Part shown: piece after piece, positions 1 to 64,000 of the stretch
Layout: each line of letters starts with the position of its first letter
How positions within the stretch are numbered: the stretch's first letter is position 1
Sequence record: PV261924.1
Reading direction: 5' to 3' (one strand)
Length of the DNA stretch: 64,000 bases
The notes under the pieces: generated by a model
Seen by the model: the letters and a program-made list of their open reading frames with translations, nothing else
Database searches by the model: none
What the model was told of the DNA's origin: nothing
Made by a program: the position numbers and the translations under genes

Positions 1-934
1 CTTCAGTCTCTTCCTTTGCTGCAAGTTTTCTTGCAGTCTCCTTTTCAAGTTCTAACTTATCCTGATTGATCTTTAAAAGTTTCTGTAAGTTCTTATCAAT
101 ATTAGTGAGAGACTTTGAGATAGGGACAAGTTTCTCTTGTACATCCTCTTGGAGGTCTGCCTTTACACTCTCAGGTACATTTGAAGCTGACGACGTGGAT
201 GATGGAAGTAACTTATCTGTCTGAACTTTGGTTGGTCCAGTGGGTTTTGATTTACTTTTTCTATTAACAAAGTTCGAAGTCCTTACAGTCTTTTTCCTAG
301 ACTTTGGTTTAAATCTACCAGACTTAGACTTTACCTTTTTATATTCATCATCAATTAATTCACTTTCCTCAGTAGGAATTTTACTACCAGACATTCTGGC
401 AGCCATCATTCTCTCCTTTAAGAGAGTTTTATATGTATCGTAATCTAAGTCACTGACATCTTCTAATCCAAGGAGACTTAGAATTCTTGGGTCTACATCT
501 TCACTCTTGGGTGGTGTAGTTTTCTTTTGAGTAACACTCTTTACTATTGCAGTAGTCTTACCTTTTTTGTCACCACCCTTTTCTTTTTTGAGAGTATCTA
601 CATCATCTCTGATTTCTTTCAGAAGGTCATCAAGACCATCTGGAATTTGTTGTTGTTTTTTATTTGACTTTTTTGCAGCCTTTACATTCTTTGTAGTTAC
701 ATTTCCAATATTACCTTTCTCATCAAATTCACCTGCAAGTCCTCTTGCAATATCAGTGAAGTCATTCGATCTTCCTTGAATGAGTTCACTATCAAGTTTA
801 GATTGTTCTCTTTCGTTGAGTGAATTGTAGTATTTTGATAGTTGAGCAATATGAGCATCAGAAAGTTTATCGGCAAGTTTCTTGCCGAGTTTCACTTCGT
901 AAGCCTTTCTTAGTCTAGCTGGGTCTCTAGCCAT
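1..934 (-). CDS. Partial large baseplate hub/tail-associated protein (runs off window start)
   Basis: ATG at 934 (MARDPARLRKAYEVKLGKKLADKLSD...). Frame checked by eye only at both ends; absent from the ORF track because no stop lies in the window. Follows gp26/gp51. Confidence 0.55.
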   Translation of the reverse strand, partial: MARDPARLRKAYEVKLGKKLADKLSDAHIAQLSKYYNSLNEREQSKLDSELIQGRSNDFTDIARGLAGEFDEKGNIGNVTTKNVKAAKKSNKKQQQIPDGLDDLLKEIRDDVDTLKKEKGGDKKGKTTAIVKSVTQKKTTPPKSEDVDPRILSLLGLEDVSDLDYDTYKTLLKERMMAARMSGSKIPTEESELIDDEYKKVKSKSGRFKPKSRKKTVRTSNFVNRKSKSKPTGPTKVQTDKLLPSSTSSASNVPESVKADLQEDVQEKLVPISKSLTNIDKNLQKLLKINQDKLELEKETARKLAAKEETE

Positions 935-1094
935 TCCTTGCCTTCATCTTTTGCTCTTCTTCCTCAAGATGTTCTTGGAGTAATGCAACGTAGATGTCTC
1001 GTTCCCAAGGCATCATGTTTTCAAGCTCTGTTAATGAATATTTATGGTACTGCATCAAGGCAAAAGTTAATCTGAAGTAGTTCTCCAGATCCAT
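927..1094 (-). CDS. gp51: Baseplate hub assembly catalyst, gp51-like
   Basis: Manual translation MDLENYFRLTFALMQYHKYSLTELENMMPWERDIYVALLQEHLEEEEQKMKARNG; typical small gene after gp26. Confidence 0.8.
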   Translation of the reverse strand: MDLENYFRLTFALMQYHKYSLTELENMMPWERDIYVALLQEHLEEEEQKMKARNG

Positions 1095-1105
1095 GTGGAC
1101 AAGGC

Positions 1106-1822
1106 CTATCCGAAAAAACTTGATAACCCTTCCAGCACAACAGTACTCTTTACTTTAGTAACAGGATTTTTTACCTCAATAGTATGAGATAACTTAGGCA
1201 TTGTCTCAAAGAACTTCTCAATCTCTTTGAACTGAGTGGAACTCATCTGTTCAAGGAATTCGATCACTTCTTTATTGGTAACGTCAGCAGTTGACCATAC
1301 CTCTTCTTCACTATAAATCTTGTCAATACAAGTTGCAATCAATTCAAATGATTTATCAACAGAGTTATCATCAAAGTCAAAGTTGTTCTTGATGAATTGA
1401 TCCAATGATGGATACTTCATCTCCATCATCAAAGTGTCATCAAGTTTGATTTGTTTTGAATGGTTCTCATTCTCCACCACCTTAATATCCTCAAGGTCAA
1501 TCTTCACATTGATCGATGTCTCACCATCATCAGGTGCAATAATACCTACCTCAACTTCTTCACCAACAGACTTACCTCTAATGTTTAAGAAGAGATACTC
1601 AATATCAAATGTAGGAAGTTCCTCAACCTTAATACCTCTGGTAGAGATACAGTTCTTGATTACGGTTTTAATTGCAGTTGTAATCTGTTGAGTATCCTCA
1701 CTCTCAAGTGCAAGGACAAGAAGTTTTTCTTCCTTTACAAGGAAAGGTCTAAATTTGATTTTCTGTTTGGTAGAAGGCAACTCAAGCTCATAAGTTGGAG
1801 TAACAATCTTTGGTAAAGGCAT
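1106..1822 (-). CDS. gp26: Baseplate hub subunit gp26
   Basis: MPLPKIVTPTYELELPS...IKFRPFLVKEEK N-terminus typical of T4-like gp26. Confidence 0.9.
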   Translation of the reverse strand: MPLPKIVTPTYELELPSTKQKIKFRPFLVKEEKLLVLALESEDTQQITTAIKTVIKNCISTRGIKVEELPTFDIEYLFLNIRGKSVGEEVEVGIIAPDDGETSINVKIDLEDIKVVENENHSKQIKLDDTLMMEMKYPSLDQFIKNNFDFDDNSVDKSFELIATCIDKIYSEEEVWSTADVTNKEVIEFLEQMSSTQFKEIEKFFETMPKLSHTIEVKNPVTKVKSTVVLEGLSSFFG

Positions 1823-1852
1823 GATATCTGATAATGATTTCAGTAAAAATAT

Positions 1853-2332
1853 TTAGTTACGTTTTTTACGTTTCTTTGGTTGAGGAATACCGAGGTCATG
1901 TTCGGTCAAGACCTTGAATTGCACACCATTGTCTTTGGCAAACTCTGCTGCGGCATTCCATTTGGCTTGGTTTATTGCGTAAGTTGTACACTCATTGATG
2001 TAAGCTTTTGTGACTCTTGTTTTCTTCTTTGGTTCGACACATTGTTTTGCTGGTTTGATTTCAATGATGTATCGACACACCCTACCGTCCTGATGTCTTA
2101 TCTGTACAATCCCATCAGGATAATATCTATGGACACGATTGTCAACTGGACTGACATAAGGTATTGAAAATTCTTCCGATGCATACTTAAGAACAGCATC
2201 GTTCCTGTCACACCACTTTAAAAAGTGTAGTTCCCAACTACTACGGTAGACTATATTCCTCGCATCCCCCATATATTTTTCAGGATGCTGAGGATGAAAT
2301 CTACCTTGATGGTACTTCGAACCCCTAGGCAT
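1853..2332 (-). CDS. gp4: Head completion protein gp4 (TnsA-like nuclease fold)
   Basis: GRFHPQHPEKYMGD, YRSSWE, HRYYPD, IEIKP, NQAKW motifs. Confidence 0.9.
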   Translation of the reverse strand: MPRGSKYHQGRFHPQHPEKYMGDARNIVYRSSWELHFLKWCDRNDAVLKYASEEFSIPYVSPVDNRVHRYYPDGIVQIRHQDGRVCRYIIEIKPAKQCVEPKKKTRVTKAYINECTTYAINQAKWNAAAEFAKDNGVQFKVLTEHDLGIPQPKKRKKRN

Positions 2333-2369
2333 CAGTTATACATAGTATTGATATAGTAACTGTATTTAG

Positions 2370-3059
2370 ATGCCTGCACCAGGTGGAGCACCAACTCCAA
2401 AGTCCATAAAGACATCTCAGATTAAGAGTAGGATCTTAAACGTTGCTACTCCTAATAATTACATCGTTAAATTTACACCTCCTCAACTTGTATCAACTTT
2501 TATGGAGAGTCGTGGTTTACCATACAATATTGTAGGTGAAGATATTGAACTGAGATGTATTCAAACAACCACACCAGGGACCTCATTCCTGACACATTCT
2601 GTCAGTTCTGACCATCAGGGTATTGTAGAAGAGATACCTTATAGAAGAGCATATGAGAATGAAATCTCAATGACCTTCATTGTTGATAGTAACTATGAGA
2701 CCGTTGCATTCTTTGAAGCATGGGTCGATTATATGAGTGGTGTTGGTCCAACTGTTGCAAGAGAAGCATACTATGGTGACTATGCTATCTACAGAATGAA
2801 TTATTTTAATGACTACAAGTGTAATCTATTCTTGACAAAGTTTGAAAAAGATGCGACTGATAATTCAAGGATCAGTAAAACTCGTCGAGACAAGAGAGCA
2901 CTTCAGTATACATTGATTGGTGCATACCCAAAACAAATAAATAGTATGGACTTACAGTATGGTGAAGCGTCTGATTTTATGAGACTTGTAGTGACCTTCG
3001 GTTACTCAAGATATGTAAGAGAAAGAGTCAACATCCAGGACAGCAATGAAGACATTTAA
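2370..3059 (+). CDS. Tail-tube-fold baseplate protein (gp19/gp54-like)
   Basis: IPYRRAYENEISMTF, FFEAWVDY, YTLIGAYPKQI...L motifs of tube-fold proteins; synteny. Confidence 0.7.
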   Translation: MPAPGGAPTPKSIKTSQIKSRILNVATPNNYIVKFTPPQLVSTFMESRGLPYNIVGEDIELRCIQTTTPGTSFLTHSVSSDHQGIVEEIPYRRAYENEISMTFIVDSNYETVAFFEAWVDYMSGVGPTVAREAYYGDYAIYRMNYFNDYKCNLFLTKFEKDATDNSRISKTRRDKRALQYTLIGAYPKQINSMDLQYGEASDFMRLVVTFGYSRYVRERVNIQDSNEDI

Positions 3060-3678
3060 TCAATTCAACGAAGACGCATCATCATCTGCCTCGTCTGCTA
3101 TCAGTGGATCAGGTTCCTTTAAAGGTGGTTCTGATTTCCACGGTGTAAGTTACGATCATGGTTTTAAGAAGAGACCATCGACTGGTCTTGGTGGATTTGC
3201 TAAAGGTGCTGCTAAACGTGTTGGAAGTGCAGTAAAAGATAGACTGAAGAATAGACAAGGTAAACCAAGACCTGATGGTCCAGGTAAACAACCCGACAGA
3301 AAACCACAACCATATAGAAGTTCAAAACCTCAAAGTACATCACCTCAAAGTAAAGAACGTCCCGCACTACCACAAGGTAAAGAACGTCCCGCACTTCCTG
3401 CAGGTAAGGATTCAATGGTAGCAAGAAGAACAGCTGCTGCTAAACAACCACCACAACACAAACAAATCTCTGCAAGACCAGCATCAACAGCAATGGCTGG
3501 TAGCAGACAGAGACCTGCAATCAAACCTGCAAAATCTAATCTCTCCAGAGATAACATGGGTGTTCAGAAGGTCAATGTCAGAGACGAAGGACCAACTCAA
3601 CAGAAGAGACTCAATCCTGCTCAACAAAGACAACTTCCACCCGCAAAACAAAGACAGTTAAAAGCTGCTGATGGATGA
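3046..3678 (+). CDS. Basic low-complexity protein, putative internal virion protein
   Basis: Starts MKTFNQFNE (resembles T4 capsid-targeting sequence); rich in K/R/P/Q. Confidence 0.6.
   Translation: MKTFNQFNEDASSSASSAISGSGSFKGGSDFHGVSYDHGFKKRPSTGLGGFAKGAAKRVGSAVKDRLKNRQGKPRPDGPGKQPDRKPQPYRSSKPQSTSPQSKERPALPQGKERPALPAGKDSMVARRTAAAKQPPQHKQISARPASTAMAGSRQRPAIKPAKSNLSRDNMGVQKVNVRDEGPTQQKRLNPAQQRQLPPAKQRQLKAADG
3350..3403 (+). repeat. 27-nt tandem repeat (KERPALP x2)
   Basis: GTAAAGAACGTCCCGCACT at 3350 and 3377. Confidence 0.85.
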
Positions 3679-4060
3679 AGAACAACAGGAGTATCTGAAT
3701 AGTACGATCAACAGATTTTCTGAAGAGGAAGTCAATCGTATCAAGGCTATGAGAGTCGAAGATGATATGATGTTGGAGATCATTGAAAAACTTCAGACAG
3801 AGGTTGAGGTAGTTCCTGATGTTGGTAAGTATTTTACTTTCATCTATACAGCAAAGACACCCAGAGTTGAATATGATAGGTTCCCTTTAGTTGCGGTCAC
3901 TGGTTTATTCAGATGGGGATTCAGAGGACTTAATTATCACTGGGGGGATTTCAGAAATTACACTTGGGAAGAACTACAGAGTAATCTATACAAAGTATAT
4001 CCCATGGAACTAAAGACTCTTAGAGCCATTCCATATCAAAGTTTCACGATAAATAACTAA
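3671..4060 (+). CDS. gp2-like (DNA end protector-related) short protein
   Basis: YFTFIY..K...YDRFPLV....GFRGLNYHW resembles the gp2 core motif. Confidence 0.55.
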   Translation: MDEEQQEYLNSTINRFSEEEVNRIKAMRVEDDMMLEIIEKLQTEVEVVPDVGKYFTFIYTAKTPRVEYDRFPLVAVTGLFRWGFRGLNYHWGDFRNYTWEELQSNLYKVYPMELKTLRAIPYQSFTINN

Positions 4061-4075
4061 AAGTATCCTAGTATA

Positions 4076-5518
4076 ATGTCGGACGTTGTTAAGTCATCTG
4101 CAATTTGGAACGGACTTAAGGTAGATTCTTATACCAACGTGCGTACAGGAGAGATCAGTTTATATCAACCTGGTAGATTAACACCTGTTCTTCTTGCAAG
4201 ATCGATACCTGCAAATGGAGCAGCAAAATGGTCCTATGAGGGTAATGGAGAGAACTTTAGAAACATCTATAATGATCAGCAAAGAGCAATTGGCGGAAAA
4301 GAATTAACTCAAAAAGAATTTAACCAACAATTTTTCACAAAAGGTACAACTGCATTTAATAATATCAGAGGAACAATTCTTAGAACAGAAAGTAATTACG
4401 TTAATGCTGGTATTCCAATTACCGAAAGAGAACTTATAAAACAAGGTCACTTTGACAATAGAGTGCCTGGATCAGTGGATCCTGCATCAGATATTATGGT
4501 GAACTCCGATGGCACCTTACCAGATAGAAGAACTTCTGGAGAGAATCTTATACAAAGAGATCCTATTGTACCTACAAGTACAGGACCTAGTGGTGGAGGG
4601 GCCGGAGAACAAAATGAAGATCTTCGGTCATATGACGAAATTAATGCTGATATTGAAAGTTTAAGTTCTAATAATAATGCTCAAAGAGTTAGCAGTTCTG
4701 TTACGTTAAAATATCCCTTTCATGAACCTCCATCAGAGTTTAGATATGATTATATTAGAATTACAGCACGTGATTATGGTAGAGCAGGTTTAACTGAAGC
4801 AAAACTAGGACCAGCAAGAGAAACCGTTTGGTTACCAATGCAACCACAATTAAGTGAAACCAATGCAGTAAGTTGGTCTGACGATCAACTCAATCCAGTC
4901 CAGGCTGCCTTGGGTGAGTTTGCTATTGGGGCGATTGAGGGTCTTGGTGGTGGAGGTCTAGGTAGAATTGGAGAAGCATTCAACAAGGGTTTAGGTGAAT
5001 TCAGGGCCATGGCAACTAACACAGCAACTAAAAGTTTTGCCACTTCATATTTTGCAGGTCAAGCAGTTGGGGCAAATCTTGTCGGAAGAACGACAGGTAT
5101 GGTAATCAATCCCAATCTCGAATTACTTTTCAATGGTCCTAATCTCAGAACATTTAACTTTAATTTTAGATTGACACCTAGAAGTGAAGAAGAGTCTAAG
5201 GTGATAAGAAAAATTATTAGAGCATTTAAGAGAAATTCTGCAGTACAAAAAGGTCCTGATAAGTTATTCCTAAAATCTCCCAGAGTGTTTGAACTGCAGT
5301 ATCATTATAAAGGAGGGCAAGAACATCCCTATCTAAATAAATTTAAACCCTGTGCACTTACAAATTTTTCTGTAAATTACACACCAGATGGTTCATATGC
5401 AACCTTTGATAAGAGTGGATCTCTTACAGCATATGAGTTAAATATGAATTTTACAGAAATTGTACCTATCTACGAAAAGGATATTCCTGCGGGGGATAAA
5501 GCTACGATGGGATTCTAA
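4076..5518 (+). CDS. gp48: Baseplate tail tube cap gp48
   Basis: NPNLELLFNGPNLRTFNFNFRLTPRSEEE, FKPCALTNFSVNYTPDG, F.EIVPIY. Confidence 0.9.
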   Translation: MSDVVKSSAIWNGLKVDSYTNVRTGEISLYQPGRLTPVLLARSIPANGAAKWSYEGNGENFRNIYNDQQRAIGGKELTQKEFNQQFFTKGTTAFNNIRGTILRTESNYVNAGIPITERELIKQGHFDNRVPGSVDPASDIMVNSDGTLPDRRTSGENLIQRDPIVPTSTGPSGGGAGEQNEDLRSYDEINADIESLSSNNNAQRVSSSVTLKYPFHEPPSEFRYDYIRITARDYGRAGLTEAKLGPARETVWLPMQPQLSETNAVSWSDDQLNPVQAALGEFAIGAIEGLGGGGLGRIGEAFNKGLGEFRAMATNTATKSFATSYFAGQAVGANLVGRTTGMVINPNLELLFNGPNLRTFNFNFRLTPRSEEESKVIRKIIRAFKRNSAVQKGPDKLFLKSPRVFELQYHYKGGQEHPYLNKFKPCALTNFSVNYTPDGSYATFDKSGSLTAYELNMNFTEIVPIYEKDIPAGDKATMGF

Positions 5519-6187
5519 ATGGCACAAAAATACTTCAGAAATATTCCTAACTTTGAGTATGTTGACAGGACCAAAGACGGTCAGAACATCTCAGACTATA
5601 CAGAAGTAAAGAACTTATTCAAGAGAGGTAAACTTAGAGAGGACATCTTCCAAGACCTCACATACTTCACCAAGTATAAGGTGGTTGGTGATGAGAGACC
5701 TGATGAGATTGCATATAAGATCTATGGTGATGAGAATCTTGATTGGATTGTGATGTTATCAAATAACATCATCAACTTTGAGAATGAATGGCCAATGTCT
5801 CAACAATCATTTGATAAGTATCTTCTTGATAAGTATGGTTCATATCCAAACATGTACCTCGATCATCATTATGAAACCAATGAGGTGAGAGACAGTGAAG
5901 ACAGAATCATTATTGAAAAGGGTTTGATAGTACCAAGTGACTGGAGTATCACTTTCTATGATACTGGTCTCGGTCAATTGGTAACTCGTTCCTCTGTCTA
6001 TCCAGTTTCAAACTTTGAATACGAAGAGAGAATTCAAAACGATAAGAGAAATATATTCTTACTAAAAGATATCTACGTGGGTCTGGTTATTGATGATGTA
6101 GAAACTGTCATGCCATACACACCTGGTTCAACACAGTATGTCTCAGACCGTCTTGTACGTGGTGAGAACATTAGACTGTACGAATAA
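5519..6187 (+). CDS. gp53: Baseplate wedge subunit gp53
   Basis: YFRNIPNFEY, ERPDEIAYKIYGD (LysM-like), WIVMLSNNI..EWP. Confidence 0.9.
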   Translation: MAQKYFRNIPNFEYVDRTKDGQNISDYTEVKNLFKRGKLREDIFQDLTYFTKYKVVGDERPDEIAYKIYGDENLDWIVMLSNNIINFENEWPMSQQSFDKYLLDKYGSYPNMYLDHHYETNEVRDSEDRIIIEKGLIVPSDWSITFYDTGLGQLVTRSSVYPVSNFEYEERIQNDKRNIFLLKDIYVGLVIDDVETVMPYTPGSTQYVSDRLVRGENIRLYE

Positions 6188-6195
6188 AAAAGTAA

Positions 6196-6250
6196 AGGGG
6201 CCAAAAAGCCCCCAGGATTTTTTTTGGGCCTTTTTGAAATCAAAGGCCGA
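6196..6250. terminator. Probable terminator region between convergent gp53 and gp32
   Basis: GGCC...AAAAAG / TTTTTTGGGCC inverted elements with T/A runs. Confidence 0.5.
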
Positions 6251-6258
6251 TTTTGGTA

Positions 6259-7218
6259 TCAGGACTCAGCAAGCTTACTGAAGTAACTCATCGGGTCGTC
6301 GTCATCGTCTCCCTTACTGACAGTAATATCAGGAGAGTTGAAGTCAGAAGTTGTCTTTGAAGATTGATAGGAGTCTTCAAGCTTTCGCATGACCTCCTCT
6401 TCAGAGACAGTCTTTCGTTCTGTTGCTGCGTAGTTATCATACTCAGTTTCTTCCTCTACGGTTGATCGACGGGTGGACTTGTTGCCCAGTACATAATCAA
6501 GACGCTTCTTCAGTTCATCATAGGATTTGAACTGATCGGGTGCAGTGAAGGCAGTGAGTGAATACTGCTTCTTCCAGATTGCTTCCATCGCTTCATCGTC
6601 ATCCAGGAGAGGAGACACACGATCGAACTCGGAACTATCATAGTTCCAGTAACCAGCAACCTTCTTCAGTTTGAGTTTGAAGTTGGCACCTTGCCAAAAG
6701 TCAAAGGGGTTGATAGGAGTTTCATCTTCGAATTCAGGTTGCATTGCTTCCATGATCTTGTCGAAGATCTTCTTACCAAACTTGTACAGGAATACCTTAC
6801 CTTCATTCTGAGGGTTGGCAGGGTCCTTGACCACGTAGATGTTTGCGTAGAAAGAAAGTTTACGCTTTTGTTTGCGAACGGTTTCCTTATCCGATTCGTT
6901 ACCCGTGTTCCACAGTTCACGGTTCAGTTCACCGATAGGATCCTTACCACCAATGGTAGTCAGGGAGTTTTCGATGTACCAACCACCAGGACCTTGGAAG
7001 GCATGGGAGAACAGTTTCACCCAAGGGAGATCTTCTCCTTCGGGAGCAGGAAGGAAACGAATAACAGCATATCCGTTACCACTTTTATCCATCTCTGGTT
7101 TCCACAGTCGGTCATCGGCACCACCGCCGCCACCACCGTTTTGTTTCTCTACTTCTTTGACCAGTTTCTGTGTCAGAGAACCAAGAGAGGATTGTTTCTT
7201 AAGGTCTGAAAAAGACAT
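6259..7218 (-). CDS. gp32: Single-stranded DNA-binding protein gp32
   Basis: GNGYAVIRFLP, WYIENSLTT, GKVFLYKFGKKIFDKI, acidic C-terminal tail. Confidence 0.97.
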   Translation of the reverse strand: MSFSDLKKQSSLGSLTQKLVKEVEKQNGGGGGGADDRLWKPEMDKSGNGYAVIRFLPAPEGEDLPWVKLFSHAFQGPGGWYIENSLTTIGGKDPIGELNRELWNTGNESDKETVRKQKRKLSFYANIYVVKDPANPQNEGKVFLYKFGKKIFDKIMEAMQPEFEDETPINPFDFWQGANFKLKLKKVAGYWNYDSSEFDRVSPLLDDDEAMEAIWKKQYSLTAFTAPDQFKSYDELKKRLDYVLGNKSTRRSTVEEETEYDNYAATERKTVSEEEVMRKLEDSYQSSKTTSDFNSPDITVSKGDDDDDPMSYFSKLAES

Positions 7219-7298
7219 TCGTATTTACCTGTAGTTTGTATTTGGCTTGTTGGTCAAGTTTGGGTGGGGGACCTGACCACCCCCGTATCCTACACCCC

Positions 7299-7634
7299 TC
7301 AGAGGGACTCGTCAAGGTGTTTCCTCATGTTGTCGATGATGTTGGTCATGTTACTGAAGACGTATGTCAGGTCCACGTCAGCAGGGAATCCGAGTTGACG
7401 TGCAGAAGCCATGATACTCTCCTTCATCATCTGAGCTTCGGGATCATCAGATAAGCTCAGACGAGTGTAGAGAACCTGTTGTTTCTTTAACAGACTCTCT
7501 AACATTTCAACATGTTCCAACTTATCTTTGTTGGTCATTGATGCGAACGCAAACACGTTCTTATAGATCTCTTCTTGTAATTCGGAGATCTCTTTCATTT
7601 CCGTTTGAACTATTTCTGATTGAAAGAAACTCAT
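7299..7634 (-). CDS. Conserved cyanophage hypothetical protein (DUF1825-like)
   Basis: MSFFQSEIVQ..., RLSLSDDPEA motif. Confidence 0.7.
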   Translation of the reverse strand: MSFFQSEIVQTEMKEISELQEEIYKNVFAFASMTNKDKLEHVEMLESLLKKQQVLYTRLSLSDDPEAQMMKESIMASARQLGFPADVDLTYVFSNMTNIIDNMRKHLDESL

Positions 7635-7795
7635 TCTACTTCTGCTTCTTGATTGTTAGACTCTTCGATCTGTTCCAGAACGTCAATGGCACCGAGGATC
7701 TTAAGATACATCTCTCGTCCACCATCGATTTGTTGTTCGAGTTCAGCCTTTTGCTTTCTCAGATTTTCAAGCACGGTAGCATTATCAAGTGCCAT
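7631..7795 (-). CDS. Small coiled-coil hypothetical protein
   Basis: Manual translation MALDNATVLENLRKQKAELEQQIDGGREMYLKILGAIDVLEQIEES...; GGAG SD; ATGA overlap with the next gene. Confidence 0.7.
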   Translation of the reverse strand: MALDNATVLENLRKQKAELEQQIDGGREMYLKILGAIDVLEQIEESNNQEAEVE

Positions 7796-8396
7796 TGATT
7801 ATTACCTCCTTGAGGATAGATCTAAATTTAAATACATCAATATGTATAAAGGAATCATACTTATCAATTCTCATCGATAAGAACTTCCACACAGGGTCAT
7901 CCAGTTTACTATCGAATTGTTTTTTGAATCCTAAGATCTTATTTAAGATCACTAAAGACTCAAGGGAAAGGTTCTTTCCCAGGTGTTCTTTGATGAGTTG
8001 AGGGTGACGAGTTCCCTCAATCTTGAACATCTCATCAAAGTTTTTACCAGAAAAAACATTCTCTACTTCTGATTTGAACGTATAAGATAGAGACTGAAGA
8101 CGTTTTTTCCAATCGGTGTAGTTCTGTTCACCGTTCCTGACGATCTCACCAATCCACAGAGACTGAGGATCATCACAAGACACAAAATTACTGACAAAGA
8201 ATTCAATAACTTCACTATCATCTTTCTGCCGACTCAATTTTTCAAAAAAGAACCTGTCTTTACGTTTGTAAAAGGACTCTAATGATGCACGAGACTTACC
8301 ACCATAACGATGGTAATCATATTTTTCTTTTGTAAAGTGATTTTTCAATCCAAGATAACTCTTGTAAGTGTCGAAGGGTGTCACTTTAGGTATCAT
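7785..8396 (-). CDS. gp59: Helicase loader gp59
   Basis: YLGLKNHFTKEKYDY, FYKRKDRFFFEKL. Confidence 0.85.
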   Translation of the reverse strand: MIPKVTPFDTYKSYLGLKNHFTKEKYDYHRYGGKSRASLESFYKRKDRFFFEKLSRQKDDSEVIEFFVSNFVSCDDPQSLWIGEIVRNGEQNYTDWKKRLQSLSYTFKSEVENVFSGKNFDEMFKIEGTRHPQLIKEHLGKNLSLESLVILNKILGFKKQFDSKLDDPVWKFLSMRIDKYDSFIHIDVFKFRSILKEVIINGT

Positions 8397-8662
8397 AAAG
8401 GTAGTTTCGCATGAGATGTACGTTTCAATAGGTTGAGTTCCATAGCCTCAGCCTTAAGTTTTTCCTTCAAAGGTTTGGATATTAACTTAGGAATAGACTC
8501 AATGTCGATATTATTACTCTCACAAAAGAAAACAATTGAGTCCATGTACTTCATGTCCTTGTTCTCTTTTGCAATCTTCTCAATCTCCTCCGAGAAAGTT
8601 CTACTATTATAGAACTTCTTTTCGATGAGTTGATCAACACTGAGTTCTTCAGATTTAGGCAT
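8393..8662 (-). CDS. gp33: Late transcription coactivator gp33
   Basis: Start refined to MPKSEE; FCESNNIDIESIPKLISKPLKEKLKAEAMELNLL. Confidence 0.88.
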   Translation of the reverse strand: MPKSEELSVDQLIEKKFYNSRTFSEEIEKIAKENKDMKYMDSIVFFCESNNIDIESIPKLISKPLKEKLKAEAMELNLLKRTSHAKLPL

Positions 8663-9320
8663 GTTGCTGTAGTTTGAATTCAACAAACTCGCTAATATAT
8701 TCTGCGAGAAGGTTGATGTACTTTCTCTTATCATACTGTTCATAGACTTCAACTTCTCCATTTTCACAAGACATAATGATGACAAATTTTTTGACCATAA
8801 TACCAGTCATTTCGTATAGCATACATGCATAGGCTGCACACTGTACATAATAATGTTCGATCCACTTTTCTGGTTTAGGTTTCTTACTTGTCTTGAAGTC
8901 AATGACAGCAAGTTCTCCATCATACTCAGCAATACAATCGACTGTTCCTGCAACACCTAGTTCTCTACTAAAAAGAGCTTGTTCAATTGCATGAATGTTA
9001 TCAATTTTATCTAGATCAGGTTTGGCTTGTTTAAAAAGGAACTCTGACAATGGTTGCACTGTCGGAAGTTCCTTGTTTAACATATAGTTTTCAACCAGTG
9101 TGTGCATGTCAGTACCACGACTGGTTGCTGCCTTTGTGATCTTGTTTGCTTCTTCAACACCAACCCTCTTTCTCCACTTAGTGAAGATTTCTCGATTGTA
9201 GTGACTAATAATCGATGTGATGGAAACTAATTTTTGTCCATCTGGAGTATCATAATACCTTACACCGTCAATCATCTCTCTATCGAGAGTTGGATAATCA
9301 ATTTCAATGTGATTAAACAT
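8655..9320 (-). CDS. PD-(D/E)XK exonuclease
   Basis: RGTDMH, AGTVDCIAEYDG, IDFKTS, YYVQ..AYA motifs. Confidence 0.88.
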   Translation of the reverse strand: MFNHIEIDYPTLDREMIDGVRYYDTPDGQKLVSITSIISHYNREIFTKWRKRVGVEEANKITKAATSRGTDMHTLVENYMLNKELPTVQPLSEFLFKQAKPDLDKIDNIHAIEQALFSRELGVAGTVDCIAEYDGELAVIDFKTSKKPKPEKWIEHYYVQCAAYACMLYEMTGIMVKKFVIIMSCENGEVEVYEQYDKRKYINLLAEYISEFVEFKLQQHA

Positions 9321-10084
9321 TACATACCGAGTTCAAGTTTAGCAATGATGTACTCTTTAACAAGACCACTTCTACAGATATCTTCTGCATTGAATTCAAT
9401 TGTATCAAAGGATGGCATATTAGTCAAGATACGCATGAAGTCTGCGATACCATTCCTCTCATTCTGTTTGGTCAAATCGGACTGAGTTGCATCACCACAG
9501 AACATGATCTTAGAATTCTCACCGATACGAGTGATCATTGAATCAAGTTCATGGAAGTTCAGGTTCTGGAACTCATCAACAATCACAATCACATTATCCA
9601 ATGTGGTACCACGAATGAATGATGTGGACCAGAAAGAAATAGTTCCCTGTGCCTTAAGATTGTTATACAACATCTCAAAGGATGCATCATCAGGCATCTC
9701 GAACATGTACTTGACCATGTTCTTGTATGGAATCTGATACAAAGAAGACTTGTCCTCATGGTCACCAGGAAGGAAACCAATCTCTCTGGTCGGTACAAGA
9801 GACCTGACGATGTAGATCTTCTCGTAGGGTGACTTGGGGTCTAAGACATCCAGAAGGGCGTTGTAGAGGGTGATAAAGGTCTTACCTGTACCAGCACACC
9901 CGTAGGCAACTAAGTTCTGTTGTTCCTTATACTTCTCAAAGAAAACTTCTTGGTTCTCTGTGATTGGTTCTACCTTCTTGATATAGTCAAGATTGATTGG
10001 TTTCTTTCTCTTCATTACCCTATTGCTCATACCAAATGGAACTGGGTTAGTAGTTCCGACACCTGTCTTTTTCTTTGCCGGCAT
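9320..10084 (-). CDS. phoH: PhoH-family ATPase
   Basis: GCAGTGKT Walker A, IGFLPG, RGTTL, DEFQN; start refined to MPAKKK. Confidence 0.95.
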   Translation of the reverse strand: MPAKKKTGVGTTNPVPFGMSNRVMKRKKPINLDYIKKVEPITENQEVFFEKYKEQQNLVAYGCAGTGKTFITLYNALLDVLDPKSPYEKIYIVRSLVPTREIGFLPGDHEDKSSLYQIPYKNMVKYMFEMPDDASFEMLYNNLKAQGTISFWSTSFIRGTTLDNVIVIVDEFQNLNFHELDSMITRIGENSKIMFCGDATQSDLTKQNERNGIADFMRILTNMPSFDTIEFNAEDICRSGLVKEYIIAKLELGM

Positions 10085-10088
10085 AAAA

Positions 10089-10340
10089 TTAATCGTAGTG
10101 TTTGAGTGTTGAACCTGGTTGTTTCTTGGCTGCGCCAATTACATCTTTCCAACCTGGATGTTTGGTGTAGATCTTATTAAATGGATCACCCATTTCAACA
10201 CCCAAACAAGGAGCGTTGTCGGGGGTATAAAAACGTTCCCAGTCGGGATTGTCCTCACGCCATTGATCCCATGCATGAATACTCATCTGGATCTCTTTCT
10301 CTTCACCAGTCTTCTTATTTCTTACTGGATACGTTGCCAA
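10089..10340 (-). CDS. Conserved cyanophage hypothetical protein
   Basis: MATYPVRNKKTGEEKEI...; found between thyX and phoH. Confidence 0.7.
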   Translation of the reverse strand: MATYPVRNKKTGEEKEIQMSIHAWDQWREDNPDWERFYTPDNAPCLGVEMGDPFNKIYTKHPGWKDVIGAAKKQPGSTLKHYD

Positions 10341-10370
10341 CTTATTTCTCCATTGTAATGTGTATATTTA

Positions 10371-11006
10371 TTACCACTCCAGAGCCTCTGAAATGACAGG
10401 GAATTGCTCCTTGAAGATCTCCTTACAAGAGTTTGCAATGTCCATGTGTTCCTTCTGTGTACCATTGGCAGACCGAAGATCGATGTAATGAATCCAACTG
10501 CGAATTGAACCAGTCATATACATTTTGGTTGGTGTTGCCAACGGCAATACAAAGCGAGCACATTCTTTGGCGACTCCTGCTTCCAACATCTGATTGTAAA
10601 GATTATATGAGGAACTAAACAGAGTGACCATCTGACGTTCCAAACGGTCAACAACTTCAGGATCAAGATCGTCAATACTATTCTGACGATTCTTAACGTC
10701 TTGACGCCTCAGTTCGGGGAGTTCAATCTCAGTAGACAAGAGATTAGTACTTGCATATCGTTGAGAGAACTCTTGGAATGTAAACGAACGATGCCGCAAG
10801 ACTTGAGCAGCAAGACCACGGGTAGTCTCAATCTCAAGAGTCATGAATGCTTGTTCAAAAATACTCCAGTGTTGATGTTTGATACAATATCTTAGGAGAC
10901 CAGCAAAGTTCTCATTGTCCTGATTGTTTGGGTTAGACACACGTGCACAGTATGCAATGTGTTGCTCAGCATCAGGAGTGACTGAGATTAGTTTCGCTTG
11001 ATTCAT
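10371..11006 (-). CDS. thyX: Flavin-dependent thymidylate synthase
   Basis: RHRSFTFQEFSQRY signature. Confidence 0.96.
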   Translation of the reverse strand: MNQAKLISVTPDAEQHIAYCARVSNPNNQDNENFAGLLRYCIKHQHWSIFEQAFMTLEIETTRGLAAQVLRHRSFTFQEFSQRYASTNLLSTEIELPELRRQDVKNRQNSIDDLDPEVVDRLERQMVTLFSSSYNLYNQMLEAGVAKECARFVLPLATPTKMYMTGSIRSWIHYIDLRSANGTQKEHMDIANSCKEIFKEQFPVISEALEW

Positions 11007-11127
11007 GTTTCTTTTGTGACTTTTGTTGTTTACGTTCCTTCTTTACCCTTTGTACATAAAGTCTCTCACCTTCTGTGAAAAGTTCTGGGTGTTTAAGGAT
11101 GTACTTGATTGCTTTCTTTGTTTTCAT
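10972..11127 (-). CDS. Small basic hypothetical protein
   Basis: MKTKKAIKYILKHPELFTEGERLY. Confidence 0.6.
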   Translation of the reverse strand: MKTKKAIKYILKHPELFTEGERLYVQRVKKERKQQKSQKKHESSETNLSHS

Positions 11128-11335
11128 GATTGAAGTATGCGTTGAAATATGCAACGATTCCATTACTTAACTTGTTCCCCTGAGAGATCCAAGTGTCAAC
11201 ACACTCATAGATATCTTTTGTTGAATATGATGTTTTGTCTATACGACCACTACCATATCTATTTAACAAAACTTTAAGACATTGTTCACGGAGTTTCATT
11301 CTCTCCTCCGTGTACCTCCAATCCTCATTCGTCAT
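11093..11335 (-). CDS. Hypothetical protein
   Basis: MTNEDWRYTEERMKLREQCL; tightly packed operon. Confidence 0.65.
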   Translation of the reverse strand: MTNEDWRYTEERMKLREQCLKVLLNRYGSGRIDKTSYSTKDIYECVDTWISQGNKLSNGIVAYFNAYFNHENKESNQVHP

Positions 11336-11483
11336 CTTCGAATACCTCATCGTAGTCAGGGAGTGGAGGAAGTCTTTCCTCCGTCTTTACGTATGCACCA
11401 GGATCAGAATACACCTCCGATTCCAATGCGTCAAGTAGAAGTCTGAGATTTCTGATGATTAATTTAAGATTGTCTTTTTCCAT
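11325..11483 (-). CDS. Conserved small hypothetical protein
   Basis: MEKDNLKLIIRNLRLLLDALESEVYSD. Confidence 0.7.
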   Translation of the reverse strand: MEKDNLKLIIRNLRLLLDALESEVYSDPGAYVKTEERLPPLPDYDEVFEDDE

Positions 11484-11508
11484 AAAAAAAGGGGACCTAT
11501 GTCCCCAG
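11484..11508 (-). terminator. Rho-independent terminator
   Basis: GGGGAC-ATAG-GTCCCC followed by T7 on minus strand. Confidence 0.75.
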
Positions 11509-11536
11509 TCTAACAGATTATTGAACAAGTGACAAG

Positions 11537-11704
11537 TCACTTGACGTAAGTGCGTCCACGGTAGCAAAATGTTCCGTGGGTTTCATTTTTCTCTTCACAG
11601 TGTACATCATACTCAACACCACGATATGCAGTGTGAGAAATCTGTGCGTCGTGAAGTGCAGATGCTTTGTTGATCTGCTTCTTGATCATGTTCAGTGTGT
11701 TCAT
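11537..11704 (-). CDS. DUF4278-like small protein (two YRG motifs)
   Basis: Manual translation MNTLNMIKKQINKASALHDAQISHTAYRGVEYDVHCEEKNETHGTFCYRGRTYVK; GGAG SD. Confidence 0.7.
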   Translation of the reverse strand: MNTLNMIKKQINKASALHDAQISHTAYRGVEYDVHCEEKNETHGTFCYRGRTYVK

Positions 11705-11738
11705 GAGTTTACTCCTGAAATACTAGGGATTTTTACCC

Positions 11739-11954
11739 CGTTCCTTCAGTCGTGTGCGTCCCTGATACACCTCATTCCATGACTGCCGACAAGTTTTTTA
11801 AGAATTTGAGTCTTAGACTTATCAGAAAGATATGGATCTTCCATAACCACATCTATAACTTCCTTCACCGACTCACAGGACATTGGATGTTCTGAAGCAG
11901 TTGCAGGAGTGAATAGAAGTAGAAGGAGTATGAAGTATTTCATGGGATGAACGA
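11739..11954 (-). ncRNA. glnA-like RNA module 2, with a 65-aa ORF inside its P2 loop
   Basis: UCGUUCAUCCC (11954-11944) pairs with GGGACGCACACGACUGAAGGAACG (11762-11739). Confidence 0.55.
11746..11943 (-). CDS. Small signal-peptide protein nested in the RNA stem loop
   Basis: MKYFILLLLLFTPATA signal peptide; ATG directly follows UCCC; last codons RDAHD* are encoded by the RNA 3' strand. Confidence 0.7.
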   Translation of the reverse strand: MKYFILLLLLFTPATASEHPMSCESVKEVIDVVMEDPYLSDKSKTQILKKLVGSHGMRCIRDAHD

Positions 11955-12527
11955 TTAGAGTGATTTTTTCCAGCGACGAATAGAAGTATGAGATGTTTGA
12001 TAAACTTCTGCAAGTTTTCTAATGGGTAAAGATAAAATAGATTCATCTTTACTTACATCTTTTAGAAAGTCATCATACATTTTACCTCTGGTATATGTTA
12101 TGGATTTAGTAGTAGCGTATTCTTTTGGATTACGACTTCTACCTTTCCACCACCCAGAAGGAATGTCATTCTCATAAACTACTCGTTCATTTTTACCGTC
12201 AGTAATACGAACTTTACCAAAACAGGGATTGCCTCTACCAATTCGTTCTCCCTGAGAACAGAAAGAAAATGAAGAAGATGTTTGCTTTGCCCTATTAGCA
12301 AAGTGAGGATTAGTATCAACTTGATAAAACTCATGGAGTTTTACTTCCGCTTCAACTGCTTCCTCTCTCGTAGCATGTTCGGTAAGAATGATTTTAGAGG
12401 AAGGATTAAATGTTTTGTCTCCATAGGAACCAAAATAATTATCCTCCACTGGATTACACTCACATCCTCTGCTACCAATGTAGCCTCTCCCAAAGGGTTC
12501 GTAAGAGTAGTAAGTGTAATAAATCAT
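11955..12527 (-). mobile_element. Free-standing GIY-YIG (Seg-like) homing endonuclease gene
   Basis: YYTYYSYEPFGRGYIGSR (GIY-YIG variant), EEAVEAE, W.KGR motif, C-terminal HTH-like segment. Confidence 0.75.
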
Positions 12528-12542
12528 TCTAATTGCTTACGC

Positions 12543-12586
12543 TCCGTTCCGCGACTTACTTGCGTCCAGTTACCTGGATGAACGAC
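12543..12586 (-). ncRNA. glnA-like RNA module 1
   Basis: UCGUUCA-UCCAG-GUAA-CUGGA-CGCAAGUAAGUCG-CGGAACG: P1 CGUUC/GAACG, P2 hairpin, AAGUAAG loop-E-like strand. Confidence 0.6.
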
Positions 12587-12587
12587 A

Positions 12588-12620
12588 GGTCTATTATAGA
12601 CCACTGTAGTTATTTAGTCA
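12588..12620 (-). promoter_or_regulatory. Promoter elements upstream of the glnA-like RNA
   Basis: CTAAATA late-promoter-like box, then TATAAT inside the palindrome GGTCTATAATAGACC. Confidence 0.45.
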
Positions 12621-12808
12621 AGGGGCCCGTACTCTTCGCCCTCTTTGATCAGTTGGGACACATAGTTTTCTGTCCCATCCATGGTCTTGACTTCGAAGAT
12701 CGTGGACTTCTGATACTTCTTGATCTTTTTATATTTTTTGACGAGGGCTTGAACCTGATCTTGGTTCATGTCCAAACCTTCGAACTTAATGTCAAATCCG
12801 TTACTCAT
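12614..12808 (-). CDS. Conserved hypothetical protein
   Basis: ORF track; KKYKKIKKYQKS..F motif. Confidence 0.65.
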   Translation of the reverse strand: MSNGFDIKFEGLDMNQDQVQALVKKYKKIKKYQKSTIFEVKTMDGTENYVSQLIKEGEEYGPLD

Positions 12809-13086
12809 TTTCTTTTCTTGTCGGACTTCTTATCACCACCCCAGAGTTTGGGATTGATTCGACCTTCAGTTTGTGTCATGTTCTTGAAATCACTACGGTA
12901 GTTATCCCAATAATGATCAAAGATATCTACCTTCTTCTTTGAAGTTACAATATCAAACTTTGTCATACCATCTTGAAGATACTCAACAAGATAAGCTGTG
13001 TATGGGAGACTCTTATCTTGTGCAAGTGATGGATCACAATCCTGATGGAGAATTCTTATACTATCACTCAAGATCGACCACCCCAC
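12805..13086 (-). CDS. Conserved hypothetical protein
   Basis: DCDPSLAQDKSLPYTAYLVEY, GRINPKLWG; start may be slightly downstream. Confidence 0.7.
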   Translation of the reverse strand: MGWSILSDSIRILHQDCDPSLAQDKSLPYTAYLVEYLQDGMTKFDIVTSKKKVDIFDHYWDNYRSDFKNMTQTEGRINPKLWGGDKKSDKKRK

Positions 13087-13541
13087 TCAATATCGGGATA
13101 GGCTTTACGAACCACATCATCAGTGATCTTGTACTGAGCACCAAGACGTTTGTCTTTTACAAGACACAGGATTGATGCTTCCTCAGGATGAAGACCTTCG
13201 AGCATTTGAATAAACATAGACTCTCTACGTGTCTTAGAGAGACCGTCATTACCACCTTTTACAAAGTGATACAGATTCCTACACTCCTTACGAAGTGAGG
13301 TGTGATCGGTGCCAAGAGGTGCCTCATTCTTATTAAAAGGTACTTCACCCTCAGGGAGCATTGACAGAACACTGTCATCAAAGTTCCAAATCAGAATAGA
13401 TGTGAGTGCATCACATCGATGTTCTTGTAAGATTTCAATCTTTTTTGCTTTCGTTCTTTGTTTAGATACCAACTCAAGAATCTCATGAACAAATGGGTTG
13501 GGAGGTAATTTAGTTTTCACAGTGAAAGATTTAGTTGCCAT
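13068..13541 (-). CDS. Conserved T4-like hypothetical protein
   Basis: LIWNFDDSV.S.LPEG.VP, RRESMFIQMLEGLHPEEA. Confidence 0.8.
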   Translation of the reverse strand: MATKSFTVKTKLPPNPFVHEILELVSKQRTKAKKIEILQEHRCDALTSILIWNFDDSVLSMLPEGEVPFNKNEAPLGTDHTSLRKECRNLYHFVKGGNDGLSKTRRESMFIQMLEGLHPEEASILCLVKDKRLGAQYKITDDVVRKAYPDIEWGGRS

Positions 13542-13580
13542 TGTATGTTCAATTTAGTTTAGAATATTTATTTGGTGGTG

Positions 13581-13802
13581 TCAATCTTCAGACTCAAAGT
13601 CCTCTAGGCTATTTTCAAACCTAACAGCTAAAACATCATCTGGAATAATTTGTCCATTTTCGTCAAACATCTCTGGATGTGTTGGAATAAATGTTGAATT
13701 CCTTTCGATTACATATTCCTTTAAAAGATATCCAATCACTCCTCCCACCAAAAGGAACATGATTGAAATGACCGTGGACAATGTAAGTGTGACTGCTAAC
13801 AT
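13581..13802 (-). CDS. Small membrane protein
   Basis: N-terminal TM segment; HPEMFDENG motif. Confidence 0.7.
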   Translation of the reverse strand: MLAVTLTLSTVISIMFLLVGGVIGYLLKEYVIERNSTFIPTHPEMFDENGQIIPDDVLAVRFENSLEDFESED

Positions 13803-13803
13803 C

Positions 13804-13959
13804 TTAGCTCTCCTTTTTTCTTATGTCAAACTGAATGTCTAAGAAAAAATGGAACTCTCTTCGAAGGAAGGAGACCATCTTTCCAAACTTTACTTGAAAA
13901 GTTTTAGGTGGTTCCCTCCTCTTTTTATTTCTGAGTAATAATTCAAATCCCCTATTCAT
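13804..13959 (-). CDS. Hypothetical protein
   Basis: MNRGFELLLR...REFHFFLDI. Confidence 0.6.
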   Translation of the reverse strand: MNRGFELLLRNKKRREPPKTFQVKFGKMVSFLRREFHFFLDIQFDIRKKES

Positions 13960-13978
13960 CTTAGGAGACTCGTTGTCA

Positions 13979-14329
13979 TTATTTAGAGACTCTTCGTTTT
14001 CTTCCAGGTCGTTTATCATTTTTATACCTCTCTGCGTCATGAAGAATATTGGCGAGATAATTCTTAATCTTTCTTGCCTCTGGTTTACCTAGGTGACCGT
14101 AACCCTCACGTAATTGTTTGTGAACCTCGTCACTACCACCCTCCAGATACCCTTCAAGGTCCAACACAAGGTTCTTTACCTCAGTGGCAGTACAACTCAT
14201 CAGGAACTCCTCTACGACAGTTCTAGAGACCTTACTGTCTTTGAGATATGCATACATGTCAAGCATATATTTACCTTCGAAGACGTAATCAATTGTCTTC
14301 TCTACTACTTCGTATAGTTCCTCTACCAT
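13979..14329 (-). CDS. Conserved hypothetical protein
   Basis: YLEGGSD..HKQLREGYGHLGKPEARKIKNYL. Confidence 0.75.
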   Translation of the reverse strand: MVEELYEVVEKTIDYVFEGKYMLDMYAYLKDSKVSRTVVEEFLMSCTATEVKNLVLDLEGYLEGGSDEVHKQLREGYGHLGKPEARKIKNYLANILHDAERYKNDKRPGRKRRVSK

Positions 14330-14568
14330 TACACCAACTTATTCTCCTTCAAATATTTAACAGTTTCCATGCATCCACCAATAGTTTTACCATCAACTGA
14401 TACCTGAGGGAAGGTAGAACCTTGTCCAAAGTCAGCATAAAATTGATTTTTATCAAAGTCTCTACCCAATTTGAGTTCAACATACTGAAGTTCAGCAAGT
14501 TGTAATGCAGAAACTACCTTGGTGCAATAAGGACAACCGTTCTTTGAGTAAACAGTGAAGACTTTCAT
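14329..14568 (-). CDS. Glutaredoxin
   Basis: CPYC active site, TFPQV, IGGC. Confidence 0.93.
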   Translation of the reverse strand: MKVFTVYSKNGCPYCTKVVSALQLAELQYVELKLGRDFDKNQFYADFGQGSTFPQVSVDGKTIGGCMETVKYLKENKLV

Positions 14569-14652
14569 AGTAAAATTAATAGTGGGATTGAGATAGTTAG
14601 AATTGCTATTAGGAAACCCCCTGCCATATTTAACAGGGGGCGTGTACTGTGT

Positions 14653-14820
14653 TCAGTCATCTTTCTTTTTACGTTTACCCGTGATCTTATCGTAGTCATA
14701 CTTCATAGCCATAACGAGCCATGATGATGACAACGAATCTGGACCATGATCGAGAAGATATATCTGACGTTCAGATAACTTCTTCATCTTCTTGTACTCT
14801 TCTCGCCAAGTATTATCCAT
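14653..14820 (-). CDS. Small hypothetical protein
   Basis: Manual translation MDNTWREEYKKMKKLSERQIYLLDHGPDSLSSSWLVMAMKYDY... Confidence 0.6.
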   Translation of the reverse strand: MDNTWREEYKKMKKLSERQIYLLDHGPDSLSSSWLVMAMKYDYDKITGKRKKKDD

Positions 14821-14835
14821 GTATATATCTAGACA

Positions 14836-14856
14836 AAAAAAGAGGGGTTGACCCCT
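14836..14856 (-). terminator. psbD terminator
   Basis: AGAGGGG-TCAA-CCCCTCT followed by T7. Confidence 0.8.
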
Positions 14857-14883
14857 CTATAGTATCACGTTGTCAAGTTCTTG

Positions 14884-15945
14884 TCAAAGAGCATTGCCAC
14901 GTGGGAGTACTTCCTCAGGAAAAACAAAGTTTTCATGTGGCTGATCGACTCCTGCCATCCATGCACGAATACCTTCGTTCAAGAGAATGTTCTTAGTATA
15001 AAAAGTCTCAAACTCTGGATCCTCCGCCGCACGAATCTCCTGAGATACAAAGTCGTAAGCACGAAGATTAAAAGCGAGTCCAATAATACCGATAGAAGCA
15101 GTCCAGAGACCCATGACGGGAACAAAGAGCATAAAGAAATGCAACCAACGCTTGTTACTAAAAGCAATACCGAAAATCTGTGACCAGAAACGGTTCGCAG
15201 TAACCATCGAGTAAGTCTCCTCCTCTTGTGTACTATCAAAAGCTTTGAAAGTATTTGCCTGTTCGCCATCTTCGTAGAGTGTGTTTTCGACAGTCACACC
15301 GTGAATGGCTGAGAGTAAAGCACCACCAAGGATACCTGCGACTCCCATCATGTGGAAGGGGTTGAGTGTCCAGTTATGAAATCCTTGTAGAAAAAGTAGG
15401 AATCGGAAGATTGCCGCGACACCAAAGCTCGGCGCAAAGAACCAACTGGATTGTCCAAGTGGATAGATGAGAAATACAGAAGTGAATACGGCAATAGGAC
15501 CTGAAAAAGCAATCGCATTGTAGGGACGGATACCGACGAGACGAGCAATTTCAAACTGACGTAACATGAAACCTATGAGAGCAAATGCTCCGTGGAGTGC
15601 CACGAAATTCCAGAGTCCCCCAAGTTGGACCCAACGGACGAAATCTCCCTGAGCTTCAGGACCCCATAAGAGTAAGAGGCTATGTCCGAGAGCATCAGCA
15701 GGAGTAGAAACAGCAGCAGTGAGAAAGTTAGCCCCCTCAAGATATGAACTCGCCAGGCCATGGGTGTACCAACTGGTAGCAAAGGTGGTTCCTGTAAGCC
15801 AACCGCCAATAGCGAGATAAGCTGTAGGGAAAAGGAGAATGCCAGACCAACCGACAAAAACAAACCGATCACGCTTAAGCCAATCATCGAGAACATCGAA
15901 CCAGCCTCCCCCTTGTTTAGGAATAGAAAGTGTAGATGAAGCCAA
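14884..15945 (-). CDS. psbD: Photosystem II D2 protein
   Basis: [14 protein letters not shown]...[10 protein letters not shown]; start codon at 15945 is TTG. Confidence 0.98.
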
Positions 15946-16023
15946 AAGTTTAACCTCTTAGAATACTTATCATATTTAGTTTACACTTCTTTACATAAGG
16001 GGTCAAGAGTATATGTACCCATT

Positions 16024-16048
16024 AAAAAAGGGGTCACTAGGACCCCTT
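16024..16048 (-). terminator. psbA terminator
   Basis: AGGGGTC-CTAGT-GACCCC followed by T run. Confidence 0.8.
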
Positions 16049-16137
16049 CTTGATTATTCTTTTTTTAGACGGTCTGTATAGTTGAGGCCAAGTGTCACGA
16101 ATGATCTCAGCCTCTTTATACGGAGTATCCGTTGTTA

Positions 16138-17217
16138 TCAACCGATGCTTGGAGCAGTCAATGCAACAGGAGTGGACTCAGCAGCAGCCAGATCCAGTGG
16201 GAAGTTGTGAGCATTACGCTCGTGCATTACTTCCATTCCGAGACCTGCACGGTTCAGAACGTCAGCCCAGGTGTTGAGGACTTTACCCTCAGAGGACTGA
16301 ATAGACTGGTTGAAGTTGAAGCCGTTCAGGTTGAATGCCATGGTGGAGACACCAAGTGCAGTGAACCAGATACCAATTACTGGCCATGCTGCCAGGAAGA
16401 AGTGAAGTGAACGGGAGTTGTTGAATGATGCGTATTGGAAGATCAGACGACCGAAGTAGCCATGAGCTGCAACGATGTTGTAAGTCTCTTCTTCTTGACC
16501 AAACTTGTAACCGTAGTTCTGTGACTCGTTCTCAGTGGTTTCACGAACCAGTGAGGAGGTAACCAGTGAACCATGCATTGCGGAGAACAGTGAACCACCG
16601 AAGACACCAGCGACACCCAACATGTGGAAGGGGTGCATCAGGATGTTGTGTTCTGCCTGGAAGACAAGCATGTAGTTGAAGGTACCAGAAATACCCAGGG
16701 GCATACCATCAGAGAAAGAACCTTGACCGAAAGGATAGACGAGGAAGACTGCAGATGCAGCTGCAACAGGTGCAGAATAAGCAACACAGATCCAAGGACG
16801 CATACCCAGTCTGTATGACAGTTCCCACTCACGACCCATGTAGCAGAAGACGCCGATGAGGAAGTGGAAGACTACCAGTTGATAAGGACCACCATTGTAG
16901 AGCCATTCATCCAGAGATGCGGCTTCCCAAATGGGGTAGAAGTGAAGACCAATTGCGTTGGAAGAAGGAACAACTGCACCAGAGATGATGTTGTTACCGT
17001 ACATCAGAGAACCAGCGACTGGTTCACGAATGCCATCGATGTCCACTGGGGGAGCAGCGATGAACGCAGTAATGAAACAAACGGTTGCTGCCAACAGAGT
17101 TGGGATCATCAGCACACCGAACCAACCGACATACAGACGGTTATTTGTGGACGTGACCCAGGAACAGAAGGATTCCCAGGTAGAGGCGCCTTGTTGGCGC
17201 GAAAGAGTTGCGGACAT
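16138..17217 (-). CDS. psbA: Photosystem II D1 protein (359 aa, intronless)
   Basis: [10 protein letters not shown]...HNFPLDLAA; start refined to MSATL. Confidence 0.99.
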
Positions 17218-17229
17218 TGTTTTGAACAA

Positions 17230-17340
17230 AAAAGTAAGACCATCAGGGAAATGGTGGAGTTACTATTTCCTCGTACCCTTAACGAGGATATGAAAGACGT
17301 GTTTATACTCCCTAGAGGTCTTGGTTTAAGGGGAGTTTAG
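17230..17340 (-). ncRNA. Structured psbA leader, likely PhotoRC-II-type motif
   Basis: Hairpins CCTCGT..ACGAGG, ACCAT..ATGGT and CCT-CTAG-GG in the 5' UTR; this family is known upstream of cyanophage psbA. Confidence 0.5.
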
Positions 17341-17369
17341 GTAAGTCAGGAAACCCTGACCTGTCCATG

Positions 17370-17403
17370 TATTTATAATAACCTACTTTGGTGGTCCTGT
17401 CAA
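17370..17403 (-). promoter_or_regulatory. Dual sigma70 + late promoter of psbA
   Basis: TTGACA-N17-TATTAT overlapping TATAAATA (17377-17370). Confidence 0.75.
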
Positions 17404-17416
17404 CTCTTTAAGCCAC

Positions 17417-17445
17417 TTGACAGACTGTCCATTCTTGAATAGAAT
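17417..17445 (+). promoter_or_regulatory. Orphan plus-strand sigma70 promoter (antisense to the 533-aa ORF)
   Basis: TTGACA-N17-TAGAAT. Confidence 0.5.
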
Positions 17446-17469
17446 AGGCTTGTCCAGGATGATAAGGGT

Positions 17470-19071
17470 TTACTTAGGTAATCTTTTAGCTTTTTCTACT
17501 TTCTTATCAATAGCTTTAATACCAGTCCTTGGCATTGCTTTAGCACTAATAGGATCTAGTTTATTAAATCTTTGAGAAGTCTTCTCACCTGTTACAAGAT
17601 CAGGATGAAGTCCTTTGATCTGAGGTGGTGGTGGATTCTCTGGAAACTCAGGTTTAATATCTTTATCTTTAAAGAATGCTTGTGGATTTTTAAGTTTTCT
17701 TTCCACAATCATTTCTCCTTCTGGTTCATAAGAATTTTTTTGATGTTGTCTATTTGTTTTCCATTTGTTTCTTACTCTCTGTCTATTTTTAACAGCATTT
17801 GCTCTTCTTTCTTCTGCTCTCTTAATTCTTTCAGGATCACCACTAGCATTTGCTGCTTCAAGTTCAGCAGTTGCATCTTGTAATTGTTTATCAGCTGCAG
17901 CAGTTTCTTGTTTTTGTTGTTCACTGGTTCCTCTTTCATAGTCTTGAGCATCTCTTTCAGCTCTTCCCATGTCAGGTTCCCAATTATTGACTAACCATTC
18001 TGCTGCATCATATGACAGATTAGTTACTGCCATAACTCCAGCAACACCCAATCCAATAAGTCCTGAAATAGCTTCAGCACTTAAACCAAGAAGTCCAAGT
18101 TCACCCATGGCTTGATCCATAGCAGTTTGATATAATTCTGTACCATATGGATTCTTAGAAAGTGGTGTCAAGTCTTGACTGTAATCAACCTCTGCTGCTT
18201 GTTCCCATGATGGTGCTTGAGAAGGATCAGTAAACTCTCTGTCGGCATTAGTACCAGGGAAGGAGTCACCAAATTTATTAAGAAGATATTGGTCACTTGC
18301 ATTCATCATCTCTCTGAGTTTTTTAATCTTCTGTTCATTTGATAATTTTGAGAACTCGCCAGTCCTTACAAATGCTGAGGCCTCAGGACTATCAAGTGGT
18401 ACAAATACAGTAAGTGGGGTTCTTCTTTGAAAAACAAATGAATTAACATTCCAAGTTGTGTAATCTCTTGGTGTGCTTGATCCAGCAAAAAAACTTCTTA
18501 ATTGGAATTCAATTTCAGTTCCAAGAACACTTTTTGCGTATGCAAGATCTATGGTTTGACTATTAAATAAATCATTTCTCATGATGTACCAATTATTCGG
18601 ACCACCAGATCTCATTGCTCTAGTTCTATAAAACAATCTCAACTCTTCACTTGAACCAATTGTTCTCTTAGTGATGTTTAACTTTAAAGTTGTATAATTG
18701 GTTAAGTCAATTAAACCAGTCTCTGCTTTTGCATTACCAAAACTACCAGGTATATTATTTGAATCCAACACCATGATGCTTCCATCTACTGATGCTCCAG
18801 TATCTAAAATATATTCTGCAGATGTAACATCAGCAAGAGTTGTTTCTCCTTCAGCAGGAAGAGTAGTGGCATAAGTCATTGCCTGAGTAGTCATGTTCTC
18901 ACTCAGGTCAAATCTCCAGTTAGAATACTTAGGACTATTATTGTTTGCAATTATTTCTAATTCTTTTTTACGACACAGTTCTTCTATACGCTTCTCTTCC
19001 TGAAGCTTCCATGTATTTCTTTTGACATCCGCCATGGATACATGACGAAGAATTGAATTATAAGACGCCAT
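17470..19071 (-). CDS. Modular hypothetical protein, probably virion-associated
   Basis: 533 aa; KYSNWR.DLSE motif, central variable domain, hydrophobic Gly-rich segment, C-terminal PEFPENPPP...KLDPISAKAMP. Confidence 0.7.
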   Translation of the reverse strand: MASYNSILRHVSMADVKRNTWKLQEEKRIEELCRKKELEIIANNNSPKYSNWRFDLSENMTTQAMTYATTLPAEGETTLADVTSAEYILDTGASVDGSIMVLDSNNIPGSFGNAKAETGLIDLTNYTTLKLNITKRTIGSSEELRLFYRTRAMRSGGPNNWYIMRNDLFNSQTIDLAYAKSVLGTEIEFQLRSFFAGSSTPRDYTTWNVNSFVFQRRTPLTVFVPLDSPEASAFVRTGEFSKLSNEQKIKKLREMMNASDQYLLNKFGDSFPGTNADREFTDPSQAPSWEQAAEVDYSQDLTPLSKNPYGTELYQTAMDQAMGELGLLGLSAEAISGLIGLGVAGVMAVTNLSYDAAEWLVNNWEPDMGRAERDAQDYERGTSEQQKQETAAADKQLQDATAELEAANASGDPERIKRAEERRANAVKNRQRVRNKWKTNRQHQKNSYEPEGEMIVERKLKNPQAFFKDKDIKPEFPENPPPPQIKGLHPDLVTGEKTSQRFNKLDPISAKAMPRTGIKAIDKKVEKAKRLPK

Positions 19072-19096
19072 CTACGTAGATGTTTTCTTATATTTA

Positions 19097-19252
19097 TTAG
19101 TAGGTAAATTCGTTTATGTAATCAAGAACCTTGTTGAGATACTCGTCAGCAAGGTATTTGTTTTCTGCAAGACCTTCTCTATCTTTGAGTTCGTTTTTCA
19201 ATCTATAAACCTTAGATAAAATCTCATACCTGGTCAGTTGTCCGTGGGGCAT
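19097..19252 (-). CDS. Small hypothetical protein
   Basis: Manual translation MPHGQLTRYEILSKVYRLKNEL...ADEYLNKVLDYINEFTY. Confidence 0.65.
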   Translation of the reverse strand: MPHGQLTRYEILSKVYRLKNELKDREGLAENKYLADEYLNKVLDYINEFTY

Positions 19253-19514
19253 CATATTCTCCTTTTATCTTTGAATCAATAAACCTAGATCTTTTCTTCC
19301 AAGTATCCTTTTCTCCATATATATGACCTTTCTTGTGAGAAGGGTTTATACATTGAGGAGATTCCACCAAACCACAGACGAGGTTAGATAGGGTTTCAGG
19401 ATCTCCAAGCTTACCAGTGCCAGACCATATATGTTGTCCATTTAACCAAATTGCTCCACACTTAGAACATTCCTTTCTATCAATAGATAGGTCAGAAGTT
19501 TCTTTATCGGCCAT
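19224..19514 (-). CDS. Conserved Cys-containing hypothetical protein
   Basis: KECSKCGAIWLNGQHIWSGTG, LVC...CINP. Confidence 0.75.
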   Translation of the reverse strand: MADKETSDLSIDRKECSKCGAIWLNGQHIWSGTGKLGDPETLSNLVCGLVESPQCINPSHKKGHIYGEKDTWKKRSRFIDSKIKGEYDAPRTTDQV

Positions 19515-19634
19515 AGATTGTTACACTGTGATACAATTTCAACTATTTACAAATTTTAGTATTTCTATAGATTAAAATGTTAGTGTTGTAACACACTCAG
19601 ATAATTCTAAATATCTACAGTGTACGTTAGATCA

Positions 19635-20132
19635 ATGAAAAAAGTCTTTCTGACTTTAGGTATGTTATTGATGACCGCAGGTGCTGCAAATGCTGGCGGA
19701 CTTGTTCATAGTATGTCTTCTTCTGTTCAACTGACTGTTGATTCAGCAAGAACTCAATCAACTAGACTTGGTAATCAGTACTCCGTGTCAGGAAGTAATG
19801 TCAATACTTCTGATGGAACAAATTCAGGAGCATTGACCACTGGTTCAATTTCAAGTGGTGTCTATTCACCTGGTACCATCACTGCAACTCAAGCAACAGC
19901 TGGTGAAGCATTCTCTTTCTCAACTTCATTTATTGAGGGTGATGCTCTGAGCACTTCTGCTCCTACTGTAGGAACTGTAAGTAACTTCTCAAGTCAAACT
20001 TCTTATGCATCTGGGTCAGCTGGAAGTCTCGCAGGTACAATTACAACTGATGGTGGTATCACTCTAACTGCTGGTGGAGCTGGTACAAGTGCAACAGGTC
20101 AATTCGTCTCTGAAATCACGGTCATCGATTGA
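19635..20132 (+). CDS. Signal-peptide, Ser/Thr/Gly-rich exported protein
   Basis: MKKVFLTLGMLLMTAGAANA signal peptide; beta-rich body. Confidence 0.75.
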   Translation: MKKVFLTLGMLLMTAGAANAGGLVHSMSSSVQLTVDSARTQSTRLGNQYSVSGSNVNTSDGTNSGALTTGSISSGVYSPGTITATQATAGEAFSFSTSFIEGDALSTSAPTVGTVSNFSSQTSYASGSAGSLAGTITTDGGITLTAGGAGTSATGQFVSEITVID

Positions 20133-20575
20133 TGACTAGACTACAAGAAGCAATCGGTCTTGGATTGGTTCTTGGTGTGGTTCACGGGTTACTACAACCA
20201 GCACACAGTGTACCCGTAGTACCAAACTTTACTCAGGGAAGTATGACAAGTCATACTGAAACCACGAGCACAGTGACTGAAACCATTAATTCAATGGACT
20301 ACAACACAGGGTATCAATACTCTGCAACTGGGTCTGGAGTAACTGTCAATGGAAATTTATCTCCAGGAACTGGTTCTGTAAATGTTAATATCAATGGGGT
20401 GACCTCATCATGGACTGGAGCAACATCAAAACCAGTATTTTCTCAAACAACAACAGGTGCTCCGTTTCAGTTCACCGAAACATACAGGGGACCAGGGCTC
20501 AGCAATCACACGATTATCCAACGTACCACAGAAATCAAAAGTGTCACAGACACTACAAGTATATTCTCCCAGTAA
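20129..20575 (+). CDS. Signal-peptide exported protein
   Basis: ...LLQPAHS-VPVVPNFTQGSMTSHTET. Confidence 0.75.
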   Translation: MMTRLQEAIGLGLVLGVVHGLLQPAHSVPVVPNFTQGSMTSHTETTSTVTETINSMDYNTGYQYSATGSGVTVNGNLSPGTGSVNVNINGVTSSWTGATSKPVFSQTTTGAPFQFTETYRGPGLSNHTIIQRTTEIKSVTDTTSIFSQ

Positions 20576-21273
20576 TTTTAAGTGTATTATTCCCGTCTTC
20601 ATCAATGGCTGAAACAGTGGGTGGTGTTAGCGCCACAGCTGCTCCTGTTGCTAACTCTTCAGGTTCTGTTACTAATCAAGCTATCCAAGTCCTCCAAGGA
20701 CCATACATCACTAACACATATGGAGGAGGAATTCAATGTCAGGGACCTACTCTTAATGTAACGCCATTCATTACTGGTTCATTGTCACAGGCTCATCCCT
20801 ATGAACCATACTATAATGACCCTGTATATGATATGTCTGACTTAGATGATGATGGTGTACTTGATAACCCTGGAAACATCTTATATCATGTTCCTACTAG
20901 AACGGGTCAAAAGAATAATACAAACCTGTCTCTGGGGTTCTCAGCCACCTGGTCTAATCCTTTAGATAAAACATTACAAGACCAGTGTAAGAGAGCAGCA
21001 GCAACACAGATTGCATTACAAGAACAGTTGACTGCAAACAAACGTCTAGACTTCGAGATTGCCAGACTGAAGAATTGTGGCGAGTTGAAGAAACAAGGCA
21101 TCTATTTCCACCCCAAGTCGCCATATTATAAAATATGTGCGGATGTGATTGTTACTAATCCTGGTGGTGTCATCCCCCCTCATAGACATACTATTCCCTC
21201 CCCTTCAAAATCCGAACAGCCTTATTCCTCGAACGCTGCTGACCTCGGCGCTCCCTTAACGAATCAACCTTAA
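20542..21273 (+). CDS. Exported hypothetical protein (start uncertain)
   Basis: ETVGGVSATAAPVANSSGSVTNQAIQV, QCQGPT, RLKNCGEL; frame is open from 20410. Confidence 0.7.
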   Translation, partial: CHRHYKYILPVILSVLFPSSSMAETVGGVSATAAPVANSSGSVTNQAIQVLQGPYITNTYGGGIQCQGPTLNVTPFITGSLSQAHPYEPYYNDPVYDMSDLDDDGVLDNPGNILYHVPTRTGQKNNTNLSLGFSATWSNPLDKTLQDQCKRAAATQIALQEQLTANKRLDFEIARLKNCGELKKQGIYFHPKSPYYKICADVIVTNPGGVIPPHRHTIPSPSKSEQPYSSNAADLGAPLTNQP

Positions 21274-21850
21274 CCTTTTTACCTACCATTTGAGATACCT
21301 TCTTTACAACTTTCTTGATGGTTGGTTTAATTAACTTGAGTAGAAGGTCAGCAAGTGGTTTTGCCAACAGTGCTGATGTGGTTGCAACAAGAGCAATCGA
21401 TGCAGTGGTTGTAACTGTACCCAGTGGTGGTAGATATTCTTCTGTCCAGGGTATCTCTGGTTTGGTTTCTACAGTTTCTTCCTCCTCTACAATGGCAGTT
21501 TGTGGAGGAGTTTTTGGTATCTCTGGAGTCTCTGGTATAGGTGGTTCTGGTGAATTTGGAACCTTAGGTACCTTTGCTGGTTCTGTATAGATTAATTGTT
21601 CAGGTTCAAACTGAATAGGATTAAAACCAGGGATGCCAGAGTCACAAATTGTAAAATTACCTTTCGGGTCGTCAGTGGGGAGTGTGGTTGATGTTGAGTC
21701 ACGAGCTTCTACACATCCAGGTAAGTTTACTATTGGTAGACCAATGTCAACTGTGACAGGTGCATTAATACCTGATACTACAGGTGGTGCATTGGATAAT
21801 GGATTGATCTGTATCCTTATCGGGTCGATCCGTATAGGTTGAATTTCCAT
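21191..21850 (-). CDS. Pro-rich membrane-anchored hypothetical protein
   Basis: PGCVEAR, TTASIALVATTSALLAKPLADLLLKLIKP. Confidence 0.7.
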   Translation of the reverse strand: MEIQPIRIDPIRIQINPLSNAPPVVSGINAPVTVDIGLPIVNLPGCVEARDSTSTTLPTDDPKGNFTICDSGIPGFNPIQFEPEQLIYTEPAKVPKVPNSPEPPIPETPEIPKTPPQTAIVEEEETVETKPEIPWTEEYLPPLGTVTTTASIALVATTSALLAKPLADLLLKLIKPTIKKVVKKVSQMVGKKVKVDSLRERRGQQRSRNKAVRILKGRE

Positions 21851-22016
21851 GTAGTTCACTGACAATTAAAGCCTTTTCAGCCATTAAAACCGTGGGACAT
21901 AACTGTCCAGTTAATGATCCTTCAGTAAGTGCAAATGCTGGTGAGGAAAAAAGAATAAAGATCCAGAACATAATTCAATTTCAAATAATTTATATTTAAC
22001 ATCTCTCACCAAATTT

Positions 22017-22274
22017 TTAGAAAGGAAGAGGACCGCCAGTGACTTTTGGTGTTGATTTGATAACATCACCAGTTGCATCAGGTAGTTCTGGCATTGCTGC
22101 ATCCAACATACCAGGTAATGCATTTGTGATTGACTCAGTAACACCATTAATCATTTGAGTCTTCACATTATGAATCATGTTATCTTTCTCAAGGTAGATC
22201 CATGTACCACCTACGACTACGCCCAGTGATACAAGACCTGAAAGTAATGCAATACCATTAATGATCTTTTGCAT
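22017..22274 (-). CDS. Conserved membrane protein
   Basis: MQKIINGIALLSGLVS TM segment. Confidence 0.7.
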   Translation of the reverse strand: MQKIINGIALLSGLVSLGVVVGGTWIYLEKDNMIHNVKTQMINGVTESITNALPGMLDAAMPELPDATGDVIKSTPKVTGGPLPF

Positions 22275-22476
22275 TTTCTTCTACCTTTTTAAAAAGTTCT
22301 TCTCTATCTATAAGAAGTTGTTTCTCCAACTTTCTTTTCATTAATTCCATCTTGATACGAAGTGGAATGAATCTTAATTGTAAATCAATGTAAGCAAACA
22401 ATTTCATTGTGTTGTCAAATCCTGCGTATGCTACCAGGAGAACAACAATTGTGACTGTAAGATATAAACCAATCAT
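22258..22476 (-). CDS. Small membrane protein
   Basis: N-terminal TM segment. Confidence 0.6.
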   Translation of the reverse strand: MIGLYLTVTIVVLLVAYAGFDNTMKLFAYIDLQLRFIPLRIKMELMKRKLEKQLLIDREELFKKVEENAKDH

Positions 22477-22549
22477 GATCTTCTAGTCCATGTTAATTCC
22501 ATTGTAATACAAAGAAGAATTAAAAATCCGTATACAAAAATACCACTTA

Positions 22550-23008
22550 TCATACTAGAGTTCCATGTGCTCTACGAATCTCACGTAGTTCTTCAAAGTC
22601 TTTTTGTTTAGTACCACCATCATACGCCCAAGCGTATCCTTCAGTAATCATTTGTTCGTTAAGGGACAACTCGCCGTCCCCGACATAAAGCCAGCCAAGA
22701 AGGCGACCGTACTTACCGACCCCACCAACAAGCTCAGTGCGAATAACGAGATCATCATCTCCACTGATAGCACCTTCCAGTTTATCTTTAAGCCAGTTAG
22801 TCGCATGAATACCTAGCTCCTTTTCTTCAAGGTCTTTGGTTCTTTTCTCTGGCGTGTCCACACCAGCAACTCTAACTCTTTCTTTTTTATAAAGGTCAAA
22901 ACCGAGATCGATTGTGACATCGATTGTGTCCCCATCCAACACTCTATCTATAGAGATGACTCTGAAATTGTAACAACTCTTACGACTTGGTGGTGTCATT
23001 GCTCCCAT
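22550..23008 (-). CDS. Thermonuclease (SNase)-family nuclease
   Basis: RVLDGDTID, RVRVAGVDTPE, GKYGRLLG, EGYAWAY. Confidence 0.9.
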   Translation of the reverse strand: MGAMTPPSRKSCYNFRVISIDRVLDGDTIDVTIDLGFDLYKKERVRVAGVDTPEKRTKDLEEKELGIHATNWLKDKLEGAISGDDDLVIRTELVGGVGKYGRLLGWLYVGDGELSLNEQMITEGYAWAYDGGTKQKDFEELREIRRAHGTLV

Positions 23009-23144
23009 TCGACATCTCCCTATTGGATAGATCTATTAACGTATATATGTAATACCCAACACCACAAAGGAGTGCTATCAAACAAATGACAACACTCCAT
23101 GTTACGTCGTTTACATCATTCAGGGGTCTAAGGAAAAGATTCAT
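22980..23144 (-). CDS. Small membrane protein
   Basis: Manual translation MNLFLRPLNDVNDVTWSVVICLIALLCGVGYYIYTL... Confidence 0.6.
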   Translation of the reverse strand: MNLFLRPLNDVNDVTWSVVICLIALLCGVGYYIYTLIDLSNREMSNGSNDTTKS

Positions 23145-23290
23145 GGATTTTTGGGGTCAATACCTAATTTGATAAGATACTCAATCCACCAATCTTGATC
23201 TTTGATATATCTCCAGTTAGGAACTTTTTCATTTTTTTCTACCACATAATATTGATAGAGGGCATCATCGATAGTCTGTGCGATCTCCAT
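23141..23290 (-). CDS. Hypothetical protein
   Basis: MEIAQTIDDAL...VPNWRYIKDQDWW. Confidence 0.6.
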   Translation of the reverse strand: MEIAQTIDDALYQYYVVEKNEKVPNWRYIKDQDWWIEYLIKLGIDPKNP

Positions 23291-23474
23291 ATTCTTCATC
23301 CTCTTCGTCAACGTCCTCATATGGATTTGCCACATAGGGTCCATGGGGTTTTCTGGATTCTGCTTTGACATAACTCTGCTCTTCGTTTACTGCAAAGATC
23401 CACAGACTTAATTTCATAACCACCCAGATTATCACTAGTGGTAAGAAACAAGCTACTAGTATCATGGGTTTCAT
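23265..23474 (-). CDS. Small membrane protein
   Basis: LVACFLPLVIIWVVMKL; acidic tail. Confidence 0.65.
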   Translation of the reverse strand: MKPMILVACFLPLVIIWVVMKLSLWIFAVNEEQSYVKAESRKPHGPYVANPYEDVDEEDEEYGDRTDYR

Positions 23475-23611
23475 TTGTCAAAGGGTGCCCAATGTTCCCA
23501 ACCATATTTATGGACTGCCCACATACCTAGAATAGGTACAAATATTAAAATGAATCCCAAGAATCCTAATGCAGGAGGAGATTCCATCCAGTGACGTACA
23601 AATAGAATCAT
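23471..23611 (-). CDS. Small membrane protein
   Basis: Manual translation MILFVRHWMESPPALGFLGFILIFVPILGMWAVHKYGWEHWAPFDK. Confidence 0.6.
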   Translation of the reverse strand: MILFVRHWMESPPALGFLGFILIFVPILGMWAVHKYGWEHWAPFDK

Positions 23612-23698
23612 TGGTCTGTAAAAGCGGCTATACAAAATAAAACGAATCCAAATGAAATTGGAATCATTATAATGACAAACTGTTGTACTATTTGTGTG

Positions 23699-23920
23699 CT
23701 AATTGACATTTCCATTTCCCCACTGTAACCAAAGGTCTCTAAAATAGAAATCAACTGAAGAAAGTCTATCTAATGGAGCTTCTTCTTCTGTACCAGCCCA
23801 AGTCATACAAAATCTTGATACATCAGTATGTGATTCGACATAAGGTACACCATACATTCTTGAGAATGAACTCATTGCAAAGATGTACCTCATCTTAATG
23901 TGCGGTTCCATTTCCATCAT
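23699..23920 (-). CDS. Hypothetical protein
   Basis: RYIFAMSSFSRMYG, VDFYFRDLW. Confidence 0.6.
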   Translation of the reverse strand: MMEMEPHIKMRYIFAMSSFSRMYGVPYVESHTDVSRFCMTWAGTEEEAPLDRLSSVDFYFRDLWLQWGNGNVN

Positions 23921-24026
23921 AGTCGTCCGAGTCGTAGTAATCATTCTCTCCCTTGATAAAACCAAAGCAAAGTGTTGTAACTACAAATGGGACACATATC
24001 CAAACTAAAAAGTCAGCAAGTTCCAT
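23895..24026 (-). CDS. Small membrane protein
   Basis: LVWICVPFVVTTLCFG, KGENDYYDSDDYDGNGTAH. Confidence 0.6.
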   Translation of the reverse strand: MELADFLVWICVPFVVTTLCFGFIKGENDYYDSDDYDGNGTAH

Positions 24027-24180
24027 CGTCCTCATCGTTGTCGTAGAATAGTTTGCATGACCACCATTCATCATCCTCTTCATAAAGAGGACAGGGTTCC
24101 TCAAAAAGATATGCCATCCTTAATTGGTAAACCCTTTCTCTAAGTGACTTATAGAATTCTCTTTTCTCGTCTTGATTCAT
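24013..24180 (-). CDS. Small acidic hypothetical protein
   Basis: Manual translation MNQDEKREFYKSLRERVYQLRMAYLFEEPCPLYE... Confidence 0.6.
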   Translation of the reverse strand: MNQDEKREFYKSLRERVYQLRMAYLFEEPCPLYEEDDEWWSCKLFYDNDEDDGTC

Positions 24181-24500
24181 TCGACGTGTACTTTACCAAT
24201 CATTCCTGCACCTTTATGTGGTCCACACCAATAAGTATAGTCACCTGACTCAGGGAATTCAACAGTAAAGTCTTCACCTGGTAACATTGCCAGAGCTTCG
24301 TGACCCAATTCGGGATGGTCTTCTACCACAACATTGTGAGGAGGAAGCATATTATTAATAAAATGTACTGACTCACCAGCAGCAATAGAAATTTCAGCAG
24401 GTTCAAAAACTAGATTACCATCGTAACCCATTTGAACATCAACTGCCCATACTGGAGAGGAAAATAAAATTGTAGCGAGAAGAGCAAAAATAAACTTCAT
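24177..24500 (-). CDS. petE: Plastocyanin
   Basis: Signal peptide; PHNVV and YTYWCGPHKGAGM copper ligands. Confidence 0.95.
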   Translation of the reverse strand: MKFIFALLATILFSSPVWAVDVQMGYDGNLVFEPAEISIAAGESVHFINNMLPPHNVVVEDHPELGHEALAMLPGEDFTVEFPESGDYTYWCGPHKGAGMIGKVHVE

Positions 24501-24522
24501 ATAACTCTTACAACTACACTAT

Positions 24523-24732
24523 CTATTCAAGAGATGTGTGTTTATACCTATCGTTTGTCTTGACTTCCTGACTTATCATTTCTCCGAACTCTTTACAACA
24601 TTTTAACCATTCTTGTCTTGCTTTCTTTCTGTCAGGATCGTTTGGATTTCTTGTCTGAAATAAAGAAAACCACACCCTCCAGAGGTCTGCACATTCGTCA
24701 GACTTCTTTTGAAGGTGTGGTTCTCGATACAA
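24523..24732 (-). CDS. Hypothetical protein
   Basis: MYREPHLQKKSDECADLW. Confidence 0.65.
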   Translation of the reverse strand: MYREPHLQKKSDECADLWRVWFSLFQTRNPNDPDRKKARQEWLKCCKEFGEMISQEVKTNDRYKHTSLE

Positions 24733-24734
24733 TT

Positions 24735-25034
24735 TTACTTTTTAGGTTCGATTGTAGATTGAACAGGTGGTTCTCCTTCTTTCTTTTTGGGTGGTTGACC
24801 ACCACCAGTTTTGGCTGGTGACAATCCGAAAGCTGCAAGAGAGCCTGAGAATACTGATGCGATAAAAGTAGGGTCGAAGTCAAGAATCTTCTGACCATTT
24901 GGGAGTCTTACGTAACTGAATGTAAGAAGAGATGCAGACCAAATAAGTACAACAACTTTGACTAGATTACCTAGTACCTCACTCTTATCTTCATCTTGGT
25001 CCTTCTCTTCTACTTTTTTTGGTTTGCCAAGCAT
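24735..25034 (-). CDS. Two-TM conserved hypothetical protein
   Basis: VKVVVLIWSASLLTFSY, DPTFIASVFSGSLAAFG. Confidence 0.75.
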   Translation of the reverse strand: MLGKPKKVEEKDQDEDKSEVLGNLVKVVVLIWSASLLTFSYVRLPNGQKILDFDPTFIASVFSGSLAAFGLSPAKTGGGQPPKKKEGEPPVQSTIEPKK

Positions 25035-25062
25035 GAGTAGAAAATAAGGGTGTAATTATTTA

Positions 25063-25191
25063 TTAGACACCCTCATATACTGGTTGCATAATACCTTTAT
25101 CGGGACCGTTATCATCATCGTCTACATCATCTGTGAGTAGAATAGAATAGAAGATGAAGGTCCCTAACAGGATGGAACCTATTAATAACAT
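25063..25191 (-). CDS. Small membrane protein
   Basis: TM segment followed by DDDDNGPDKGIMQP. Confidence 0.55.
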   Translation of the reverse strand: MLLIGSILLGTFIFYSILLTDDVDDDDNGPDKGIMQPVYEGV

Positions 25192-25196
25192 ATCGT

Positions 25197-25304
25197 TCAC
25201 CAGATGCCAGGAATGATTTGACCTGTGGTTGCGTATGCACCCATGGCTGCCATGACACCAATCATTGCTGCCCAACCATTAATACGTTCTGCGTTTTCGT
25301 TCAT
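25197..25304 (-). CDS. hli: High-light-inducible protein (35 aa)
   Basis: Manual translation MNENAERINGWAAMIGVMAAMGAYATTGQIIPGIW; contains AERINGWAAMIG and TGQIIPGIW motifs. Confidence 0.93.
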   Translation of the reverse strand: MNENAERINGWAAMIGVMAAMGAYATTGQIIPGIW

Positions 25305-25450
25305 TGTTTTTCCTCTTGGGTTTTGTTTGTAATGATAATCTTTTGACCATCGTGGGTAAATTGTAACTCATCATCTGGATCCCACAGTAACTCTTTATAC
25401 AAATCATCGAGTTTCTGCATGTCAATGTAGAGTTGATCTGGATTTGGCAT
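25301..25450 (-). CDS. Small hypothetical protein
   Basis: Manual translation MPNPDQLYIDMQKLDDLYKELLWDPDDELQF... Confidence 0.6.
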   Translation of the reverse strand: MPNPDQLYIDMQKLDDLYKELLWDPDDELQFTHDGQKIIITNKTQEEKQ

Positions 25451-25460
25451 GATCAACTCC

Positions 25461-25754
25461 TCAAAGATTTTCTTCCTGTTCAGAAAGAATTACACAATCA
25501 CTAGTCGGATATGCAACACAGGTCAGAATATATCCCTCTTCAATTTGGTCATCATCCAGGAAGGATTGTTCTTCGTTGTCTACAGTTCCACTAAGGATCT
25601 TACCAGCACATGCAGAACATGCACCAGCCTTACAGGAGTAAGGGAGATCGATACCTGACTCTTCAGCTGCCTCAAGAATATACTGGTCATCAGCACACTC
25701 AAAGGTAGATTCAGAACCCTCAGGGGATTGAATAGTGATGTTGTAAGTTGCCAT
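25461..25754 (-). CDS. petF: Plant-type [2Fe-2S] ferredoxin
   Basis: [13 protein letters not shown]...LTCVAYP. Confidence 0.96.
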
Positions 25755-25757
25755 CGT

Positions 25758-25844
25758 TTAGTAAGTTTCGGATAATTGTTCTACAGAGTACGCCAACAAT
25801 ACGAAGAAGGCGATACTCGTTAGTGTAAAGAGTGTTGAAGTCAT
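25758..25844 (-). CDS. 28-aa single-TM peptide
   Basis: MTSTLFTLTSIAFFVLLAYSVEQLSETY; fills the intergenic gap. Confidence 0.5.
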   Translation of the reverse strand: MTSTLFTLTSIAFFVLLAYSVEQLSETY

Positions 25845-25846
25845 TG

Positions 25847-26038
25847 TCAAGTGTTCCTCTGTACTTCGTAGATAGATGAATCACCATATGTCTTGTGATC
25901 CTTATAACCAACCATGCGACCCTTGGTATTTTGAAGGGCGGGCATGAATGCAATTAAAAAGAATACTGCAGGTGCCCCTACAAAAAGTAAAGAGGCAATG
26001 ACGTAATACGTCAACAATTCAGCAATAGAAGTTTCCAT
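25847..26038 (-). CDS. Small host-like membrane protein
   Basis: VGAPAVFFLIAFMPALQNTKGRMVGYKDHK. Confidence 0.65.
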   Translation of the reverse strand: METSIAELLTYYVIASLLFVGAPAVFFLIAFMPALQNTKGRMVGYKDHKTYGDSSIYEVQRNT

Positions 26039-26256
26039 CAGAATCCGAATGCACCGAAGAAGAATACACTACCAGAAGTAGCATAAGATACTACGGCAGC
26101 AACGAAACCAAGCATTGCCACACGTCCATTCAACTTCTCTGCTTTCTCAGCATGAGTTTCGATACCATAACGGTCAAGGTCTTCCTTGGTCATATACATT
26201 GCAGGTTCAGTAGCCCACATGTTTTGTTGGCCACGATCATTAGTAGTTACAGTCAC
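26038..26256 (-). CDS. hli: High-light-inducible protein
   Basis: AEKLNGRVAMLGF chlorophyll-binding motif. Confidence 0.92.
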   Translation of the reverse strand: MTVTTNDRGQQNMWATEPAMYMTKEDLDRYGIETHAEKAEKLNGRVAMLGFVAAVVSYATSGSVFFFGAFGF

Positions 26257-26283
26257 GGATCTCTCCTGTGTGAAGTATTGTTA

Positions 26284-26313
26284 CATTATATATGTTTTCT
26301 TTACATTCTGTCA
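26284..26313 (-). promoter_or_regulatory. sigma70 promoter of the hli-petF-petE run
   Basis: TTGACA-N18-TATAAT. Confidence 0.7.
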
Positions 26314-26318
26314 ACCCT

Positions 26319-26513
26319 CTATGTGTCAGATCCATAACTGACACAGACCTTTGGATTTTTCTTACACCACTGTTTGACATAAGAATCAACATCATTTTCC
26401 ATGGTGTAATGGGCATGAGTATGAAGGAATTGAATTACAAATAGACACCCTATTACTAATACATTGAATTGAGTAACAGGACTGTAAATGATTTTGAGTA
26501 GTTTTTCTTTCAT
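26319..26513 (-). CDS. Hypothetical protein
   Basis: ORF track; hydrophobic N-terminal half. Confidence 0.55.
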   Translation of the reverse strand: MKEKLLKIIYSPVTQFNVLVIGCLFVIQFLHTHAHYTMENDVDSYVKQWCKKNPKVCVSYGSDT

Positions 26514-26540
26514 AAAAAAAGAGGGTCACTAGGACCCTCT
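26514..26540 (-). terminator. Rho-independent terminator
   Basis: AGAGGGTC-CTAGT-GACCCTCT followed by T7. Confidence 0.8.
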
Positions 26541-26566
26541 AATTATATCAGTTTCTGATTAGATTA

Positions 26567-26941
26567 TCAGAAGCTGTACTTCAGACCCAGCTTACCACCA
26601 GCGTTCAGTGCGTCAAAGTCGCCACCATCGGTAGTGGTTGCAGACAGTTCACCGTATGCACCCAACTTCGAAGACAGTGCAACAGAAGCACCAACCTTAC
26701 CAGAGAACTCAGTCTCGGCTTCTTCACCGTCAAGGGAAACGATGGAAGGACCGCCTTGGACATACCAAGCAGCATCTTCGCCCAGAGCACCTTCGTAGCC
26801 GACGTGCAGATCAGTTACTGCACCAGTGTAGTCATCACCGACCCAACCAGCGTTGGTCTCGACATTAACATAAGGACCTGCAACAGCAGCGCCAGCGGAC
26901 ATAGACAGAGCAGCAGCAGCTGCGAATACAGATTTGAACAT
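26567..26941 (-). CDS. Small outer-membrane beta-barrel-like protein
   Basis: Signal peptide MFKSVFAAAAALSMSAGAAVA; alternating beta strands; C-terminal KYSF (terminal Phe). Confidence 0.7.
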   Translation of the reverse strand: MFKSVFAAAAALSMSAGAAVAGPYVNVETNAGWVGDDYTGAVTDLHVGYEGALGEDAAWYVQGGPSIVSLDGEEAETEFSGKVGASVALSSKLGAYGELSATTTDGGDFDALNAGGKLGLKYSF

Positions 26942-27054
26942 TAGTTTTACCTCGTTTTTACTTGTGGAATGGTTACCCACAGATGGAAAGGGAATCGACA
27001 CTCCCTGTTTTATTACCAATTGTAACTTTAATTACTGAAAGACAAAAGGTGAAG

Positions 27055-27087
27055 TATTTATAGTAACAGATAACTGTAACTTTGTCA
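27055..27087 (-). promoter_or_regulatory. Dual sigma70/late promoter
   Basis: TTGACA-N17-TACTAT overlapping TATAAATA. Confidence 0.7.
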
Positions 27088-27900
27088 ACCCTCTTGTGGG
27101 GGTTGTACATTAGATGGATCGGATACCCGACCCAGATATGGATTGAAGTCCATTAACTCAGAGATTTCCATCTGAGCTCCAGATTGCGACCAGAAATTAA
27201 ACTGAGCTTGATAGTTGCTCTTGTGGAATACCTCCACATGGTCCTGGTGAATACTGGAACCTAGATCGGTCTTGTATAACAAAAGGGGAATGGCGTAAGT
27301 GTTACCAGAATTGTAGATGAGATCATCTGCAACAGGTCTTGGTCTTACATCATTGTCAAGTTTGTACTTGTCACCACGACAGTGAAGACGAATTAGTTTC
27401 TCTGCGTGATGACGAGTGATAATATAACATGCTGTAGAGAATTCATTCACGAAACGTTTATGAATCTTGATGTTGATATCACCAGTACAGATGATTGAGA
27501 TCTGAGTTACATCCCAATCATATGGAATCTTACTAAAGAAATCCCTCCATGTAAAGTTCCAGAACCTGACCAGATCAAGTTCACAATCATCTTCCATCAT
27601 GATTGCGTATGGTTCACCACTATCATAGAACTCTTTGATAGCCTTGAGGTGAGAGGTCACACAACCGATCTCACCTGGTGAACACATGTCAGGGTACCTA
27701 CCCTTCAGAATGTGTCCCAGATCATCTTCTCGACCATCGTAAGCAGACACACGGGTGTAGTTAGTGATCTCCCAGTACTTGAACTGGTCCTCCATGTACT
27801 TCCATCTCTCAGGTTGTCCATCGAGATTGATACAATAGATCTTTGGAAGACCTTGAAGTTTGTATACGGCTTTGTTTCTATCCATTACAGTATTTCCCAA
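27085..27900 (-). CDS. Glycosyltransferase family 25-like
   Basis: YCINLD...R, GEIGCVTSHLKAI, MEDD. Confidence 0.85.
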   Translation of the reverse strand: MGNTVMDRNKAVYKLQGLPKIYCINLDGQPERWKYMEDQFKYWEITNYTRVSAYDGREDDLGHILKGRYPDMCSPGEIGCVTSHLKAIKEFYDSGEPYAIMMEDDCELDLVRFWNFTWRDFFSKIPYDWDVTQISIICTGDINIKIHKRFVNEFSTACYIITRHHAEKLIRLHCRGDKYKLDNDVRPRPVADDLIYNSGNTYAIPLLLYKTDLGSSIHQDHVEVFHKSNYQAQFNFWSQSGAQMEISELMDFNPYLGRVSDPSNVQPPQEG

Positions 27901-28679
27901 TGGTCAGGGTACAAATCTTTAGTATCTAAGTGAGCATTGTTTGGTCCAAACCATTTGGAAGGAGCAATGACTCTACCACAGTTTGCCAACCATGCACCCC
28001 ACCATGAGAATGTAGAGTTGGCAATGATAAAGTCACTACACTGTGTCATCAGGTACAGATCATGATAGGAACTGTTACCCTCAGACAGAAGGAATCTATC
28101 TGGTTTGAATAGTTCTTGAGAAGCAGCCCAGAATGGATCGTCAGTGAATAGAATTACTTCCCTGTCTGGGTCAAACTTACTCAAGGCTTTCTCGTACCAT
28201 TCAAGAGAAAGGTTGTGGTGATTACCACTGTTGATCAGAAAGTCTCCCCTACGAATATGTAAAGCAATGGGACTTTGATCGAACACCTCATCAACGATAG
28301 GTTCAGACTCTCCTTGAATCGTAGAGTTGAACTTAAAATCCTGACGGATAGTATCTTCAATATGTTTGAAGTATTTCTCCGTCTGAAAGAAACCGAACAG
28401 ACTTACATTGTCTGGACAGGTTTCAAATAGATCTTCGTTGAAATGGAACCCGTTCTCCTGAACGACCGACCCACCTATCATACCACGTTGACAGTGGATC
28501 GTAAAGGGGTTGTCCAGTTCGATCTTGAGGAAGTTACCAATTCCATCATGAAAGACTTCATCATGGTCAGGGATACACATATCGTATCCACGATTTGCGG
28601 CGATACCTTTTGTCGCAGCATACTGGAACATCTGGTTTCCTAGTTGTCCAGCCTTACCAAGATAATCAAATCCAATCAT
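27885..28679 (-). CDS. Alpha-1,2-fucosyltransferase-like (GT11)
   Basis: GQLGNQMFQYA, GFFQTEKYF, HIRRGD, ANSTFSWWGA. Confidence 0.9.
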   Translation of the reverse strand: MIGFDYLGKAGQLGNQMFQYAATKGIAANRGYDMCIPDHDEVFHDGIGNFLKIELDNPFTIHCQRGMIGGSVVQENGFHFNEDLFETCPDNVSLFGFFQTEKYFKHIEDTIRQDFKFNSTIQGESEPIVDEVFDQSPIALHIRRGDFLINSGNHHNLSLEWYEKALSKFDPDREVILFTDDPFWAASQELFKPDRFLLSEGNSSYHDLYLMTQCSDFIIANSTFSWWGAWLANCGRVIAPSKWFGPNNAHLDTKDLYPDHWEIL

Positions 28680-29514
28680 TTTTCATATCGTTGAACACTT
28701 TTGCAATACCATCTTGAAGGTTGGTCTTTGGCAACCACCAACCCATAATATAATTATTGGCTTCGTTTCTCTTGTCAAGTTGAACACTATCCTTGGCAAG
28801 ACCAGGATGAATCTTGATGGGTCTACCAATCAGATTAAATTGACCCATGATGATCTGTGCAACTTCCTTAATACTGGAAGAGTTGAATGATGTGATGTGA
28901 AGAGGATCTTCTGGTTTGAAGTCAGTGTAGTTATCCATCACCGTTTCAAGTGCTTCACAACAGTCTTCAGCATACAGGAACTGACGCTCTTCTGTGCCAT
29001 CAGTCATCATATCAAAGTCACCATATTCAAATCCCTTACGGATAAAGTCTGTAATGACGTGTGACTTGTCATGGTCTTTCTCGATACCATAGACATTCCA
29101 GAACTTCACAATCAGACCATTGAGTGACTTGGTATACAACTCACCAAGTTTCTTTGCTGCACCGTAAGGTGAGTAAGACATGTTACTCATCTGTGACGAA
29201 GCGAACACGAATCTCTTATTATACTTCTCAAGAAGACCAAATACATTGACCATCATCCTTGCATTATTGTCAAGGAATTTGAATGTATGTTGATACTTCT
29301 TCAGGTATCTTGACCCACCAACATCAAACGCGAGAAAGAAAACAAAGTCTGCTTTCTGAACCTCACGTTCGAGATTATGATTTGGAATTTGTGTCAGGTC
29401 ATGGCCATGATGTTTGGCAATATCAAACTCAATAACTTCATGACCCTTACGTGTCAAGTAGTCAGTCAGGTATGCACCGATCTGACCACTCGAACCAAGG
29501 TTTAATACTCTCAT
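28666..29514 (-). CDS. NAD-dependent epimerase/dehydratase
   Basis: GSSGQIG, YGAAK motif. Confidence 0.85.
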   Translation of the reverse strand: MRVLNLGSSGQIGAYLTDYLTRKGHEVIEFDIAKHHGHDLTQIPNHNLEREVQKADFVFFLAFDVGGSRYLKKYQHTFKFLDNNARMMVNVFGLLEKYNKRFVFASSQMSNMSYSPYGAAKKLGELYTKSLNGLIVKFWNVYGIEKDHDKSHVITDFIRKGFEYGDFDMMTDGTEERQFLYAEDCCEALETVMDNYTDFKPEDPLHITSFNSSSIKEVAQIIMGQFNLIGRPIKIHPGLAKDSVQLDKRNEANNYIMGWWLPKTNLQDGIAKVFNDMKNDWI

Positions 29515-30161
29515 ACACCCTCTTTAAATTTCTTCCAATCGTTATCAAATATCTCCAGTCCCTTATCAGTCAGTACATGATCGTACATCTGGTCGAAGAC
29601 CTTAGGTGGCATCGTTACCACTTCAGCACCATTATACCATGAACGGATAGCACGTTGTACACTACGAATAGAAGCAGACAACACCTGTGTACGAATACCA
29701 TGGATACGATACAGTTCACTGATTGATCTGACGACTTCCAGACCTGCTACTGATTGATCATCCAATCGACCAACGAAAGGTGAAACATATGCAGCACCAG
29801 CCTTGGCAGCAAGAACAGCCTGAGACGCACAGAAGATCAATGTGACATTGACACGAATACCATTCTTAGATAGTTCCTTACAAGCAAGAAGACCATCACG
29901 GGTACAAGGTACTTTGATTGTTGCCACTGACCCAAACTTCTCAGACAGTCTTTCACCCTCTCTGAGCATCTCCTGTGCGTCTCCCATGACCTCCATACTG
30001 ATGTCTTTGACACCAAGATCTTTCAGTTTCTGGTAAACCTCATCAGGATCCTGACCATTCTTCATGATCAGTGTGGGGTTAGTTGTGACTCCATCAATCA
30101 ATCCAGTCTCGAAATACTTCTCAATTGTGTCTGTATCAGCAGTGTCAAGAAAAATTCTCAT
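29511..30161 (-). CDS. talC: Transaldolase
   Basis: IFLDTAD, GVTTNPTL, YVSPFVGRLDD. Confidence 0.96.
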   Translation of the reverse strand: MRIFLDTADTDTIEKYFETGLIDGVTTNPTLIMKNGQDPDEVYQKLKDLGVKDISMEVMGDAQEMLREGERLSEKFGSVATIKVPCTRDGLLACKELSKNGIRVNVTLIFCASQAVLAAKAGAAYVSPFVGRLDDQSVAGLEVVRSISELYRIHGIRTQVLSASIRSVQRAIRSWYNGAEVVTMPPKVFDQMYDHVLTDKGLEIFDNDWKKFKEGV

Positions 30162-30963
30162 AGTATTTTTTTAGATATGTTTGTGTTGAATAGTACTCCA
30201 TTAATTGTTCTTTGTTCATCCTTTGAATCTTCTCCCACTCTGACATGTTAGATGCCATGTGAGGATTGGTGAACCAAGAGTTTGCACCACGTGCATGTTC
30301 AAGGTGATAAATGTAATCAGGTATCCTTCCTACTTTATAACCAAGTGTAGTGTATCTATAATACCTTTCTTTGTCCTCTGGAGCATAGGCCTTGAAGTTC
30401 TCATTCTCCATACCACCTTTGATGTAATCGGACCTTCTAAAGAACTGAACCCAACCAAAGTCAGAGTCATGAATCTTAGAGTTCGATTTCAAGATAGCAT
30501 AGTCACATGATTCTAGGAAGTCTGAGACAACATTATCACTTGCCTTCACTTGATACTGGAACATTCCCTGTCCATATGGATAAACCACATCGTAAATACC
30601 ATCCATGATACCTCGATATGCCATCACATATGAATTGATAGGAAGGATTGCATCACAGTCATAGTTGACCACAATCTCAGTATCAGCTTCCATAATCATT
30701 TCATTCAGAACCTTCTGTCTATGAAACAGTGGTTCATCACTCTGCTCAAAGATGTGTTTGACTTTTACATCAACATCTAGAATCTCTTTTAAAATAGGAA
30801 GGGCATCCCTTTCAAAGACAGACTCTGAATCAACTTCCTTAATGATGATGTTGGTATCAAAGTTCTCTAAAAGAAATGCCGTAGTTGTAATTACATTCCT
30901 CAACCTATCAGGTGATTCGATTCTGATAGGAATAATAAATGTCGCTTGACTGAGGTCTATCAT
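30145..30963 (-). CDS. Glycosyltransferase (GT2/GT7-like)
   Basis: TFIIPIRIES.DR, YDCD, ENFKAYAPEDKE, HLEH. Confidence 0.75.
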   Translation of the reverse strand: MIDLSQATFIIPIRIESPDRLRNVITTTAFLLENFDTNIIIKEVDSESVFERDALPILKEILDVDVKVKHIFEQSDEPLFHRQKVLNEMIMEADTEIVVNYDCDAILPINSYVMAYRGIMDGIYDVVYPYGQGMFQYQVKASDNVVSDFLESCDYAILKSNSKIHDSDFGWVQFFRRSDYIKGGMENENFKAYAPEDKERYYRYTTLGYKVGRIPDYIYHLEHARGANSWFTNPHMASNMSEWEKIQRMNKEQLMEYYSTQTYLKKYYENFS

Positions 30964-31856
30964 AGTTGGGTTTTAATCCAGTCCAGAATATTTACTTTGG
31001 GTTTCCATGTGAGTTCTGTTTTTGCTTTACGAATGTCTGCAAGTGTTTCTCTCATCTCACCAGGTCTACCAGATAGGAAGACTTGGTTATCATCAATGGC
31101 ATTTGCAATCTCTTTGATACTCCAGTTCTCACCGTATCCAATATTATACACCTCACCCCAGTTGTCAAGTTCCTGGAAACTAATCAATGCATTAGCATCC
31201 ACTACATCAGACACATGAATGAAGTCACGACGTTGTAGACCATCACCATAGATTGTCAGAGGAAATCCTTCTTTCTTCATCTTCAAAAATTTACTGACTG
31301 CTGGTGCATATGTTCCAACGTGACGTGCTCTTTCACCATACACATTAGTATAACGGAATGCAACAGTCTTCATACCATACAGACCATAGTAAGCCTTGAC
31401 CATCTGTTCACCAGATAGTTTACCAATAGCATATGCATTAAGAGGGTCTTCTCTCATTACCTCACTATTTGGAAGGGGATTTTTATTACCATATGCAGCA
31501 GACGTTGAAGAGTAGATAAACTTCTCAACACCATGTTTACGTGCGGCTTCAAGAACATTGATTGTTCCCATGACCTGTGTCTCGATCGTAGGGATAGGAT
31601 TATCTACAGATGCTTGTACACTAGCCTTTGCTGCAAGGTGGTACACATAATCTACATTCTTAAATACCTTTTCAATTGTTGAATAGTGTCTGATATCTTG
31701 ATGATAGTTTCTTGCATCTTTATTCCAATAGTAATCATCATGACCATCAGATGATTCATTATCAATCACGATAACTTCGTGACCCATCTCAAGAAGTTTG
31801 TTGACAAGATGGCTTCCAATAAAACCAGCTCCACCAGTAACAAGTGACGTTCTCAT
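30960..31856 (-). CDS. NAD-dependent epimerase (UDP-glucose 4-epimerase-like)
   Basis: TGGAGFIG, YAIGK, RYTNVYG, RDFIHV. Confidence 0.9.
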   Translation of the reverse strand: MRTSLVTGGAGFIGSHLVNKLLEMGHEVIVIDNESSDGHDDYYWNKDARNYHQDIRHYSTIEKVFKNVDYVYHLAAKASVQASVDNPIPTIETQVMGTINVLEAARKHGVEKFIYSSTSAAYGNKNPLPNSEVMREDPLNAYAIGKLSGEQMVKAYYGLYGMKTVAFRYTNVYGERARHVGTYAPAVSKFLKMKKEGFPLTIYGDGLQRRDFIHVSDVVDANALISFQELDNWGEVYNIGYGENWSIKEIANAIDDNQVFLSGRPGEMRETLADIRKAKTELTWKPKVNILDWIKTQL

Positions 31857-32632
31857 AGTTTCTCAAAAATCCTATTCTTAAATGACTCTTCTACGTTCGA
31901 TGGTTCTGGAATAATAACCTTGGGTTTACAGTCACCCAACCACCATGCAACCTCAGCAAATGTTGAAGCATACGTTCCAACAATTGTATCACACCTAGAC
32001 AGTAACATCAAGTCAATGAATGCATCAACACTAGCTTGTGTAGAAGTATTATGTCCTGACTCCGCCTTGTGAGGATGATTATATCTATCTTGTGAGTGAG
32101 TGATGATTCTATCACCATACTTGGTCTCAAAGTGTTTCAAGACATCATCGTTATCACCACACAAAAAGATTTTCTTATCTTTATCTAAACTATCAATAAC
32201 ATTCTCAAATAGTTCATTACTATGATACTTGCGGCGATCACAATACCAGGACCTGATGTGAAGACCAATGACTCCATCCCAGTCTTTTGTGAAGTCATCA
32301 ACGTATTCTAGAATATCTTTATTAATTTTAAGATACTTGAATGCCTTCTTGTATTCCTCAACAAAATGTTCTGGAGTCTTGTCATACAGAAGGTCAATGT
32401 GTTTGTATTCAGTTTTATATTTGTCTTCACCTGGAACAGTTGCAAGTCTCCAGTTGTCATAACATGGAAACGTATTTAATTCCTCATCAGTTGCGACTCT
32501 GATGTCATCAAAGATATACGCATCTGCATCTTTAGTGGTCAATGCTTGTTTGAAAGTCCTTAGAATAGACACATAGTTCTTAATTCTATTTGCAAGACCA
32601 GGTGAACCATTATGAATTGCAACTTCAATCAT
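31853..32632 (-). CDS. O-fucosyltransferase/NodZ-like glycosyltransferase
   Basis: GLANR, IGLHIR, FIDLMLLSRCD.IVGT..STF. Confidence 0.65.
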   Translation of the reverse strand: MIEVAIHNGSPGLANRIKNYVSILRTFKQALTTKDADAYIFDDIRVATDEELNTFPCYDNWRLATVPGEDKYKTEYKHIDLLYDKTPEHFVEEYKKAFKYLKINKDILEYVDDFTKDWDGVIGLHIRSWYCDRRKYHSNELFENVIDSLDKDKKIFLCGDNDDVLKHFETKYGDRIITHSQDRYNHPHKAESGHNTSTQASVDAFIDLMLLSRCDTIVGTYASTFAEVAWWLGDCKPKVIIPEPSNVEESFKNRIFEKL

Positions 32633-33435
32633 GACTTAATAACCTCCCAGGACTCGGGTAACAGATCCTGTGTACTGATATGCTGTAAACCACTACCATA
32701 CCATACATCAGGACAAATGACACGTTTGTCTGGGTTCTGAGATAGGTATGCTCCCCACCAGGAGAATGTAGAGTTGGAGATGATGTGATCACTACACTTA
32801 GACAACAGACACATATCAAAGTGTGATTTATCTACACTGACTGTGATGTCATTGAAGTAGAAGTTATCACCCTTGAATACTTCTTGTTCCTCACACAACT
32901 TCAGATTGTTTGAACAGATAATATATGGTCTGTCTTTACCTAGGATATCAATTGCTCTCTCCCAATATTCCCATGGAAGATTACGATGATTGTTTGATGC
33001 ACCAGGATAATCAAAGTGATTGTTGTATTCTCTCACACAAATAGATACAGGACTCTCACTCAAGATGTCTCCCCAGTTGTAGTCAACGGCTGAGATTACT
33101 TCTTCCTTGAATCTAAAGTCCCACTTCAGTTGTCTCCATGCATCCTTGAAATATTTGTCACTCTGAAAGTAACCATTCAGGTGAGTGTGATTAGGACAAT
33201 GATCGTACAGTTCTTGACAGAATTCATGAGAGTCATGGAGTTCTACTTCATCACCATCGATAAGTCCAAACCTACCACCACAGTGGAGCATCTCAAAACA
33301 ATTAATTAGTTCAGTCCCTTCAGGAATGACAAAATCATATCCACGATTCTTTGCAATACCAACCAGTGCAGCATACTGGAACATCTGATTACCAATCCTT
33401 CCGTTCCGTCCCAGGTTGTTCATACCGATGGTCAT
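32629..33435 (-). CDS. GT11 fucosyltransferase-like (paralogue 2)
   Basis: GRIGNQMFQYA, GYFQSDKYF, SNSTFSWWGA. Confidence 0.88.
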   Translation of the reverse strand: MTIGMNNLGRNGRIGNQMFQYAALVGIAKNRGYDFVIPEGTELINCFEMLHCGGRFGLIDGDEVELHDSHEFCQELYDHCPNHTHLNGYFQSDKYFKDAWRQLKWDFRFKEEVISAVDYNWGDILSESPVSICVREYNNHFDYPGASNNHRNLPWEYWERAIDILGKDRPYIICSNNLKLCEEQEVFKGDNFYFNDITVSVDKSHFDMCLLSKCSDHIISNSTFSWWGAYLSQNPDKRVICPDVWYGSGLQHISTQDLLPESWEVIKS

Positions 33436-34259
33436 AATTTGATCTCCTTATTTTGTTCTGCCAGTGTTGTATCAGTTATATCACCTACGTCAAGTGAATA
33501 GAATGTGTGCCAACCTCTCGCGTTAGCTGCGTACCAGTTATTTAAAGCACCCCTAGTCATCTTGATCTTCTCCCAGAACTCACGAGATTGGATCTGATAG
33601 TGGTTGTTTAGGATCTCGGGATCATCTGGTCTCCCTACAAATGACAGATTGATTGTAGGACCAGCTGTAAATATCTTATGAATGTTGAAGTTGGTAACAC
33701 CAAACTTTGTATTTGCAATCTGTTTTGGTGCCCAGAGGTTGAACCACTCGGGTTCCTCTTGACCAGATCCCGCACATCGTGATCGGTGAGTCATCCATAC
33801 CCTATCCCCGAACTCCGCACGAGATGTAAAATTCTGAACGAGACCACCAGTAGGATGGTAAAGATGATCGTTACTATTAAACCATACCCAGTTGGTTTCG
33901 ACGGTTCCATAGTCCTCGTACTTTCGTAAGATTTCCTTAAGATTTATTGTCTTTGGACTATATAGAAATTCATCTAGATCAATTTGTGCAATCCATTGAG
34001 TTTCGTTACAAACAGGTAGAAAGAATTTATTGTTTACATCAGTCTGCCTACCAGTGTATCTCTCTGTGATGTCATTTTGGAAGAGAGTAACAAAGCCTTC
34101 ACGAATGAAAGGTTCAAGAATAGGCATGTACTCGTCATCACTGAAGTCGTTGACCAGATAGATGTGATCAACACCATGATGCTTATAATGTAGAATCCAC
34201 TCTTTAAGATTCCAGCTTTCATTTTTGAATACTGATGCGACTGATAGGTAGTGTTTCAT
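33432..34259 (-). CDS. Glycosyltransferase family 92/GT2_4-like
   Basis: KEWILHYKHHGVDHIYL..D.SDD, WIAQIDLDEFL. Confidence 0.8.
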   Translation of the reverse strand: MKHYLSVASVFKNESWNLKEWILHYKHHGVDHIYLVNDFSDDEYMPILEPFIREGFVTLFQNDITERYTGRQTDVNNKFFLPVCNETQWIAQIDLDEFLYSPKTINLKEILRKYEDYGTVETNWVWFNSNDHLYHPTGGLVQNFTSRAEFGDRVWMTHRSRCAGSGQEEPEWFNLWAPKQIANTKFGVTNFNIHKIFTAGPTINLSFVGRPDDPEILNNHYQIQSREFWEKIKMTRGALNNWYAANARGWHTFYSLDVGDITDTTLAEQNKEIKL

Positions 34260-34969
34260 AATGTGATACCGTGTTTCTTTCTACAATATTCAAATTCTTT
34301 CTGTACTACTTCGTCACTAATTGTGGAGGATAGTGCATCCTTATTCACTCTTTGAGTCATCAGACAGTCATTGAGATAATAACAATCACCGTACTTAGTC
34401 CTCAATGAATAGTAGAAATCAATGTCCAGTAACATACATGTCTTAGGATCCCACCTTACATCCATGTCTTTGTTCTTGTAAGAGATAACAGCAACACCAC
34501 TCATGGTATTGTTACCTCTTGCTCTCAACATATTGTCATTCCATCTTGGCATTAGGAATGTATCAAATGTTCTACCATCATCTCTGGTGTGATTAGTTCC
34601 ACAAACTAACCACATCTTATCAGAGTTCATCAATGCATTGTAAGTTTTCTCCAATGCATCTTTGGTATAGAAGTAGTCATCCATGAACATCATCTTGACA
34701 ACCTCACCCTTGGCAAGATCCATTCCAATGTTCATATTGGTTGCAACATCACCTCTATGTTCTTCATCTCTGAAGTAGATGATATTGAGATCAAAGATAT
34801 TGTCATTACAAAAATCTTCAATCTCTGTATCAACACTCTGGTCAGTAACAATAACTTCTACTTCTTTGAGTGTTTGTTGTGAGATGGTTCGAAACATATC
34901 AGAGAGATATCTGACACCCTTACCACCATACTCATAACAAGGGATGACTACAGATACCTTTATTTCCAT
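34256..34969 (-). CDS. Glycosyltransferase family 2
   Basis: VSVVIPCYE, EVIVTDQS, MDD. Confidence 0.85.
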   Translation of the reverse strand: MEIKVSVVIPCYEYGGKGVRYLSDMFRTISQQTLKEVEVIVTDQSVDTEIEDFCNDNIFDLNIIYFRDEEHRGDVATNMNIGMDLAKGEVVKMMFMDDYFYTKDALEKTYNALMNSDKMWLVCGTNHTRDDGRTFDTFLMPRWNDNMLRARGNNTMSGVAVISYKNKDMDVRWDPKTCMLLDIDFYYSLRTKYGDCYYLNDCLMTQRVNKDALSSTISDEVVQKEFEYCRKKHGITL

Positions 34970-35643
34970 ACCTTCACACCAGCACTGATACCATCCTCAT
35001 AGATTTCAAACTTGTATCCGTGTTTGGTCAACCACTCTCGGAAAGCCTTTCTCTCATGGTGATCATAGTCAGGTTCATGACCATGCCAGTCATCAAATCG
35101 GAAGTACAGTTGATCCCACTCACACTTATCAATGAACTTAAATGCGGAGACGGTTGGTTCGTAGATGTCCAGGTCAATATGAATTGCACCGACCTTACCA
35201 ATACCAAAGTCAGATGGTTCTTTCTCTACCATCTCATGAACATCTTCAACAAAGATCTTGATGTTCGGTGAGACAGAACACTTCCTCTTAACATCTTCTA
35301 CAGTCTTAGGGATCCAGGTATATGAGGGATCACCAATACGGAATGCACCCTCTGCCCATCCAGCATACGATGGTGTGGGTTGTTGTGTGACCTCCAGACC
35401 TTTGAAGTGGTCGAAACCAAAGACCTTACGGGATGGATTCTTCTGTCCGATAGGAAGGATTGTACCACCACTACAGACACCGAACTCTAGAATATCTCCT
35501 TCTCCTCCAAGCTCTTCAATACGTTCTGCAAAGGTAACGTGATTGAGAGTGTAAGATGCTGTGTTGTTATCAGTTCTCTTTGGACCTTCAGGAAACACAT
35601 TATCCTCCTCAACAAAGGAGGGTGCATTATAAACAAATGACAT
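34960..35643 (-). CDS. TylF/MycF-like class I SAM methyltransferase
   Basis: ILEFGV..G, FDHFKGL, HIDLDIYEPT, FDD. Confidence 0.75.
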   Translation of the reverse strand: MSFVYNAPSFVEEDNVFPEGPKRTDNNTASYTLNHVTFAERIEELGGEGDILEFGVCSGGTILPIGQKNPSRKVFGFDHFKGLEVTQQPTPSYAGWAEGAFRIGDPSYTWIPKTVEDVKRKCSVSPNIKIFVEDVHEMVEKEPSDFGIGKVGAIHIDLDIYEPTVSAFKFIDKCEWDQLYFRFDDWHGHEPDYDHHERKAFREWLTKHGYKFEIYEDGISAGVKVWK

Positions 35644-35665
35644 AGTAATAATGAATTTGAAATAT

Positions 35666-36388
35666 TTATCGGGGGTTGTAACCCTCCACCTCAATACCAG
35701 GGGGAAGATTATTATGAAAACCAAATGGAATTATACCACGATTCTCAGGAACAGGGGACTCGTATGAGAAGTGCTTTGCAATCTCAATAGGAGCAATTTT
35801 ACACCCACACTTCTCATATAAGTGTTTGTTATGTACTGTGATGTTACCGTCTTCATTTGTATTGTTACTACCGAACATCTTATAGAAGTCTGGTGCAACC
35901 TCTGCACACTTGAATGGAATCCATGTATGTGTTGGTACCTCTAATAGTTTCTTTGATCTGAAAGAGAACCCACCATTACCTACCCTTTGATGTTCTCCAA
36001 ACGGGGTGACGTACGCTCTTTCTCGTAGGGGCCAGGGAGCACCAATGTAATCATAATCAAAAAACTCATCCATCCAAGCATCAGGATTAAGTATGAACGC
36101 GTGATCTTGGATGGTGAGAACATAATCAGTATCAATATGTTTATGAAGACGATATAGCATATAGTAACTATAATCATCAATGTTGTTGATTGGTTTTGTA
36201 AGCTCCTCTACTAAAATACCATCAGAGGACAGTTCCTCATTGTACTTAGTGACATACTCAGGGGTGGTGACTAACTTGACATCCCCAAAGTTTGCAACAC
36301 TTTTACAAGTGTGAAGTGCCTTGATGGTTTCTTCTATTCGATTTGTGTTATCAATCGCAAAGCATGTAACTCTGGATAGATCAAGCAT
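35666..36388 (-). CDS. DUF5672-like putative glycosyltransferase
   Basis: FFDYDYIGAPW, VGNGGFSFRSKK, FGFH. Confidence 0.75.
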   Translation of the reverse strand: MLDLSRVTCFAIDNTNRIEETIKALHTCKSVANFGDVKLVTTPEYVTKYNEELSSDGILVEELTKPINNIDDYSYYMLYRLHKHIDTDYVLTIQDHAFILNPDAWMDEFFDYDYIGAPWPLRERAYVTPFGEHQRVGNGGFSFRSKKLLEVPTHTWIPFKCAEVAPDFYKMFGSNNTNEDGNITVHNKHLYEKCGCKIAPIEIAKHFSYESPVPENRGIIPFGFHNNLPPGIEVEGYNPR

Positions 36389-37676
36389 TCTTAAAATCCT
36401 CTACTACTTGTCCAATGTAATCAATCATATCATCAGTGATGACAGGAGAACAACCAAGAAAGAACACTGTGTTAAGAACCTTATTGGCTTCAGGATACTT
36501 CATGGCATCATCAAGATGTGAGTAACCAGGATGAAGAAGTATATTACCAGCAAAGTAATTACGTGTTTGAACTTTGTTATTCTCAAGATGGGCAACAAGA
36601 GAGTGTTTCAGTTTCTTGTCGTCACATACAATAGGAACACCAAACCAACTGGTCTCACTGTCTTCACGTTCGTTGACAACACGACAACCAGGAATAGTCT
36701 CGATGATCTTTTGAATCCTCTCTTTGTTCTTTCTCCTCAGACTATGAATCTCATCAAACTTCAGCAGTTGAACTGAGCCAACTGCACCCTGCATATCAAG
36801 GGGTTTCAGGTTATAACCCATCTGTGAGAACACATACTTGTGGTCTACAACATCTTCGTAACCATCTAACCAGGTATCAAATCGACGACCACAGACACCA
36901 TTGGAGAGGAGATTCTGTTGTCCGACACAGTAACAACCACGACCCCACCAAGCAAAACTACGAGCCAGGTCTACAATCCCTTTGATATTCGACGATACCA
37001 TACCACCTTCGATGGTACAAATATGGTGTGCAGGATAGAAAGAACAAGATGCAGCCACTGCATGTTTGGTCAGGTAGTCACCCTTGTACTTACTACCAAG
37101 ACTGTCACAATTATCTGCAATGATATGGATGTCATTACTCTTACAGATGTCAACTAGACGATCAAGATCATATGCATTACCAAGAACAGGAGAAGAGAAC
37201 ACCGCACGAGTCTTTGATGTGATCTTCTCCTCAACCTGATCCATATTCCAGTTCAGATCATCCCAGTTGATGTCAACAAAAACTGGTTTCAAACCATTCT
37301 GTACCAGTGGAGCAATGGTAGTAGCAAAACCACAGGAACATACGATGACCTCATCACCATCTTCCCACCCGAAGTATTTCTTCAGAGCAGCAATCATCAC
37401 CAGGTTTGCTGATGAACCAGAGTTAACCATGACAGAATGATCGAAACCAAATCTGTCAGAGAACTCTTTCTCAAACTTGTTTACCTTCTCACCAGAAGAC
37501 AACCACTTACCTTTCAGTGTAGCATAGATAAGTTCTTGGATCTCTAGATCATTCCAATATGGACCAGAGTAGTAGACATTATTACCTGGCTTCCAATCCT
37601 TATTAGCCATGAAGGGAAAGACGTTATCGTCCATCTCTTTGGCGTCTTGGATGAAGTTCTCAATCAGTTGGTACAT
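36381..37676 (-). CDS. PMP-dependent NDP-4-keto-6-deoxyhexose 3-dehydratase (RfbH/E1-like, DegT family)
   Basis: VNSGSSANL, SFYPAHHI (His in place of catalytic Lys), WGRGCYC...CG Cys motif. Confidence 0.85.
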   Translation of the reverse strand: MYQLIENFIQDAKEMDDNVFPFMANKDWKPGNNVYYSGPYWNDLEIQELIYATLKGKWLSSGEKVNKFEKEFSDRFGFDHSVMVNSGSSANLVMIAALKKYFGWEDGDEVIVCSCGFATTIAPLVQNGLKPVFVDINWDDLNWNMDQVEEKITSKTRAVFSSPVLGNAYDLDRLVDICKSNDIHIIADNCDSLGSKYKGDYLTKHAVAASCSFYPAHHICTIEGGMVSSNIKGIVDLARSFAWWGRGCYCVGQQNLLSNGVCGRRFDTWLDGYEDVVDHKYVFSQMGYNLKPLDMQGAVGSVQLLKFDEIHSLRRKNKERIQKIIETIPGCRVVNEREDSETSWFGVPIVCDDKKLKHSLVAHLENNKVQTRNYFAGNILLHPGYSHLDDAMKYPEANKVLNTVFFLGCSPVITDDMIDYIGQVVEDFKNA

Positions 37677-37677
37677 A

Positions 37678-38652
37678 TTATTCTACAGTTTGATTTCTAG
37701 TATACAACGGACTCTTAATCCTGTAAACATCCCATTCCTTCTCACAATCTTTACCAGTGAACTCTTTACCATCTCTATCGATGTAGTCCCAGGTTGGTAC
37801 AATCATATCATCACCACGCCACCATCCATCAGATGTCTTGTGGTCGAACCAGTACTTAGGAGCGATTACTTTCTTTACTTCTTCACTTGTCCATACAGGC
37901 CAGAAAGAAAATGTCGATGCAGACATAATTACATTCCTAGCATTATATAGGATTGACCAATCAACCCCAATATTACCACCCTTATACTTGAAGAATCCAG
38001 TTCCTTGTTCGATGTCTTCTTGTTCAGAAAGAGTGGTAGCACCTACAACCTTTGCCCATGGGATGAACTTGTTTGCATTCTCAGGATCATCAGTGACAAC
38101 CACAAATTTCATATTGGGATTGTATTCCAACATACGATCACGTGCATCTTCGTAGAACTTAGGCTCCAACCATGATGCAGTGATCAAATACTCACCACCA
38201 CGGAAGTGAATGACACAAGTATCATCGTCAGAGTAATCTCGAACATCGATATTAGTCTTCAACCATTCTCTGATGATGTTCTTTTGACCATCTAGGTATG
38301 ACAGACACTGAAACAATCCATCGATCTTTGAATTGTCAGGTAGATTGTTCCACAGACCAGGATCAAAGAATATACCATCATGTCCACACTGAGGAAGAGG
38401 AATAGATTGTTCACGAATGTAGTGTTCAATACCTTGTGGAAGAGATGCAGGTTGTTGTCCCTCCCGTGGTGTAGAACCACCAATAACTTCTTCTCCAAAG
38501 TCAAAGTCAGGCATAAAGTTCTTTGCCTTGAATGGAGTGGTCTTCATGACACCCCACTTATATCCATGTCTACGTGCAAGGATCTTTGATACAACAAGGT
38601 TCCAGATCTGGTTACCCAGTCCAGAACCCCTATAGATTTCAGTAACGATCAT
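37678..38652 (-). CDS. Divergent GT11-like glycosyltransferase
   Basis: GLGNQ, IHFRGGEY, SASTFSFWP. Confidence 0.75.
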   Translation of the reverse strand: MIVTEIYRGSGLGNQIWNLVVSKILARRHGYKWGVMKTTPFKAKNFMPDFDFGEEVIGGSTPREGQQPASLPQGIEHYIREQSIPLPQCGHDGIFFDPGLWNNLPDNSKIDGLFQCLSYLDGQKNIIREWLKTNIDVRDYSDDDTCVIHFRGGEYLITASWLEPKFYEDARDRMLEYNPNMKFVVVTDDPENANKFIPWAKVVGATTLSEQEDIEQGTGFFKYKGGNIGVDWSILYNARNVIMSASTFSFWPVWTSEEVKKVIAPKYWFDHKTSDGWWRGDDMIVPTWDYIDRDGKEFTGKDCEKEWDVYRIKSPLYTRNQTVE

Positions 38653-39533
38653 TTGATTAGATAAGAATACTTCTCTTGGTTGTCAAGTAGATACTGAGGG
38701 AATCGATCTTCGTCAAAGTGACAGATACAATAGGATGCATTGTCTTGACCAAGTGGTGATCTACCATCCTTGAGTCTTTGTTCCAACTCACCAATCAGTC
38801 TATCATTATTCAACTCAGTGTGTGCAGAAGATTTAATCTTCTTCATCACTCGATCATACATGGTAGTCTCTTCATCACTACCAACCGTGCTCCAGTGCCA
38901 ACCACCAGGATAGATCCTAAGGTTATTCTCTTGAGGAAGTTCACGTCTCATACTAGTCAGAGTGTACTTCTTCAGTGTGGCAAAGTCACACATCTTTGTA
39001 CCAATCCAACGAGGACCTTCTTCTTCATAAGAGAAGTCTTTGGTTTGAGAATGAATCGTACCACTGGTTTCGAACCAGTTCAGTGCAGCTTGATAGTTGT
39101 CTTGTGCAAAGTTGTAGACAGTGCCAGGTTTGTAGAATGACTCATACTGTTCAATGACTTCAGGATTAGGTACCTCATCCAAATCACTCCAGATGATGAT
39201 ATCTTCATCAGAACAATGTTCCTTCAATACATCCATGATACTATCTTTGTAGTATGTGTCCCTCATGAAGGACTCTCTCTTCACGTTGTATTGAATACCT
39301 TTTGCTTGAAGTTCTTCTTGAGAAGGTTCTTCAATCTTGGTGTAGATAATCTTATCTTTGAACTTCTTGAATCTCTTATCAGTCTTCTTAAAGATATACC
39401 CTTTATCTTCACCTGAGAAAGTTTTACTTCCCTCACTGAATACAAAGTAATCAACATATGGATCAAGGAGATTCATCCGAATCTCCAACAGATCTAACTC
39501 ATAACCAAAAAGAAATACGTCAAATACTTTCAT
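38649..39533 (-). CDS. GT17-like N-acetylglucosaminyltransferase
   Basis: ELDLLEIRM..L, FVFSE...TFSG, SDLDEVP, GGWHWS. Confidence 0.8.
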   Translation of the reverse strand: MKVFDVFLFGYELDLLEIRMNLLDPYVDYFVFSEGSKTFSGEDKGYIFKKTDKRFKKFKDKIIYTKIEEPSQEELQAKGIQYNVKRESFMRDTYYKDSIMDVLKEHCSDEDIIIWSDLDEVPNPEVIEQYESFYKPGTVYNFAQDNYQAALNWFETSGTIHSQTKDFSYEEEGPRWIGTKMCDFATLKKYTLTSMRRELPQENNLRIYPGGWHWSTVGSDEETTMYDRVMKKIKSSAHTELNNDRLIGELEQRLKDGRSPLGQDNASYCICHFDEDRFPQYLLDNQEKYSYLIK

Positions 39534-39534
39534 G

Positions 39535-40248
39535 TCAGTCTCTCAGTTTAAACAATGCATCACCACCCATCACATCAGTGTATGGCCAGTTCTGTGCTAG
39601 ATCATATCCAGGAAGCAGATCTGAAACAGTCTGAAGGTTAGTTGCACCTTCATACATTTCTTCTTCATGATACTCGGTGTAGATATAATCAATCTTACCG
39701 ATCATATTCTTTGCACCAAGGAACACTTCCTTCTCTGCACCTTGAACATCCATCCACAAGAAGTCGATGTGTTCAATACCATTCTCTTCACAGAATGAAT
39801 CAAGACTACGAGTAGAGACTGTAATCTTCTCATCGTATTTGATGAATGGCCAACGGTTACCCTTTGGACCACCATCAATGATAGTCTTTGGTTCGTAGAT
39901 AGAACCAGAGTACCTACCAAAGTCTACACCACCATCAGGTGCATTGACATTCCTAGAACGTGTGAATGTGGTTACACCATCCTGTGCTGCAATTGCCGCA
40001 GGAGTGAATGTGTGACGACTATCAGAACGAAGGTTGTCATTAGTTACACCTTTGACATCTTTACCACCAGGCGTTGACATCGCTTTGATATTGGTGGGGT
40101 CAGGATCAAACGTATACAGTTTCAGATTAGGACCAAACTGTCGAAGAAATTCCTTCGAGTCAGTACCATCTGCACATCCCACCTCGAAGATAACCACAGA
40201 CTCACGGTTACCTACCATCTCATGAATTTTATCAATTGCTAGTCCCAT
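39535..40248 (-). CDS. FkbM-family methyltransferase
   Basis: FEVGCADG, IDFLWMDVQGAE. Confidence 0.88.
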   Translation of the reverse strand: MGLAIDKIHEMVGNRESVVIFEVGCADGTDSKEFLRQFGPNLKLYTFDPDPTNIKAMSTPGGKDVKGVTNDNLRSDSRHTFTPAAIAAQDGVTTFTRSRNVNAPDGGVDFGRYSGSIYEPKTIIDGGPKGNRWPFIKYDEKITVSTRSLDSFCEENGIEHIDFLWMDVQGAEKEVFLGAKNMIGKIDYIYTEYHEEEMYEGATNLQTVSDLLPGYDLAQNWPYTDVMGGDALFKLRD

Positions 40249-41308
40249 CTACTTTCTCCTCAATTTGTGTACAAATCCATTCGTATGTCTTACGGATACC
40301 CTCTTCAAGACTCTGAGAGTAATCCCAACCAAGTTTCTCACGGATGAGATCGTTATTTGAATTACGACCACGGACACCCGTAGGAGCATCGAGTTTATAG
40401 ATCTTTCTGACTACCTTATCAGACACTTTTGCTGCAGTATCAACCAGTTGATTGATAGTCACCATTTCCTCGGAACCAATATTAACTGGACCTTGGAAGT
40501 CACTATCCATCAATCTTCGAGTTGCTTCAATGCATTCGTCAATGAACAGGAAGGAGCGAGTCTGTAAGCCATCTCCCCACACCTCGATTCCTCCACCGAC
40601 CTTCGGGAGGTAAGCGACTTTACGGCAGATTGCAGCTGGTGCTTTCTCTCTTCCACCGTCCCAGGTTCCCTCAGGTCCAAAGATGTTATGATACCTAGCG
40701 ACACGAACAGGGATCCCGTAATTACGAGAGTAAGCAAAGTAGAGACGTTCTGAGAACAATTTCTCCCATCCATATTCGGAGTCTGGGTCTGCTGGGTATG
40801 CTGATTCTTCACGACAGTCAGGGTTGTCAGGATCAAGTTGATTGTGTTCTGGATACATGCAAGCAGAACCAGAGTAGAAGATCTTAGTCTGATTTACATC
40901 ATGACTCTCATTAAACTTATTTTGTTCTTCAAGAACATTGAGATTGATAGACACCGAGTTGTGCATGATGTCTGCATCATTCTCACCAGTAAATACAAAA
41001 CCTGCACCACCCATATCAGCAGCGAACTGATAGATTTCATCAAAAGGTTGTGCAAACTTCTCAACAATCTGTTGATAGAAGTTACCAAGGTATCCAGTGA
41101 AACGAATACAACGACGAACAAAGGTCACATCACGCAGGTCACCCTGAATGAATTCATTTGCTTCAGTCTCAGAATACTCGGGTCGTTTCAGATCAACACC
41201 ACGAACCCAATATCCTTCAGACCGTAGTCGTTTGACCATATGGCTTCCAATGAATCCACCTGCACCAAGGACCAGTGCAGTCTTCTTATACTCAGTCATA
41301 ACATCCAT
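40232..41308 (-). CDS. GDP-mannose 3,5-epimerase-like SDR
   Basis: GAGGFIG, AADMGG, YGWEKLFSE, GGREKAPAAICRK. Confidence 0.85.
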   Translation of the reverse strand: MDVMTEYKKTALVLGAGGFIGSHMVKRLRSEGYWVRGVDLKRPEYSETEANEFIQGDLRDVTFVRRCIRFTGYLGNFYQQIVEKFAQPFDEIYQFAADMGGAGFVFTGENDADIMHNSVSINLNVLEEQNKFNESHDVNQTKIFYSGSACMYPEHNQLDPDNPDCREESAYPADPDSEYGWEKLFSERLYFAYSRNYGIPVRVARYHNIFGPEGTWDGGREKAPAAICRKVAYLPKVGGGIEVWGDGLQTRSFLFIDECIEATRRLMDSDFQGPVNIGSEEMVTINQLVDTAAKVSDKVVRKIYKLDAPTGVRGRNSNNDLIREKLGWDYSQSLEEGIRKTYEWICTQIEEKVDGTSN

Positions 41309-41337
41309 GAATTACTTACTATGTATTCTCAAAAAAT

Positions 41338-42168
41338 TCAATATACTTGACACATCATATCAAGTCCTGTGTCGATGTCAAGTTTAGGAACAAACCCTAA
41401 AGAATTTAACTTATCGACATTCATTGTGAAGTTCTTGATCTGTAGATAGTCCTGATCCTCTGGGAAAGGAACATCAATGATCTCACTTGTACTACCTACC
41501 TTCTCCTTACAATATTCAATGATCTCTTTGAATGATCGAGACACACCAGTTCCGATGTTATAGATCTCATTTGGTTTACCAAAGACCATCAACTCATCCA
41601 TAGCTCTACATACATCATCGACATACATATAGTCCTTCTGATAATCACCGCCACCGTACAATTTGATAGGATCATTGTTTTTTAGACAACGAATCATATA
41701 TCCAAGAACATTTTTTCCTGGTGTCACTGTGGGGTCAATACCAAAGACATTACCAATCCTGAAGATACGGTAATCAATACCAAAGGTCTTACAGTATGAA
41801 ATGACTAATGACTCTGCACACCTCTTAGTAATTGAATAGAAACCTGTTGGATTACAGGGGTCATCTTCCCTTACATCGATGATGTCATTGTCATAAACAA
41901 AACCAGAACTGACAAAGTTGAACACAGTATCTGTCCTCTTACAGTGTGATAACACCTCAGTCAGAATCTTCAGATTAGTATCAATGTCAATCTGTAGATC
42001 CTTGAAGACATTCTGATTACTTGTTGTACTGATCAAGTACAGGATATCAGAGGATTCAGGGTGTCTCTGGCCACGGGGAATAGGAATATTATCAGGATAC
42101 ATTCGACAGTAATTACTACCGATATAACCTGATGCACCAAATACAGATAGATTAATCATATTTCTCAC
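41338..42168 (-). CDS. NAD-dependent epimerase/reductase
   Basis: GASGYIG, YSITK, RIGNVFG. Confidence 0.8.
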   Translation of the reverse strand: MRNMINLSVFGASGYIGSNYCRMYPDNIPIPRGQRHPESSDILYLISTTSNQNVFKDLQIDIDTNLKILTEVLSHCKRTDTVFNFVSSGFVYDNDIIDVREDDPCNPTGFYSITKRCAESLVISYCKTFGIDYRIFRIGNVFGIDPTVTPGKNVLGYMIRCLKNNDPIKLYGGGDYQKDYMYVDDVCRAMDELMVFGKPNEIYNIGTGVSRSFKEIIEYCKEKVGSTSEIIDVPFPEDQDYLQIKNFTMNVDKLNSLGFVPKLDIDTGLDMMCQVY

Positions 42169-42697
42169 ACTCCTCTAGAGTCTTACCACGTTTGTCTTTC
42201 TCAGACAAAATAGGATATGGAATATTCCATTCAATATCTAGAGAGGGATCATTCCACAGAAGAGTTCGATCATGTTCCTTGTAGTAATACTCTGTTGTCT
42301 TGTATGAGACATGTGCACGGTCACTCTTGACAACAAACCCATGTGCAAATCCCTCAGGAACCCACAACATCAATTCAGGTCTGTTCAAATCAATCTTATA
42401 GTGTTCACCAAAAGTATTTGATGTCAATCGAAGATCGACGATAACATCTGTGATCCAACCTTTTACACACCTTACAAGTTTTCCTTGTGGTTTCTCAACC
42501 TGATAGTGAAGACCACGAAGAACATTCGCCGTAGAGGAAGAGTGATTGTCTTGAACAAATTCTACATCCAATCCAACCTCACTAAAGTCCCTTTTGTTGT
42601 ATGACTCAATGAAGTAACCACGATCATCAAAGTGTCGTGGTTGTTCGATGATGTATGCACCATCGAGAGGTGTATTAATGATTTTCATAATGTTCAA
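42152..42697 (-). CDS. rfbC: dTDP-4-dehydrorhamnose 3,5-epimerase
   Basis: DDRGYF, QDNHS, LRGLHYQ, PEGFAHGF. Confidence 0.95.
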   Translation of the reverse strand: MNIMKIINTPLDGAYIIEQPRHFDDRGYFIESYNKRDFSEVGLDVEFVQDNHSSSTANVLRGLHYQVEKPQGKLVRCVKGWITDVIVDLRLTSNTFGEHYKIDLNRPELMLWVPEGFAHGFVVKSDRAHVSYKTTEYYYKEHDRTLLWNDPSLDIEWNIPYPILSEKDKRGKTLEECEKYD

Positions 42698-43592
42698 TCG
42701 TCTTTAGGAGTCCTTGATTGATGTCAGTTTTTGGTTTCCAACCAACTTCGGTAGTGATCTTTTGATTTGATGTTGAGTATCTTACATCATGTCCTGGTCT
42801 GTCAGCAACTAATACAATAGGGTGATCAGGTTTACCCATCAGTGATGTAATACGTTTGACAAGTTCAAGATTAGTCATCTCACACTCACCACCGATGTTG
42901 TACCTGTCTCCTACATTACCATGGGTCCACAATTCAATCAAGGCATCACAATGATCCTCAACAAAAATCCAATCTCTGACCTGCTGACCATCACCATAGA
43001 CAGGAATGGGCAAATCATTCTTCACATTATGAATGATCTTGGGGATCATCTTCTCATAATGTTGTCTAGGTCCGTAGTTGTTTGAACAATTTGTGATCGT
43101 TGTGGGTAGACCATAAGTCTTATTGTATGCGTTCACAAAGTGATCACTTGCTGCTTTTGATGCAGAGTATGGATTCCTTGGTTTGTATCTTGATTGTTCA
43201 TTGAAGGAACCTTCAGAGATAGAACCAAATACCTCATCAGTAGAGATGTGCATAAACCTGTTCACCTCCTTCTCTAATGCAAGTTGAAGAAGATTGACTG
43301 TACCAATCACATTGGCTTCAATAAATGGTTTACAGTCCTTGATAGAGTTGTCTACGTGACTCTCTGCAGCAAGATGGAAGATGTCCGTGAAGGTTTCTTG
43401 TTCAAAAAGATATCTGACCGCCTCCTCATCTGCAAGATCAGCCATATAGAGTTCCACATTGTCAGGTACATTGTCCTGACTAGCGGCATAGGTAAACTTG
43501 TCTACGCATACAAGTCTTTCTTTGAATGGTGCAAGTTGTCTGAGAAGACTACTACCAATGAACCCTGCACCACCAGTAACTAAAATTGTCAT
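42675..43592 (-). CDS. rfbB: dTDP-glucose 4,6-dehydratase
   Basis: AAESHVD, STDEV, YSASKA, NCSNNYGP. Confidence 0.95.
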   Translation of the reverse strand: MTILVTGGAGFIGSSLLRQLAPFKERLVCVDKFTYAASQDNVPDNVELYMADLADEEAVRYLFEQETFTDIFHLAAESHVDNSIKDCKPFIEANVIGTVNLLQLALEKEVNRFMHISTDEVFGSISEGSFNEQSRYKPRNPYSASKAASDHFVNAYNKTYGLPTTITNCSNNYGPRQHYEKMIPKIIHNVKNDLPIPVYGDGQQVRDWIFVEDHCDALIELWTHGNVGDRYNIGGECEMTNLELVKRITSLMGKPDHPIVLVADRPGHDVRYSTSNQKITTEVGWKPKTDINQGLLKTIEHYENH

Positions 43593-44089
43593 TTTTGTTC
43601 GTACTTATCAAGGATGGAAGGTGAATATTGTTCAGGTACATCACCCTGAAATTTTTCTATCCTCTTCTTTGTCTCAAGTTCAAACACTCTATTTCTTAAT
43701 TCGGTAGAAGAGTATTTGTGTTGTCTCTTGTGATAATGAATCTCAATATCATTATCAATACAATATTGTTTACCTGTAAAGTCTCTATCCTTATACTCCT
43801 CACTCAAGAATCGAATGTCGATCCTCTGGGTCTTGATCATATTCAGAAGATCTTCTTCGGTCTCGTAGACCAGAATCTCATCGACGTATCTACAACCCTG
43901 TACCTGTACATATCTCTCGTACACACTCTGAGTGGGTTTGTTTTTGATACCAGGTCTGTCGATAGTGGGATCAACCTGAAGTGCAACAATCAACCAGTCG
44001 CATAATTCTTTTTCCATCTTCAACATTGTCACATGTCCAGCATGAAACAAGTCAAAGGAACTACAATTAAAACCAATCTTCATTATCAA
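43589..44089 (-). CDS. TagD-like cytidylyltransferase
   Basis: FDLFHAGH (HIGH), VDEILVY, SSTELR. Confidence 0.85.
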   Translation of the reverse strand: MIMKIGFNCSSFDLFHAGHVTMLKMEKELCDWLIVALQVDPTIDRPGIKNKPTQSVYERYVQVQGCRYVDEILVYETEEDLLNMIKTQRIDIRFLSEEYKDRDFTGKQYCIDNDIEIHYHKRQHKYSSTELRNRVFELETKKRIEKFQGDVPEQYSPSILDKYEQK

Positions 44090-44107
44090 AGATCATAACC
44101 ACATAGT

Positions 44108-44140
44108 ATGTATTGTATGAAAAAAGGAGCCCTTTGTCAA
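44108..44140 (-). promoter_or_regulatory. sigma70 promoter of the sugar island, overlapping an upstream terminator hairpin
   Basis: TTGACA-N17-TACAAT inside AGGAG...CTCCT-T6. Confidence 0.7.
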
Positions 44141-44145
44141 GACTC

Positions 44146-44718
44146 CTAGAAATTACTTACAATATTAAATGAAATCGTATATCTATGATCCTTTACAGGA
44201 TTCACATAATGTAAAAGTGATGATGGGAATATTAAAACAGACCCCTCTTCATAATCTTTTGTATTGATTGTATGTGCGAGATACGAATTTGAATTTGGAT
44301 TGTAGAAGAAAGTAGTATTTGGTTCTTCCACATGAAGTAAATAAATTCCAGAGAATGAAACATTCTCACCTAGGTGATCATGAACTTCCTGAAATCCACC
44401 AGGTTCATAATAATTAAACCAAATAGATTTACAATTACTTGATTGAGGATATGTTGTTAAAGATTTATCATCAAGTAGTTCACCAACCATTTGATCCATA
44501 GAATCCCAGATGACACTATCAATAAACTTGGGATCATGTAGGAAATCAAGTCTATAATTGAATGATGTGTATACTTCAGCATTCCAAGATCCTACATTAT
44601 GATACTTCTCTTTATTCTCAAGTTCCGATTTTATTTTGGGTAGTACATCTTCTTTGATTCTTTTATGATTAGGAACATTCCTATGAAATAGAAATGGACT
44701 TCGAAAATTTTTAATCAT
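44146..44718 (-). CDS. 2OG-Fe(II) oxygenase
   Basis: HDH, FSGIY, IFPSSLLHYV, RYTISFN. Confidence 0.85.
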   Translation of the reverse strand: MIKNFRSPFLFHRNVPNHKRIKEDVLPKIKSELENKEKYHNVGSWNAEVYTSFNYRLDFLHDPKFIDSVIWDSMDQMVGELLDDKSLTTYPQSSNCKSIWFNYYEPGGFQEVHDHLGENVSFSGIYLLHVEEPNTTFFYNPNSNSYLAHTINTKDYEEGSVLIFPSSLLHYVNPVKDHRYTISFNIVSNF

Positions 44719-44732
44719 TTTATGAAGATATA

Positions 44733-44758
44733 AAAAAAGATGGGTGTGACCCATCTTT
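44733..44758 (-). terminator. Terminator after the manA/wcaG-like RNA
   Basis: AAGATGGG-TCACA-CCCATCTT followed by T run. Confidence 0.8.
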
Positions 44759-44764
44759 GGTACT

Positions 44765-44946
44765 CAGGCTCGCCAAGTTATTTTTATCACTGAGTAATAA
44801 CTAAATCTCAGGCGGGGAGAGATCCCATCCGCACCAACTAATCTTTGGAGAATTAGTAAACTCAGTTGGGTCCAGTGACTCCACCACTTAGTTTTACGAA
44901 CTAAGAAACGCGGGATTGAAGGGGCCTCCCTTCACCGACCAGTGCT
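44765..44946 (-). ncRNA. manA/wcaG-type structured RNA with three repeated hairpin/pseudoknot modules
   Basis: CUUAGUU/AACUAAG, ACUAAU/AUUAGU and AGUUAUU/AAUAACU hairpins, each followed by UGG; family assignment is from recall only. Confidence 0.6.
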
Positions 44947-44947
44947 G

Positions 44948-45298
44948 TTATAGTCCCTCCGTGACTCTACCATAATCATCCTGAAGTCTGATGATATCGT
45001 CTTCTCTACAGTCTCCTGACTGAACCTCAAGGAACATAATCCCTTCTGGTCCAGCCTCCATCCTATGAATCATATTCCTAGGAATGTGGAAATGATTTTC
45101 GTGTCCTGCAGGAAATGTATGATTACCAAGAGTGACTCTACCAAACCCAGACAATATAAACCAGAATTCGCTTCTGTTCTTATGTTTCTGTAGGGACAGT
45201 TTCTGGTTGGGAGAGACTTTAATTCTTTTGATGACCCTGAAAGGATTTCTCTCAAGGTCAACATAGAATCCCCATGGTTTATCAACCACGTTCATCAA
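44948..45298 (-). CDS. Mannose-6-phosphate isomerase type II-like cupin
   Basis: KPWG, LSLQKHKNRSEFW, LEVQSG..EDDIIRLQDDYGR. Confidence 0.88.
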   Translation of the reverse strand: MMNVVDKPWGFYVDLERNPFRVIKRIKVSPNQKLSLQKHKNRSEFWFILSGFGRVTLGNHTFPAGHENHFHIPRNMIHRMEAGPEGIMFLEVQSGDCREDDIIRLQDDYGRVTEGL

Positions 45299-45534
45299 AG
45301 AGCACCCTTCGAAAGCTTAGAGATATTAAGACCTTCGTTCATTTTCAAAACTCTAACGAGTTCATCGAACTTACCCTCAAGACCAGAAGGTGCAGCTGCA
45401 GGTGCTTCAGCCTTTGCTTGACACGCCGACTTCAACTCAGCTATTGCTTCTTCAAGAGCCTTCAGTCTGCTCTCAACTTCCTGGTCATACTGACTCATGT
45501 ATGCACCAGTAGAGGATGTTCTTTTCGTTGCCAT
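45295..45534 (-). CDS. Hypothetical coiled-coil protein
   Basis: MSQYDQEVESRLKALE. Confidence 0.7.
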   Translation of the reverse strand: MATKRTSSTGAYMSQYDQEVESRLKALEEAIAELKSACQAKAEAPAAAPSGLEGKFDELVRVLKMNEGLNISKLSKGAL

Positions 45535-45558
45535 AATAGTTATAGATTTAATTCTAAC

Positions 45559-45795
45559 CTATTTATTTGACACCCTGTCTTTGATGTAACAAGGTACACG
45601 ATCAGGATCTAACCATTTGGTGTATTCGAAATCTTCCATGGCAGTCAGAAGTTGCATCTGATTGTCTAGAAGATACATGTCTTTGTAACGCTTGGTCCAA
45701 CTATCCGTCTTTTGAATACGAAAGTCGGGGAACCCATTGTCTAGGGTTCCGCATTCAACATAACGATAAGGGAATCTCTCAAGGAGAATCTTCAT
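45559..45795 (-). CDS. Conserved hypothetical protein
   Basis: LLERFPYRYV, YLLDNQMQLLTAMEDFEYTKWLDP. Confidence 0.75.
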   Translation of the reverse strand: MKILLERFPYRYVECGTLDNGFPDFRIQKTDSWTKRYKDMYLLDNQMQLLTAMEDFEYTKWLDPDRVPCYIKDRVSNK

Positions 45796-46010
45796 CACTC
45801 CACCTCTTGAAGTTCCAGGTCCTCCGCCAAACAATCGATGAGAATATCATAGTCGTCAAGAGGGTCACCAGAAAAAGTTACACCGTCGTTCTCATAAAAC
45901 TTACGGACCTTTTTGAAAAGTTTCGGATTCTTAACGTCAAGGAAGAAGTCTCCATTCACTGCGGAACGAAGAGTCGTGATGTCTTTTTTGAACTTAGAAG
46001 TGATTGTCAT
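45795..46010 (-). CDS. Conserved hypothetical protein
   Basis: FFLDVKNPKLFKKVRKFYE.DGV.F.GDPLDDY. Confidence 0.75.
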   Translation of the reverse strand: MTITSKFKKDITTLRSAVNGDFFLDVKNPKLFKKVRKFYENDGVTFSGDPLDDYDILIDCLAEDLELQEVE

Positions 46011-46036
46011 TGTCTTGCGTGTTGACCTTAGTAGTA

Positions 46037-46065
46037 TAAGGGTTTTGACCTTGTGAGTCAAGAGG
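46037..46065 (-). promoter_or_regulatory. sigma70 promoter
   Basis: TTGACT-N17-TATACT. Confidence 0.65.
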
Positions 46066-46085
46066 ACAGTAATTAAACTGTCCAA

Positions 46086-46158
46086 TGGGGGATGTGGGGA
46101 TCGAACCCACCTTTCTCCTGTTATGAGCAGGGTGCTTTCACCAGAGAGCTAAACCCCC
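46086..46158 (-). tRNA. tRNA anticodon CAT (Ile2 or Met)
   Basis: Cloverleaf, loop CTCATAA, T arm GTGGG-TTCGATC-CCCAC; no encoded CCA. Confidence 0.85.
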
Positions 46159-46162
46159 AAGG

Positions 46163-46234
46163 TAGGACTGCTGGGAATTGAACCCAGGTCACACCGTTAT
46201 AAGCAGTGGGCCTTAACCGTTAGGCGACAGTCCC
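46163..46234 (-). tRNA. tRNA-Ile(TAT)
   Basis: CACTG-CTTATAA-CGGTG anticodon arm; acceptor GGGACTG/CAGTCCT. Confidence 0.85.
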
Positions 46235-46407
46235 TAGGGAGCTTCGTTATTATTTTCTGAGTACATTTTGTACAATGGATCGTCAGTTGGCATTATCACT
46301 GCTGCAGATCCATTCTCATTAACTATTCCTATATGTTCCCCTTCTTCTACTCTTTGTATCAGTTCATCCCATCTCTCTTGAAATTCTTGCACCGTGAAGA
46401 CTTCCAT
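46234..46407 (-). CDS. Phd/YefM antitoxin-like small protein
   Basis: Manual translation MEVFTVQEFQERWDELIQRVEEGEHIGIVNENGSAAVIMP...; stop codon shares 1 nt with tRNA-Ile G1. Confidence 0.6.
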   Translation of the reverse strand: MEVFTVQEFQERWDELIQRVEEGEHIGIVNENGSAAVIMPTDDPLYKMYSENNNEAP

Positions 46408-46442
46408 AATTGATAATATTTAGTGGGGGATTGGTTACCCAA

Positions 46443-46516
46443 TCGGAATGACGCGATTCGAACACGCGGCCGCCCGCTCCCAAAGCGGGTGCTCTACCAA
46501 ACTGAGCTACATTCCG
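46443..46516 (-). tRNA. tRNA-Pro(TGG)
   Basis: CCCGC-TTTGGGA-GCGGG anticodon arm. Confidence 0.93.
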
Positions 46517-46606
46517 TGGCGGAAGAGGTGAGATTCGAACTCACGGAGGACTTGCACCCTCGTCGGTTTTCAAGACCGATGCCATAAACCACTCGACCAC
46601 TCTTCC
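46517..46606 (-). tRNA. tRNA-Ser(TGA)
   Basis: TCGGT-CTTGAAA-ACCGA; long variable arm; encoded CCA. Confidence 0.95.
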
Positions 46607-46792
46607 TTATTTCCACAATCCTACCACAATCAACAATCCTTGTGCATAGAAGAACAGTAAAACTGAACCTATACAAGCACTAATGAGAGTAGCAGTCTTG
46701 TTATGTTTATCGATTGCTTTATCTATCATCTCCTGACACTGACGTTCGGTGATGTAGTGTTCGGGTTTGATTTGATCGAATCGATGTGACAT
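46607..46792 (-). CDS. Small membrane protein
   Basis: CQEMIDKAIDKHNKTATLIS followed by a TM segment. Confidence 0.65.
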   Translation of the reverse strand: MSHRFDQIKPEHYITERQCQEMIDKAIDKHNKTATLISACIGSVLLFFYAQGLLIVVGLWK

Positions 46793-46821
46793 AGTAAGTA
46801 TACTGTATGTATCAAAGAATG

Positions 46822-47379
46822 TCAAGTATAAGTATATGCGATTGTCATTCTTGGATGTTTACAAAGAACATTAGGAGCAAACCCCATGTGTTCCAAATGT
46901 GCGGGGAACAAGACTGCGTCGTTAGGAATGAATGATTGATAAAGATATTCTTTGTCTTCAGTCATTACAACAAACTCACCTCCCCATGAACTATTCCAAG
47001 AAGGATTCGCAAAAATTAAAAGAGTCCAACTTCCAAATGAACCATCAGTATGAAACGTAGACTCTTGACCAAAAAACTGAATGTTGGTATTAACTCTATT
47101 TAATGTCAGATTTTGTTTGATAATTTTTTGACATTGATACTTGAGTAGAGTACCATACTTAATCAGTGTAAGGTTATCACCAATAGTATTGAATTTTGAT
47201 AATGGTTTCATCAAACATCCCATATTGGGATGGTCTTCCTCATAACTATCGTTCTTGGTGAATCTCCAGGTATTGTATTTTGAATCCAGTTCGTCGTTCA
47301 GTGAAAAGAAATCCTTTGTATCAAGTATGTTCTTAATACGATAGATGTTATCTTTGACTTCAACGAACCTCAAAATCAA
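46822..47379 (-). CDS. 2OG-Fe(II) oxygenase
   Basis: FHTD, W..SWGGEF, VLFPAHLEH, RMTIAY. Confidence 0.85.
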   Translation of the reverse strand: MILRFVEVKDNIYRIKNILDTKDFFSLNDELDSKYNTWRFTKNDSYEEDHPNMGCLMKPLSKFNTIGDNLTLIKYGTLLKYQCQKIIKQNLTLNRVNTNIQFFGQESTFHTDGSFGSWTLLIFANPSWNSSWGGEFVVMTEDKEYLYQSFIPNDAVLFPAHLEHMGFAPNVLCKHPRMTIAYTYT

Positions 47380-47608
47380 GTCTCCTCACTTTTCTTTTTC
47401 TCCTCTCTTCCTGATAGGAGAGATCAGAGTTACTAAGGACACCTTTTGAAGTTGGCTCCTTGTTAGATTCTACCATCACCACTTTAGACAAGTCAACTGC
47501 TGTAACCTTGTCTTCAATTACCGTCATCATATTGGGACAACCACAACAATGTGTGTGATGGTCACTTCGGATTTCTTTGTTACACTGTTTGCATCTTACA
47601 GTAATCAT
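47360..47608 (-). CDS. Zn-ribbon hypothetical protein
   Basis: CKQC...CCGCPN. Confidence 0.75.
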   Translation of the reverse strand: MITVRCKQCNKEIRSDHHTHCCGCPNMMTVIEDKVTAVDLSKVVMVESNKEPTSKGVLSNSDLSYQEERRKRKVRRLDFEVR

Positions 47609-47630
47609 GGGTCATGTTTGTAATTCGATA

Positions 47631-47702
47631 TGGGAGTTACAAGATTCGAACTTGTGACCAATTGCGTGTAAAGCAACTGCGCTACCGCTGCGCTAAACTC
47701 CC
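47631..47702 (-). tRNA. tRNA-Val(TAC)
   Basis: GTTGC-TTTACAC-GCAAT; acceptor GGGAGTT/AACTCCC. Confidence 0.92.
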
Positions 47703-48106
47703 TTAGGATGACCCCCATTTTTGTATCTACCACCTTTACTTTTGTTTGGTGGTAATGTCTTTACTGCATGGCAGTTAGGACACAATACCTGGAGATTATC
47801 TTGACTGTGATTGAAGGGGTCATTATCTATATGGTCAATCTCCAGTGGCACATTACCAGTGTGTGGATTTACCTGAGACCAACCACAACAAGAACATTTA
47901 TAATCACTTTGTTCAAGTAAATATCTTCTTACATGGTTGGATACGATATATCCGTTACCCCCTGGACCTCCCTTCTTCCACTCTTCAACAAACAAATGTC
48001 TGGAGTGGTCTGACTGGCACTTACTACTACAATACTTGCCCTTCTTGTGATGGGGATTGTATGTGAATTCAGTGCCGCAAGACAGACAAGAGGAGGAGAG
48101 TAACAT
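47693..48106 (-). mobile_element. Free-standing HNH endonuclease gene in the tRNA cluster
   Basis: CLSC/YCSSKC, CSCCG, LEIDHIDNDPFNHSQDNLQVLCPNCH; own TATAAATA late promoter at 48127-48134; 3' end overlaps tRNA-Val. Confidence 0.85.
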
Positions 48107-48151
48107 AATCTGGTAGAGTGGTGTTTTATTTATAAACAACACTACTACCAA

Positions 48152-48223
48152 CTGCCCCGACTGGATTCGAACCAGTAACCTTGAAGTTAACAGCTTCCTG
48201 CACTGCCGTTGTGCTACAGGGCA
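48152..48223 (-). tRNA. tRNA-Asn(GTT)
   Basis: GAAG-CTGTTAA-CTTC anticodon arm. Confidence 0.9.
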
Positions 48224-48228
48224 TTTAC

Positions 48229-48423
48229 CTAACTGGATTTCTCCTCTTTAGCGGTCTTGAAGTAAAGTTTGTAATACCGTTGTTTCATTTCTGAAATGGT
48301 ATTCATGTCCTCTTCATACCCCATGTATTTAAGGAGTTGAAAAGAACCCTCAAGTTCACTGATCAATCGTAACATATTGATTGAAGATCTGTCAAGACCT
48401 CCGAACGTGTACTCTTTACTCAT
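48229..48423 (-). CDS. Hypothetical protein between tRNAs
   Basis: MSKEYTFGGLDR...LRLISELEGSFQLLKYMG; GGAGG SD. Confidence 0.65.
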   Translation of the reverse strand: MSKEYTFGGLDRSSINMLRLISELEGSFQLLKYMGYEEDMNTISEMKQRYYKLYFKTAKEEKSS

Positions 48424-48439
48424 AAACCTCCTAGGAGGA

Positions 48440-48512
48440 TGGAGAATAGGAGACTCGAACTCCTGACAGCCTGCTTGCAAAGCAGGTGCTCTACCAACTG
48501 AGCTAATTCCCC
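48440..48512 (-). tRNA. tRNA-Ala(TGC)
   Basis: CCTGC-TTTGCAA-GCAGG; G3:U70 pair. Confidence 0.95.
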
Positions 48513-48588
48513 TGGAGCCACTCACAGGACTCGAACCTGCGACTTGAGCTTTACAAAAGCCCTACTCTACCAACTGAGTTAGAGTGGC
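48513..48588 (-). tRNA. tRNA-Thr(TGT)
   Basis: GGGC-TTTTGTAAA-GCTC; encoded CCA. Confidence 0.93.
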
Positions 48589-48590
48589 AT

Positions 48591-48779
48591 GGGTTGGGCA
48601 GAAGGATTACATTATACCTTCAACAGAGGGGTCTCACTAATGTAGTAACGCCTCTGAACTTTCAGGACCCTTGGTATGGGTTCTCATGCCTCCTGTCTCC
48701 AGGTCACATGGTGGCCACCACAGCCTTCCTTACTATACAATGTTGGGTGCTTGACCACACCAACTTTTCTGTCATACCC
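48591..48779 (-). ncRNA. Candidate structured ncRNA between tRNA-Arg and tRNA-Thr
   Basis: No credible sense ORF; several hairpins incl. CCUG-GAGA-CAGG and CAGAGG/CCUCUG; 5' and 3' ends complementary. Confidence 0.55.
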
Positions 48780-48801
48780 TATGGAGATGATCAATCTCCA
48801 A

Positions 48802-48875
48802 CGACTCAAGTAGGATTCGAACCTACGACCGACTGCTTAGAAGGCAGTTGCTCTAATCCGCTGAGCTACTGAGTC
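48802..48875 (-). tRNA. tRNA-Arg(TCT)
   Basis: ACTGC-CTTCTAA-GCAGT anticodon arm. Confidence 0.95.
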
Positions 48876-48889
48876 ATGTGGACCCTTCG

Positions 48890-48918
48890 ATTATAGAGGA
48901 GGGTCAATCCTCTGTCAA
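48890..48918 (-). promoter_or_regulatory. Consensus sigma70 promoter of the tRNA operon
   Basis: TTGACA-N17-TATAAT; spacer contains hairpin GAGGA/TCCTC. Confidence 0.85.
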
Positions 48919-49310
48919 GGACGAAACTGACCGTAACCAGTTCCTGATTGCCAACCACCAGGACCTTCTTGGAAGTTCTCAGAACCACCTTGTGTCTCTT
49001 TGACAGTGGTCCAGTTCTTAGTCGCCAACTCATACATCTCTTGATGAATGTTTGGTGACTCGACCTGGTGAGTGGTCTCCCTCTCGACCTTCTTATTATG
49101 GTCGATCTCCTTCTGTTTGTCAAGGGCCTTTTTGGTGAGGACTGGTTTTCCAAACCAAGGATCCTCAGGAAGAATGACAGGTGCAGGAACAGACCTGAAG
49201 GGTGTGAAAGGTTTCACAACCTTACTTACAACCTTTTTAATAATACCTTCACTTTTAGGAATAAAGATATTATAGATTGATTTGAGTTTAGTCTTAATCT
49301 TCTTAATCAT
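48915..49310 (-). CDS. Hypothetical protein
   Basis: ORF track; GGSENFQEGP.GW.SG tail. Confidence 0.6.
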   Translation of the reverse strand: MIKKIKTKLKSIYNIFIPKSEGIIKKVVSKVVKPFTPFRSVPAPVILPEDPWFGKPVLTKKALDKQKEIDHNKKVERETTHQVESPNIHQEMYELATKNWTTVKETQGGSENFQEGPGGWQSGTGYGQFRP

Positions 49311-49912
49311 ACCAAAATCATTCGTTTAGTGTAGTCATATGCATAGTGTTCACGGTATCCCTTGATACCCCAACCCAACCAGTAGTAGGAGGGTACCATG
49401 TATTGTCTCACAGTTAGACCACCACCTTCGAACTCAGGTAGCACCTTTTGGAACTGGCTCTCGTTCACCATGTAACGAACCTGACAGTCTAGTTCACTCG
49501 GGTTACATTTATATTTAGCGGCAAAGTTTCCGAGACCACGATAACGACCAATAGAAGTCCATTGAATCAGACCATAACCACCAGCATGACACTGGTTATA
49601 ATTTACTCTTGCACCACCTTCACAGATGTTAGGATGAAAGTTACTTTCTGACCTAATGTTACCCATGATCGCCGCAAGGGCATTACGATCAGTGATACGA
49701 GTCTGTTCTTGAAGTTGTGCGAGAACATATCTCTCATTAGGACTGCAATCAGGACAATCCCATGTCTTCCTTACAACTTCGATGGGAACAGCATTCTCTT
49801 CATTCACAGACACATCCACAGATGGTGGATTTTCAATCTCATCAGTTGTGGGATATGCACAAGCCGAAGGAATAATAGTTGCCAATGCAAATGGAAGAAG
49901 TTTCTTAAACAT
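49307..49912 (-). CDS. Phage lysozyme-like / cell wall hydrolase with signal peptide
   Basis: AAIMGNIRSES.F, GYGLIQWTS..R motif. Confidence 0.75.
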   Translation of the reverse strand: MFKKLLPFALATIIPSACAYPTTDEIENPPSVDVSVNEENAVPIEVVRKTWDCPDCSPNERYVLAQLQEQTRITDRNALAAIMGNIRSESNFHPNICEGGARVNYNQCHAGGYGLIQWTSIGRYRGLGNFAAKYKCNPSELDCQVRYMVNESQFQKVLPEFEGGGLTVRQYMVPSYYWLGWGIKGYREHYAYDYTKRMILV

Positions 49913-49960
49913 TAAATTAAATAGAACTCGACATTCACCTCACATCAAAGATTGGGTGAC

Positions 49961-50383
49961 TCAAAAATAATCCTTACGGTAATATCGACCAAGGATGTTG
50001 GAATTGTAGTACAAGGGTGTCTCATCTGTCAACCTTTGAGACAGGACTTCATTGAGGAACAATTGTCTGGTCTCCTCAAAATTAACCTTTCCCTTCGTAC
50101 TATGTAGGGACAAAATCTTACGAGAAAATTTATCCTTGCCCAGAAGAGTAACATCCTCCTTTAGTTCTGGACAAGATCCATAATATTTTTTCCAGTCAGA
50201 TTCTGACTTTACTTTTCTACTCTTACCTTTTGGTTTTCTAAACGACCAAAAATACTTTCTACCAATGTAACACCGCTCGTTGACGTTATTGGTAATGAGA
50301 TAAACAAAGCCAAAGTTGTCCCCAATAGAATCAGAGGTAAAGGGTTTACCTTCAAAGTACCAGGGGTTCTCGTAGTCACACAC
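49961..50383 (-). CDS. GIY-YIG-family protein next to nrdB
   Basis: GFVYLITN...YIGRK, WKKYYGS, YYNSNI. Confidence 0.75.
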   Translation of the reverse strand: MCDYENPWYFEGKPFTSDSIGDNFGFVYLITNNVNERCYIGRKYFWSFRKPKGKSRKVKSESDWKKYYGSCPELKEDVTLLGKDKFSRKILSLHSTKGKVNFEETRQLFLNEVLSQRLTDETPLYYNSNILGRYYRKDYF

Positions 50384-50524
50384 TCAGTCTTCTTCATAGT
50401 CCTGAAATATGTAGTCATCAATTTTTTTGGCTTTGATTTCTCTACAATATTGGATGTAAAGTCCTATTGCGTAATCATTCCAATCATCAAAGCTTGAATC
50501 CTGAGAATGTGTCTTTCTTGACAT
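50384..50524 (-). CDS. Small hypothetical protein
   Basis: MSRKTHSQDSSFDDWNDYAIGLYIQYC; overlaps nrdB 3' end. Confidence 0.45.
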   Translation of the reverse strand: MSRKTHSQDSSFDDWNDYAIGLYIQYCREIKAKKIDDYIFQDYEED

Positions 50525-51680
50525 CTTGTTTGATTCCTCCGACAACGTAGGACTCAACTTCTGTTTCTTGGGGTGCGACTTGAAGACCCTTAGAAGAGAT
50601 CCAATGTTGTGTCCAAGGGAGAGGATTGTTCTTTGCAGCGACATCGTACACGGGCTTAAGACCAATTGCTTTCATTCTGCGATTGGCAACCCACTCAACA
50701 TACTTCTTCAGAAGTGTGTCATTCAAGCCAATCATGCTTCCATCTTTGAAAAGATAGTCAGCCCATCTCTTCTCTTCGTTGACAGCCTTGTCAAACATGG
50801 CATACAACCACTCCTCCTCTTCCTTCATGATCTGTTGCATCTCAGGATCATCACCTGATCTCCACTTGTTCAGGATGTTCTGAGTGATCGCAAGGTGTTG
50901 GTTCTCATCTCTTGCAATCAGGGAGATGATCTTTGCTGATCCCTCCATGAGTTTGAGTTCACCAAAGGCGAAACTACAAGCAAAACTAACGTAGAACCTA
51001 ATACCCTCAAGAATGTTAACGTTTGCAACTGCTCTGAACAATTTACGTTTGACATCTTTGATTTCCCATTTAGATGATGGTGATTGACGGAAGTCATCCT
51101 TCCACATATTACCATTACCCCATTGTTGGGCACTGTTGATAAAGTCATCATATGACTCAGTGACACTCTTGGCACGTTCAAGAATTCTCTCGTCGGTGAT
51201 GATGTGATCAAAAATATCTGATGGGTCAGGATAGATATTCTTGATGATGTATGTGTAAGAGCGACTATGGATCATCTCCATAAATCCCCAGACTTCCATA
51301 CATGCTTCAAGTTCAGGAAGAGAACAATAAGGAATGAATGCCATCCCTGGTCCTCTACCCTGAATTGAGTCCAACATAATCTGATACTTCAGGTTAGAAG
51401 TATAGATGTGTTTCTGTTCTGGTCTGAGTAATTGATAGTCTGCTCTGTCCTTTTGAAGGGAGACCTCCTCAGGTCTCCAGAAATATCCGAGTTGTTGTGT
51501 TGTCAGTTTTTCAAAGACTGGATACTTGTAAGAATCGTATCTTTGAACTCCCAACGGTTTTCCAAAAAACATTGGTTGTTTTTTAGAGTCATGGACTTCG
51601 GTGTTGAATACCGTCATCCTATCCACCTTATCCATCGTAACATTATCCACCGATGAAACCTTAAACTGCACAGGATTCAC
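50487..51680 (-). CDS. nrdB: Ribonucleotide reductase class Ia beta subunit
   Basis: FWRPEEV, EMIHSRSY, LEGIRFYVSF, DENQH, VAPQETE. Confidence 0.97.
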   Translation of the reverse strand: MNPVQFKVSSVDNVTMDKVDRMTVFNTEVHDSKKQPMFFGKPLGVQRYDSYKYPVFEKLTTQQLGYFWRPEEVSLQKDRADYQLLRPEQKHIYTSNLKYQIMLDSIQGRGPGMAFIPYCSLPELEACMEVWGFMEMIHSRSYTYIIKNIYPDPSDIFDHIITDERILERAKSVTESYDDFINSAQQWGNGNMWKDDFRQSPSSKWEIKDVKRKLFRAVANVNILEGIRFYVSFACSFAFGELKLMEGSAKIISLIARDENQHLAITQNILNKWRSGDDPEMQQIMKEEEEWLYAMFDKAVNEEKRWADYLFKDGSMIGLNDTLLKKYVEWVANRRMKAIGLKPVYDVAAKNNPLPWTQHWISSKGLQVAPQETEVESYVVGGIKQDVKKDTFSGFKL

Positions 51681-53961
51681 ACTCTCCCTCCTCTACTGAT
51701 TCTAATTCTTCTAACAAATTATTGAGGTCCGACTTCTCTTCTACTACTTCATCCGTCTTGATGTCGTAGGTGTTCTGGTAATAAGAAGTCTTCCAACCAT
51801 ACTTATATGTAGTCAGAAGGTCATTTGCCATCTGAGAAACAGGGACCTCATTGTCAGGATAGTTCTCTGGATTGTAACTCCAGTTACCAGAAATGGCTTG
51901 GTCAAAGAACTTCTGCATGACAGACACCACATTGATGTATCCCTGGTTACTTTTCATCTCCCAGAGGAGAGTATAATTATTTTTAAGCGTTTGATAAGAC
52001 GGGACAATTTGTTTAAGGGGGCCCTTCTTGCTCTTCTTAATGGACAGATAGTCTCTAGGTGGCTCAATTCCATTTGTTGCGTTTGACACAACGGAACTGC
52101 TCTCCGATGGCATCTGAGCAGACAGTGTTGAGTGCCGTAGTCCGTGGGTGGTGATAGATGCTCTAAGACCTTCCCAATCATGTGTAAGCTCCTGTGTAGA
52201 AATCTCATCGACATCCTTCTTGTACGTGTCGATAGGAAGGATCCCATCAGAGTACTTAGTTCTACCAAAGTATTCACAGTGTCCCTTTTCTTTGGCAATT
52301 TCATTGGACGATTTGAGAAGGTAATACTGGAAGGACTCAGACAATCCATGAACTGCATCCCATGCCTCTTGGGAGTCGTAGTTATAACCTAACTTAGCAA
52401 GGTAGTGTGCAAGTCCAATGAACCCCACTCCGAGGGACCTACGGGCCTTTGTGGCGATCTCAGCCACCTTAACAGGATACTCCTGGTAGTCAATCAATTC
52501 TTCAAGACCACGAACTGACAGGTCACACAGATCCTCCAGTTCCTCATCAGACTTGATCTTACCTACGTTGACCGCAGACAGAATACACAGAGCAATCTCA
52601 CCTGGCAATTCTTCATCGATATGGCTCAAAGGTTCTGTGGGAAGAGTAATCTCCTGACACAGGTTACTCATTGTAACACGATCCTTGAAGGAAGAGTGAG
52701 AGTTACAATGGTCGATGTTCATGATGTAGATACGACCAGTCTCTGCTCTCTCTTTTAAGAGATCCAGAATGAGTTCTTGAGCTCCAACAGTTTTTCTTGG
52801 TACAGACTTATCTTGTTCATAACCCACATAGAGATCGTCAAATCGATCAGTGCCAAAAGCATCATAGAGACCTGGCGTGTCATGCGGTGAGAATAGGCTA
52901 ATCTCTCCATCCGTAATGAAACGTTCGTAGAAAATCTTTGATAGTTGGATTGAATAGTCAAGTTTACGTACCCTATTATCTTCCGTTCCTTTGTTGTTCT
53001 TGAGAACTAGGATGTCTTCGATTTCTTGATGCCAGATTGGGAAGTGGACAGTTGCGCTTCCACCTCGTATGCCATTTTGAGTGCAGCATCTGACAGTGCT
53101 CTCAAATTTTTTGAGGAATGGAACAACACCTGTGTGCTGAACTTCTCCACCTCTGATTTTAGCGTTGATACCGCGGATTCTGCCTGCGTTGATACCGATA
53201 CCCGCCCTTTGTGCAACATATCTGCCGATAGCCATATCAGAACTAAAGATGCTATCGAGGGAGTCATCAACATCAACAAGAACACAGCTAGCAAATTGTC
53301 GAAGTGGAGTTCGCACTCCCGCCATGATAGGTGTGGGAATGTTGATTCGGTGTCTGGAGATTGCGTCGTAGTATCTTTTGACATAAGAAAGTCGAGTTTC
53401 TTTAGGATATTCCTGAAAGATAGTCAGGGCGATCATGATATACATGAACTGTGGAGTCTCGTAGACCTGACCAGTACTTCTATCCTGTACTAGGTATTTA
53501 TCTACAACCTGCCTCAAACCAGCATACGTGAACAGGTAATCGCGATGATGGTCAATGTATGACTCTACCTTCTGAATCTCCTCAATAGAGTACTTAGTGA
53601 AGATTCCTTTGTCATACACACCCTCATAGGCAAGTTTCTGGATGTGATCAACCAGAGATGGCATCTCGTGCATCTTACCAAACAGTTGTTTGCGGACAGA
53701 GAATAGGAGGAGACGTGCAGCAACAAACTGATAGTTCGGATGGTCAAGATCAATCAAGTCGGAGGCACTCTTAATCAAGATCTCTTGAATCTCTCCCGTG
53801 GTAATACCATCGTAGAACTGAATACCTGAAGTCATCTCAACCTGACTTGCAGACACACCAGCAAGACCCTTGGTTGCTTCATCAACCATCTTGTGCATCT
53901 TATCCAGGTCCAGTTTCTCGACCGAACCATTTCTCTTAGTAACTTTCAATCCGTTGCTCAT
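51661..53961 (-). CDS. nrdA: Ribonucleotide reductase class Ia alpha subunit
   Basis: ATP cone, PTPIMAG, SNLCQEI, MPSESSS, C-terminal CESC; no intein or intron. Confidence 0.97.
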   Translation of the reverse strand: MSNGLKVTKRNGSVEKLDLDKMHKMVDEATKGLAGVSASQVEMTSGIQFYDGITTGEIQEILIKSASDLIDLDHPNYQFVAARLLLFSVRKQLFGKMHEMPSLVDHIQKLAYEGVYDKGIFTKYSIEEIQKVESYIDHHRDYLFTYAGLRQVVDKYLVQDRSTGQVYETPQFMYIMIALTIFQEYPKETRLSYVKRYYDAISRHRINIPTPIMAGVRTPLRQFASCVLVDVDDSLDSIFSSDMAIGRYVAQRAGIGINAGRIRGINAKIRGGEVQHTGVVPFLKKFESTVRCCTQNGIRGGSATVHFPIWHQEIEDILVLKNNKGTEDNRVRKLDYSIQLSKIFYERFITDGEISLFSPHDTPGLYDAFGTDRFDDLYVGYEQDKSVPRKTVGAQELILDLLKERAETGRIYIMNIDHCNSHSSFKDRVTMSNLCQEITLPTEPLSHIDEELPGEIALCILSAVNVGKIKSDEELEDLCDLSVRGLEELIDYQEYPVKVAEIATKARRSLGVGFIGLAHYLAKLGYNYDSQEAWDAVHGLSESFQYYLLKSSNEIAKEKGHCEYFGRTKYSDGILPIDTYKKDVDEISTQELTHDWEGLRASITTHGLRHSTLSAQMPSESSSVVSNATNGIEPPRDYLSIKKSKKGPLKQIVPSYQTLKNNYTLLWEMKSNQGYINVVSVMQKFFDQAISGNWSYNPENYPDNEVPVSQMANDLLTTYKYGWKTSYYQNTYDIKTDEVVEEKSDLNNLLEELESVEEGECESCAV

Positions 53962-54950
53962 ATCTTTTTCCAGGTTGTAAATTTGAGTTTTGCTTGTAAA
54001 CCACTATATGTGTTTGATTCTACTATCTCTTGAACTTTATGTCCAGATAGAACCATGTCATTTATGTCTTTGTCTCTGATGGTGGAGGGCCAGATGACAA
54101 CTCGTTCTCCCCGTTCAATACATCGTTCAATTCGAGCAACAATTTCTTTATTACGGGGTTCATTATCGTATACAAAAACTTTGTCGCTTCCTTCAAGATC
54201 ACTAATTTCACCATCACTACCACACAGAGCCACACTATTGTTGATGAAAGTGCTGTCGAAGGGTCCTTCGACCACATAGACTGGTAGTTTCTTATCGATT
54301 GTGTCAATCCCGTAAACTTTGGGTGCATCGTCGTCCAACATGATGGTTAAGTATTTAATAGGGTTTGTAGACAGTGCTCTACCCTGCACACCTATCAGTT
54401 TGTTATCCCTGACAAGAGGTATCACAATCCTCTGTTCACCATACTTTGGGTTATCAAAAGACCCTGGTTTGATACTATTGACAAACTCTTGAAAATTCTC
54501 GGCATAGTAATACTCACCCTTAAAGATTGCTCTATTCATGAGATATCTCTTAGACGTACCTACACTGAATGCATCAGGTAAATCAATCTTAATCTTTTCT
54601 TTGAAGACAGGTTTAGATGTTTCTAACTTCTTAAAGATGTCTTCTGGATTCCCTGTCTGAAAATTCTTACCACTCTTTCCATCCTTAAACTTTTCGAACA
54701 CATACTCCTTGTGTGTCTCTGGGTCAAGATCCTTCAAGAAACTATTGAAAGAGATACTGATACCACAATTGTGACACTTGTAGTTGGTATTGTTCTTTAC
54801 GCGATACAGATACCCTCGTGCCTTGTTCTTTTGTTTCTGACTGTCACCGCAAATTGGACAGCGGAAATTGTACAAATGCGGTTTTACCTTTTTGAACTTT
54901 GGTAGTCGTGAGGAAATCAGATTGATGTACTTTACATCAATAAAATCCAT
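53958..54950 (-). CDS. gp61: DNA primase gp61
   Basis: FRCPICGDS...CHNC zinc finger; VVEGPFDS, YDNEPRN, KDINDM TOPRIM motifs. Confidence 0.95.
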   Translation of the reverse strand: MDFIDVKYINLISSRLPKFKKVKPHLYNFRCPICGDSQKQKNKARGYLYRVKNNTNYKCHNCGISISFNSFLKDLDPETHKEYVFEKFKDGKSGKNFQTGNPEDIFKKLETSKPVFKEKIKIDLPDAFSVGTSKRYLMNRAIFKGEYYYAENFQEFVNSIKPGSFDNPKYGEQRIVIPLVRDNKLIGVQGRALSTNPIKYLTIMLDDDAPKVYGIDTIDKKLPVYVVEGPFDSTFINNSVALCGSDGEISDLEGSDKVFVYDNEPRNKEIVARIERCIERGERVVIWPSTIRDKDINDMVLSGHKVQEIVESNTYSGLQAKLKFTTWKKI

Positions 54951-54951
54951 A

Positions 54952-55335
54952 TCACCTAGTATAACTCGTTTCTATTGTAGAGACTTCTGTGGGTCCTGTC
55001 AAGAGTTGTGGGAAGGCTGTCATGACCCTCATACCTATGGAAATAACAGCAAGACCACCAACGGCCATCCAGACCCTTCTCTCTAGTCCACGTATTCGTT
55101 GCAATACGATGTCATGATCCCCGTCCATTTTATCACGGAGTTTGTCAATTTTAGCAAAAAGTACTGTGTCGATTTCTTCTTGTTTTGATATACGTTCTTC
55201 ATGTACTGCAAGCATTCTACTCACAGTAGTATTTACTTCAGATAATTTTTGTATTGCGGTATCGATCCTGAGAACAATCGGTTTCAGGTCTTCAATCTTT
55301 TGTTCTAATACTGCAATCTTAATTTGATCGTCCAT
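54952..55335 (-). CDS. Coiled-coil protein with C-terminal TM (holin/hemolysin-XhlA-like)
   Basis: LAVHEERI...LERRVWMAVGGLAVISI. Confidence 0.55.
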   Translation of the reverse strand: MDDQIKIAVLEQKIEDLKPIVLRIDTAIQKLSEVNTTVSRMLAVHEERISKQEEIDTVLFAKIDKLRDKMDGDHDIVLQRIRGLERRVWMAVGGLAVISIGMRVMTAFPQLLTGPTEVSTIETSYTR

Positions 55336-55627
55336 GGGGCTTGAAGTATGGATTGAATTCCAATGCCTTTTTCTTAGCCTTCTTTTCCTTTCTCTTCTGC
55401 TGCCTGTCCATCAGGTCTTTAATAGCCTTCTTCACGTACTTATTACGACCATCTAATTTAAGGGTGGAATCATAACCAGCAGTAGGACCAGCAGCAGGGG
55501 AGGAACCACTAAATCCGCCAGATCCCCCAGGAGGATTTGCCACCATACCTTCCTCATTGACACTGAATTCATTATACATTGCTGTACGAAATGCATCTAC
55601 AAACCTGTCAATTTTGTCCTTATTCAT
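55319..55627 (-). CDS. Hypothetical protein
   Basis: GGFSGSSPAAGPTAGYD motif. Confidence 0.7.
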   Translation of the reverse strand: MNKDKIDRFVDAFRTAMYNEFSVNEEGMVANPPGGSGGFSGSSPAAGPTAGYDSTLKLDGRNKYVKKAIKDLMDRQQKRKEKKAKKKALEFNPYFKPHGRSN

Positions 55628-56000
55628 TAGAAATACCTTTTAGAGCATCTAAACATGTTTGATCTAATTCAATATCATGTATGTAACTTTTTGGATAGTC
55701 TGGCAATTTATTCAAGAACACTACAAATGTTTTTATTGCAGACCATAAACTTTTGTCAATCTTATAGAATAACATGGGAGTTGTTGCGTCACCAAAGATA
55801 TTATAAAGAATAATAAAATGGTTTATCAAGAGATGTACCTTTAAATCACCACTTGTCTTATACCGTTTAAGGAGTCTTTTGATGTATCTAAATCGACTCA
55901 GATCTTTATCAAAATCCTCCCTTGTAACGGCTTGGGGATTCTCATAATTTTTAATGGCGAAGATGAGGAAGTTCTCCTCATTCAATTCATTAAACAGCAT
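55620..56000 (-). CDS. Conserved T4-like hypothetical protein
   Basis: FAIKNYENP, RFRYIKRLL, LLINHFIILYNIFG. Confidence 0.8.
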   Translation of the reverse strand: MLFNELNEENFLIFAIKNYENPQAVTREDFDKDLSRFRYIKRLLKRYKTSGDLKVHLLINHFIILYNIFGDATTPMLFYKIDKSLWSAIKTFVVFLNKLPDYPKSYIHDIELDQTCLDALKGISNE

Positions 56001-56003
56001 TTA

Positions 56004-56531
56004 TCATTCAGCAGTAGGGTAGTTAATACCACCAGTTGTAATACCAGACATAGCAACCAGAGTCTCTTTCTTGACTCTCAGATTACCAAGGTTGTCAAGA
56101 TAAGTTGTAACACCAACCCAACCTTCGTGAGTTACAGAGTACTCAGTGTTTGAGGTGATACCTTCACCTTGAGTGTTTACACCATATACCAGTGAGTCAG
56201 GTGTACCATATGATGCTTCACTGTAAACAGAATTGAGTACAGATGACTTAGGAAGTTGAGATACGGTGAAGTTTACACCAGCAATAGCTGCACCACTCAG
56301 ACCCATGGTTGAACCGATGGTCAGTGATTCAGAGTTAGCGATACTTACAATAACAGCATCACCATAATATGTGTTACCACTACCTCTTGTACCAAAGCGA
56401 ATTACATCACCCTCTGCACAACCACCATCAATACCAAATGATGTGCCAGAACCAGTGACAACTCCTGTAGAGTAGTTCAGGGAAACTGTACCTGCAGATC
56501 CCACATTGTCGTTGTTTCCCCAAAGTGCCAT
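56004..56531 (-). CDS. Putative structural protein (MALWG start)
   Basis: MALWGNND, THEGWVG, RVKKETLVAMS; late promoter TATAAATA at 56566-56573. Confidence 0.7.
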   Translation of the reverse strand: MALWGNNDNVGSAGTVSLNYSTGVVTGSGTSFGIDGGCAEGDVIRFGTRGSGNTYYGDAVIVSIANSESLTIGSTMGLSGAAIAGVNFTVSQLPKSSVLNSVYSEASYGTPDSLVYGVNTQGEGITSNTEYSVTHEGWVGVTTYLDNLGNLRVKKETLVAMSGITTGGINYPTAE

Positions 56532-56605
56532 GTCTTGTGCCCTTGTAAAGTTACTTTCTTTCAAATATTTATAAAAAAATAGGAGACAAGAATGTCTCCT
56601 TTATA

Positions 56606-56806
56606 TCATTCTTCTCTGGTTTTAATTGCCTTTGCAACTACCTCAAGAAGTTCATCATCCATGTCTGTCTTAGTAAGCTTAACTGCTTTACCAAGAATTA
56701 CCAAACAAACATCAATCAGTTTCTCACCCAATTCTTCATTCTCAGGAATCTTTGCAACTGCATCAGAGATAATCTTTGATGCTAATGGGAGTAAAAATGA
56801 TAGCAT
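56606..56806 (-). CDS. Conserved small hypothetical protein
   Basis: LGKAVKLTKTDMDDELL. Confidence 0.7.
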   Translation of the reverse strand: MLSFLLPLASKIISDAVAKIPENEELGEKLIDVCLVILGKAVKLTKTDMDDELLEVVAKAIKTREE

Positions 56807-56837
56807 GGTGAATACCTAGTACTATCTTATATATGAA

Positions 56838-57650
56838 TCAATCTCTTGGAGAAGTATGTTTTGACATAATTTTTGCTTCCCTTTCTTGTTTTGTAGTACG
56901 ACCATACTTAGACTGAAGTTTATTATGGAAAGAACGTTGTGCAGCTTGACGATCGCCCTCAGATGGTTTTGAACCACGTTGTTGTTTAGGTTGACGTGAT
57001 CCTGGATTTTCTTTACGGAACTTGTCTACAATTCCCTTATATTTGCCTTCCTTTTCATACCCTGCAACCTTCTTACCTTGTGTCTCTACCTCTGGATTTC
57101 TTTCTTCCTTGGCTAGTTTAGTTGCAGTGGCATACATTACAGATTTAGCGTCATCACCATATCTCTTTTCAAAACCACTCTTCGACTTCTTCATCCCCTT
57201 TACAATTCTTTCTTTCTCTTCTTTCTCATCAGAAGAAAGAGTTCTTTCCTGAACTTGTTCTGGAGCCTGGGTACTCTTCTTTCTCTCCCTCGCAATCTTC
57301 ATATCAATTCGAGCAATTTTCTGCTCTTCTCTTGCCCTTTTCATTTGAAGAGCACTCATGTTCTCCTCCTCTACCTTACCAGGCTTTCTACCTTCTTTCT
57401 TGTCCTTCTCATCTTGCATACGTTTGAGATCTTCAGGACTCAACTTCTCGTCAAGTTCTGTGACTTCAAGAATAGTTGCACCGATCTCATTAAATGCTTC
57501 TGTCATCTGTGGGTTGATGACGATCTTATTCTTTACTTCTTTAGTATCAATCTTTCTCTCAGACTTTTTATCAGTCTTTGGTTCTGAAGAAGGAACATCT
57601 ACAACTTCAATGAGATCCTCTCTCCAATTAGAAAATTTATTTCTCTTCAT
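56838..57650 (-). CDS. Charged modular protein, putative internal head protein
   Basis: KFSNWREDL, KEEKERIVKGMKK..FEKRYG.DAKSVMYATATK. Confidence 0.7.
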   Translation of the reverse strand: MKRNKFSNWREDLIEVVDVPSSEPKTDKKSERKIDTKEVKNKIVINPQMTEAFNEIGATILEVTELDEKLSPEDLKRMQDEKDKKEGRKPGKVEEENMSALQMKRAREEQKIARIDMKIARERKKSTQAPEQVQERTLSSDEKEEKERIVKGMKKSKSGFEKRYGDDAKSVMYATATKLAKEERNPEVETQGKKVAGYEKEGKYKGIVDKFRKENPGSRQPKQQRGSKPSEGDRQAAQRSFHNKLQSKYGRTTKQEREAKIMSKHTSPRD

Positions 57651-57659
57651 GTTACTAGA

Positions 57660-58964
57660 TTAGATACTCTTTTTCTTGTAGTTATTTAGAAATTCTCTGA
57701 AATTTGATTTAGGTCCTTTGTATGGCTTACCACCGTCTTGAAGATTTGTCTTATCTCCCTTTTCAAATCCTGGTGTCATGTCAGTAACATGTTTGAAGTA
57801 TCCTGTGGTACCAGTCAGAGTGTTTGGTTTCTTAGGAAGTCTCATCTTACGATCCATCTTGACTTCACTATACTCACGAAGATCACGAATCCAAGACTTG
57901 AACATAATATCTTCTTCCGTAACACAGATCAGATAGTTAGTTCCTCTACGAACAATCTTACCGACCAGTCCAGTGTTTAAGTTTTCTACCAATTGATTAA
58001 TCTTAAAGATCTTACCAGTCACATAGTTTTCACGAAGATTCTTCCAGTCAAACTTGGGAGCAATCTGCCAAAGTGACCAACCCTCCTCAACATTCATTGC
58101 CTTACGAACTGTAGTCATGATTGACTTAGCAGTTGCATCATCAATGTTATCAGGAACACCTGATCTGAATGTATCAAAGTCACCTTCGGCTGCAGCCTTT
58201 CTCATCTTAGATGCAGACATACCAGCAACACCTTCTGCATCATCTTCTCTCTGACCTGCAGAAATAGTCTCAATTTGTTCAAAATCATAAAGGTCACCAT
58301 TGTATTTCTGAGCCAGGTTGTCAAACTCACCAACTCTATCAGAACCTACAACGATCTTGATGTTTGAGTATCCCTCACCTGAAGCAATCTTAAGTGCATC
58401 GAAGATAGTCTTCACACTCTCATCATTGACGATCGATTCCTCATGATCGGGGAACATTTTTCTCATCAGATCTGTTTTCTGTGTGGGATCTAATGGATTC
58501 TTTTTCGGATCAAATGATCTAGAAGGATAGATTCTTAAATCTCCATCACCAGCAACTTGTGCAGAAGCATCAAGAAGTTTCTTATGACCAGTGGTAGGGG
58601 GATTAAATCTACCAAACACTAGTGTCAGTGTCTGACCAGTTTTATCACCACCTTCTGTTCCTTCACCTTCATCTTCACCACCTTGTCTCTTACCACCTTC
58701 CACTTCAGGTTGTGCGGTTCTCTTCTGTGGTTGTTGTTCTGGAGTTTTATATTGTGCGGTCTTACCTGTCTCCTGTCTTTCTGCACCAGCCTTTCTATCA
58801 GTGAATCTCAGTTCACCACCTTCTGTTCTAGCAACAATATTACCAGCCTTATCAACCCAGTTTCCCTGACCATCACCAGTCAGACCAAGTTGCTTTGCAC
58901 GTGTTGACGCCTTGGTTTGTCTGGCTTCAGAAAAGAAATTTAAGAAACTCTTCATTTCTATCAA
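57660..58964 (-). CDS. Cytidylyltransferase-like (HIGH-superfamily) nucleotidyltransferase
   Basis: FGRFNPPTTGHKKL, VVGSDRV, GMSASKMR; N-terminus MKSFLNFFSE. Confidence 0.85.
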   Translation of the reverse strand: MIEMKSFLNFFSEARQTKASTRAKQLGLTGDGQGNWVDKAGNIVARTEGGELRFTDRKAGAERQETGKTAQYKTPEQQPQKRTAQPEVEGGKRQGGEDEGEGTEGGDKTGQTLTLVFGRFNPPTTGHKKLLDASAQVAGDGDLRIYPSRSFDPKKNPLDPTQKTDLMRKMFPDHEESIVNDESVKTIFDALKIASGEGYSNIKIVVGSDRVGEFDNLAQKYNGDLYDFEQIETISAGQREDDAEGVAGMSASKMRKAAAEGDFDTFRSGVPDNIDDATAKSIMTTVRKAMNVEEGWSLWQIAPKFDWKNLRENYVTGKIFKINQLVENLNTGLVGKIVRRGTNYLICVTEEDIMFKSWIRDLREYSEVKMDRKMRLPKKPNTLTGTTGYFKHVTDMTPGFEKGDKTNLQDGGKPYKGPKSNFREFLNNYKKKSI

Positions 58965-58982
58965 TACCTTATATTGTATTTA

Positions 58983-59231
58983 TTAAGACAGAGGATCACG
59001 AAGTGATCTTTTGAGAGACTCCATCATCTTTCTTCCTTTTTCCATCTTTTTCTTCTCTTTAGTTTCTTCAACTTTTTCTTTAATGAAGGAGAACAACATA
59101 TCCTCATCCATCTCAAACTCTTCAACATACATCATGATTTCATCCAATGCCAGACCAACGTCATCAGCATCGATCATTAATGCTTGATAGATATCTTGTA
59201 AAATATCTGAGAGGTATTCTAATTCAATCAT
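58983..59231 (-). CDS. Acidic hypothetical protein
   Basis: ORF track, in operon. Confidence 0.6.
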   Translation of the reverse strand: MIELEYLSDILQDIYQALMIDADDVGLALDEIMMYVEEFEMDEDMLFSFIKEKVEETKEKKKMEKGRKMMESLKRSLRDPLS

Positions 59232-61807
59232 TTGAGAGCCTCAGCTAGTTGTGAATAAGCTTTAGTGAAGGGTGCAATAGCATTTCGTTGAGTTTTATTT
59301 AAAGATTCGGGGTCTAAAAGTTTTTCCCTAGGTATATCTTTATAAGAAGAATAAGAATCAATCAATTGGTCTTTCAAGTACTCAAGATCTTCTCTTGCCT
59401 TTGGTGTGAGTGGATTTTTTTGAAAGGAAGGAGAAAATGTATTTTTACCTTCACCACCAGATAAAGTTAATAATGAATTAATCGTAGAAAATATATCATT
59501 GCTTGAACTATTGTCAGGAGAGTAGCTCATTCTTGTATCATATTTTCTCTCCGAATCCAGTTTAGACCCCTCTGTTTTCCCTGTCAAGTGGTCCAAAGAA
59601 TTTCTTATACTTCCAACCAGTTCCTCGTACGCAGTTGAGTCTTGGGAGTTGTCAATAAAATTATTTCTGGCTTTCTTAAATCTTTGGTGATTATCATTTG
59701 CAATTTTAAACTCAACATCCTTTTCTTCGGGAGAAAGTTTCTCATCAAATAGAATCTGATTTTGTAGATTTGCCAATGATTTTGGAGTTCCCTCTGTACC
59801 ACCCCTTCCTCGTACCATTTGACCAGTTTTAGAATCCATGAGAGTTCTAAATCCCATGTCTCCATTATTAATTGTTTCTCTCCCCCAATACTCAATGATC
59901 TTAGCCTTATCTATACCAAGATTATTTTTCATTAAATCTAATAATCCATTGATTTGATTTGGTGATAGATCTTTTATCAAACTATTTGGTGGTATATCAC
60001 TCTGATCTAAGTATCCCGCCAATTCATTTTGATAATCTTTATATTGTTGTTTGGTAAAATTAACACTCTTAGCTTCGTTTTTACCTAAAGATTTTTCAAG
60101 CTTTGAATTTAAGTTTTGTAATAAATCATCTCCAAATAAAGAGGTAACATCTCCACCTAAATTTTTCTTCAATACACTGTTTAGTTCAGATCCTCTTAAA
60201 CTTCTTTTTGCTTTCTCTCTATTTTTAGGATTACTCAAGTCTGATTCCAGATCTCCAGTTCTTCTCTTTGATTGTTCTACAAATTTAGAGAGTTGATAAT
60301 CAGCCCTTGCTCTATTGGTTCTCCTTAATGCAGCACCAAAATTTTCAATAGAATCATCACCACCACCTTTCAGTGGGATAATATGTTCCGCCTCAAACTC
60401 ACCAGGAGATGATACTCCTCCACTCATGGAATATACATCCTTCCCATCTTGCATGGTCCAAATATGTAATAGAGCAGCGCCCCTTAAATTGTTTGCTTTT
60501 CCTTGTCCACTCTCTTGTGTAGGATCGTAAAAAGTTTTCGGAGATCCACTGGTATTCATAAAATCCCTTGCTGGTGAAGGAAGAAGTGCATGTATTGCAT
60601 CAGTTATAACTGGATCTACACATTGTAAAGATGATTCAGATTCATTTCTTAAATTAAATGACTTTGTTTGAATCCCTTCAGGGTCAAGATCATTAAGATC
60701 TTTTCTTTCAGAAATATGTTTTGACTCAAAATATCCTAATTTATTTCCAGTAAGAATATGATTTTCACTTGTCTTCCACGTTCCGTCATCTCCTACAAAA
60801 GAGTTAATAGTTTGGTGAGCATTCTTGAAACAATCCATTTGTTCCTTATTGTTGACATCAATACCTACATCTAACAACAACTCACTAACAGTTCTCTTAT
60901 CTCCTTTCTTAAGTTCAATCTCTGCTAAGTAATCACCACTATTGACAGCATCCATCATTGCATCGACCTTCTCTCTATTGTTCGCCTTTGCAATTGACTT
61001 ACTTAGGGTGTTCAATCCACTTCTATAATCAGAGTCTTTTGAGTAATGGTCTAAAAATTCCTTTCGTGATTGTCTTCCAGCGTCAAATCTTGTATCTTCT
61101 ACATCAGTATTTGCAATATCTTTTACTCTTTGTATGGACTCTTCAGTTGCAATATCGACATTAGCATCGTTTCTGAAAGAACCATCGAAGTTCTGTCCTG
61201 TTTCAGAAACTGCTTGATTAAGAGTTCTAAACTCTGACGGATCTTTAACTCTACCTTCAGGTGTTCCCATTTCTTTTTCAAGAGCAGCCTGATCTGCTGC
61301 TTGTTGTTCAGCCTCTGCAGCAGCCTCAGCTTCTTTCTCTGCCTCCCTCTGAGCAACAAGGTCTTTTGACTGTTGTTTTACTTGATCTTTTCTATTAGCA
61401 GACATGACATCACCACGACCACGCTTCATTCCCTTCTCTACTTCTTCTACGTCACCACTTTCAACAGCAGCAGGAGTGGGACCACCAGGGATAAATCTTC
61501 CCATCTGGTCAGCTACTGATGTCGTAGCTTGTTGTTTAGGTCTAGGTGCGTCTTTTCTAAAATCAGGAAGGGTTTTTGGATCTTCTTTTTGAGGTTGATC
61601 TTCTCCCCCAACCTTCTTTGGTTTATCAAGTTTGACAAGTTTGGTCTGACCCCCACCAAGTTTTTTACTTATATGTGTTACGAGACCAGACTTTGGATCT
61701 CTCCACTGCGCATAACCAGCATATTCAAGACCCATTTCACGAGCCTCATCAGCTGCACCCTCCTTGAGGAGGGTATCAACTCTCTTCAAATATTTAAATA
61801 CGTCCAC
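59228..61807 (-). CDS. 859-aa protein with an internal HNH nuclease-like motif
   Basis: EAEHIIPLKGGGDDSIENFGAALRRTNRARAD; GTG start; upstream ATAAATA. Confidence 0.7.
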   Translation of the reverse strand: MDVFKYLKRVDTLLKEGAADEAREMGLEYAGYAQWRDPKSGLVTHISKKLGGGQTKLVKLDKPKKVGGEDQPQKEDPKTLPDFRKDAPRPKQQATTSVADQMGRFIPGGPTPAAVESGDVEEVEKGMKRGRGDVMSANRKDQVKQQSKDLVAQREAEKEAEAAAEAEQQAADQAALEKEMGTPEGRVKDPSEFRTLNQAVSETGQNFDGSFRNDANVDIATEESIQRVKDIANTDVEDTRFDAGRQSRKEFLDHYSKDSDYRSGLNTLSKSIAKANNREKVDAMMDAVNSGDYLAEIELKKGDKRTVSELLLDVGIDVNNKEQMDCFKNAHQTINSFVGDDGTWKTSENHILTGNKLGYFESKHISERKDLNDLDPEGIQTKSFNLRNESESSLQCVDPVITDAIHALLPSPARDFMNTSGSPKTFYDPTQESGQGKANNLRGAALLHIWTMQDGKDVYSMSGGVSSPGEFEAEHIIPLKGGGDDSIENFGAALRRTNRARADYQLSKFVEQSKRRTGDLESDLSNPKNREKAKRSLRGSELNSVLKKNLGGDVTSLFGDDLLQNLNSKLEKSLGKNEAKSVNFTKQQYKDYQNELAGYLDQSDIPPNSLIKDLSPNQINGLLDLMKNNLGIDKAKIIEYWGRETINNGDMGFRTLMDSKTGQMVRGRGGTEGTPKSLANLQNQILFDEKLSPEEKDVEFKIANDNHQRFKKARNNFIDNSQDSTAYEELVGSIRNSLDHLTGKTEGSKLDSERKYDTRMSYSPDNSSSNDIFSTINSLLTLSGGEGKNTFSPSFQKNPLTPKAREDLEYLKDQLIDSYSSYKDIPREKLLDPESLNKTQRNAIAPFTKAYSQLAEALK

Positions 61808-61842
61808 TACGTAACCTGGTTGTCATAACAATATTTATTTTA

Positions 61843-63243
61843 TCACTTACCAGCCTTTAAATTTGCCTTACGATACTCAAGATCAGCACGAGTACCACGA
61901 TCCATTCTACCTTGTGACTTAGGCTTAGTTTTACCACCTACATCAGGTTGCATACCAGGATTTGATGCCTTGACTCTTCGGCCATGGGTGTACTCAGCGC
62001 CACTCATCTTTGAAGTACCAGAGACCATCTTACCACCCTCAGAACGGGAGTCGGCGTACTCTTTCTCAGACTGACCATGCTTACCCTTGTAGAGTTCATC
62101 AAGTGCCATCTGAGTCATGATCTTTAGAGCTTCTGACTTAGAATAACCCTCTTCAATCAGAGAGTCAAACATCAAATCAAAATCTTCTTCTACACCCTTA
62201 CCAGCTTTGTACAATGGTTTACCAGTCTTAACATTCTTCATACCAGCCTTGTAGTTCTGATATGCTTTGGTGTTACCCTTCTTGTCAGCCATGGTAACTT
62301 CATACTCTTCTTTCTTCATCTTGGTCTTCATGGCAAGAGAAACACCACGTTTGTACTGTGTGTCTGCCTTATCATATTCACCACGAGCAATATGAATGTC
62401 TTCCTTCTTCTTAACTGCTTCACGCTTACGAGCAACCTTCTCAGCAGGATAAGGCTTCATACCCTCTTCAACTTTCTCTTTCTTCTTGCCCATTGCCTTA
62501 CCAATGGCCTTACGGCGCTTCATCAGATACTCGTCTGAAGAATCCTCGTCACCATCATTATCTACATCACCATCTTCCTTACCTACAGGGTCAAGTTTCT
62601 TCTCATAGATAGATGCATATGCATCACCCCAACCCTTACGGATTTGTGATACTTCTTCGAAGTGTGGGTTCTTCATCTTAGAACCCATCTTCTCCATATC
62701 CTTACGAGCCTTCTCGTTGTTCTCCTGTCTCTTCTTCATATCTGTCTCCAGATATGACTTATCAGCCTTCTCAACCAACTGAAGGAGAAGAGTCTTGACA
62801 TTCAGTGACTCTTGTGCAACCAACTGACCATGAGTTCTTTGAACTCTTTTCTCTTGGTTGAATCTTGCTGACCAAGACTCCTGAAGTCTCTTGTTATATC
62901 TGTACTTCCCAAACTCCTCAAGAGCAATCGTAGATGCCTTAGAATCAATTACATCAAATGCTTTGTTCAGGGACTCACACAGTCTATAAATCTTTGCCTG
63001 TCTACCAGCAATGGTTGACTCAACAAACATTTCACTGAAGATTGTATGTGCAGAGTCTACTGAGTAACCTTTCTGGAACATCTCTTCCAGAACACTCTCT
63101 ACAATCTCATCGAGATCGGTGTCAGTCAAAGCAGAGAGATTCATCTCAGAGATCTCATCTCTTACAGAAGTCAATTCTTCTTTTGCTTCGGTGTTATGGA
63201 CAGCAGCATATGCTTCCATAAAGTTACGCATTGATGAAGACAT
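61843..63243 (-). CDS. Charged modular protein, putative internal head/core protein
   Basis: KKLDPVGKEDGDVDNDGD..YLMKRRKAIGKA, VTMADKKGNTKAYQNYKAG modules separated by Glu-rich linkers. Confidence 0.7.
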   Translation of the reverse strand: MSSSMRNFMEAYAAVHNTEAKEELTSVRDEISEMNLSALTDTDLDEIVESVLEEMFQKGYSVDSAHTIFSEMFVESTIAGRQAKIYRLCESLNKAFDVIDSKASTIALEEFGKYRYNKRLQESWSARFNQEKRVQRTHGQLVAQESLNVKTLLLQLVEKADKSYLETDMKKRQENNEKARKDMEKMGSKMKNPHFEEVSQIRKGWGDAYASIYEKKLDPVGKEDGDVDNDGDEDSSDEYLMKRRKAIGKAMGKKKEKVEEGMKPYPAEKVARKREAVKKKEDIHIARGEYDKADTQYKRGVSLAMKTKMKKEEYEVTMADKKGNTKAYQNYKAGMKNVKTGKPLYKAGKGVEEDFDLMFDSLIEEGYSKSEALKIMTQMALDELYKGKHGQSEKEYADSRSEGGKMVSGTSKMSGAEYTHGRRVKASNPGMQPDVGGKTKPKSQGRMDRGTRADLEYRKANLKAGK

Positions 63244-63254
63244 CTTTTTACAAA

Positions 63255-63464
63255 TTACTTTTTCTTATCTTTATTTATGTCTTCGAGGTATTCTCTTTCG
63301 TTTTCATAGATCGAAGAAGGGTTCATATAAAGATGAATCCCCTCTTGAATACCTGGTATCAACCACTCGTCTAGATTTTTACAATTGTCCCAATTGACTG
63401 GTTGAATACAATTCATCACTACCACAGACCAAAAGGCTGTGACATAATTAATAAACGTTGTCAT
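63255..63464 (-). CDS. Hypothetical protein
   Basis: AFWSVVVMNCIQPVNW.NC..WL. Confidence 0.65.
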   Translation of the reverse strand: MTTFINYVTAFWSVVVMNCIQPVNWDNCKNLDEWLIPGIQEGIHLYMNPSSIYENEREYLEDINKDKKK

Positions 63465-63625
63465 AATTCCTGTTTCCAAACAAGTTGATGGGCCATTTTG
63501 TCCCTCAACCCATTGATACGTTTTTCATCAAAATGAGCAAAGTTAGGATACTTCTCAACCTTTTTATAATAGTGAAGTGCATTGAGAATGATTGTGTAGT
63601 CCTCCATGCTCAAATCAAACTTCAC
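63461..63625 (-). CDS. Small hypothetical protein
   Basis: Manual translation (GTG) MKFDLSMEDYTIILNALHYYKKVEK... Confidence 0.6.
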   Translation of the reverse strand: MKFDLSMEDYTIILNALHYYKKVEKYPNFAHFDEKRINGLRDKMAHQLVWKQEL

Positions 63626-63891
63626 AATTTACCACCAACAAAACCACTATTCACAACTCTTGTGTATTGATCAAGAGTACCATCCTGTTCACACTGAAGT
63701 TGCCATCTTGTCATGTAGATGACACCATCCTTCTCCAGTCCTGTCAACATTTTACGACCTTCTTTAGTCATAGTGCTGTGAAGACCAAAACGTGTCTTCC
63801 AAACATAAAAGGTATCGTCAATAACTTCTGCATTTTCTGGAAGATCAAAAAATGCTTCAAGCTTGTTTACTGTAGATGTCTCAATCATCAA
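63622..63891 (-). CDS. Hypothetical protein
   Basis: IDDTFYVWKTRFGL, VGGKL. Confidence 0.7.
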   Translation of the reverse strand: MMIETSTVNKLEAFFDLPENAEVIDDTFYVWKTRFGLHSTMTKEGRKMLTGLEKDGVIYMTRWQLQCEQDGTLDQYTRVVNSGFVGGKL

Positions 63892-64000
63892 ACATACCTC
63901 GGTCTTTCATAAACTGTAAAGTCTCTTTCATGTTTCCAATATGTGTATAACCCAATGCAACCTGTGGGTAAGTTGCTTCTTTACCAAACTCAGACTCAAA
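63881..64000 (-). CDS. Partial glutaredoxin-like protein (3' end)
   Basis: FESEFGKEATYPQV...HIGNMKETLQ. Confidence 0.6.
   Translation of the reverse strand, partial: FESEFGKEATYPQVALGYTHIGNMKETLQFMKDRGMFDD

Follow-up and report, generated by a model that had tools for sequence, protein, structure and literature searches.

A candidate two-core glutamine riboswitch with nested genes and an inserted homing-endonuclease-like gene in cyanophages

Glutamine riboswitches are known as ON switches that act on DUF4278/IF17 genes through an anti-RBS (PMC6212724), and the function of the phage-like truncated DUF4278 forms of picocyanobacteria is itself unproven (PMC6212724). In a survey from 2017, riboswitches were almost absent from phages, and only two glutamine aptamers were identified in cyanophage genomes (PMC5473149). 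The tandem arrangements described in the papers that we surveyed consist of adjacent, self-contained aptamers (PMC2864571). No paper on a nested core, on ORFs in P2 or on an endonuclease in a riboswitch was found in our literature survey, outside of which lies Ames and Breaker (2011), the likeliest source on tandem glnA elements. Sequences with CGACUAAAGGAACGG were already present in the original set of Weinberg's 2010 glnA alignment.

Here, we describe a locus in a stretch of 64,000 nucleotides from record PV261924.1, which we refer to as the window. The locus probably encodes a two-core glutamine riboswitch with a nested P1 helix and an output through an anti-Shine-Dalgarno (anti-SD) helix, with an endonuclease gene as a passenger.

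Organization of the locus

All features of the locus are located on the minus strand (Table 1). Two related modules had been described there in the original prediction, and their motifs and positions were all confirmed on the sequence. Module 1 contains CGUUC (12584-12580), GGACGCA-AGUA-AGUCG extending to 12552, and GGAACGG (12550-12544). In module 2, the GGGA motif is followed by CGCACA, CGACU (11752-11748), GAAG (11747-11744) and GAACG (11743-11739). The sequence CGTTCATCC is present in 2 copies in the window against 0.29 expected, a count that was reached in 5 of 100 shuffles and is weak evidence alone.

The -10 box of the promoter ends 8 nt before CGUUC in the window, and the transcript is predicted to start 1 to 3 nt 5' of the aptamer. 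Most of the related loci have the same promoter, with 7 to 9 nt between the end of the -10 box and CGUUCA. No terminator was found between the modules in the window, so that both are predicted to be on one transcript, as had been assumed. The hairpin GGGGUAAAAAUCCC (11739-11726), which was flagged as terminator-like, was judged to be too weak and too variable for a terminator. We propose that the promoter (12621-12593) and the terminator (11506-11491) would delimit a single early transcription unit, the leader of which may represent a two-core glutamine riboswitch of a form specific to cyanomyoviruses.

The gene with two YRG motifs directly downstream had been suggested to be DUF4278-like, and it probably does belong to this family. 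Its 55-aa product had DUF4278 (PF14105) as its best Pfam hit (22.0 bits, E = 2.2e-4, cutoff 25.3) and matched PHROG 545 with an E-value of 5.5e-36. Of the proteins encoded at the same position in relatives, 10 of 10 matched DUF4278 and no other family, 5 of them above the cutoff, and 147 of 148 contained two Y[RK]G motifs. The phage DUF4278 proteins were 35 to 56 aa long.

Table 1. Observed and predicted features of the locus; numbers in brackets after a motif refer to the module
Feature	Positions	Strand	Basis
Promoter, sigma-70-type TTGACT-17-TATAAT	12593..12621	-	11 of 12 consensus matches
CGUUC(1), predicted outer P1 5' strand (if paired side by side, 5' strand of module 1's own P1)	12580..12584	-	Sequence, Rfam alignments, RNAalifold pairing with GAACG(2); invariant
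P2a hairpin UCCAG-GUAA-CUGGA, compact in the window	12565..12578	-	Three covarying pairs
Junction CGCA and E-loop 5' strand AGUA	12557..12564	-	Aligned to Rfam glnA consensus ACGGAAGUA
P3 5' strand AGUCG	12552..12556	-	Partner 11752-11748; covariation over 178 loci
GAACG(1), predicted inner P1 hairpin 5' strand (or 3' strand of module 1's own P1)	12545..12549	-	RNAalifold; MFE folds
Mobile cassette of 588 bp with a 190-aa homing-endonuclease-like gene (ORF 12527-11955)	11954..12541	-	Absent from S-B05; PHROG 314
CGUUC(2), predicted inner P1 hairpin 3' strand	11949..11953	-	Sequence, RNAalifold, MFE folds
P2b 5' strand UCCC, with the AUG of the nested ORF directly after	11944..11947	-	Partner 11762-11759, covariation
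P2b 3' strand GGGA	11759..11762	-	Pairing and covariation
Nested gene inside P2b, 65-aa two-Cys small protein	11746..11943	-	ORF translation; one superfamily with relatives
P3 3' strand CGACU	11748..11752	-	Covariation with AGUCG
E-loop 3' strand GAAG and GAACG(2), predicted outer P1 3' strand	11739..11747	-	Rfam alignment on relatives; RNAalifold
Anti-SD segment CUGAAG (last 2 nt of P3 and E-loop strand)	11744..11749	-	Pairs with 11720-11715; R:Y covariation
UUUCAGGAG, anti-SD partner (11720-11715) overlapping Shine-Dalgarno AGGAG (11716-11712)	11712..11720	-	Covariation
DUF4278 (IF17-like) gene, 55 aa, two YRG motifs, downstream of aptamer	11537..11704	-	Pfam, PHROG 545
Intrinsic terminator GGGGACAUAGGUCCCC and U-tract, end of unit	11491..11506	-	

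Two aptamer cores and the pairing of P1

The two-core arrangement recurs in 178 resolved viral loci from metagenomes and in 418 GenBank cyanophage records. The usual architecture is an outer canonical aptamer that holds a second, permuted core inside P3, with the linker between the modules normally held at 3 to 4 nt. Among the related loci, module 1 was never observed without module 2, and no outer aptamer with a plain P3 loop was found in a scan of IMG/VR. Cellular genomes did not contain the element, apart from misbinned phage contigs and chance matches. In the window, module 1 would contribute its 5' part, CGUUC-A-P2a-CGCA-AGUA-AGUCG, to the outer aptamer, and module 2 its 3' tail, CGACU-GAAG-GAACG, giving P1, P2, loop-E and P3. 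The inner core would be circularly permuted and located within this P3, where a GAACG-loop-CGUUC hairpin would serve as P1 and lead into A, P2b and CGCA.

The locus had been interpreted as a split glnA RNA. The P3 helix across the modules was borne out, but the RNA is not simply split, since module 2 together with GGAACGG of module 1 would make up a second core that is always present. Nor did the separation of about 800 nt hold up as a design feature, because the modules are normally nearly adjacent and the endonuclease gene between them is a rare, recent and horizontally moving insert.

The AGUCG/CGACU helix was kept across the 178 related viral loci, with G-C, A-U and U-A pairs at two positions and 2 to 3 mismatches, and all five pairs were retained in 158 distinct elements; these association statistics, like those given below, are counts over related loci that were not corrected for phylogeny. 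In loci picked solely for a non-consensus 5' strand, the partner strand was compensated (AGUCA/UGACU in 41 loci, AGUCU/AGACU in 3, AAUCG/CGAUU in 14 and AUUCG/CGAAU in 3), and no variants were found in the scans at P3 positions 3 and 4, which were invariant. Of the 128 distinct loci that bear an ORF in P2b, at least 99% had its positions 1 to 4 paired, with variants U-A/C-G/G-C and C-G/U-A/U-G, and pairing was kept at the cost of amino acid changes in the nested ORF. The window P2b consists of just 4 bp (UCCC/GGGA) closing a loop of 190 nt. Compensatory changes were thus observed in both of the helices for which the original prediction had proposed a covariation check in orthologous loci. Furthermore, in an alignment of 26 natural compact elements, 99.1% of the cells were paired as compared to 92.1% in shuffles and 39% to 55% for slid partners, and the covariation score of 0.238, against 0.094 in shuffles, was reached by 0 of 500 shuffles. 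Judged from these comparative data, AGUCG (12556-12552) and CGACU (11752-11748) are the two strands of P3 in a type 1 (glnA) glutamine aptamer.

The Rfam Glutamine model RF01739 matched only module 1 in the window (E = 0.0018), and its score of 27.6 bits was below the gathering score of 35, because the 800-nt insert exceeds the span of the model. A glnA search of the native locus, as proposed earlier, thus recovered module 1 at a sub-threshold score, and none of the Rfam models reached its gathering score in the window. In compact relatives, which contain the same conserved residues as the window, RF01739 scored 38.4 to 43.6 bits, above the gathering score. It aligned P1 as the 5' strand of module 1 with the 3' strand of module 2, and P3 with 38 to 48 nt inserted, in agreement with the earlier proposal that P3 and an AGUA/GAAG loop-E form across both modules. 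Other features of the type 1 class were also identified. Both P2a and P2b are P2 hairpins located right after CGUUC-A and followed by ACG(G/C)A. The loop-E, with AGUA (12560-12557) opposite GAAG (11747-11744), adjoins P1 and is continued by P3. As in a 5' leader of a DUF4278/IF17-type gene, a promoter is located directly upstream and a DUF4278 gene directly downstream. Both strands of the putative P1 (CGUUC/GAACG) are present twice, and Rfam and RNAalifold paired the invariant strands at 12584-12580 and 11743-11739. We predict that the phage element binds glutamine.

No P1 variants were found, including in a scan of the GAACG(1) strand, and since all four strands are invariant, covariation cannot separate nested pairing (1-2' and 1'-2) from pairing side by side (1-1' and 2-2'). 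If CGUUC(1) paired with GAACG(1) and CGUUC(2) with GAACG(2), the leader would be a domain-swapped tandem resembling two glutamine-II-type pseudoknot aptamers, in which AGUCG/CGACU is a bridging pseudoknot that lends module 2 loop-E and couples the ligand sites. The identity of the P1 strands makes both pairings possible, module 1's own P1 can form first, co-transcriptionally, and the P3 covariation fits equally well. In addition, the Glutamine-II model (gathering score 33 bits) passed on single modules in two relatives, namely module 1 of L049 (35.7 bits) and module 2 of L034 (34.0 bits), which fits the side-by-side arrangement and counts against the nested one; module 1 of the window alone scored 24.8 bits, below the threshold, next to 27.6 bits with the type 1 model. 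A further point against the explanation that we favour is that its P3 and outer P1 would have to span about 800 nt carrying two translated ORFs.

We nevertheless consider the side-by-side arrangement unlikely. RNAalifold predicted the nested topology for the 26 compact elements, with CGUUC(1) paired to GAACG(2), and the Rfam type 1 model selected the same pairing. The inner hairpin of GAACG(1) and CGUUC(2) was consistently formed in MFE folds, along with the anti-SD helix. The 5' strand of P3 and GAACG(1) are only 1 to 2 nt apart, a short distance for a pseudoknot as compared to the 4 nt of the glutamine-II consensus, and a linker held at 3 to 4 nt is expected of a hairpin loop. The native 897-nt RNA likewise formed the inner P1 (GAACG(1) with 11953-11949), P2b and the anti-SD helix in its MFE structure, with the full nested fold only 4.1 kcal/mol higher in energy. 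Nested rather than side-by-side pairing is the topology suggested by these structural models.

Genes within the stems and the endonuclease cassette

Either of the P2 loops usually contains a gene from a single superfamily of roughly 50- to 65-aa proteins with two cysteines, the start codon of which is located 4 nt after CGUUCA. The nested P2 ORF is no peculiarity of this phage but represents a conserved gene superfamily living in these loops; the superfamily is uncharacterised and occurs only in the riboswitch P2 context. Among 153 distinct relatives with a resolved module 1, 46 had an ORF in P2a, and P3 and P1 spanning a translated ORF of 150 to 190 nt is the norm for the class (128 of 159 distinct elements). 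In the window, the nested ORF ends in (R)DAHD-stop; these codons supply the 3' strands of P2b and P3 and the CGCACA junction between them, and the UGA stop codon is located inside the E-loop. The large majority of the module-2 ORFs, 102 of 107, end at a UAA or UGA in the E-loop, and their entropy by codon position follows the order 3 > 1 > 2. A homology search with the 65-aa protein of the window retrieved no indexed relatives, and a single-sequence AlphaFold model (pLDDT 70) suggested a helix-turn-helix or two-helix hairpin. In relatives, the Shine-Dalgarno (SD) sequence of the nested ORF (GGAG) is located in the inner P1 loop. Because the start codon abuts P2b and the SD is in this loop, folding of the aptamer should exclude nested-ORF translation and vice versa.

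The anti-SD helix CUGAAG/UUUCAG was paired in register in 98.8% of cases, as compared to 37% to 76% when slid, and its R:Y combinations were G:C in 58 cases, G:U in 28, A:U in 67, A:C in 0 and A:G in 2. In the absence of glutamine, CUGAAG would be paired to UUUCAG; the latter overlaps the DUF4278/IF17-like gene's SD, and translation of this gene would be blocked. Closure of the outer P1, loop-E and P3, stabilised by glutamine, would take CUGAAG away and free the SD. Since the pairing overlaps the SD and covaries, it points to a glutamine ON switch, by analogy with gifB in Synechocystis.

The endonuclease cassette is located in the 3-nt loop between GAACG(1) and CGUUC(2), with an exact boundary that is ambiguous within a CGT repeat. 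It is absent from S-B05, a phage that is 99.7% identical (99.7% to 99.9% in the flanks) and contains the empty site GGAACGGAUCGUUCAUCCC, which indicates that the insertion is recent. In Sf-CH5, the cassette is 98.9% identical, although the flanks are just 74% to 85% identical, and every aptamer motif is intact. Internally deleted remnants of the cassette were identified in L078 and L118, where both aptamer halves are still intact. In total, the gene or a remnant was found in 4 of the 178 resolved metagenomic loci and in five GenBank phages. Such presence and absence at one precise site, combined with horizontal spread, is characteristic of free-standing homing endonucleases. The 190-aa protein matched PHROG 314 'homing endonuclease' (E = 1.3e-8) and had no match in Pfam, NCBIfam or PDB; the IYY-x10-YIG at residues 2 to 17 resembles GIY-YIG by eye only. 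The gene starts 15 to 18 nt downstream of GGAACGG(1), and the insert removes the GGAG SD from before the nested ORF. Its sole conserved relation to the aptamer is the insertion site. The proposed coupling of nitrogen status to three ORFs is unsupported for the endonuclease, which is such a rare and mobile insertion; in this phage lineage, the inner P1 loop would have been invaded by a selfish passenger that stands outside the switch.

It is possible, if doubtful, that the element is a relic in the window phage. The 588-bp insert and the 190-nt ORF would then have uncoupled the two halves, the DUF4278 gene would be constitutively repressed by the anti-SD helix or translationally coupled, and the motifs would be intact only through the recency of the insert. 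The near-identity to S-B05, the few loci with the gene, the loss of the GGAG SD and the short P2b agree with such decay. However, the same cassette coexists with intact motifs in Sf-CH5, the element survived with the insert in the two remnant-bearing loci, the native MFE structure keeps the inner P1 and P2b at long range with the full aptamer at +4.1 kcal/mol, and long-range P3 and P1 pairing over a translated ORF is normal for the class. We infer that the switch may function across the 800-nt insert.

A purpose-built long-range riboswitch with the endonuclease, the nested ORF and the DUF4278 gene all under glutamine control seems improbable. All three ORFs are on the one predicted transcript, 3' of module 1, and the endonuclease start is close behind GGAACGG(1), but hardly any relatives contain the endonuclease, which moves horizontally as a cassette and decays, and only its site of insertion is conserved relative to the aptamer. 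It is far less probable still that the motifs are kept for reasons other than RNA structure, whether as a DNA target of the endonuclease, as protein-coding sequence (the WDAND tail) or through chance complementarity. Translation of the nested ORF does run through the core of module 2 (codons GAC GCA MAC GAC), and conserved DNA is a known target of homing endonucleases. Yet compact versions without the ORF retain the same module core, the Rfam covariance model is above the threshold on compact relatives, amino acids are altered so that P2b stays paired, and the compensatory changes in P3, P2a, P2b and the anti-SD helix already contradict this explanation.

For the nested two-core riboswitch that we favour, we tentatively suggest two outputs, with two ligand sites sharing one helix. 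Glutamine would hide the gene starts in the P2 stems (OFF) and free the IF17-like SD (ON), and at low glutamine, ribosomes on the nested ORF would run through P2b, P3 and loop-E to the E-loop stop and keep the aptamer open. If true, this would be the first natural riboswitch in which the aptamer stems are coding sequence and folding competes directly with translation of an internal gene, and hundreds of cyanophages would tune host nitrogen metabolism with a two-output switch. Expression of an IF17-like putative glutamine-synthetase inhibitor only at high glutamine, alongside the two-Cys protein superfamily, would be a candidate phage route to the manipulation of host nitrogen assimilation. At least 418 deposited cyanophage records contain the element, which mostly escapes covariance-model searches because its stems enclose genes. 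With two interlocked cores sharing P3, it would represent a new riboswitch architecture and a candidate for cooperative glutamine sensing. As a natural aptamer predicted to fold around translated ORFs, it makes the interplay between translation and ligand-dependent folding directly testable. Finally, the cassette would be a case of a homing endonuclease colonising a riboswitch and exploiting the extreme DNA conservation imposed by the RNA.

Comparison with known riboswitches and mobile elements

The phage element resembles the glnA type 1 aptamer (RF01739) in the gifB/IF17 leader of Synechocystis (PMC6212724) in having a predicted P1 CGUUC/GAACG, P2, an ACGNA junction, an AGUA/GAAG loop-E and P3. 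Both are located before a DUF4278 gene and have an anti-RBS beside the 3' side of the aptamer, which implies an ON switch. It differs in that P3 is not a simple hairpin but always encloses a second aptamer core, in that the P2 loops contain genes, and in that the junction is ACGCA rather than ACGGA. Furthermore, the E-loop strand may also read AAAG, this same strand serves as the anti-SD, and the element is confined to phages. With the Glutamine-II class of marine picocyanobacteria (Downstream-peptide motif, RF01704), it shares the CGUUCA-hairpin-CGCA core, a GGAACGG contributed from within the loop of a 3' helix, and an association with short DUF4278 proteins. Unlike in Glutamine-II, the GGAACGG hairpin has no start codon, and the element has a loop-E and one helix common to both cores. 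As in tandem riboswitches (PMC2864571), one leader with one expression platform contains two cores of the same class, an arrangement that could make sensing cooperative or more digital. In the tandems described in the surveyed papers each aptamer is complete, whereas here the cores would be interlocked, either one inside the P3 of the other or with P3 as a bridge, and each would be incomplete by itself.

With regard to the cassette, the closest counterpart is S-PM2p178 (T4-like gene cluster 867), with 58% identity to the window endonuclease in the N-terminal 94 aa. Like the endonuclease gene, it is small and free-standing and is located in a cyanophage region of high conservation, although the C-terminal, presumed DNA-binding, half differs. 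In cyanophage S-PM2, S-PM2p178 lies next to the gene of the free-standing endonuclease F-CphI, in the interval between psbA and psbD; according to the annotation, the match is to S-PM2p178 and not to F-CphI. Group I introns with homing-endonuclease ORFs in peripheral loops, such as td/I-TevI of phage T4, are similar to the window locus in that a structured RNA folds around ORFs in hairpin loops, a selfish endonuclease gene occupies the least harmful loop, and conserved RNA-coding DNA offers a possible homing site. In the window, by contrast, there is no ribozyme and no splicing, and the insert stays in the mature RNA. The endonuclease is free-standing, and the ORF in the other loop is conserved cargo rather than a mobility gene.

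Layout of the unit and its occurrence in cyanophages

The window derives from a T4-like cyanomyovirus and is 100% identical at this locus to the Synechococcus phages RN05-S and S-H68. Both modules of the putative glutamine-aptamer RNA were found on the minus strand at exactly the noted positions. The nested ORF is located in the loop of the module 2 P2 stem (P2b), and its final five codons, together with its stop, coincide with the module 2 core. The manA, wcaG, and PhotoRC-II RNAs and the tRNA cluster represent the usual structured-RNA set of cyanomyoviruses. An acidic 52-aa ORF (11325-11483, minus), which begins MEKDNLKLIIRNLRLLLDALESEVYSDPGAY and gave no match in a Pfam search, is located immediately past the terminator and is kept in S-SM2, where it begins MERDKLKLIVRNLKLLVEALESEVYSDP. 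Shortly 3' of the unit is a ThyX-type thymidylate synthase gene (10371-11006, minus), for which RN05-S and S-B05 have the annotation thymidylate synthase (complementing protein).

Features of the putative riboswitch unit and other structured RNAs in the window
Feature	Position	Strand	Remarks
Promoter TTGACT-17-TATAAT	12621-12593	minus	sigma-70-type, strong, 11/12 matches; 8 nt to CGUUC (12584-12580)
Module 1	starts 12584	minus	CGUUC-A-UCCAG-GUAA-CUGGA-CGCA-AGUA-AGUCG-C-GGAACGG
588-bp insert			at GGAACGGAG-CGT-[...]-TCA, inner P1 loop
Endonuclease-like ORF	12527-11955	minus	190 codons, 3' of module 1
Module 2, 5' part	11953-11944	minus	CGUUC-A-UCCC
Nested ORF	11943-11746	minus	AUG...UGA, inside module 2
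Module 2 core	11762-11738	minus	GGGA-CGCACA-CGACU-GAAG-GAACGG
UUUCAGGAG	11720-11712	minus	3' of module 2
Double-YRG gene	11704-11537	minus	55 codons
Intrinsic terminator	11506-11491	minus	clean; 3' of double-YRG gene
manA RNA	48591-48800	minus	77.8 bits
tRNA cluster	46086-48875	minus	nine genes
wcaG RNA	44762-44865	minus	66.4 bits
PhotoRC-II RNA	17255-17348	minus	75.7 bits

A pattern scan of IMG/VR, in which the proposed P3 bases were left unconstrained, identified 120 loci, and targeted scans added 64 more. Module 2 always followed module 1 in the 178 resolvable loci, of which 159 were distinct. In the first 118 loci, for which the linker was tabulated, the spacer after GGAACGG was 2-3 nt (AG, AU, AGC, ...), with the exception of 4 loci that contained the endonuclease gene or a remnant thereof; no further long linkers were found among the added loci. 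In S-B05, which has flanks 99.7% to 99.9% identical to the window and lacks the endonuclease gene, GGAACGG is followed by two bases and then CGUUCAUCCCAUG, and S-SM2 is alike. The separation of about 800 nt is therefore specific to a few phages; as a rule, the 2 cores lie side by side.

A 40-nt probe spanning the inter-module junction matched 418 GenBank cyanophage records, and only 6 real instances of the pattern were identified in 185,579 prokaryotic species genomes, all of them on contigs with the appearance of cyanophage contamination or misbinning. These records (L212, L200, L215, L220, L204, and L209) are Nonlabens xiamenensis 1Q3 NODE_6 (188 kb), a Synechococcus MAG contig (194 kb), two Euryarchaeota TMED129 contigs, a Verrucomicrobiales MAG contig, and an uncultured-bacterium contig.

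The P3 helix and the probable second aptamer core

The P3 helix across the 2 modules is real, as borne out by compensatory changes, the Rfam alignment of relatives, and RNAalifold. All five pairs were standard in essentially every one of 158 distinct elements (159 minus one mis-parsed by the regular expression). In a stricter test, limited to loci with a 5' strand other than AGUCG, the partner strand, located 60-250 nt away, was compensated in nearly all cases: AGUCA/UGACU (41 loci), AGUCU/AGACU (3), AAUCG/CGAUU (14), and AUUCG/CGAAU (3), with G-U intermediates in 5 loci and mismatches in only 2-3. No variation at P3 positions 3 and 4 was found in scans for variants. In loci L175 and L179, the E-loop strand was one base longer (CGAUU-GAAAGG, not GAAGG/AAAGG) and P3 was compensated. 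Given no structure, RNAalifold recovered five helices from 26 natural compact elements, namely the outer P1, P2a (the module 1 P2 stem), P3, a hairpin of the module 1 GAACG and the module 2 CGUUC, and P2b. In this alignment, 99.1% of the cells were paired versus 92.1% in shuffles, the covariation score was 0.238 versus 0.094, with none of 500 shuffles attaining 0.238, and slid partners paired in 39% to 55%.

No glutamine riboswitch was reported in the window at Rfam's own thresholds; in a permissive search, module 1 alone reached 27.6 bits with the Glutamine model, which has a gathering score of 35, and 24.8 bits with the Glutamine-II model, which has one of 33. Relatives with short P2 loops passed the Glutamine gathering score with 38.4-43.6 bits, in alignments where P1 consisted of CGUUC of module 1 and GAACG of module 2, loop-E of AGUA/GAAG, and P3 of AGU...ACU with an insert of 38-48 nt. 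Judging from its helices, loop-E, gene association, and the Rfam score of its relatives, the element is probably a type 1 glutamine riboswitch.

The segment enclosed by P3, GGAACGG-linker-CGUUCA-P2b-GGGACGCA, was always present, and no element with the same P3 but a simple loop was found in IMG/VR. It holds every residue common to both known glutamine aptamer classes in a circularly permuted order, in which a loop of 3-4 nt closes P1. The original prediction of a split glnA RNA holds in that the halves join via P3, but the element is not just a split, since a second core always lies inside P3. Because of these permuted, ever-present residues, we take the element to be a canonical type-1 aptamer whose P3 harbours a second, permuted core, which would place two three-way junctions at opposite ends of the shared helix. 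It is less likely that each module instead closes its own P1, with P3 bridging them as a pseudoknot. Both copies of each P1 strand are the same and do not vary among loci, so that either pairing could form, and in two relatives one module by itself scored above the Glutamine-II threshold, as such an arrangement would have it. Nested pairing is favored by the consensus from RNAalifold, the type-1 alignment from Rfam, the minimum free energy (MFE) folds, and the distance of 1-2 nt between the P3 strand and the module 1 GAACG.

Genes in the P2 stems and the proposed expression platform

An ORF was located within P2b in 128 of the 159 distinct elements, and within P2a in 46 of the 153 with module 1 resolved. 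Start and stop positions, lengths, codon-position variability, and protein families provide evidence for these being genuine genes. The AUG of module 2 ORFs was located 4 nt 3' of CGUUCA in 103 of 107 cases and the stop exactly at the UAA/UGA of CGAC-URA-AGG in 102 of 107, the P2b length was nearly always a multiple of three, and variability decreased from codon position 3 to 1 to 2. Two Cys, separated by 34-40 residues, were present in all 163 distinct proteins, and the three clusters that these proteins form merged in profile comparisons (91.5% and 95.4% probability). Three of the families correspond to PHROGs without assigned function. All 211 tblastn matches in the DNA of the collected loci were inside aptamer P2 loops. 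No database homologue was found for the nested protein in the window, whose model (pLDDT 70) starts with a hydrophobic N-terminal segment of low confidence and continues as a helix-turn-helix that has a Cys near either end. In five loci (L029, L043, L059, L062, and L079), the nested ORF did not end at the E-loop stop, due to an earlier end, read-through, or no AUG; P2b in L059 is GAUUAUG/CAUAAUC, start codon included.

The proposed P2 stem around such ORFs was supported, with 4-5 junction-proximal pairs kept in at least 99% and covariation that included amino acid changes keeping the pairs (DAND preceded by W, R, or K). Since the linker AG, which creates GGAG 10 nt 5' of the AUG, was present in 110 of 124 elements with a P2b ORF and in 0 of 36 without, it would also serve as the Shine-Dalgarno (SD) sequence of the nested ORF.

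The final two P3 bases and the loop-E strand form CU(A/G)AAG, which is complementary to CUU(U/C)AG, a segment overlapping the downstream gene's SD. This anti-SD helix has six pairs, which were 98.8% standard in register versus 37% to 76% when slid, and the variable pair covaried (A:U 67, G:C 58, G:U 28, A:C 0, A:G 2). MFE folds of the compact elements, the spliced window element, and the native 897-nt RNA contained P2b, the inner hairpin, and the anti-SD helix; to impose the full nested aptamer on the native RNA cost only 4.1 kcal/mol. The layout is as expected for an ON switch, in which ligand-stabilised closing of P1, loop-E, and P3 would withdraw the anti-SD from the SD. This mechanism has been proposed for Synechocystis gifB (PMC6212724).

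The assignment of the downstream gene to DUF4278 was supported: the window protein scored 22.0 bits (cutoff 25.3) and matched PHROG 545 at E = 5.5e-36, DUF4278 was the sole match for ten of ten diverse proteins at the same position, five of them above the cutoff, and 147 of 148 such proteins contained two Y[RK]G motifs. This gene starts with AUGAAC, the complement of GUUCAU in the aptamer P1 strand (12583-12580 with 11699-11702), and the two pair in the MFE fold of the native RNA, but this is probably due to chance since genes starting with MAQV or MTTI lack the match. An extra segment of about 50 nt between the aptamer 3' end and the SD, which contains a CUGCGAAAGCAG-type hairpin and is framed by GGG...CCC, was observed in S-SM2 (L003, 660-715), L052, L070, L095, and L103, where the window has only GGGGUAAAAAUCCC (11739-11726).

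Cyanophage papers merely list a glnA match, one of which, at 99 nt, is compatible with the nested form, and a 2017 census included just two glutamine aptamers in cyanophages (PMC5473149). In the part of the literature covered, we found no published description of a second core that is nested and obligatory, a superfamily of small-protein genes dedicated to P2 loops, an E-loop that provides both a stop codon and an anti-SD, or a homing endonuclease within a riboswitch.

The putative endonuclease insert

The endonuclease matched PHROG 314 'homing endonuclease', and its N-terminal half was 58% identical to S-PM2p178, which is distinct from F-CphI and encoded next to it; no catalytic family was confirmed by Pfam, NCBIfam, or PDB comparison. 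In Sf-CH5, a divergent carrier, the cassette together with 40 nt on its 5' side and 14 nt on its 3' side was 98.9% identical, whereas the flanks were 74% to 85% identical, and L078 and L118 contained internally deleted remnants of 63 and 98 nt with intact aptamer halves. Judging from this contrast, the remnants, and its absence from the near-identical S-B05, the insert is mobile. The only other difference to S-B05 is a P2a loop that is 38 nt larger in S-B05 (626-663 versus window 12574-12570). The two differences adjoin each other, as though both had been swapped in a single tract of recombination or co-conversion.

The motifs were intact in the divergent carrier and in the remnant-bearing loci, which argues that the switch would still work with the insert. 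We infer that the homing site is near-invariant DNA imposed by the riboswitch, and that the insert does least harm in a hairpin loop, similar to group I introns, in which endonuclease ORFs are located in the intron loops.

Follow-up and report, generated by a model that had tools for sequence, protein, structure and literature searches.

A 588-nt insert was found in the apical loop of the inner hairpin of a glutamine-riboswitch-like RNA in marine cyanophage DNA. The insert is likely to be a free-standing homing endonuclease gene of a divergent GIY-YIG-like family, and it would belong to a lineage specialised on this inner-hairpin loop of the riboswitch preceding an IF17-like gene in T4-like cyanophages. 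The window, which here means the whole stretch of 64,000 nt that was analysed (PV261924.1), is derived from a T4-like cyanomyovirus. Over the test stretch it was 100% identical to Synechococcus phages RN05-S and S-H68, and its identity to S-B43 and RB11-B was 99.8%.

Organization of the locus

All relevant parts of the riboswitch/endonuclease locus lie on the minus strand, and they are given below from 5' to 3' on that strand.

12593..12621, minus: sigma-70-type early promoter, TTGACT, 17 nt, TATAAT (11 of 12 matches)
12542..12584, minus: 5' part of the glutamine-riboswitch-like RNA (Rfam RF01739, 27.6 bits, and covariation)
12584-12580, minus: strand s1, CGUUC
12578-12565, minus: hairpin H1, then CGCAAGUAA
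12556-12552, minus: shared helix, left strand AGUCG
12549-12545, minus: strand s2, GAACG
12544-12542, minus: loop GAG
11955..12542, minus: 588-nt, apparently mobile insert, consisting of a 14-15 nt leader and the endonuclease ORF (absent from S-B05; contig joint in metagenome X8)
11955..12527, minus: ORF of a 190-aa free-standing putative homing endonuclease (ORF list; phrog_314; AF2 models)
11953-11949, minus: strand s3, CGUUC, pairing with s2 across the insert (compensatory change CAACG/CGUUG in loci L276-L282)
11947-11944, minus: hairpin H2, 5' strand UCCC
11746..11943, minus: 65-aa ORF with a signal-peptide-like start, nested in the apical loop of H2
11739..11762, minus: 3' part of the RNA
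11762-11759, minus: hairpin H2, 3' strand GGGA, then CGCACA
11752-11748, minus: shared helix, right strand CGACU, then GAA, G
11743-11739, minus: strand s4, GAACG, pairing with s1 (compensatory s1/s4 change CGUUU/AAACG)
11537..11704, minus: downstream regulated gene for a 55-aa DUF4278 protein, IF17-like (phrog_545, 5.5e-36)
11506-11491, minus: terminator-like hairpin after the DUF4278 gene

The placement of the promoter put the predicted transcription start just 5' of the RNA element, and this promoter position was kept in S-B05, Sf-CH5 and the metagenomic loci. The first ORF behind the riboswitch promoter is the endonuclease gene. The stop codon of the 65-aa ORF is the conserved UGA of ...CGACUGAAGG. 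Next along the strand comes ...GGGACGCACACGACTGAAGGAACGG, followed by the 55-aa DUF4278 gene, the ATG of which is preceded by GGAG. The match of the 55-aa protein to PF14105 was at 2.2e-4, under the Pfam cut-off. IF17 is a glutamine-synthetase inactivating factor.

The 190-aa ORF lies in an insertion

The 5' part of the RNA ends in ...GGAACGGAG at 12542, and the insert sits between GGAACGGAG and TCGTTCATCCC. On the minus strand, ...GGAACGGAGCG is followed by TAAGCAATTAGA and the ATG of the 190-aa ORF; the TAA stop of this ORF directly abuts TCGTTCATCCC and the ATG of the 65-aa ORF. An earlier note on this DNA had read the same letters around the ORF, exactly as they stand in the sequence, and had taken the ORF for an insertion that left the RNA elements on either side intact. 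This was borne out, and contiguous empty alleles were found.

The nearest sequenced relative without the gene was S-B05. Its flanks were 99.6% identical to the window, 588 nt were absent, and it read GGAACGGA-TCGTTCATCCC-ATG, one base off the predicted empty junction. This junction was read directly, and was checked by script and by the contig joint described below; a three-way MAFFT DNA alignment misplaced the upstream flank of S-B05. The empty junction predicted from the occupied allele, GGAACGGAGCGTTCATCC, is a very frequent natural allele and occurred verbatim in at least 120 IMG/VR contigs. Among the G-type junction matches listed, 100 of 120 had a 16-nt left flank identical to that of occupied alleles. 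T/A-type empty junctions, GGAACGGA(A/T)TCGTTCATCY, were present at a minimum of about 95 true riboswitch junctions in viral contigs, and the IMG/VR counts are lower bounds throughout.

In the marine metagenome X8, which carries no flag as a potential source of the window, a contig joint from 11954 to 12543 at a depth of ∼75 skipped exactly 588 nt. A perfect occupied contig at a depth of ∼21 was found beside this empty-allele joint, and therefore both alleles coexist in one sample. The boundary of the insert was ambiguous by 1 nt relative to the T-type empty site, and by a CGT repeat relative to the G-type empty site. As had been proposed, this CGT repeat flanks the insert on both sides when the G-type site is taken as reference.

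Topology of the riboswitch-like RNA

The locus had previously been read as two RNA modules with the endonuclease gene at their junction. The sequences on both sides are indeed intact, but covariation is at odds with the division into modules, as it points to one interlocked RNA with the gene in the apical loop of the inner hairpin. When compared with RF01739, the left unit of the window alone scored 27.6 bits, below the gathering threshold (35 bits); the model is unable to span the inserts. The insert-free homologues L032 and L050 scored 43.6 and 39.6 bits, respectively. Rfam aligned L032 as a single glnA aptamer, whose 5' half lies in 'module 1' and whose 3' half lies in 'module 2'.

When 199 distinct loci were parsed, the bases immediately 5' of the first GGAACG were seen to pair with those immediately 5' of GAAGGAACG. 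In this shared helix, the innermost pair was G-C in 130 loci, U-A in 48 and A-U in 19, and was unpaired in 2; the fifth pair was A-U in 120 and C-G in 70. The observed pairing was reached by none of 2000 partner shuffles. Given the shared helix, a pair of independent P1 helices could form only as pseudoknots. In the occupied loci L276-L282, four changes were observed at the same helix position, giving CGUUU, CAACG, CGUUG and AAACG. A tandem reading turns these changes into U-C and G-A mismatches, whereas pairing of s1 with s4 and of s2 with s3 yields perfect U-A and C-G pairs. These P1-type compensatory changes count as two events, because they are from one lineage. As the s2/s3 change occurs in occupied alleles, the helix would have been kept with the gene inside, in that one lineage. 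Independent tandem aptamers were rejected in favour of the interlocked form on the basis of the covariation, the L276-L282 changes and the single-aptamer alignment of L032, and the pattern of pairing suggests that the cyanophage 'tandem' glutamine riboswitches form one interlocked structure.

This predicted structure comprises an outer helix (12584-12580 with 11743-11739), hairpin H1 and the shared helix (12556-12552 with 11752-11748), which encloses the inner hairpin GAACG-GAG-CGUUC and hairpin H2. The inner hairpin loop was 2-5 nt long in 174 of the 199 loci. In the window it holds the 588-nt endonuclease gene, and the H2 loop holds the 65-aa ORF. Nested ORFs starting directly past CAUCC(C) were seen in most empty sites among the matches listed. 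It may be added that closing a long-range helix over a translated ORF of 588 nt is physically demanding.

Family and predicted fold of the protein

The 190-aa protein could be divided into a GIY-YIG-like predicted catalytic domain (aa 1-85, 12527-12273), a β-hairpin linker (aa ∼100-131) and a helix-turn-helix domain (aa 142-190, 12104-11958), for which the structural matches were HTH and homeodomain-like. In PHROGs it matched the homing endonuclease family phrog_314 (1.3e-8) and, weakly, the HNH family phrog_10820 (0.008). As to GIY-YIG, Pfam and NCBIfam gave nothing for the protein or for any of 46 relatives. No match to the 190-aa protein was obtained with phmmer or with a profile search against PDB sequences, alignment of the N-domain with I-TevI by hhalign had a probability of 0.6%, and all E-values of Foldseek against the PDB were above 1.

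The AF2 models had a pLDDT of 86.8 for the whole protein and 84.9 for the N-domain. In the latter, the modelled order was strand, strand, loop, strand, helix, forming a three-stranded antiparallel sheet with helices. In a VIA-align structural search of 48,161 chains, the catalytic domain of I-TevI came first, with a Z of 6.2 when the whole model was the query and of 6.5 when the N-domain was used by itself, values below 8 that lie in the range where a common arrangement alone may be shared. The I-TevI match covered 74 of 92 residues with an rmsd of 2.5. It was followed by UvrC (Z 5.3), PD-T4-3 (5.0), T4 EndoII (3.8) and At-HIGLE (3.8), so that the top five were all GIY-YIG nucleases. The background was Z 2.2 at rank 50, and only 2 of the 48,161 chains were reported as reaching Z 5. 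An AP2-like DNA-binding fold was also considered for the N-domain and was rejected, with Z of only 2.2-2.3 compared with 6.5 for I-TevI.

Members of the GIY-YIG superfamily carry the GIY motif on their first strand and, some 10-12 residues away, the YIG motif on their second. The cyanophage protein has a GIY-type motif, M-IYYTYY, on the strand of residues 2-9 and a YIG-type motif, GRGYIGS, on that of residues 15-22; the corresponding motif of I-TevI is GIYQIK...KVYVGS. Residues Y4, Y6, Y7, Y16 and G18 were invariant in 46-56 sequences. E61 was also invariant, in a helix (54-68) and 10 residues past strand 3, as was N78, 17 residues after E61. E75 and N90 of I-TevI stand in the same order, a correspondence by position and not by residue-level structural alignment. 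In the model, a loop (aa 23-43) takes the place of the R27-bearing first helix of I-TevI. R14 was invariant and R20 nearly so, at a spacing that differs from that of the catalytic Arg of I-TevI.

More than 400 homologues have in common the ∼90-aa N-domain with ∼20 invariant residues, which is joined to variable NUMOD3, I-HmuI-like or HTH modules. Phage homing endonucleases are modular, and the constant domain is the catalytic one. The GIY-YIG assignment made earlier from the letters is upheld in that the predicted N-domain best matches I-TevI and the motif pattern agrees. The assignment rests on VIA-align and the motifs, because the sequence routes were blank and no Foldseek match was significant. 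Taken as a model-based assignment, a divergent GIY-YIG-like nuclease missed by sequence profiles fits these data.

Site fidelity

By a protein-guided scan of viral contigs, 41 full-length relatives were listed (51-99% identical), 39 of which were scorable. Among these matches, all 39 scorable ones lay directly after the s2 strand, with an exact GGAACG before the gene in 33 and a covarying variant in 6. Of the relatives with the N-domain alone in common, only 1 of 39 was at the s2 site, again among the matches listed. The same insertion site was occupied at L134, L136, L259, L260, L261 and L301, with proteins of 49-66% identity, start codons 0-7 nt past GGAACGG, and coding sequence extending into the next RNA strand. 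Since such distant members are found at the same site, the association with the site appears to be old. The distribution suggests that one lineage of the family specialises on a single riboswitch hairpin site.

Spread and decay

The copy of the gene in Sf-CH5 was 99% identical to the window in nucleotides, and four IMG/VR contigs carried copies at 96-97%. At these loci, identity to the window fell to 49-73% over the 300-400 nt on each side, and the ORFs in the loops were unrelated. The sequence common to all occupied alleles was limited to ∼22 nt to the left of the insert and ∼14 nt to its right. Judged by these comparisons, the gene is one that moves between phage backgrounds. The earlier note had envisaged insertion at a microhomology. 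The CGT repeat on which that idea was built is present, but homing, that is, repair from homologous flanks, fits better, as copies in divergent backgrounds have kept 96-99% identity and the flanks in common are short.

A 61-nt remnant of the insert was present in at least five contigs from five different samples. An internal deletion of 527 nt had spared the leader and the first codons at one end and the final 17 nt at the other. In environmental runs, joints of 524-541 nt were observed, including the joint of the remnant; of the four runs, two came from RNA libraries of estuary or fresh water and contained relatives instead of this same phage. A course of invasion, low frequency and decay corresponds to the classic life cycle of a homing endonuclease gene.

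Proposed mechanism and alternative explanations

A homing cycle at this site may be pictured as follows. The DNA that encodes the hairpin would be held nearly constant by the needs of the RNA, which would make it a conserved target that is hard for the phage to mutate. Where occupied and empty phages infect one cell together, the empty allele would be cut by the enzyme and would acquire the gene through repair from the occupied genome. The apical loop would tolerate large insertions, so that the RNA helices could still close around the gene, as with intron ORFs. The gene would be transcribed from the riboswitch's own early promoter, and with the start codon 14 nt past the RNA strand, folding of the RNA could influence translation.

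Another explanation would be that the nuclease activity has been lost and that the ORF is now a riboswitch-controlled accessory gene, for example a domesticated DNA-binding regulator, which passes from phage to phage by ordinary homologous recombination in the conserved flanks that encode the RNA, rather than through cleavage of its own. Such a role would agree with the C-terminal HTH, a plain DNA-binding fold, and with the lack of the canonical Arg-bearing helix; the start codon always abuts the RNA strand, as would be expected of regulated cargo too, and small non-nuclease ORFs sit in neighbouring loops of the same RNA. However, in more than 50 sequences the N-domain has ∼20 invariant positions, with Tyr, Arg, Glu, His and Asn among them, as would fit an active site, and the modules to which the domain is joined, NUMOD3 and I-HmuI-type, are typical of homing endonucleases. 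The low frequency and the decayed remnants also fit a selfish life cycle, and we regard the accessory-gene explanation as unlikely. A single illegitimate, microhomology-mediated insertion at CGT, followed by descent and general recombination only, would account for the direct repeat that brackets the insert relative to the G-type empty site. A three-base repeat within conserved sequence is expected by chance, however, and near-identical copies occur in backgrounds with 49-73% flank identity and common flanks of ∼22 and 14 nt. Moreover, lineages at 50-66% identity occupy the same loop with leaders of different lengths. We hold a single insertion to be very improbable.

The smallest probability is given to the protein being an HNH (ββα-metal) endonuclease or a member of the F-CphI family, an assignment that we consider extremely unlikely. 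The product names in GenBank for RN05-S, RB11-B and S-SRM01 favour HNH, as do the weak phrog_10820 match and the invariant H65, N73, H75 and N78, which resemble an H-N-H string. Nevertheless, Pfam yielded no HNH or Endo VII match, either for the protein itself or for 46 members of its family. What is modelled is a three-stranded sheet and a helix that contains H65, and not a ββα finger, and the top structural matches were all GIY-YIG. F-CphI has an Endo VII motif, DHDH plus Cys (PMC6083498). Kinship with it was suggested by a tblastn match that adjoins F-CphI in S-PM2, but the match proved to be ORF178, the neighbouring gene, and not F-CphI itself. A homing endonuclease gene of the GIY-YIG-like type is therefore preferred over these alternatives.

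Translation start and glutamine

The last G of s2 and the loop GAG form a GGAG that lies 14 nt before the ATG of the endonuclease, which is a poor spacing for a Shine-Dalgarno (SD) sequence. In the G-type empty sites, GGAG is 10 nt ahead of the ATG of the nested ORF; S-B05, the nearest empty relative, has GGAT and not GGAG. One relative of the endonuclease has GGAG, 5 nt and GTG, and in other relatives ATG follows GGAACGG by 0-2 nt. The earlier note had the endonuclease taking over the SD, a reading that these spacings do not favour. In every lineage the start codon is 0-15 nt past the RNA strand, which has to pair for folding of the sensor, and the stop codon abuts the partner strand. A leader fold hiding the start of the endonuclease was no more stable than that of shuffled sequence (z 0.56). 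Metatranscriptome contigs from three studies span the gene, although contigs from RNA libraries are no proof of transcription.

Coupling between RNA folding and translation of the endonuclease is plausible from this arrangement. Cyanobacterial glutamine riboswitches are translational ON switches for DUF4278 (IF17-like) genes (Klahn et al. 2018, PMC6212724). DUF4278 genes are associated with glutamine riboswitches, and for cyanobacterial members glutamine binding and ligand-dependent control were reported (PMC6212724). Host glutamine could switch the synthesis of the endonuclease, and hence homing, and this could run reciprocally to the IF17-like gene. We hold such a switch to be rather doubtful; glutamine-gated homing is made somewhat more plausible by the fact that every lineage starts 0-15 nt past the RNA strand. 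If true, this would be a mobile element whose spread is gated by the metabolite-sensing riboswitch that houses it.

Comparison with known systems

T4-like phages commonly carry free-standing GIY-YIG endonucleases, and peripheral loops are where intron ORFs are located. Known targets of homing endonucleases are protein genes, rRNA and tRNA genes and introns. No report of a homing endonuclease targeting and residing in a riboswitch was found in the literature searched. The mobile element is ordinary in principle and its niche is new; neither the nuclease clade nor the RNA topology seems to have been reported before.

The cyanophage protein resembles I-TevI and the T4 Seg proteins in having a ∼90-aa N-terminal domain with the GIY and YIG strands, a Glu-bearing helix and Asn, followed by a flexible linker and, at the C-terminus, a DNA-binding helix-turn-helix. 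Like the gene studied here, T4 Seg genes are free-standing and optional between conserved sequences. There is, however, no detectable sequence similarity of I-TevI or Seg to the cyanophage protein, which has a 20-residue loop with invariant Y31, G33, S34 and K45 instead of the Arg-bearing helix, and its gene lies within a 5' UTR, in a hairpin loop of a riboswitch, instead of in an intron or in a gap separating protein genes. The ORFs in loops of group I introns are also similar, as they lie in the apical loop of a structured RNA whose helices can close, and have a conserved target dictated by a functional sequence. Likewise, covariation keeps the closing helix in occupied riboswitch alleles. 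In contrast to these introns, the host RNA is a ligand-sensing riboswitch-like RNA and not a ribozyme, there is no splicing, and the ORF stays in the mature mRNA leader of a regulated gene.

Two related proteins, S-PM2 ORF178 (S-PM2d178) and the S-SRM01 'NUMOD3 protein', have the same N-domain (58-60% identical over aa 1-100), but other C-terminal DNA-binding modules and other insertion sites. Each is encoded by an optional gene with conserved cyanophage genes on both sides, the former between psbA/F-CphI and psbD, and the latter between a DUF1825-family gene and the gene for an ssDNA-binding protein. Weinberg et al. 2010 noted glnA RNAs in tandem (PMC2864571), and in a 2017 survey only two glutamine riboswitch aptamers were counted in cyanophage genomes (PMC5473149). 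The RNA studied here has in common with tandem glnA (glutamine-I, RF01739) riboswitches the conserved CGUUCA, ACGCAAGUA and GAAGGAACG elements and the association with DUF4278 (IF17-like) genes. It differs in that covariation favours an outer aptamer, a shared helix and an inner, circularly permuted unit, and in that the apical loops carry ORFs.

A riboswitch would accordingly be a landing pad for a mobile gene, and the peripheral loop of a sensor RNA could house one, like the loops of introns. The comparisons also point to a large nuclease family in marine phages; it has more than 400 members, S-PM2 ORF178 among them, is missed by current profile libraries and is labelled HNH in GenBank. The occupied phages S-B43, RN05-S and RB11-B and the empty phage S-B05 all infect Synechococcus sp. 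MW02, which offers a ready test system.

Architecture of the tandem riboswitch

The 'tandem' glutamine riboswitch that is widespread in cyanophages appears to consist of two aptamer-like three-way junctions placed back to back and sharing one helix, and the inner junction appears to be circularly permuted, with a loop of 2–5 nt closing it. Among the 199 distinct loci that were parsed, covariation at several pairs was in favour of this model. The covariation-based segments in the window, and the hairpin that follows them, are:

12584-12542 with 11953-11739, minus strand, segments of the proposed back-to-back riboswitch
11726-11739, minus strand, small hairpin GGGGUAAAAAUCCC

The hairpin GGGGUAAAAAUCCC has its first G in common with s4, the last RNA strand, and the GGAG of the DUF4278 gene lies downstream of it. 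It may be a component of the expression platform.

In one occupied lineage (L276–L279, L281 and L282, loci carrying the endonuclease insert), the junction-adjacent pair was altered in all four P1-type strands: the outer helix has U-A in place of C-G, and the inner helix has C-G in place of G-C. Because these nucleotides were invariant outside this lineage, ligand binding may be altered in it.

ORFs nested in the hairpin loops

It was found that the apical loop of riboswitch hairpin H2, and sometimes that of H1, houses a small ORF, as in the window, L002, L006, L010–L012 and most of the empty-junction loci listed. In Sf-CH5, a phage with a near-identical endonuclease gene, H1 and H2 contain one nested ORF each. 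The ORF of the window is:

11746-11943, minus strand, small nested ORF in the H2 apical loop

The products were frequently hydrophobic or signal-peptide-like, many of them starting with M-x-E/D-L-L-L-Y. CAUCC(C) was found immediately 5' of the ATG, and the stop codon within or close to the conserved GACGCA / CGACUGAAGG. Translation of the nested ORF and folding of the riboswitch RNA should be mutually exclusive.

Traces and relatives of the endonuclease gene

In five IMG/VR contigs (L005, L008, L009, L013 and L014), the endonuclease gene was reduced to a 61-nt scar by a 527-nt internal deletion with short TC-ending repeats at its ends. These contigs represent a single phage background, sampled in five metagenomes, in which the 61-nt scar is fixed. 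In environmental runs, the deletion joints connected 11968-11977 to 12498-12510.

Over 12565-12592, the upstream stretch compared with the empty locus of phage S-B05, a single-base difference was observed after TATAAT, in addition to the insert. The junction base (G/T) also differed, as did H1, which has a 4-nt loop in the window and is a ~37-nt longer hairpin in S-B05. These differences may mark a co-conversion tract that extends for ~50 nt and is confined to the upstream side.

The homologue of the GIY-YIG-like N-domain in S-PM2 (127565-128194) adjoins F-CphI in the psbA-psbD interval, and therefore two nuclease genes lie side by side. That in S-SRM01 (18053-18703) is flanked by a DUF1825-family gene and an ssDNA-binding protein gene. 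Free-standing homing endonucleases are typically found at positions such as these two.

Rfam matches elsewhere in the window were:

17255-17348, minus strand, PhotoRC-II RNA
44762-44865, minus strand, wcaG RNA
46086-48875, minus strand, array of nine tRNA genes
48591-48800, minus strand, manA RNA

Follow-up and report, generated by a model that had tools for sequence, protein, structure and literature searches.

What is the RNA that fills the gap between two tRNA genes of a marine cyanophage, and does it act as a switch for a neighbouring gene or as a molecule in its own right? The question arises in a 64,000-nt stretch of the Synechococcus phage RN05-S genome (PV261924.1 positions 62001-126000; hereafter the window), where a preliminary description made from the letters alone had placed an unannotated structured RNA of about 190 nt between tRNA-Arg and tRNA-Thr on the minus strand. 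That description took the RNA to be novel, to be released by tRNA processing and possibly to serve as a 6S-like decoy. The Rfam family RF01745 (manA RNA) matches the site from 48800 to 48591 on the minus strand, scoring 77.8 bits where the gathering threshold is 55.2 (E = 4.3e-18), and the match is full-length, covering model positions 1-192 of 192. An Rfam scan of the element returned no family besides RF01745, even at E ≤ 10. Our own covariance model, built as described below, scores the element at 123 bits over 48591-48801 on the same strand. The structured RNA at this site is manA RNA, a member of a known family, though unannotated in its own record: GenBank annotation of PV261924.1, the RN05-S record, has nothing at the manA site. 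An RNA was correctly placed here; its novelty does not survive the Rfam hit, which the preliminary description had itself named as the result that would make the RNA known, and its length is 210-213 nt.

The manA RNA takes up the whole of the space between its two neighbours in a short tRNA operon (Table 1). The consensus promoter that had been seen ahead of the operon is confirmed at every consensus position; the ORF ahead of it ends in a stop codon that shares bases with the -35 hexamer. The manA RNA begins where tRNA-Arg, which encodes no CCA, ends, and its 3′ border is the RNase P site at the start of tRNA-Thr. As had been observed, 2 nt separate the two elements, with the family model ending at 48591 and tRNA-Thr starting at 48588. 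We found no terminator-like sites within or after the element, and the first downstream ORF, encoding a DUF7212 protein, lies beyond both tRNA-Thr and tRNA-Ala. The predicted ORFs overlapping the element (41-92 aa) run across conserved RNA helices and neighbouring tRNAs.

Table 1. Mapped parts of the tRNA operon and of the manA RNA within it. Coordinates are window positions; percentages are paired cells in the family alignment.
Feature	Position	Strand	Details
Sigma-70-type promoter of the tRNA operon	48890-48918	-	TTGACA-17-TATAAT, 12/12 consensus matches
tRNA-Arg (anticodon tct)	48801-48876	-	ARAGORN 48801-48876; Rfam tRNA 48802-48875, 69.1 bits
manA RNA	48589-48801	-	Entire 212-213-nt tRNA-Arg/tRNA-Thr spacer; Rfam match 48591-48800
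P0, 5′-terminal hairpin GGAGA-UUGAUCA-UCUCC	48783-48799	-	Helix 1: 96% of cells paired, all 6 pairs covary
P1, closing helix GGGUA (48775-48779)/UGCCC (48596-48600)	48596-48779	-	Helix 2: 99.8% paired
P3, GUUGG/CCAAC with loop L3	48742-48764	-	Helix 4: 100% paired, both-side changes in 4/4 pairs
GGUC in L3	48753-48756	-	Pairs with GACC 48630-48633 (3′ internal loop of P8); helix 5: 99% paired
UGGU in loop L5	48717-48720	-	Complements ACCA of L7 at 48672-48675; helix 8: ~92-95% paired (our model misaligns P4/P5 in the window clade, for which L5-L7 counts are unreliable)
P6 tip CCUG-GAGA-CAGG with GNRA tetraloop L6	48692-48703	-	Clade-specific extension
P8, outer CAGAGG/CCUCUG and inner UUAC/GUGA	48624-48656	-	Helix 10: 96% paired, all 7 pairs covary
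L8, 7-nt loop UACAUUA	48638-48644	-	Within P8
P9, GAAGG/CCUUC with loop L9	48601-48621	-	Helix 12: 100% paired
UAAUGUA in L9	48608-48614	-	Perfect 7-nt complement of L8
tRNA-Thr (anticodon tgt)	48513-48588	-	ARAGORN and Rfam
tRNA-Ala (anticodon tgc)	48440-48512	-	Directly after tRNA-Thr, same operon; ARAGORN and Rfam

The manA motif (RF01745) was described in 2010 from T4-like cyanophage hosts and was rated a riboswitch candidate on account of its complex structure and its frequent 5′-UTR position (Weinberg et al. 2010, PMC2864571). A phage paper of 2023 calls the role of the RNA unverified. The window copy has the helices of the family, its conserved loops (GUGGUG, ACCA and the L8/L9 complement) and its host group. 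Whereas RF01745 is filed as cis-regulatory in 5′ UTRs, however, the window copy has a tRNA gene on either side and no ORF to control. With tRNA-Arg before it and tRNA-Thr behind it, it does not occupy a 5′-UTR position ahead of a protein-coding gene; that position is a property of the RF01745 annotation and not of its model.

We examined the structure by comparing relatives. A degenerate pattern for the 3′ domain, run against IMG/VR, retrieved at least 120 stretches, of which about 115 among the matches listed are true manA RNAs. From these, 46 diverse copies were aligned, the structure was set by hand from column-pair statistics and a covariance model was built. RNAalifold on a MAFFT alignment had recovered only 22 pairs, and for this reason the hand-set structure and covariance model were used. 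Single-sequence nhmmer with the window element recovered less than half of the true relatives among the candidates, so sequence alone is too weak for finding them. Searching 93 sources with the covariance model located exactly one full-length manA copy in each. In the resulting 93-sequence alignment, 92.9% of cells pair, compared with 70.4% after shuffling. A covariation score of 0.541 compares with 0.146 in shuffles, none of 500 of which reached it, and with at most 0.095 when pairing partners are slid; both-side changes occur in 45 of the 59 pairs. Folded on its own, the window sequence reaches -68.3 kcal/mol (z = -2.0), only modestly better than shuffles, and the structure is therefore proven by covariation rather than by energy. 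The covariation that the preliminary description had proposed to look for among collected homologues is thus present.

Most of the hairpins drawn from the single sequence reappear in the family structure: GUUGG/CCAAC, CCUG-GAGA-CAGG, ACCC/GGGU, CAGAGG/CCUCUG and GAAGG/CCUUC are P3, the P6 tip, P7, the outer P8 and P9, and P7, as (A)CCC/GGG(U), lies within the conserved covarying structure. The preliminary pairing of the 5′ and 3′ ends contains the closing helix GGGUA/UGCCC, which holds, together with an additional CAGAA/UUCUG pairing that clashes with P9 and must be dropped. This closing helix, P1, encloses the whole core and shows compensatory changes at its fourth pair (AU/UA/CG) and its fifth (GC/AU). 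A proposed UGGU/ACCA hairpin stems from a local palindrome of 10 nt (GGUGGCCACC); the family structure instead places UGGU in L5, where it matches ACCA of L7. Three parts had been missed, namely the P0 hairpin, the inner P8 (UUAC/GUGA) and the GGUC/GACC pseudoknot. The P0 loop of the window copy holds the 6-nt palindrome UGAUCA. Across the family, 4-nt palindromes are not enriched in P0 loops (9 of 25 distinct loops versus 7.9 by chance), and only the 6-nt palindromes, present in 4 of 25 distinct loops, stand out. Relative to the commonest manA clade, P6 is longer in the window clade and carries a GAGA loop, and the L8 and L9 sequences are swapped.

The suspected kissing pair between UACAUUA and UAAUGUA is the L8-L9 interaction, whose core covaries (helix 11: CG 47/AU 37/UA 5; UA 68/AU 22; GC 61/UA 21/CG 5; UA 81/UG 6). 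This pattern fits pairing within one molecule or between molecules and cannot tell the two apart. The L3-J8 pairs are GC and GC, followed by CG 60/UA 14/AU 13 and AU 69/CG 16 in the 93-sequence alignment, and the GGUC/GACC pairing of L3 either forms a long-range pseudoknot or links separate molecules. In the 2010 description, a feature marked 'pseudoknot?' was weakly supported (PMC2864571). L5-L7 (UGGU/ACCA) is conserved, without covariation.

Position relative to tRNA genes recurs among the relatives. We classified the flanks of all loci with ARAGORN and dereplicated them by flank sequence; all counts are from the first scan and apply among the matches listed. Of 81 upstream flanks, 14 contain a same-strand tRNA that ends 21-23 nt before P1, and hence 0-2 nt before P0, and 65 contain a sigma-70-type promoter, the end of the -10 box falling mostly 27-28 nt before P1. 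The two flanks with neither (2/81) both belong to divergent variants. Since 79 of 81 upstream flanks are a tRNA 3′ end or a promoter, the RNA always begins at P0, and it is therefore either transcription initiation or tRNA 3′ processing that sets its start. On the downstream side (87 flanks among the matches listed), a tRNA begins 3-15 nt past the P1 CCCA in 13 cases, an intrinsic terminator is present in 10, an ORF lies within 100 nt in 56 and none of these is found in 8. Among the matches listed, 50 of the 81 contexts in which both flanks could be assessed lead from a promoter into an ORF, with 10-50 nt from manA to the start codon. A same-strand tRNA lies within a few bases on at least one side in 20 of 81 (25%), tRNAs stand on both sides in 7 of 81, and an RNA with its own promoter and its own intrinsic terminator makes up 6 of 81 (7%). 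Behind some of these stand-alone units, a new promoter serves the gene that follows.

Neither the genes nor the tRNAs next to manA are constant. The downstream ORFs share no function, encoding gp32, transaldolase, a DUF6561 protein, a 2OG-Fe(II) oxygenase, glycosyltransferase 11, a sugar-nucleotide dehydratase (GDP-mannose-dehydratase-like) and small unknown proteins. Partner tRNAs vary by clade, being Arg, Thr, Val or Ala upstream and Thr, Asn, Gly, Ala or Leu downstream. On the manA tree, tRNA adjacency requires at least 8 changes, and the window clade of 14 is almost entirely tRNA-embedded, with inter-tRNA spacers of 211-214 nt in DNA. All 45 ACG-2014f genomes and 4 S-B43-type relatives carry manA; its neighbours on the two sides in ACG-2014f are tRNA-Arg and tRNA-Asn, neither of them annotated in RefSeq. 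The seed alignment of 2010 already shows flanking tRNAs in its first row, and our literature search found no paper that discusses the tRNA flanks of manA.

We then turned to RNA from the sea, comparing four RNA runs with window positions 48200-49200. The matching contigs come from relatives 90-99% alike and are given without read counts. In metatranscriptomes X15 and X16, 67% of sampled manA words were present, versus 23-25% for a 481-nt stretch that includes the tRNAs. Both runs contain linear contigs joining manA to tRNA, which we read as precursor or DNA. The zero depth on neighbouring ORFs is weak evidence, because the RNA runs were picked for holding manA. Two further metatranscriptomes, X27 and X29, which differ in study and library type, contain one contig each, of 242 and 243 nt, with depths of 19.5 and 9.8 that are means over the whole contig. 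These contigs run from the 3′ part of manA through CCCA or CCCAA directly into the 5′ start UUGGAGA, so that CUACCCACCCA(A) is joined to UUGGAGAUUGAUC. Because their first and last 30 nt coincide (k-1, with k = 31), they are closed cycles of 212 and 213 nt, sizes that match the inter-tRNA spacers of the window clade. For such an isolated cycle to form, some reads must run on from the 3′ end into the 5′ end, and few can connect manA with its flanks. The isolated cycles thus indicate that the sea contains a discrete RNA whose ends fall at the tRNA borders. Release of a discrete RNA by tRNA processing, as the preliminary description proposed, is supported both by these spacer-length cycles in two metatranscriptomes and by the tight, clade-varying tRNA flanks described above. 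Overall, its interpretation is partly supported.

These observations suggest how the window RNA could be made and what it could become. In the reading that we favour and consider probable, manA is a discrete RNA that is freed by tRNA processing, self-assembles and acts in trans during infection, and is not a switch for a downstream gene. The operon of tRNA-Arg, manA, tRNA-Thr and tRNA-Ala would be transcribed from the consensus promoter, with manA as a gene-like module. An RNase Z-type cut after tRNA-Arg, 3′ processing of this type being expected because CCA is not encoded, would free the 5′ end, and an RNase P cut at the 5′ end of tRNA-Thr would release the entire 212-213-nt spacer; the enzymes at both borders are assumed from general tRNA biology. 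P1 would then clamp the two ends of the released RNA of about 212 nt together, and the folded molecule would display two complementary loop pairs, L5/L7 (UGGU/ACCA) and L8/L9 (UACAUUA/UAAUGUA). Pairing of these loops between molecules may build pentamers and, from them, closed particles.

This last step is modelled on other members of the family. Cryo-EM of manA RNAs in vitro revealed decamers, octamers and a 60-subunit icosahedral-like cage made from pentamers, the pentamers being held by intermolecular L5-L7′ and L8-L9′ kissing loops (10.64898/2026.07.01.735769). A second class uses L6-P6′ (GNRA-receptor), L5-L7′ and L3-L8′ contacts (10.64898/2026.07.01.735769). The cages have been obtained in vitro only, from refolded RNA at ~3 mg/ml in 10 mM Mg, and the preprint mentions neither tRNA nor an in vivo role for manA (10.64898/2026.07.01.735769). 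Like manA_A0F1 and the other solved manA RNAs, the window RNA has the L5/L7 and L8/L9 complements, the latter of 7 bp, and its L6 is a GNRA loop, as in the class with the L6-P6′ contact. The solved constructs are other sequences than the window RNA, which has the sequence prerequisites for such assembly only.

The joined ends in X27 and X29 can be explained in more than one way. RNase Z-type cleavage leaves a trailer with a 5′ phosphate, and RNase P cleavage leaves a leader with a 3′ hydroxyl. The spacer would accordingly carry a 5′ phosphate and a 3′ hydroxyl on ends held by P1, and on these grounds covalent circularisation in vivo is possible. The fuller proposal, in which excision at the RNase Z and RNase P sites is followed by circularisation in vivo and manA is a natural circular cage-forming phage RNA, is one that we put forward tentatively and with more doubt than belief. 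We looked for an RNA ligase in the first 50 kb of the GenBank annotation, where nearly all entries read 'hypothetical protein'. On another account, the RNA is linear and the cycles are artefacts, arising either from reverse transcriptase switching template between a 5′ and a 3′ end that P1 or oligomers keep side by side, or from a tandem duplication in DNA that went unsampled, and to our minds the chances of this are evenly balanced. A de Bruijn cycle needs few junction-spanning reads, template switching is a common hazard with small RNAs that are abundant and tightly folded, and X15 and X16 contain linear contigs of manA with tRNA. However, the same kind of junction, at full-length termini, appears in two library types and studies, and the cycles have the sizes of DNA spacers. 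The 3′-5′ junction pattern is absent from two very large DNA collections, IMG/VR and 241 million metagenome records, and each DNA locus searched holds one copy; tandem DNA copies as the source of the cycles are rejected as far as these two collections and the 93 one-copy loci reach. In unjoined form, the manA 3′ end occurs at 4 loci of IMG/VR and on about 17 true contigs from metagenomes; each of these is linear, and most continue into a tRNA. The contigs fit a covalent circle and a jump of reverse transcriptase between P1-held ends alike. Even as an artefact, the junction in these seawater RNA libraries still marks where a discrete, processed RNA starts and stops.

A discrete RNA could nevertheless be put to other uses, or the family could be what its filing says. 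That manA senses a metabolite and controls expression of the gene behind it, as published and as entered in Rfam, has on its side the 2010 rating (Weinberg et al. 2010, PMC2864571) and the promoter-to-ORF contexts with their nearby start codons. For the window copy we consider this unlikely: the next two genes in the window are tRNAs, the element is accompanied by no terminator-like site, and across the family the downstream genes are functionally unrelated. A quarter of contexts abut a tRNA and others stand alone with their own terminator, some with a fresh promoter behind; moreover, no manA ligand has been reported in 16 years of literature, and the RNA self-assembles into closed oligomers (10.64898/2026.07.01.735769). 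The cis-regulatory filing of manA is contradicted by the window copy and by one in four of its relatives. The exact filling of the spacer, with ends within 0-2 nt of both tRNAs, might instead point to an element that folds, orders or protects the polycistronic tRNA precursor and has no function after excision. This is a good deal less probable, as the same conserved core occurs in the 75% of contexts that have their own promoter and no tRNA nearby, its roughly 200 conserved nucleotides with pseudoknots go far beyond the needs of a spacer, and the tRNA partners differ between clades. Least plausible of all, and hardly to be expected, is the 6S-like decoy of the preliminary description, an RNA that would bind RNA polymerase holoenzyme. 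The window manA resembles 6S RNA in its size (~200 nt) and in being a likely stable, non-coding, discrete RNA, and there the likeness ends: the Rfam scan gave no 6S match even at E ≤ 10, nothing suggests RNA polymerase binding, and the fold has about ten helices, multi-way junctions and 2-3 loop-loop contacts rather than one long, irregular duplex whose central bubble resembles an open promoter. The homologues with solved structures, furthermore, build RNA-only cages.

A processed, self-assembling RNA that acts in trans, the reading that we prefer, has parallels among phage RNAs. What is new here is the fit of manA to a whole spacer, its tRNA adjacency in about 25% of 81 relatives and the end-joined RNA cycles of 212-213 nt. 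RN05-S, S-B43 and ACG-2014f infect culturable Synechococcus, which makes these proposals directly testable. The small stable RNAs RNAC and RNAD of phage T4, listed among 'RNAs of yet unknown functions', reportedly lie in the tRNA gene cluster and are cut from tRNA precursors. At roughly 120-140 nt they are shorter than manA, and we know of no assembly behaviour for them.

The closest parallel in behaviour is with GOLLD and ROOL, phage and prophage RNAs that are 'often near tRNA islands' and form RNA-only nanocages with no known protein partner (Nature 2025, PMC12286853). Both are unrelated to manA in sequence and fold, and their ~600-800 nt make them three to four times as long. They close into 8-mers and 14-mers with dihedral symmetry, whereas the cages of manA are pentamer-based, and the Rfam models of GOLLD and ROOL have no match in the window element. 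By analogy, manA most likely has the same lifestyle, that of a tRNA-island phage RNA that forms particles. Were the circular reading true, manA would be the third tRNA-island cage RNA after GOLLD and ROOL, and its filing as a riboswitch candidate would be wrong. The cages formed in vitro, the quarter of copies beside tRNAs, from which tRNA-processing enzymes would free the RNA with nucleotide precision, and the end-joined units in seawater RNA together shift the question to ask of manA from which ligand it binds to what a phage-made RNA particle does beside tRNAs, and the same question attaches to GOLLD, ROOL and T4 RNAC and RNAD.

In eight loci of manA relatives (L007, L044, L106, L008, L012, L013, L026 and L030) the 3′ tail of the manA RNA is overlapped or directly trailed by an intrinsic terminator, and in the first three of these a promoter of the TTGACA...TATAAT type for the next gene follows the terminator. 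The manA copies with a terminator of their own are stand-alone small-RNA genes. In phage ACG-2014f the RNA lies between two tRNAs that are detected by ARAGORN, neither of which is annotated in the RefSeq record.

Four divergent manA-like RNAs were scored with our own covariance model built from the manA alignment. All four keep the 5′-terminal hairpin P0, the closing helix P1, the helices P2/P3, P8 and P9 and the complementarity between loops L8 and L9, and differ in the middle domain. The RNA in locus L058, which holds seven tRNAs, is followed after 9 nt by tRNA-Leu. The commonest manA clade (for example, L006:1378-1578) carries UAAUGUA in L8 and UACAUUA in L9, the swapped form of the arrangement in the window. 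Its L8 can also fold on itself as CUAC-UAAU-GUAG, replacing the inner P8 helix; this self-folded loop is a possible alternative state that would compete with the kissing contact.

The P0 loop in the window, UUGAUCA (48788-48794, minus strand), includes the self-complementary 6-nt UGAUCA. Such a 6-nt palindrome, UGAUCA or UAAUUA, occurs in 4 of the 25 distinct P0 loops of the manA family, and most of the remainder contain GACG; no enrichment of 4-nt palindromes was found among the 25. With a palindromic P0 loop, particles or pentamers could join through a two-fold contact.

Comparison of contigs from the marine metatranscriptome run X27 with the locus gave a second joint, at window positions 48506/48809, that skips 302 nt, has 18 foreign letters between its sides and is supported on one side by just 20 nt. 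It connects tRNA-Ala-like with tRNA-Arg-like sequence and most likely stems from tRNAs of other organisms, being no feature of the window locus.

Among the protein-coding neighbours, the ORF that lacks GenBank annotation scores 20.0 bits against Pfam HNH, slightly below the 21.4 cut-off; it may be a homing endonuclease within the tRNA array. The GenBank product names of the 64-aa and 131-aa proteins look wrong; a Pfam search with the latter returned no match. In the promoter of the tRNA operon, the −35 box contains the stop codon of the 131-aa ORF.

Features in the window and in loci of manA relatives
Feature	Position	Strand	Details
Divergent manA-like RNA	L028:2971-3161		within 57-63 bits, own model
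Divergent manA-like RNA	L057:3506-3696		within 57-63 bits, own model
Divergent manA-like RNA	L058:1979-2205		within 57-63 bits, own model
Divergent manA-like RNA	L077:8185-8357		within 57-63 bits, own model
tRNA-Arg(tct), flank pair of manA RNA	L168:1110-1183 (NC_026927.1, phage ACG-2014f)		ARAGORN
tRNA-Asn(gtt), flank pair of manA RNA	L168:1397-1468 (NC_026927.1, phage ACG-2014f)		ARAGORN
Unannotated ORF between tRNA-Asn and tRNA-Val	47693-48151	−	HNH-endonuclease motifs EIDHID...CPNCH
64-aa DUF7212 protein	48229-48423	−	116 bits; GenBank 'tail fiber protein'
131-aa product	48915-49310	−	GenBank 'high light-inducible protein'
wcaG RNA (RF01761)	44762-44865	−	full-length, 66.4 bits (threshold 42)
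PhotoRC-II RNA (RF01717)	17255-17348	−	full-length, 75.7 bits (threshold 39)

The window holds two further structured RNAs, PhotoRC-II and wcaG. The wcaG RNA lies ~1.2 kb beyond the final tRNA of the cluster and ~80 nt downstream of a CDS annotated as mannose-6-phosphate isomerase (44948-45295), and is the other cyanophage 'riboswitch candidate' in the 2010 paper describing manA (Weinberg et al. 2010, PMC2864571).
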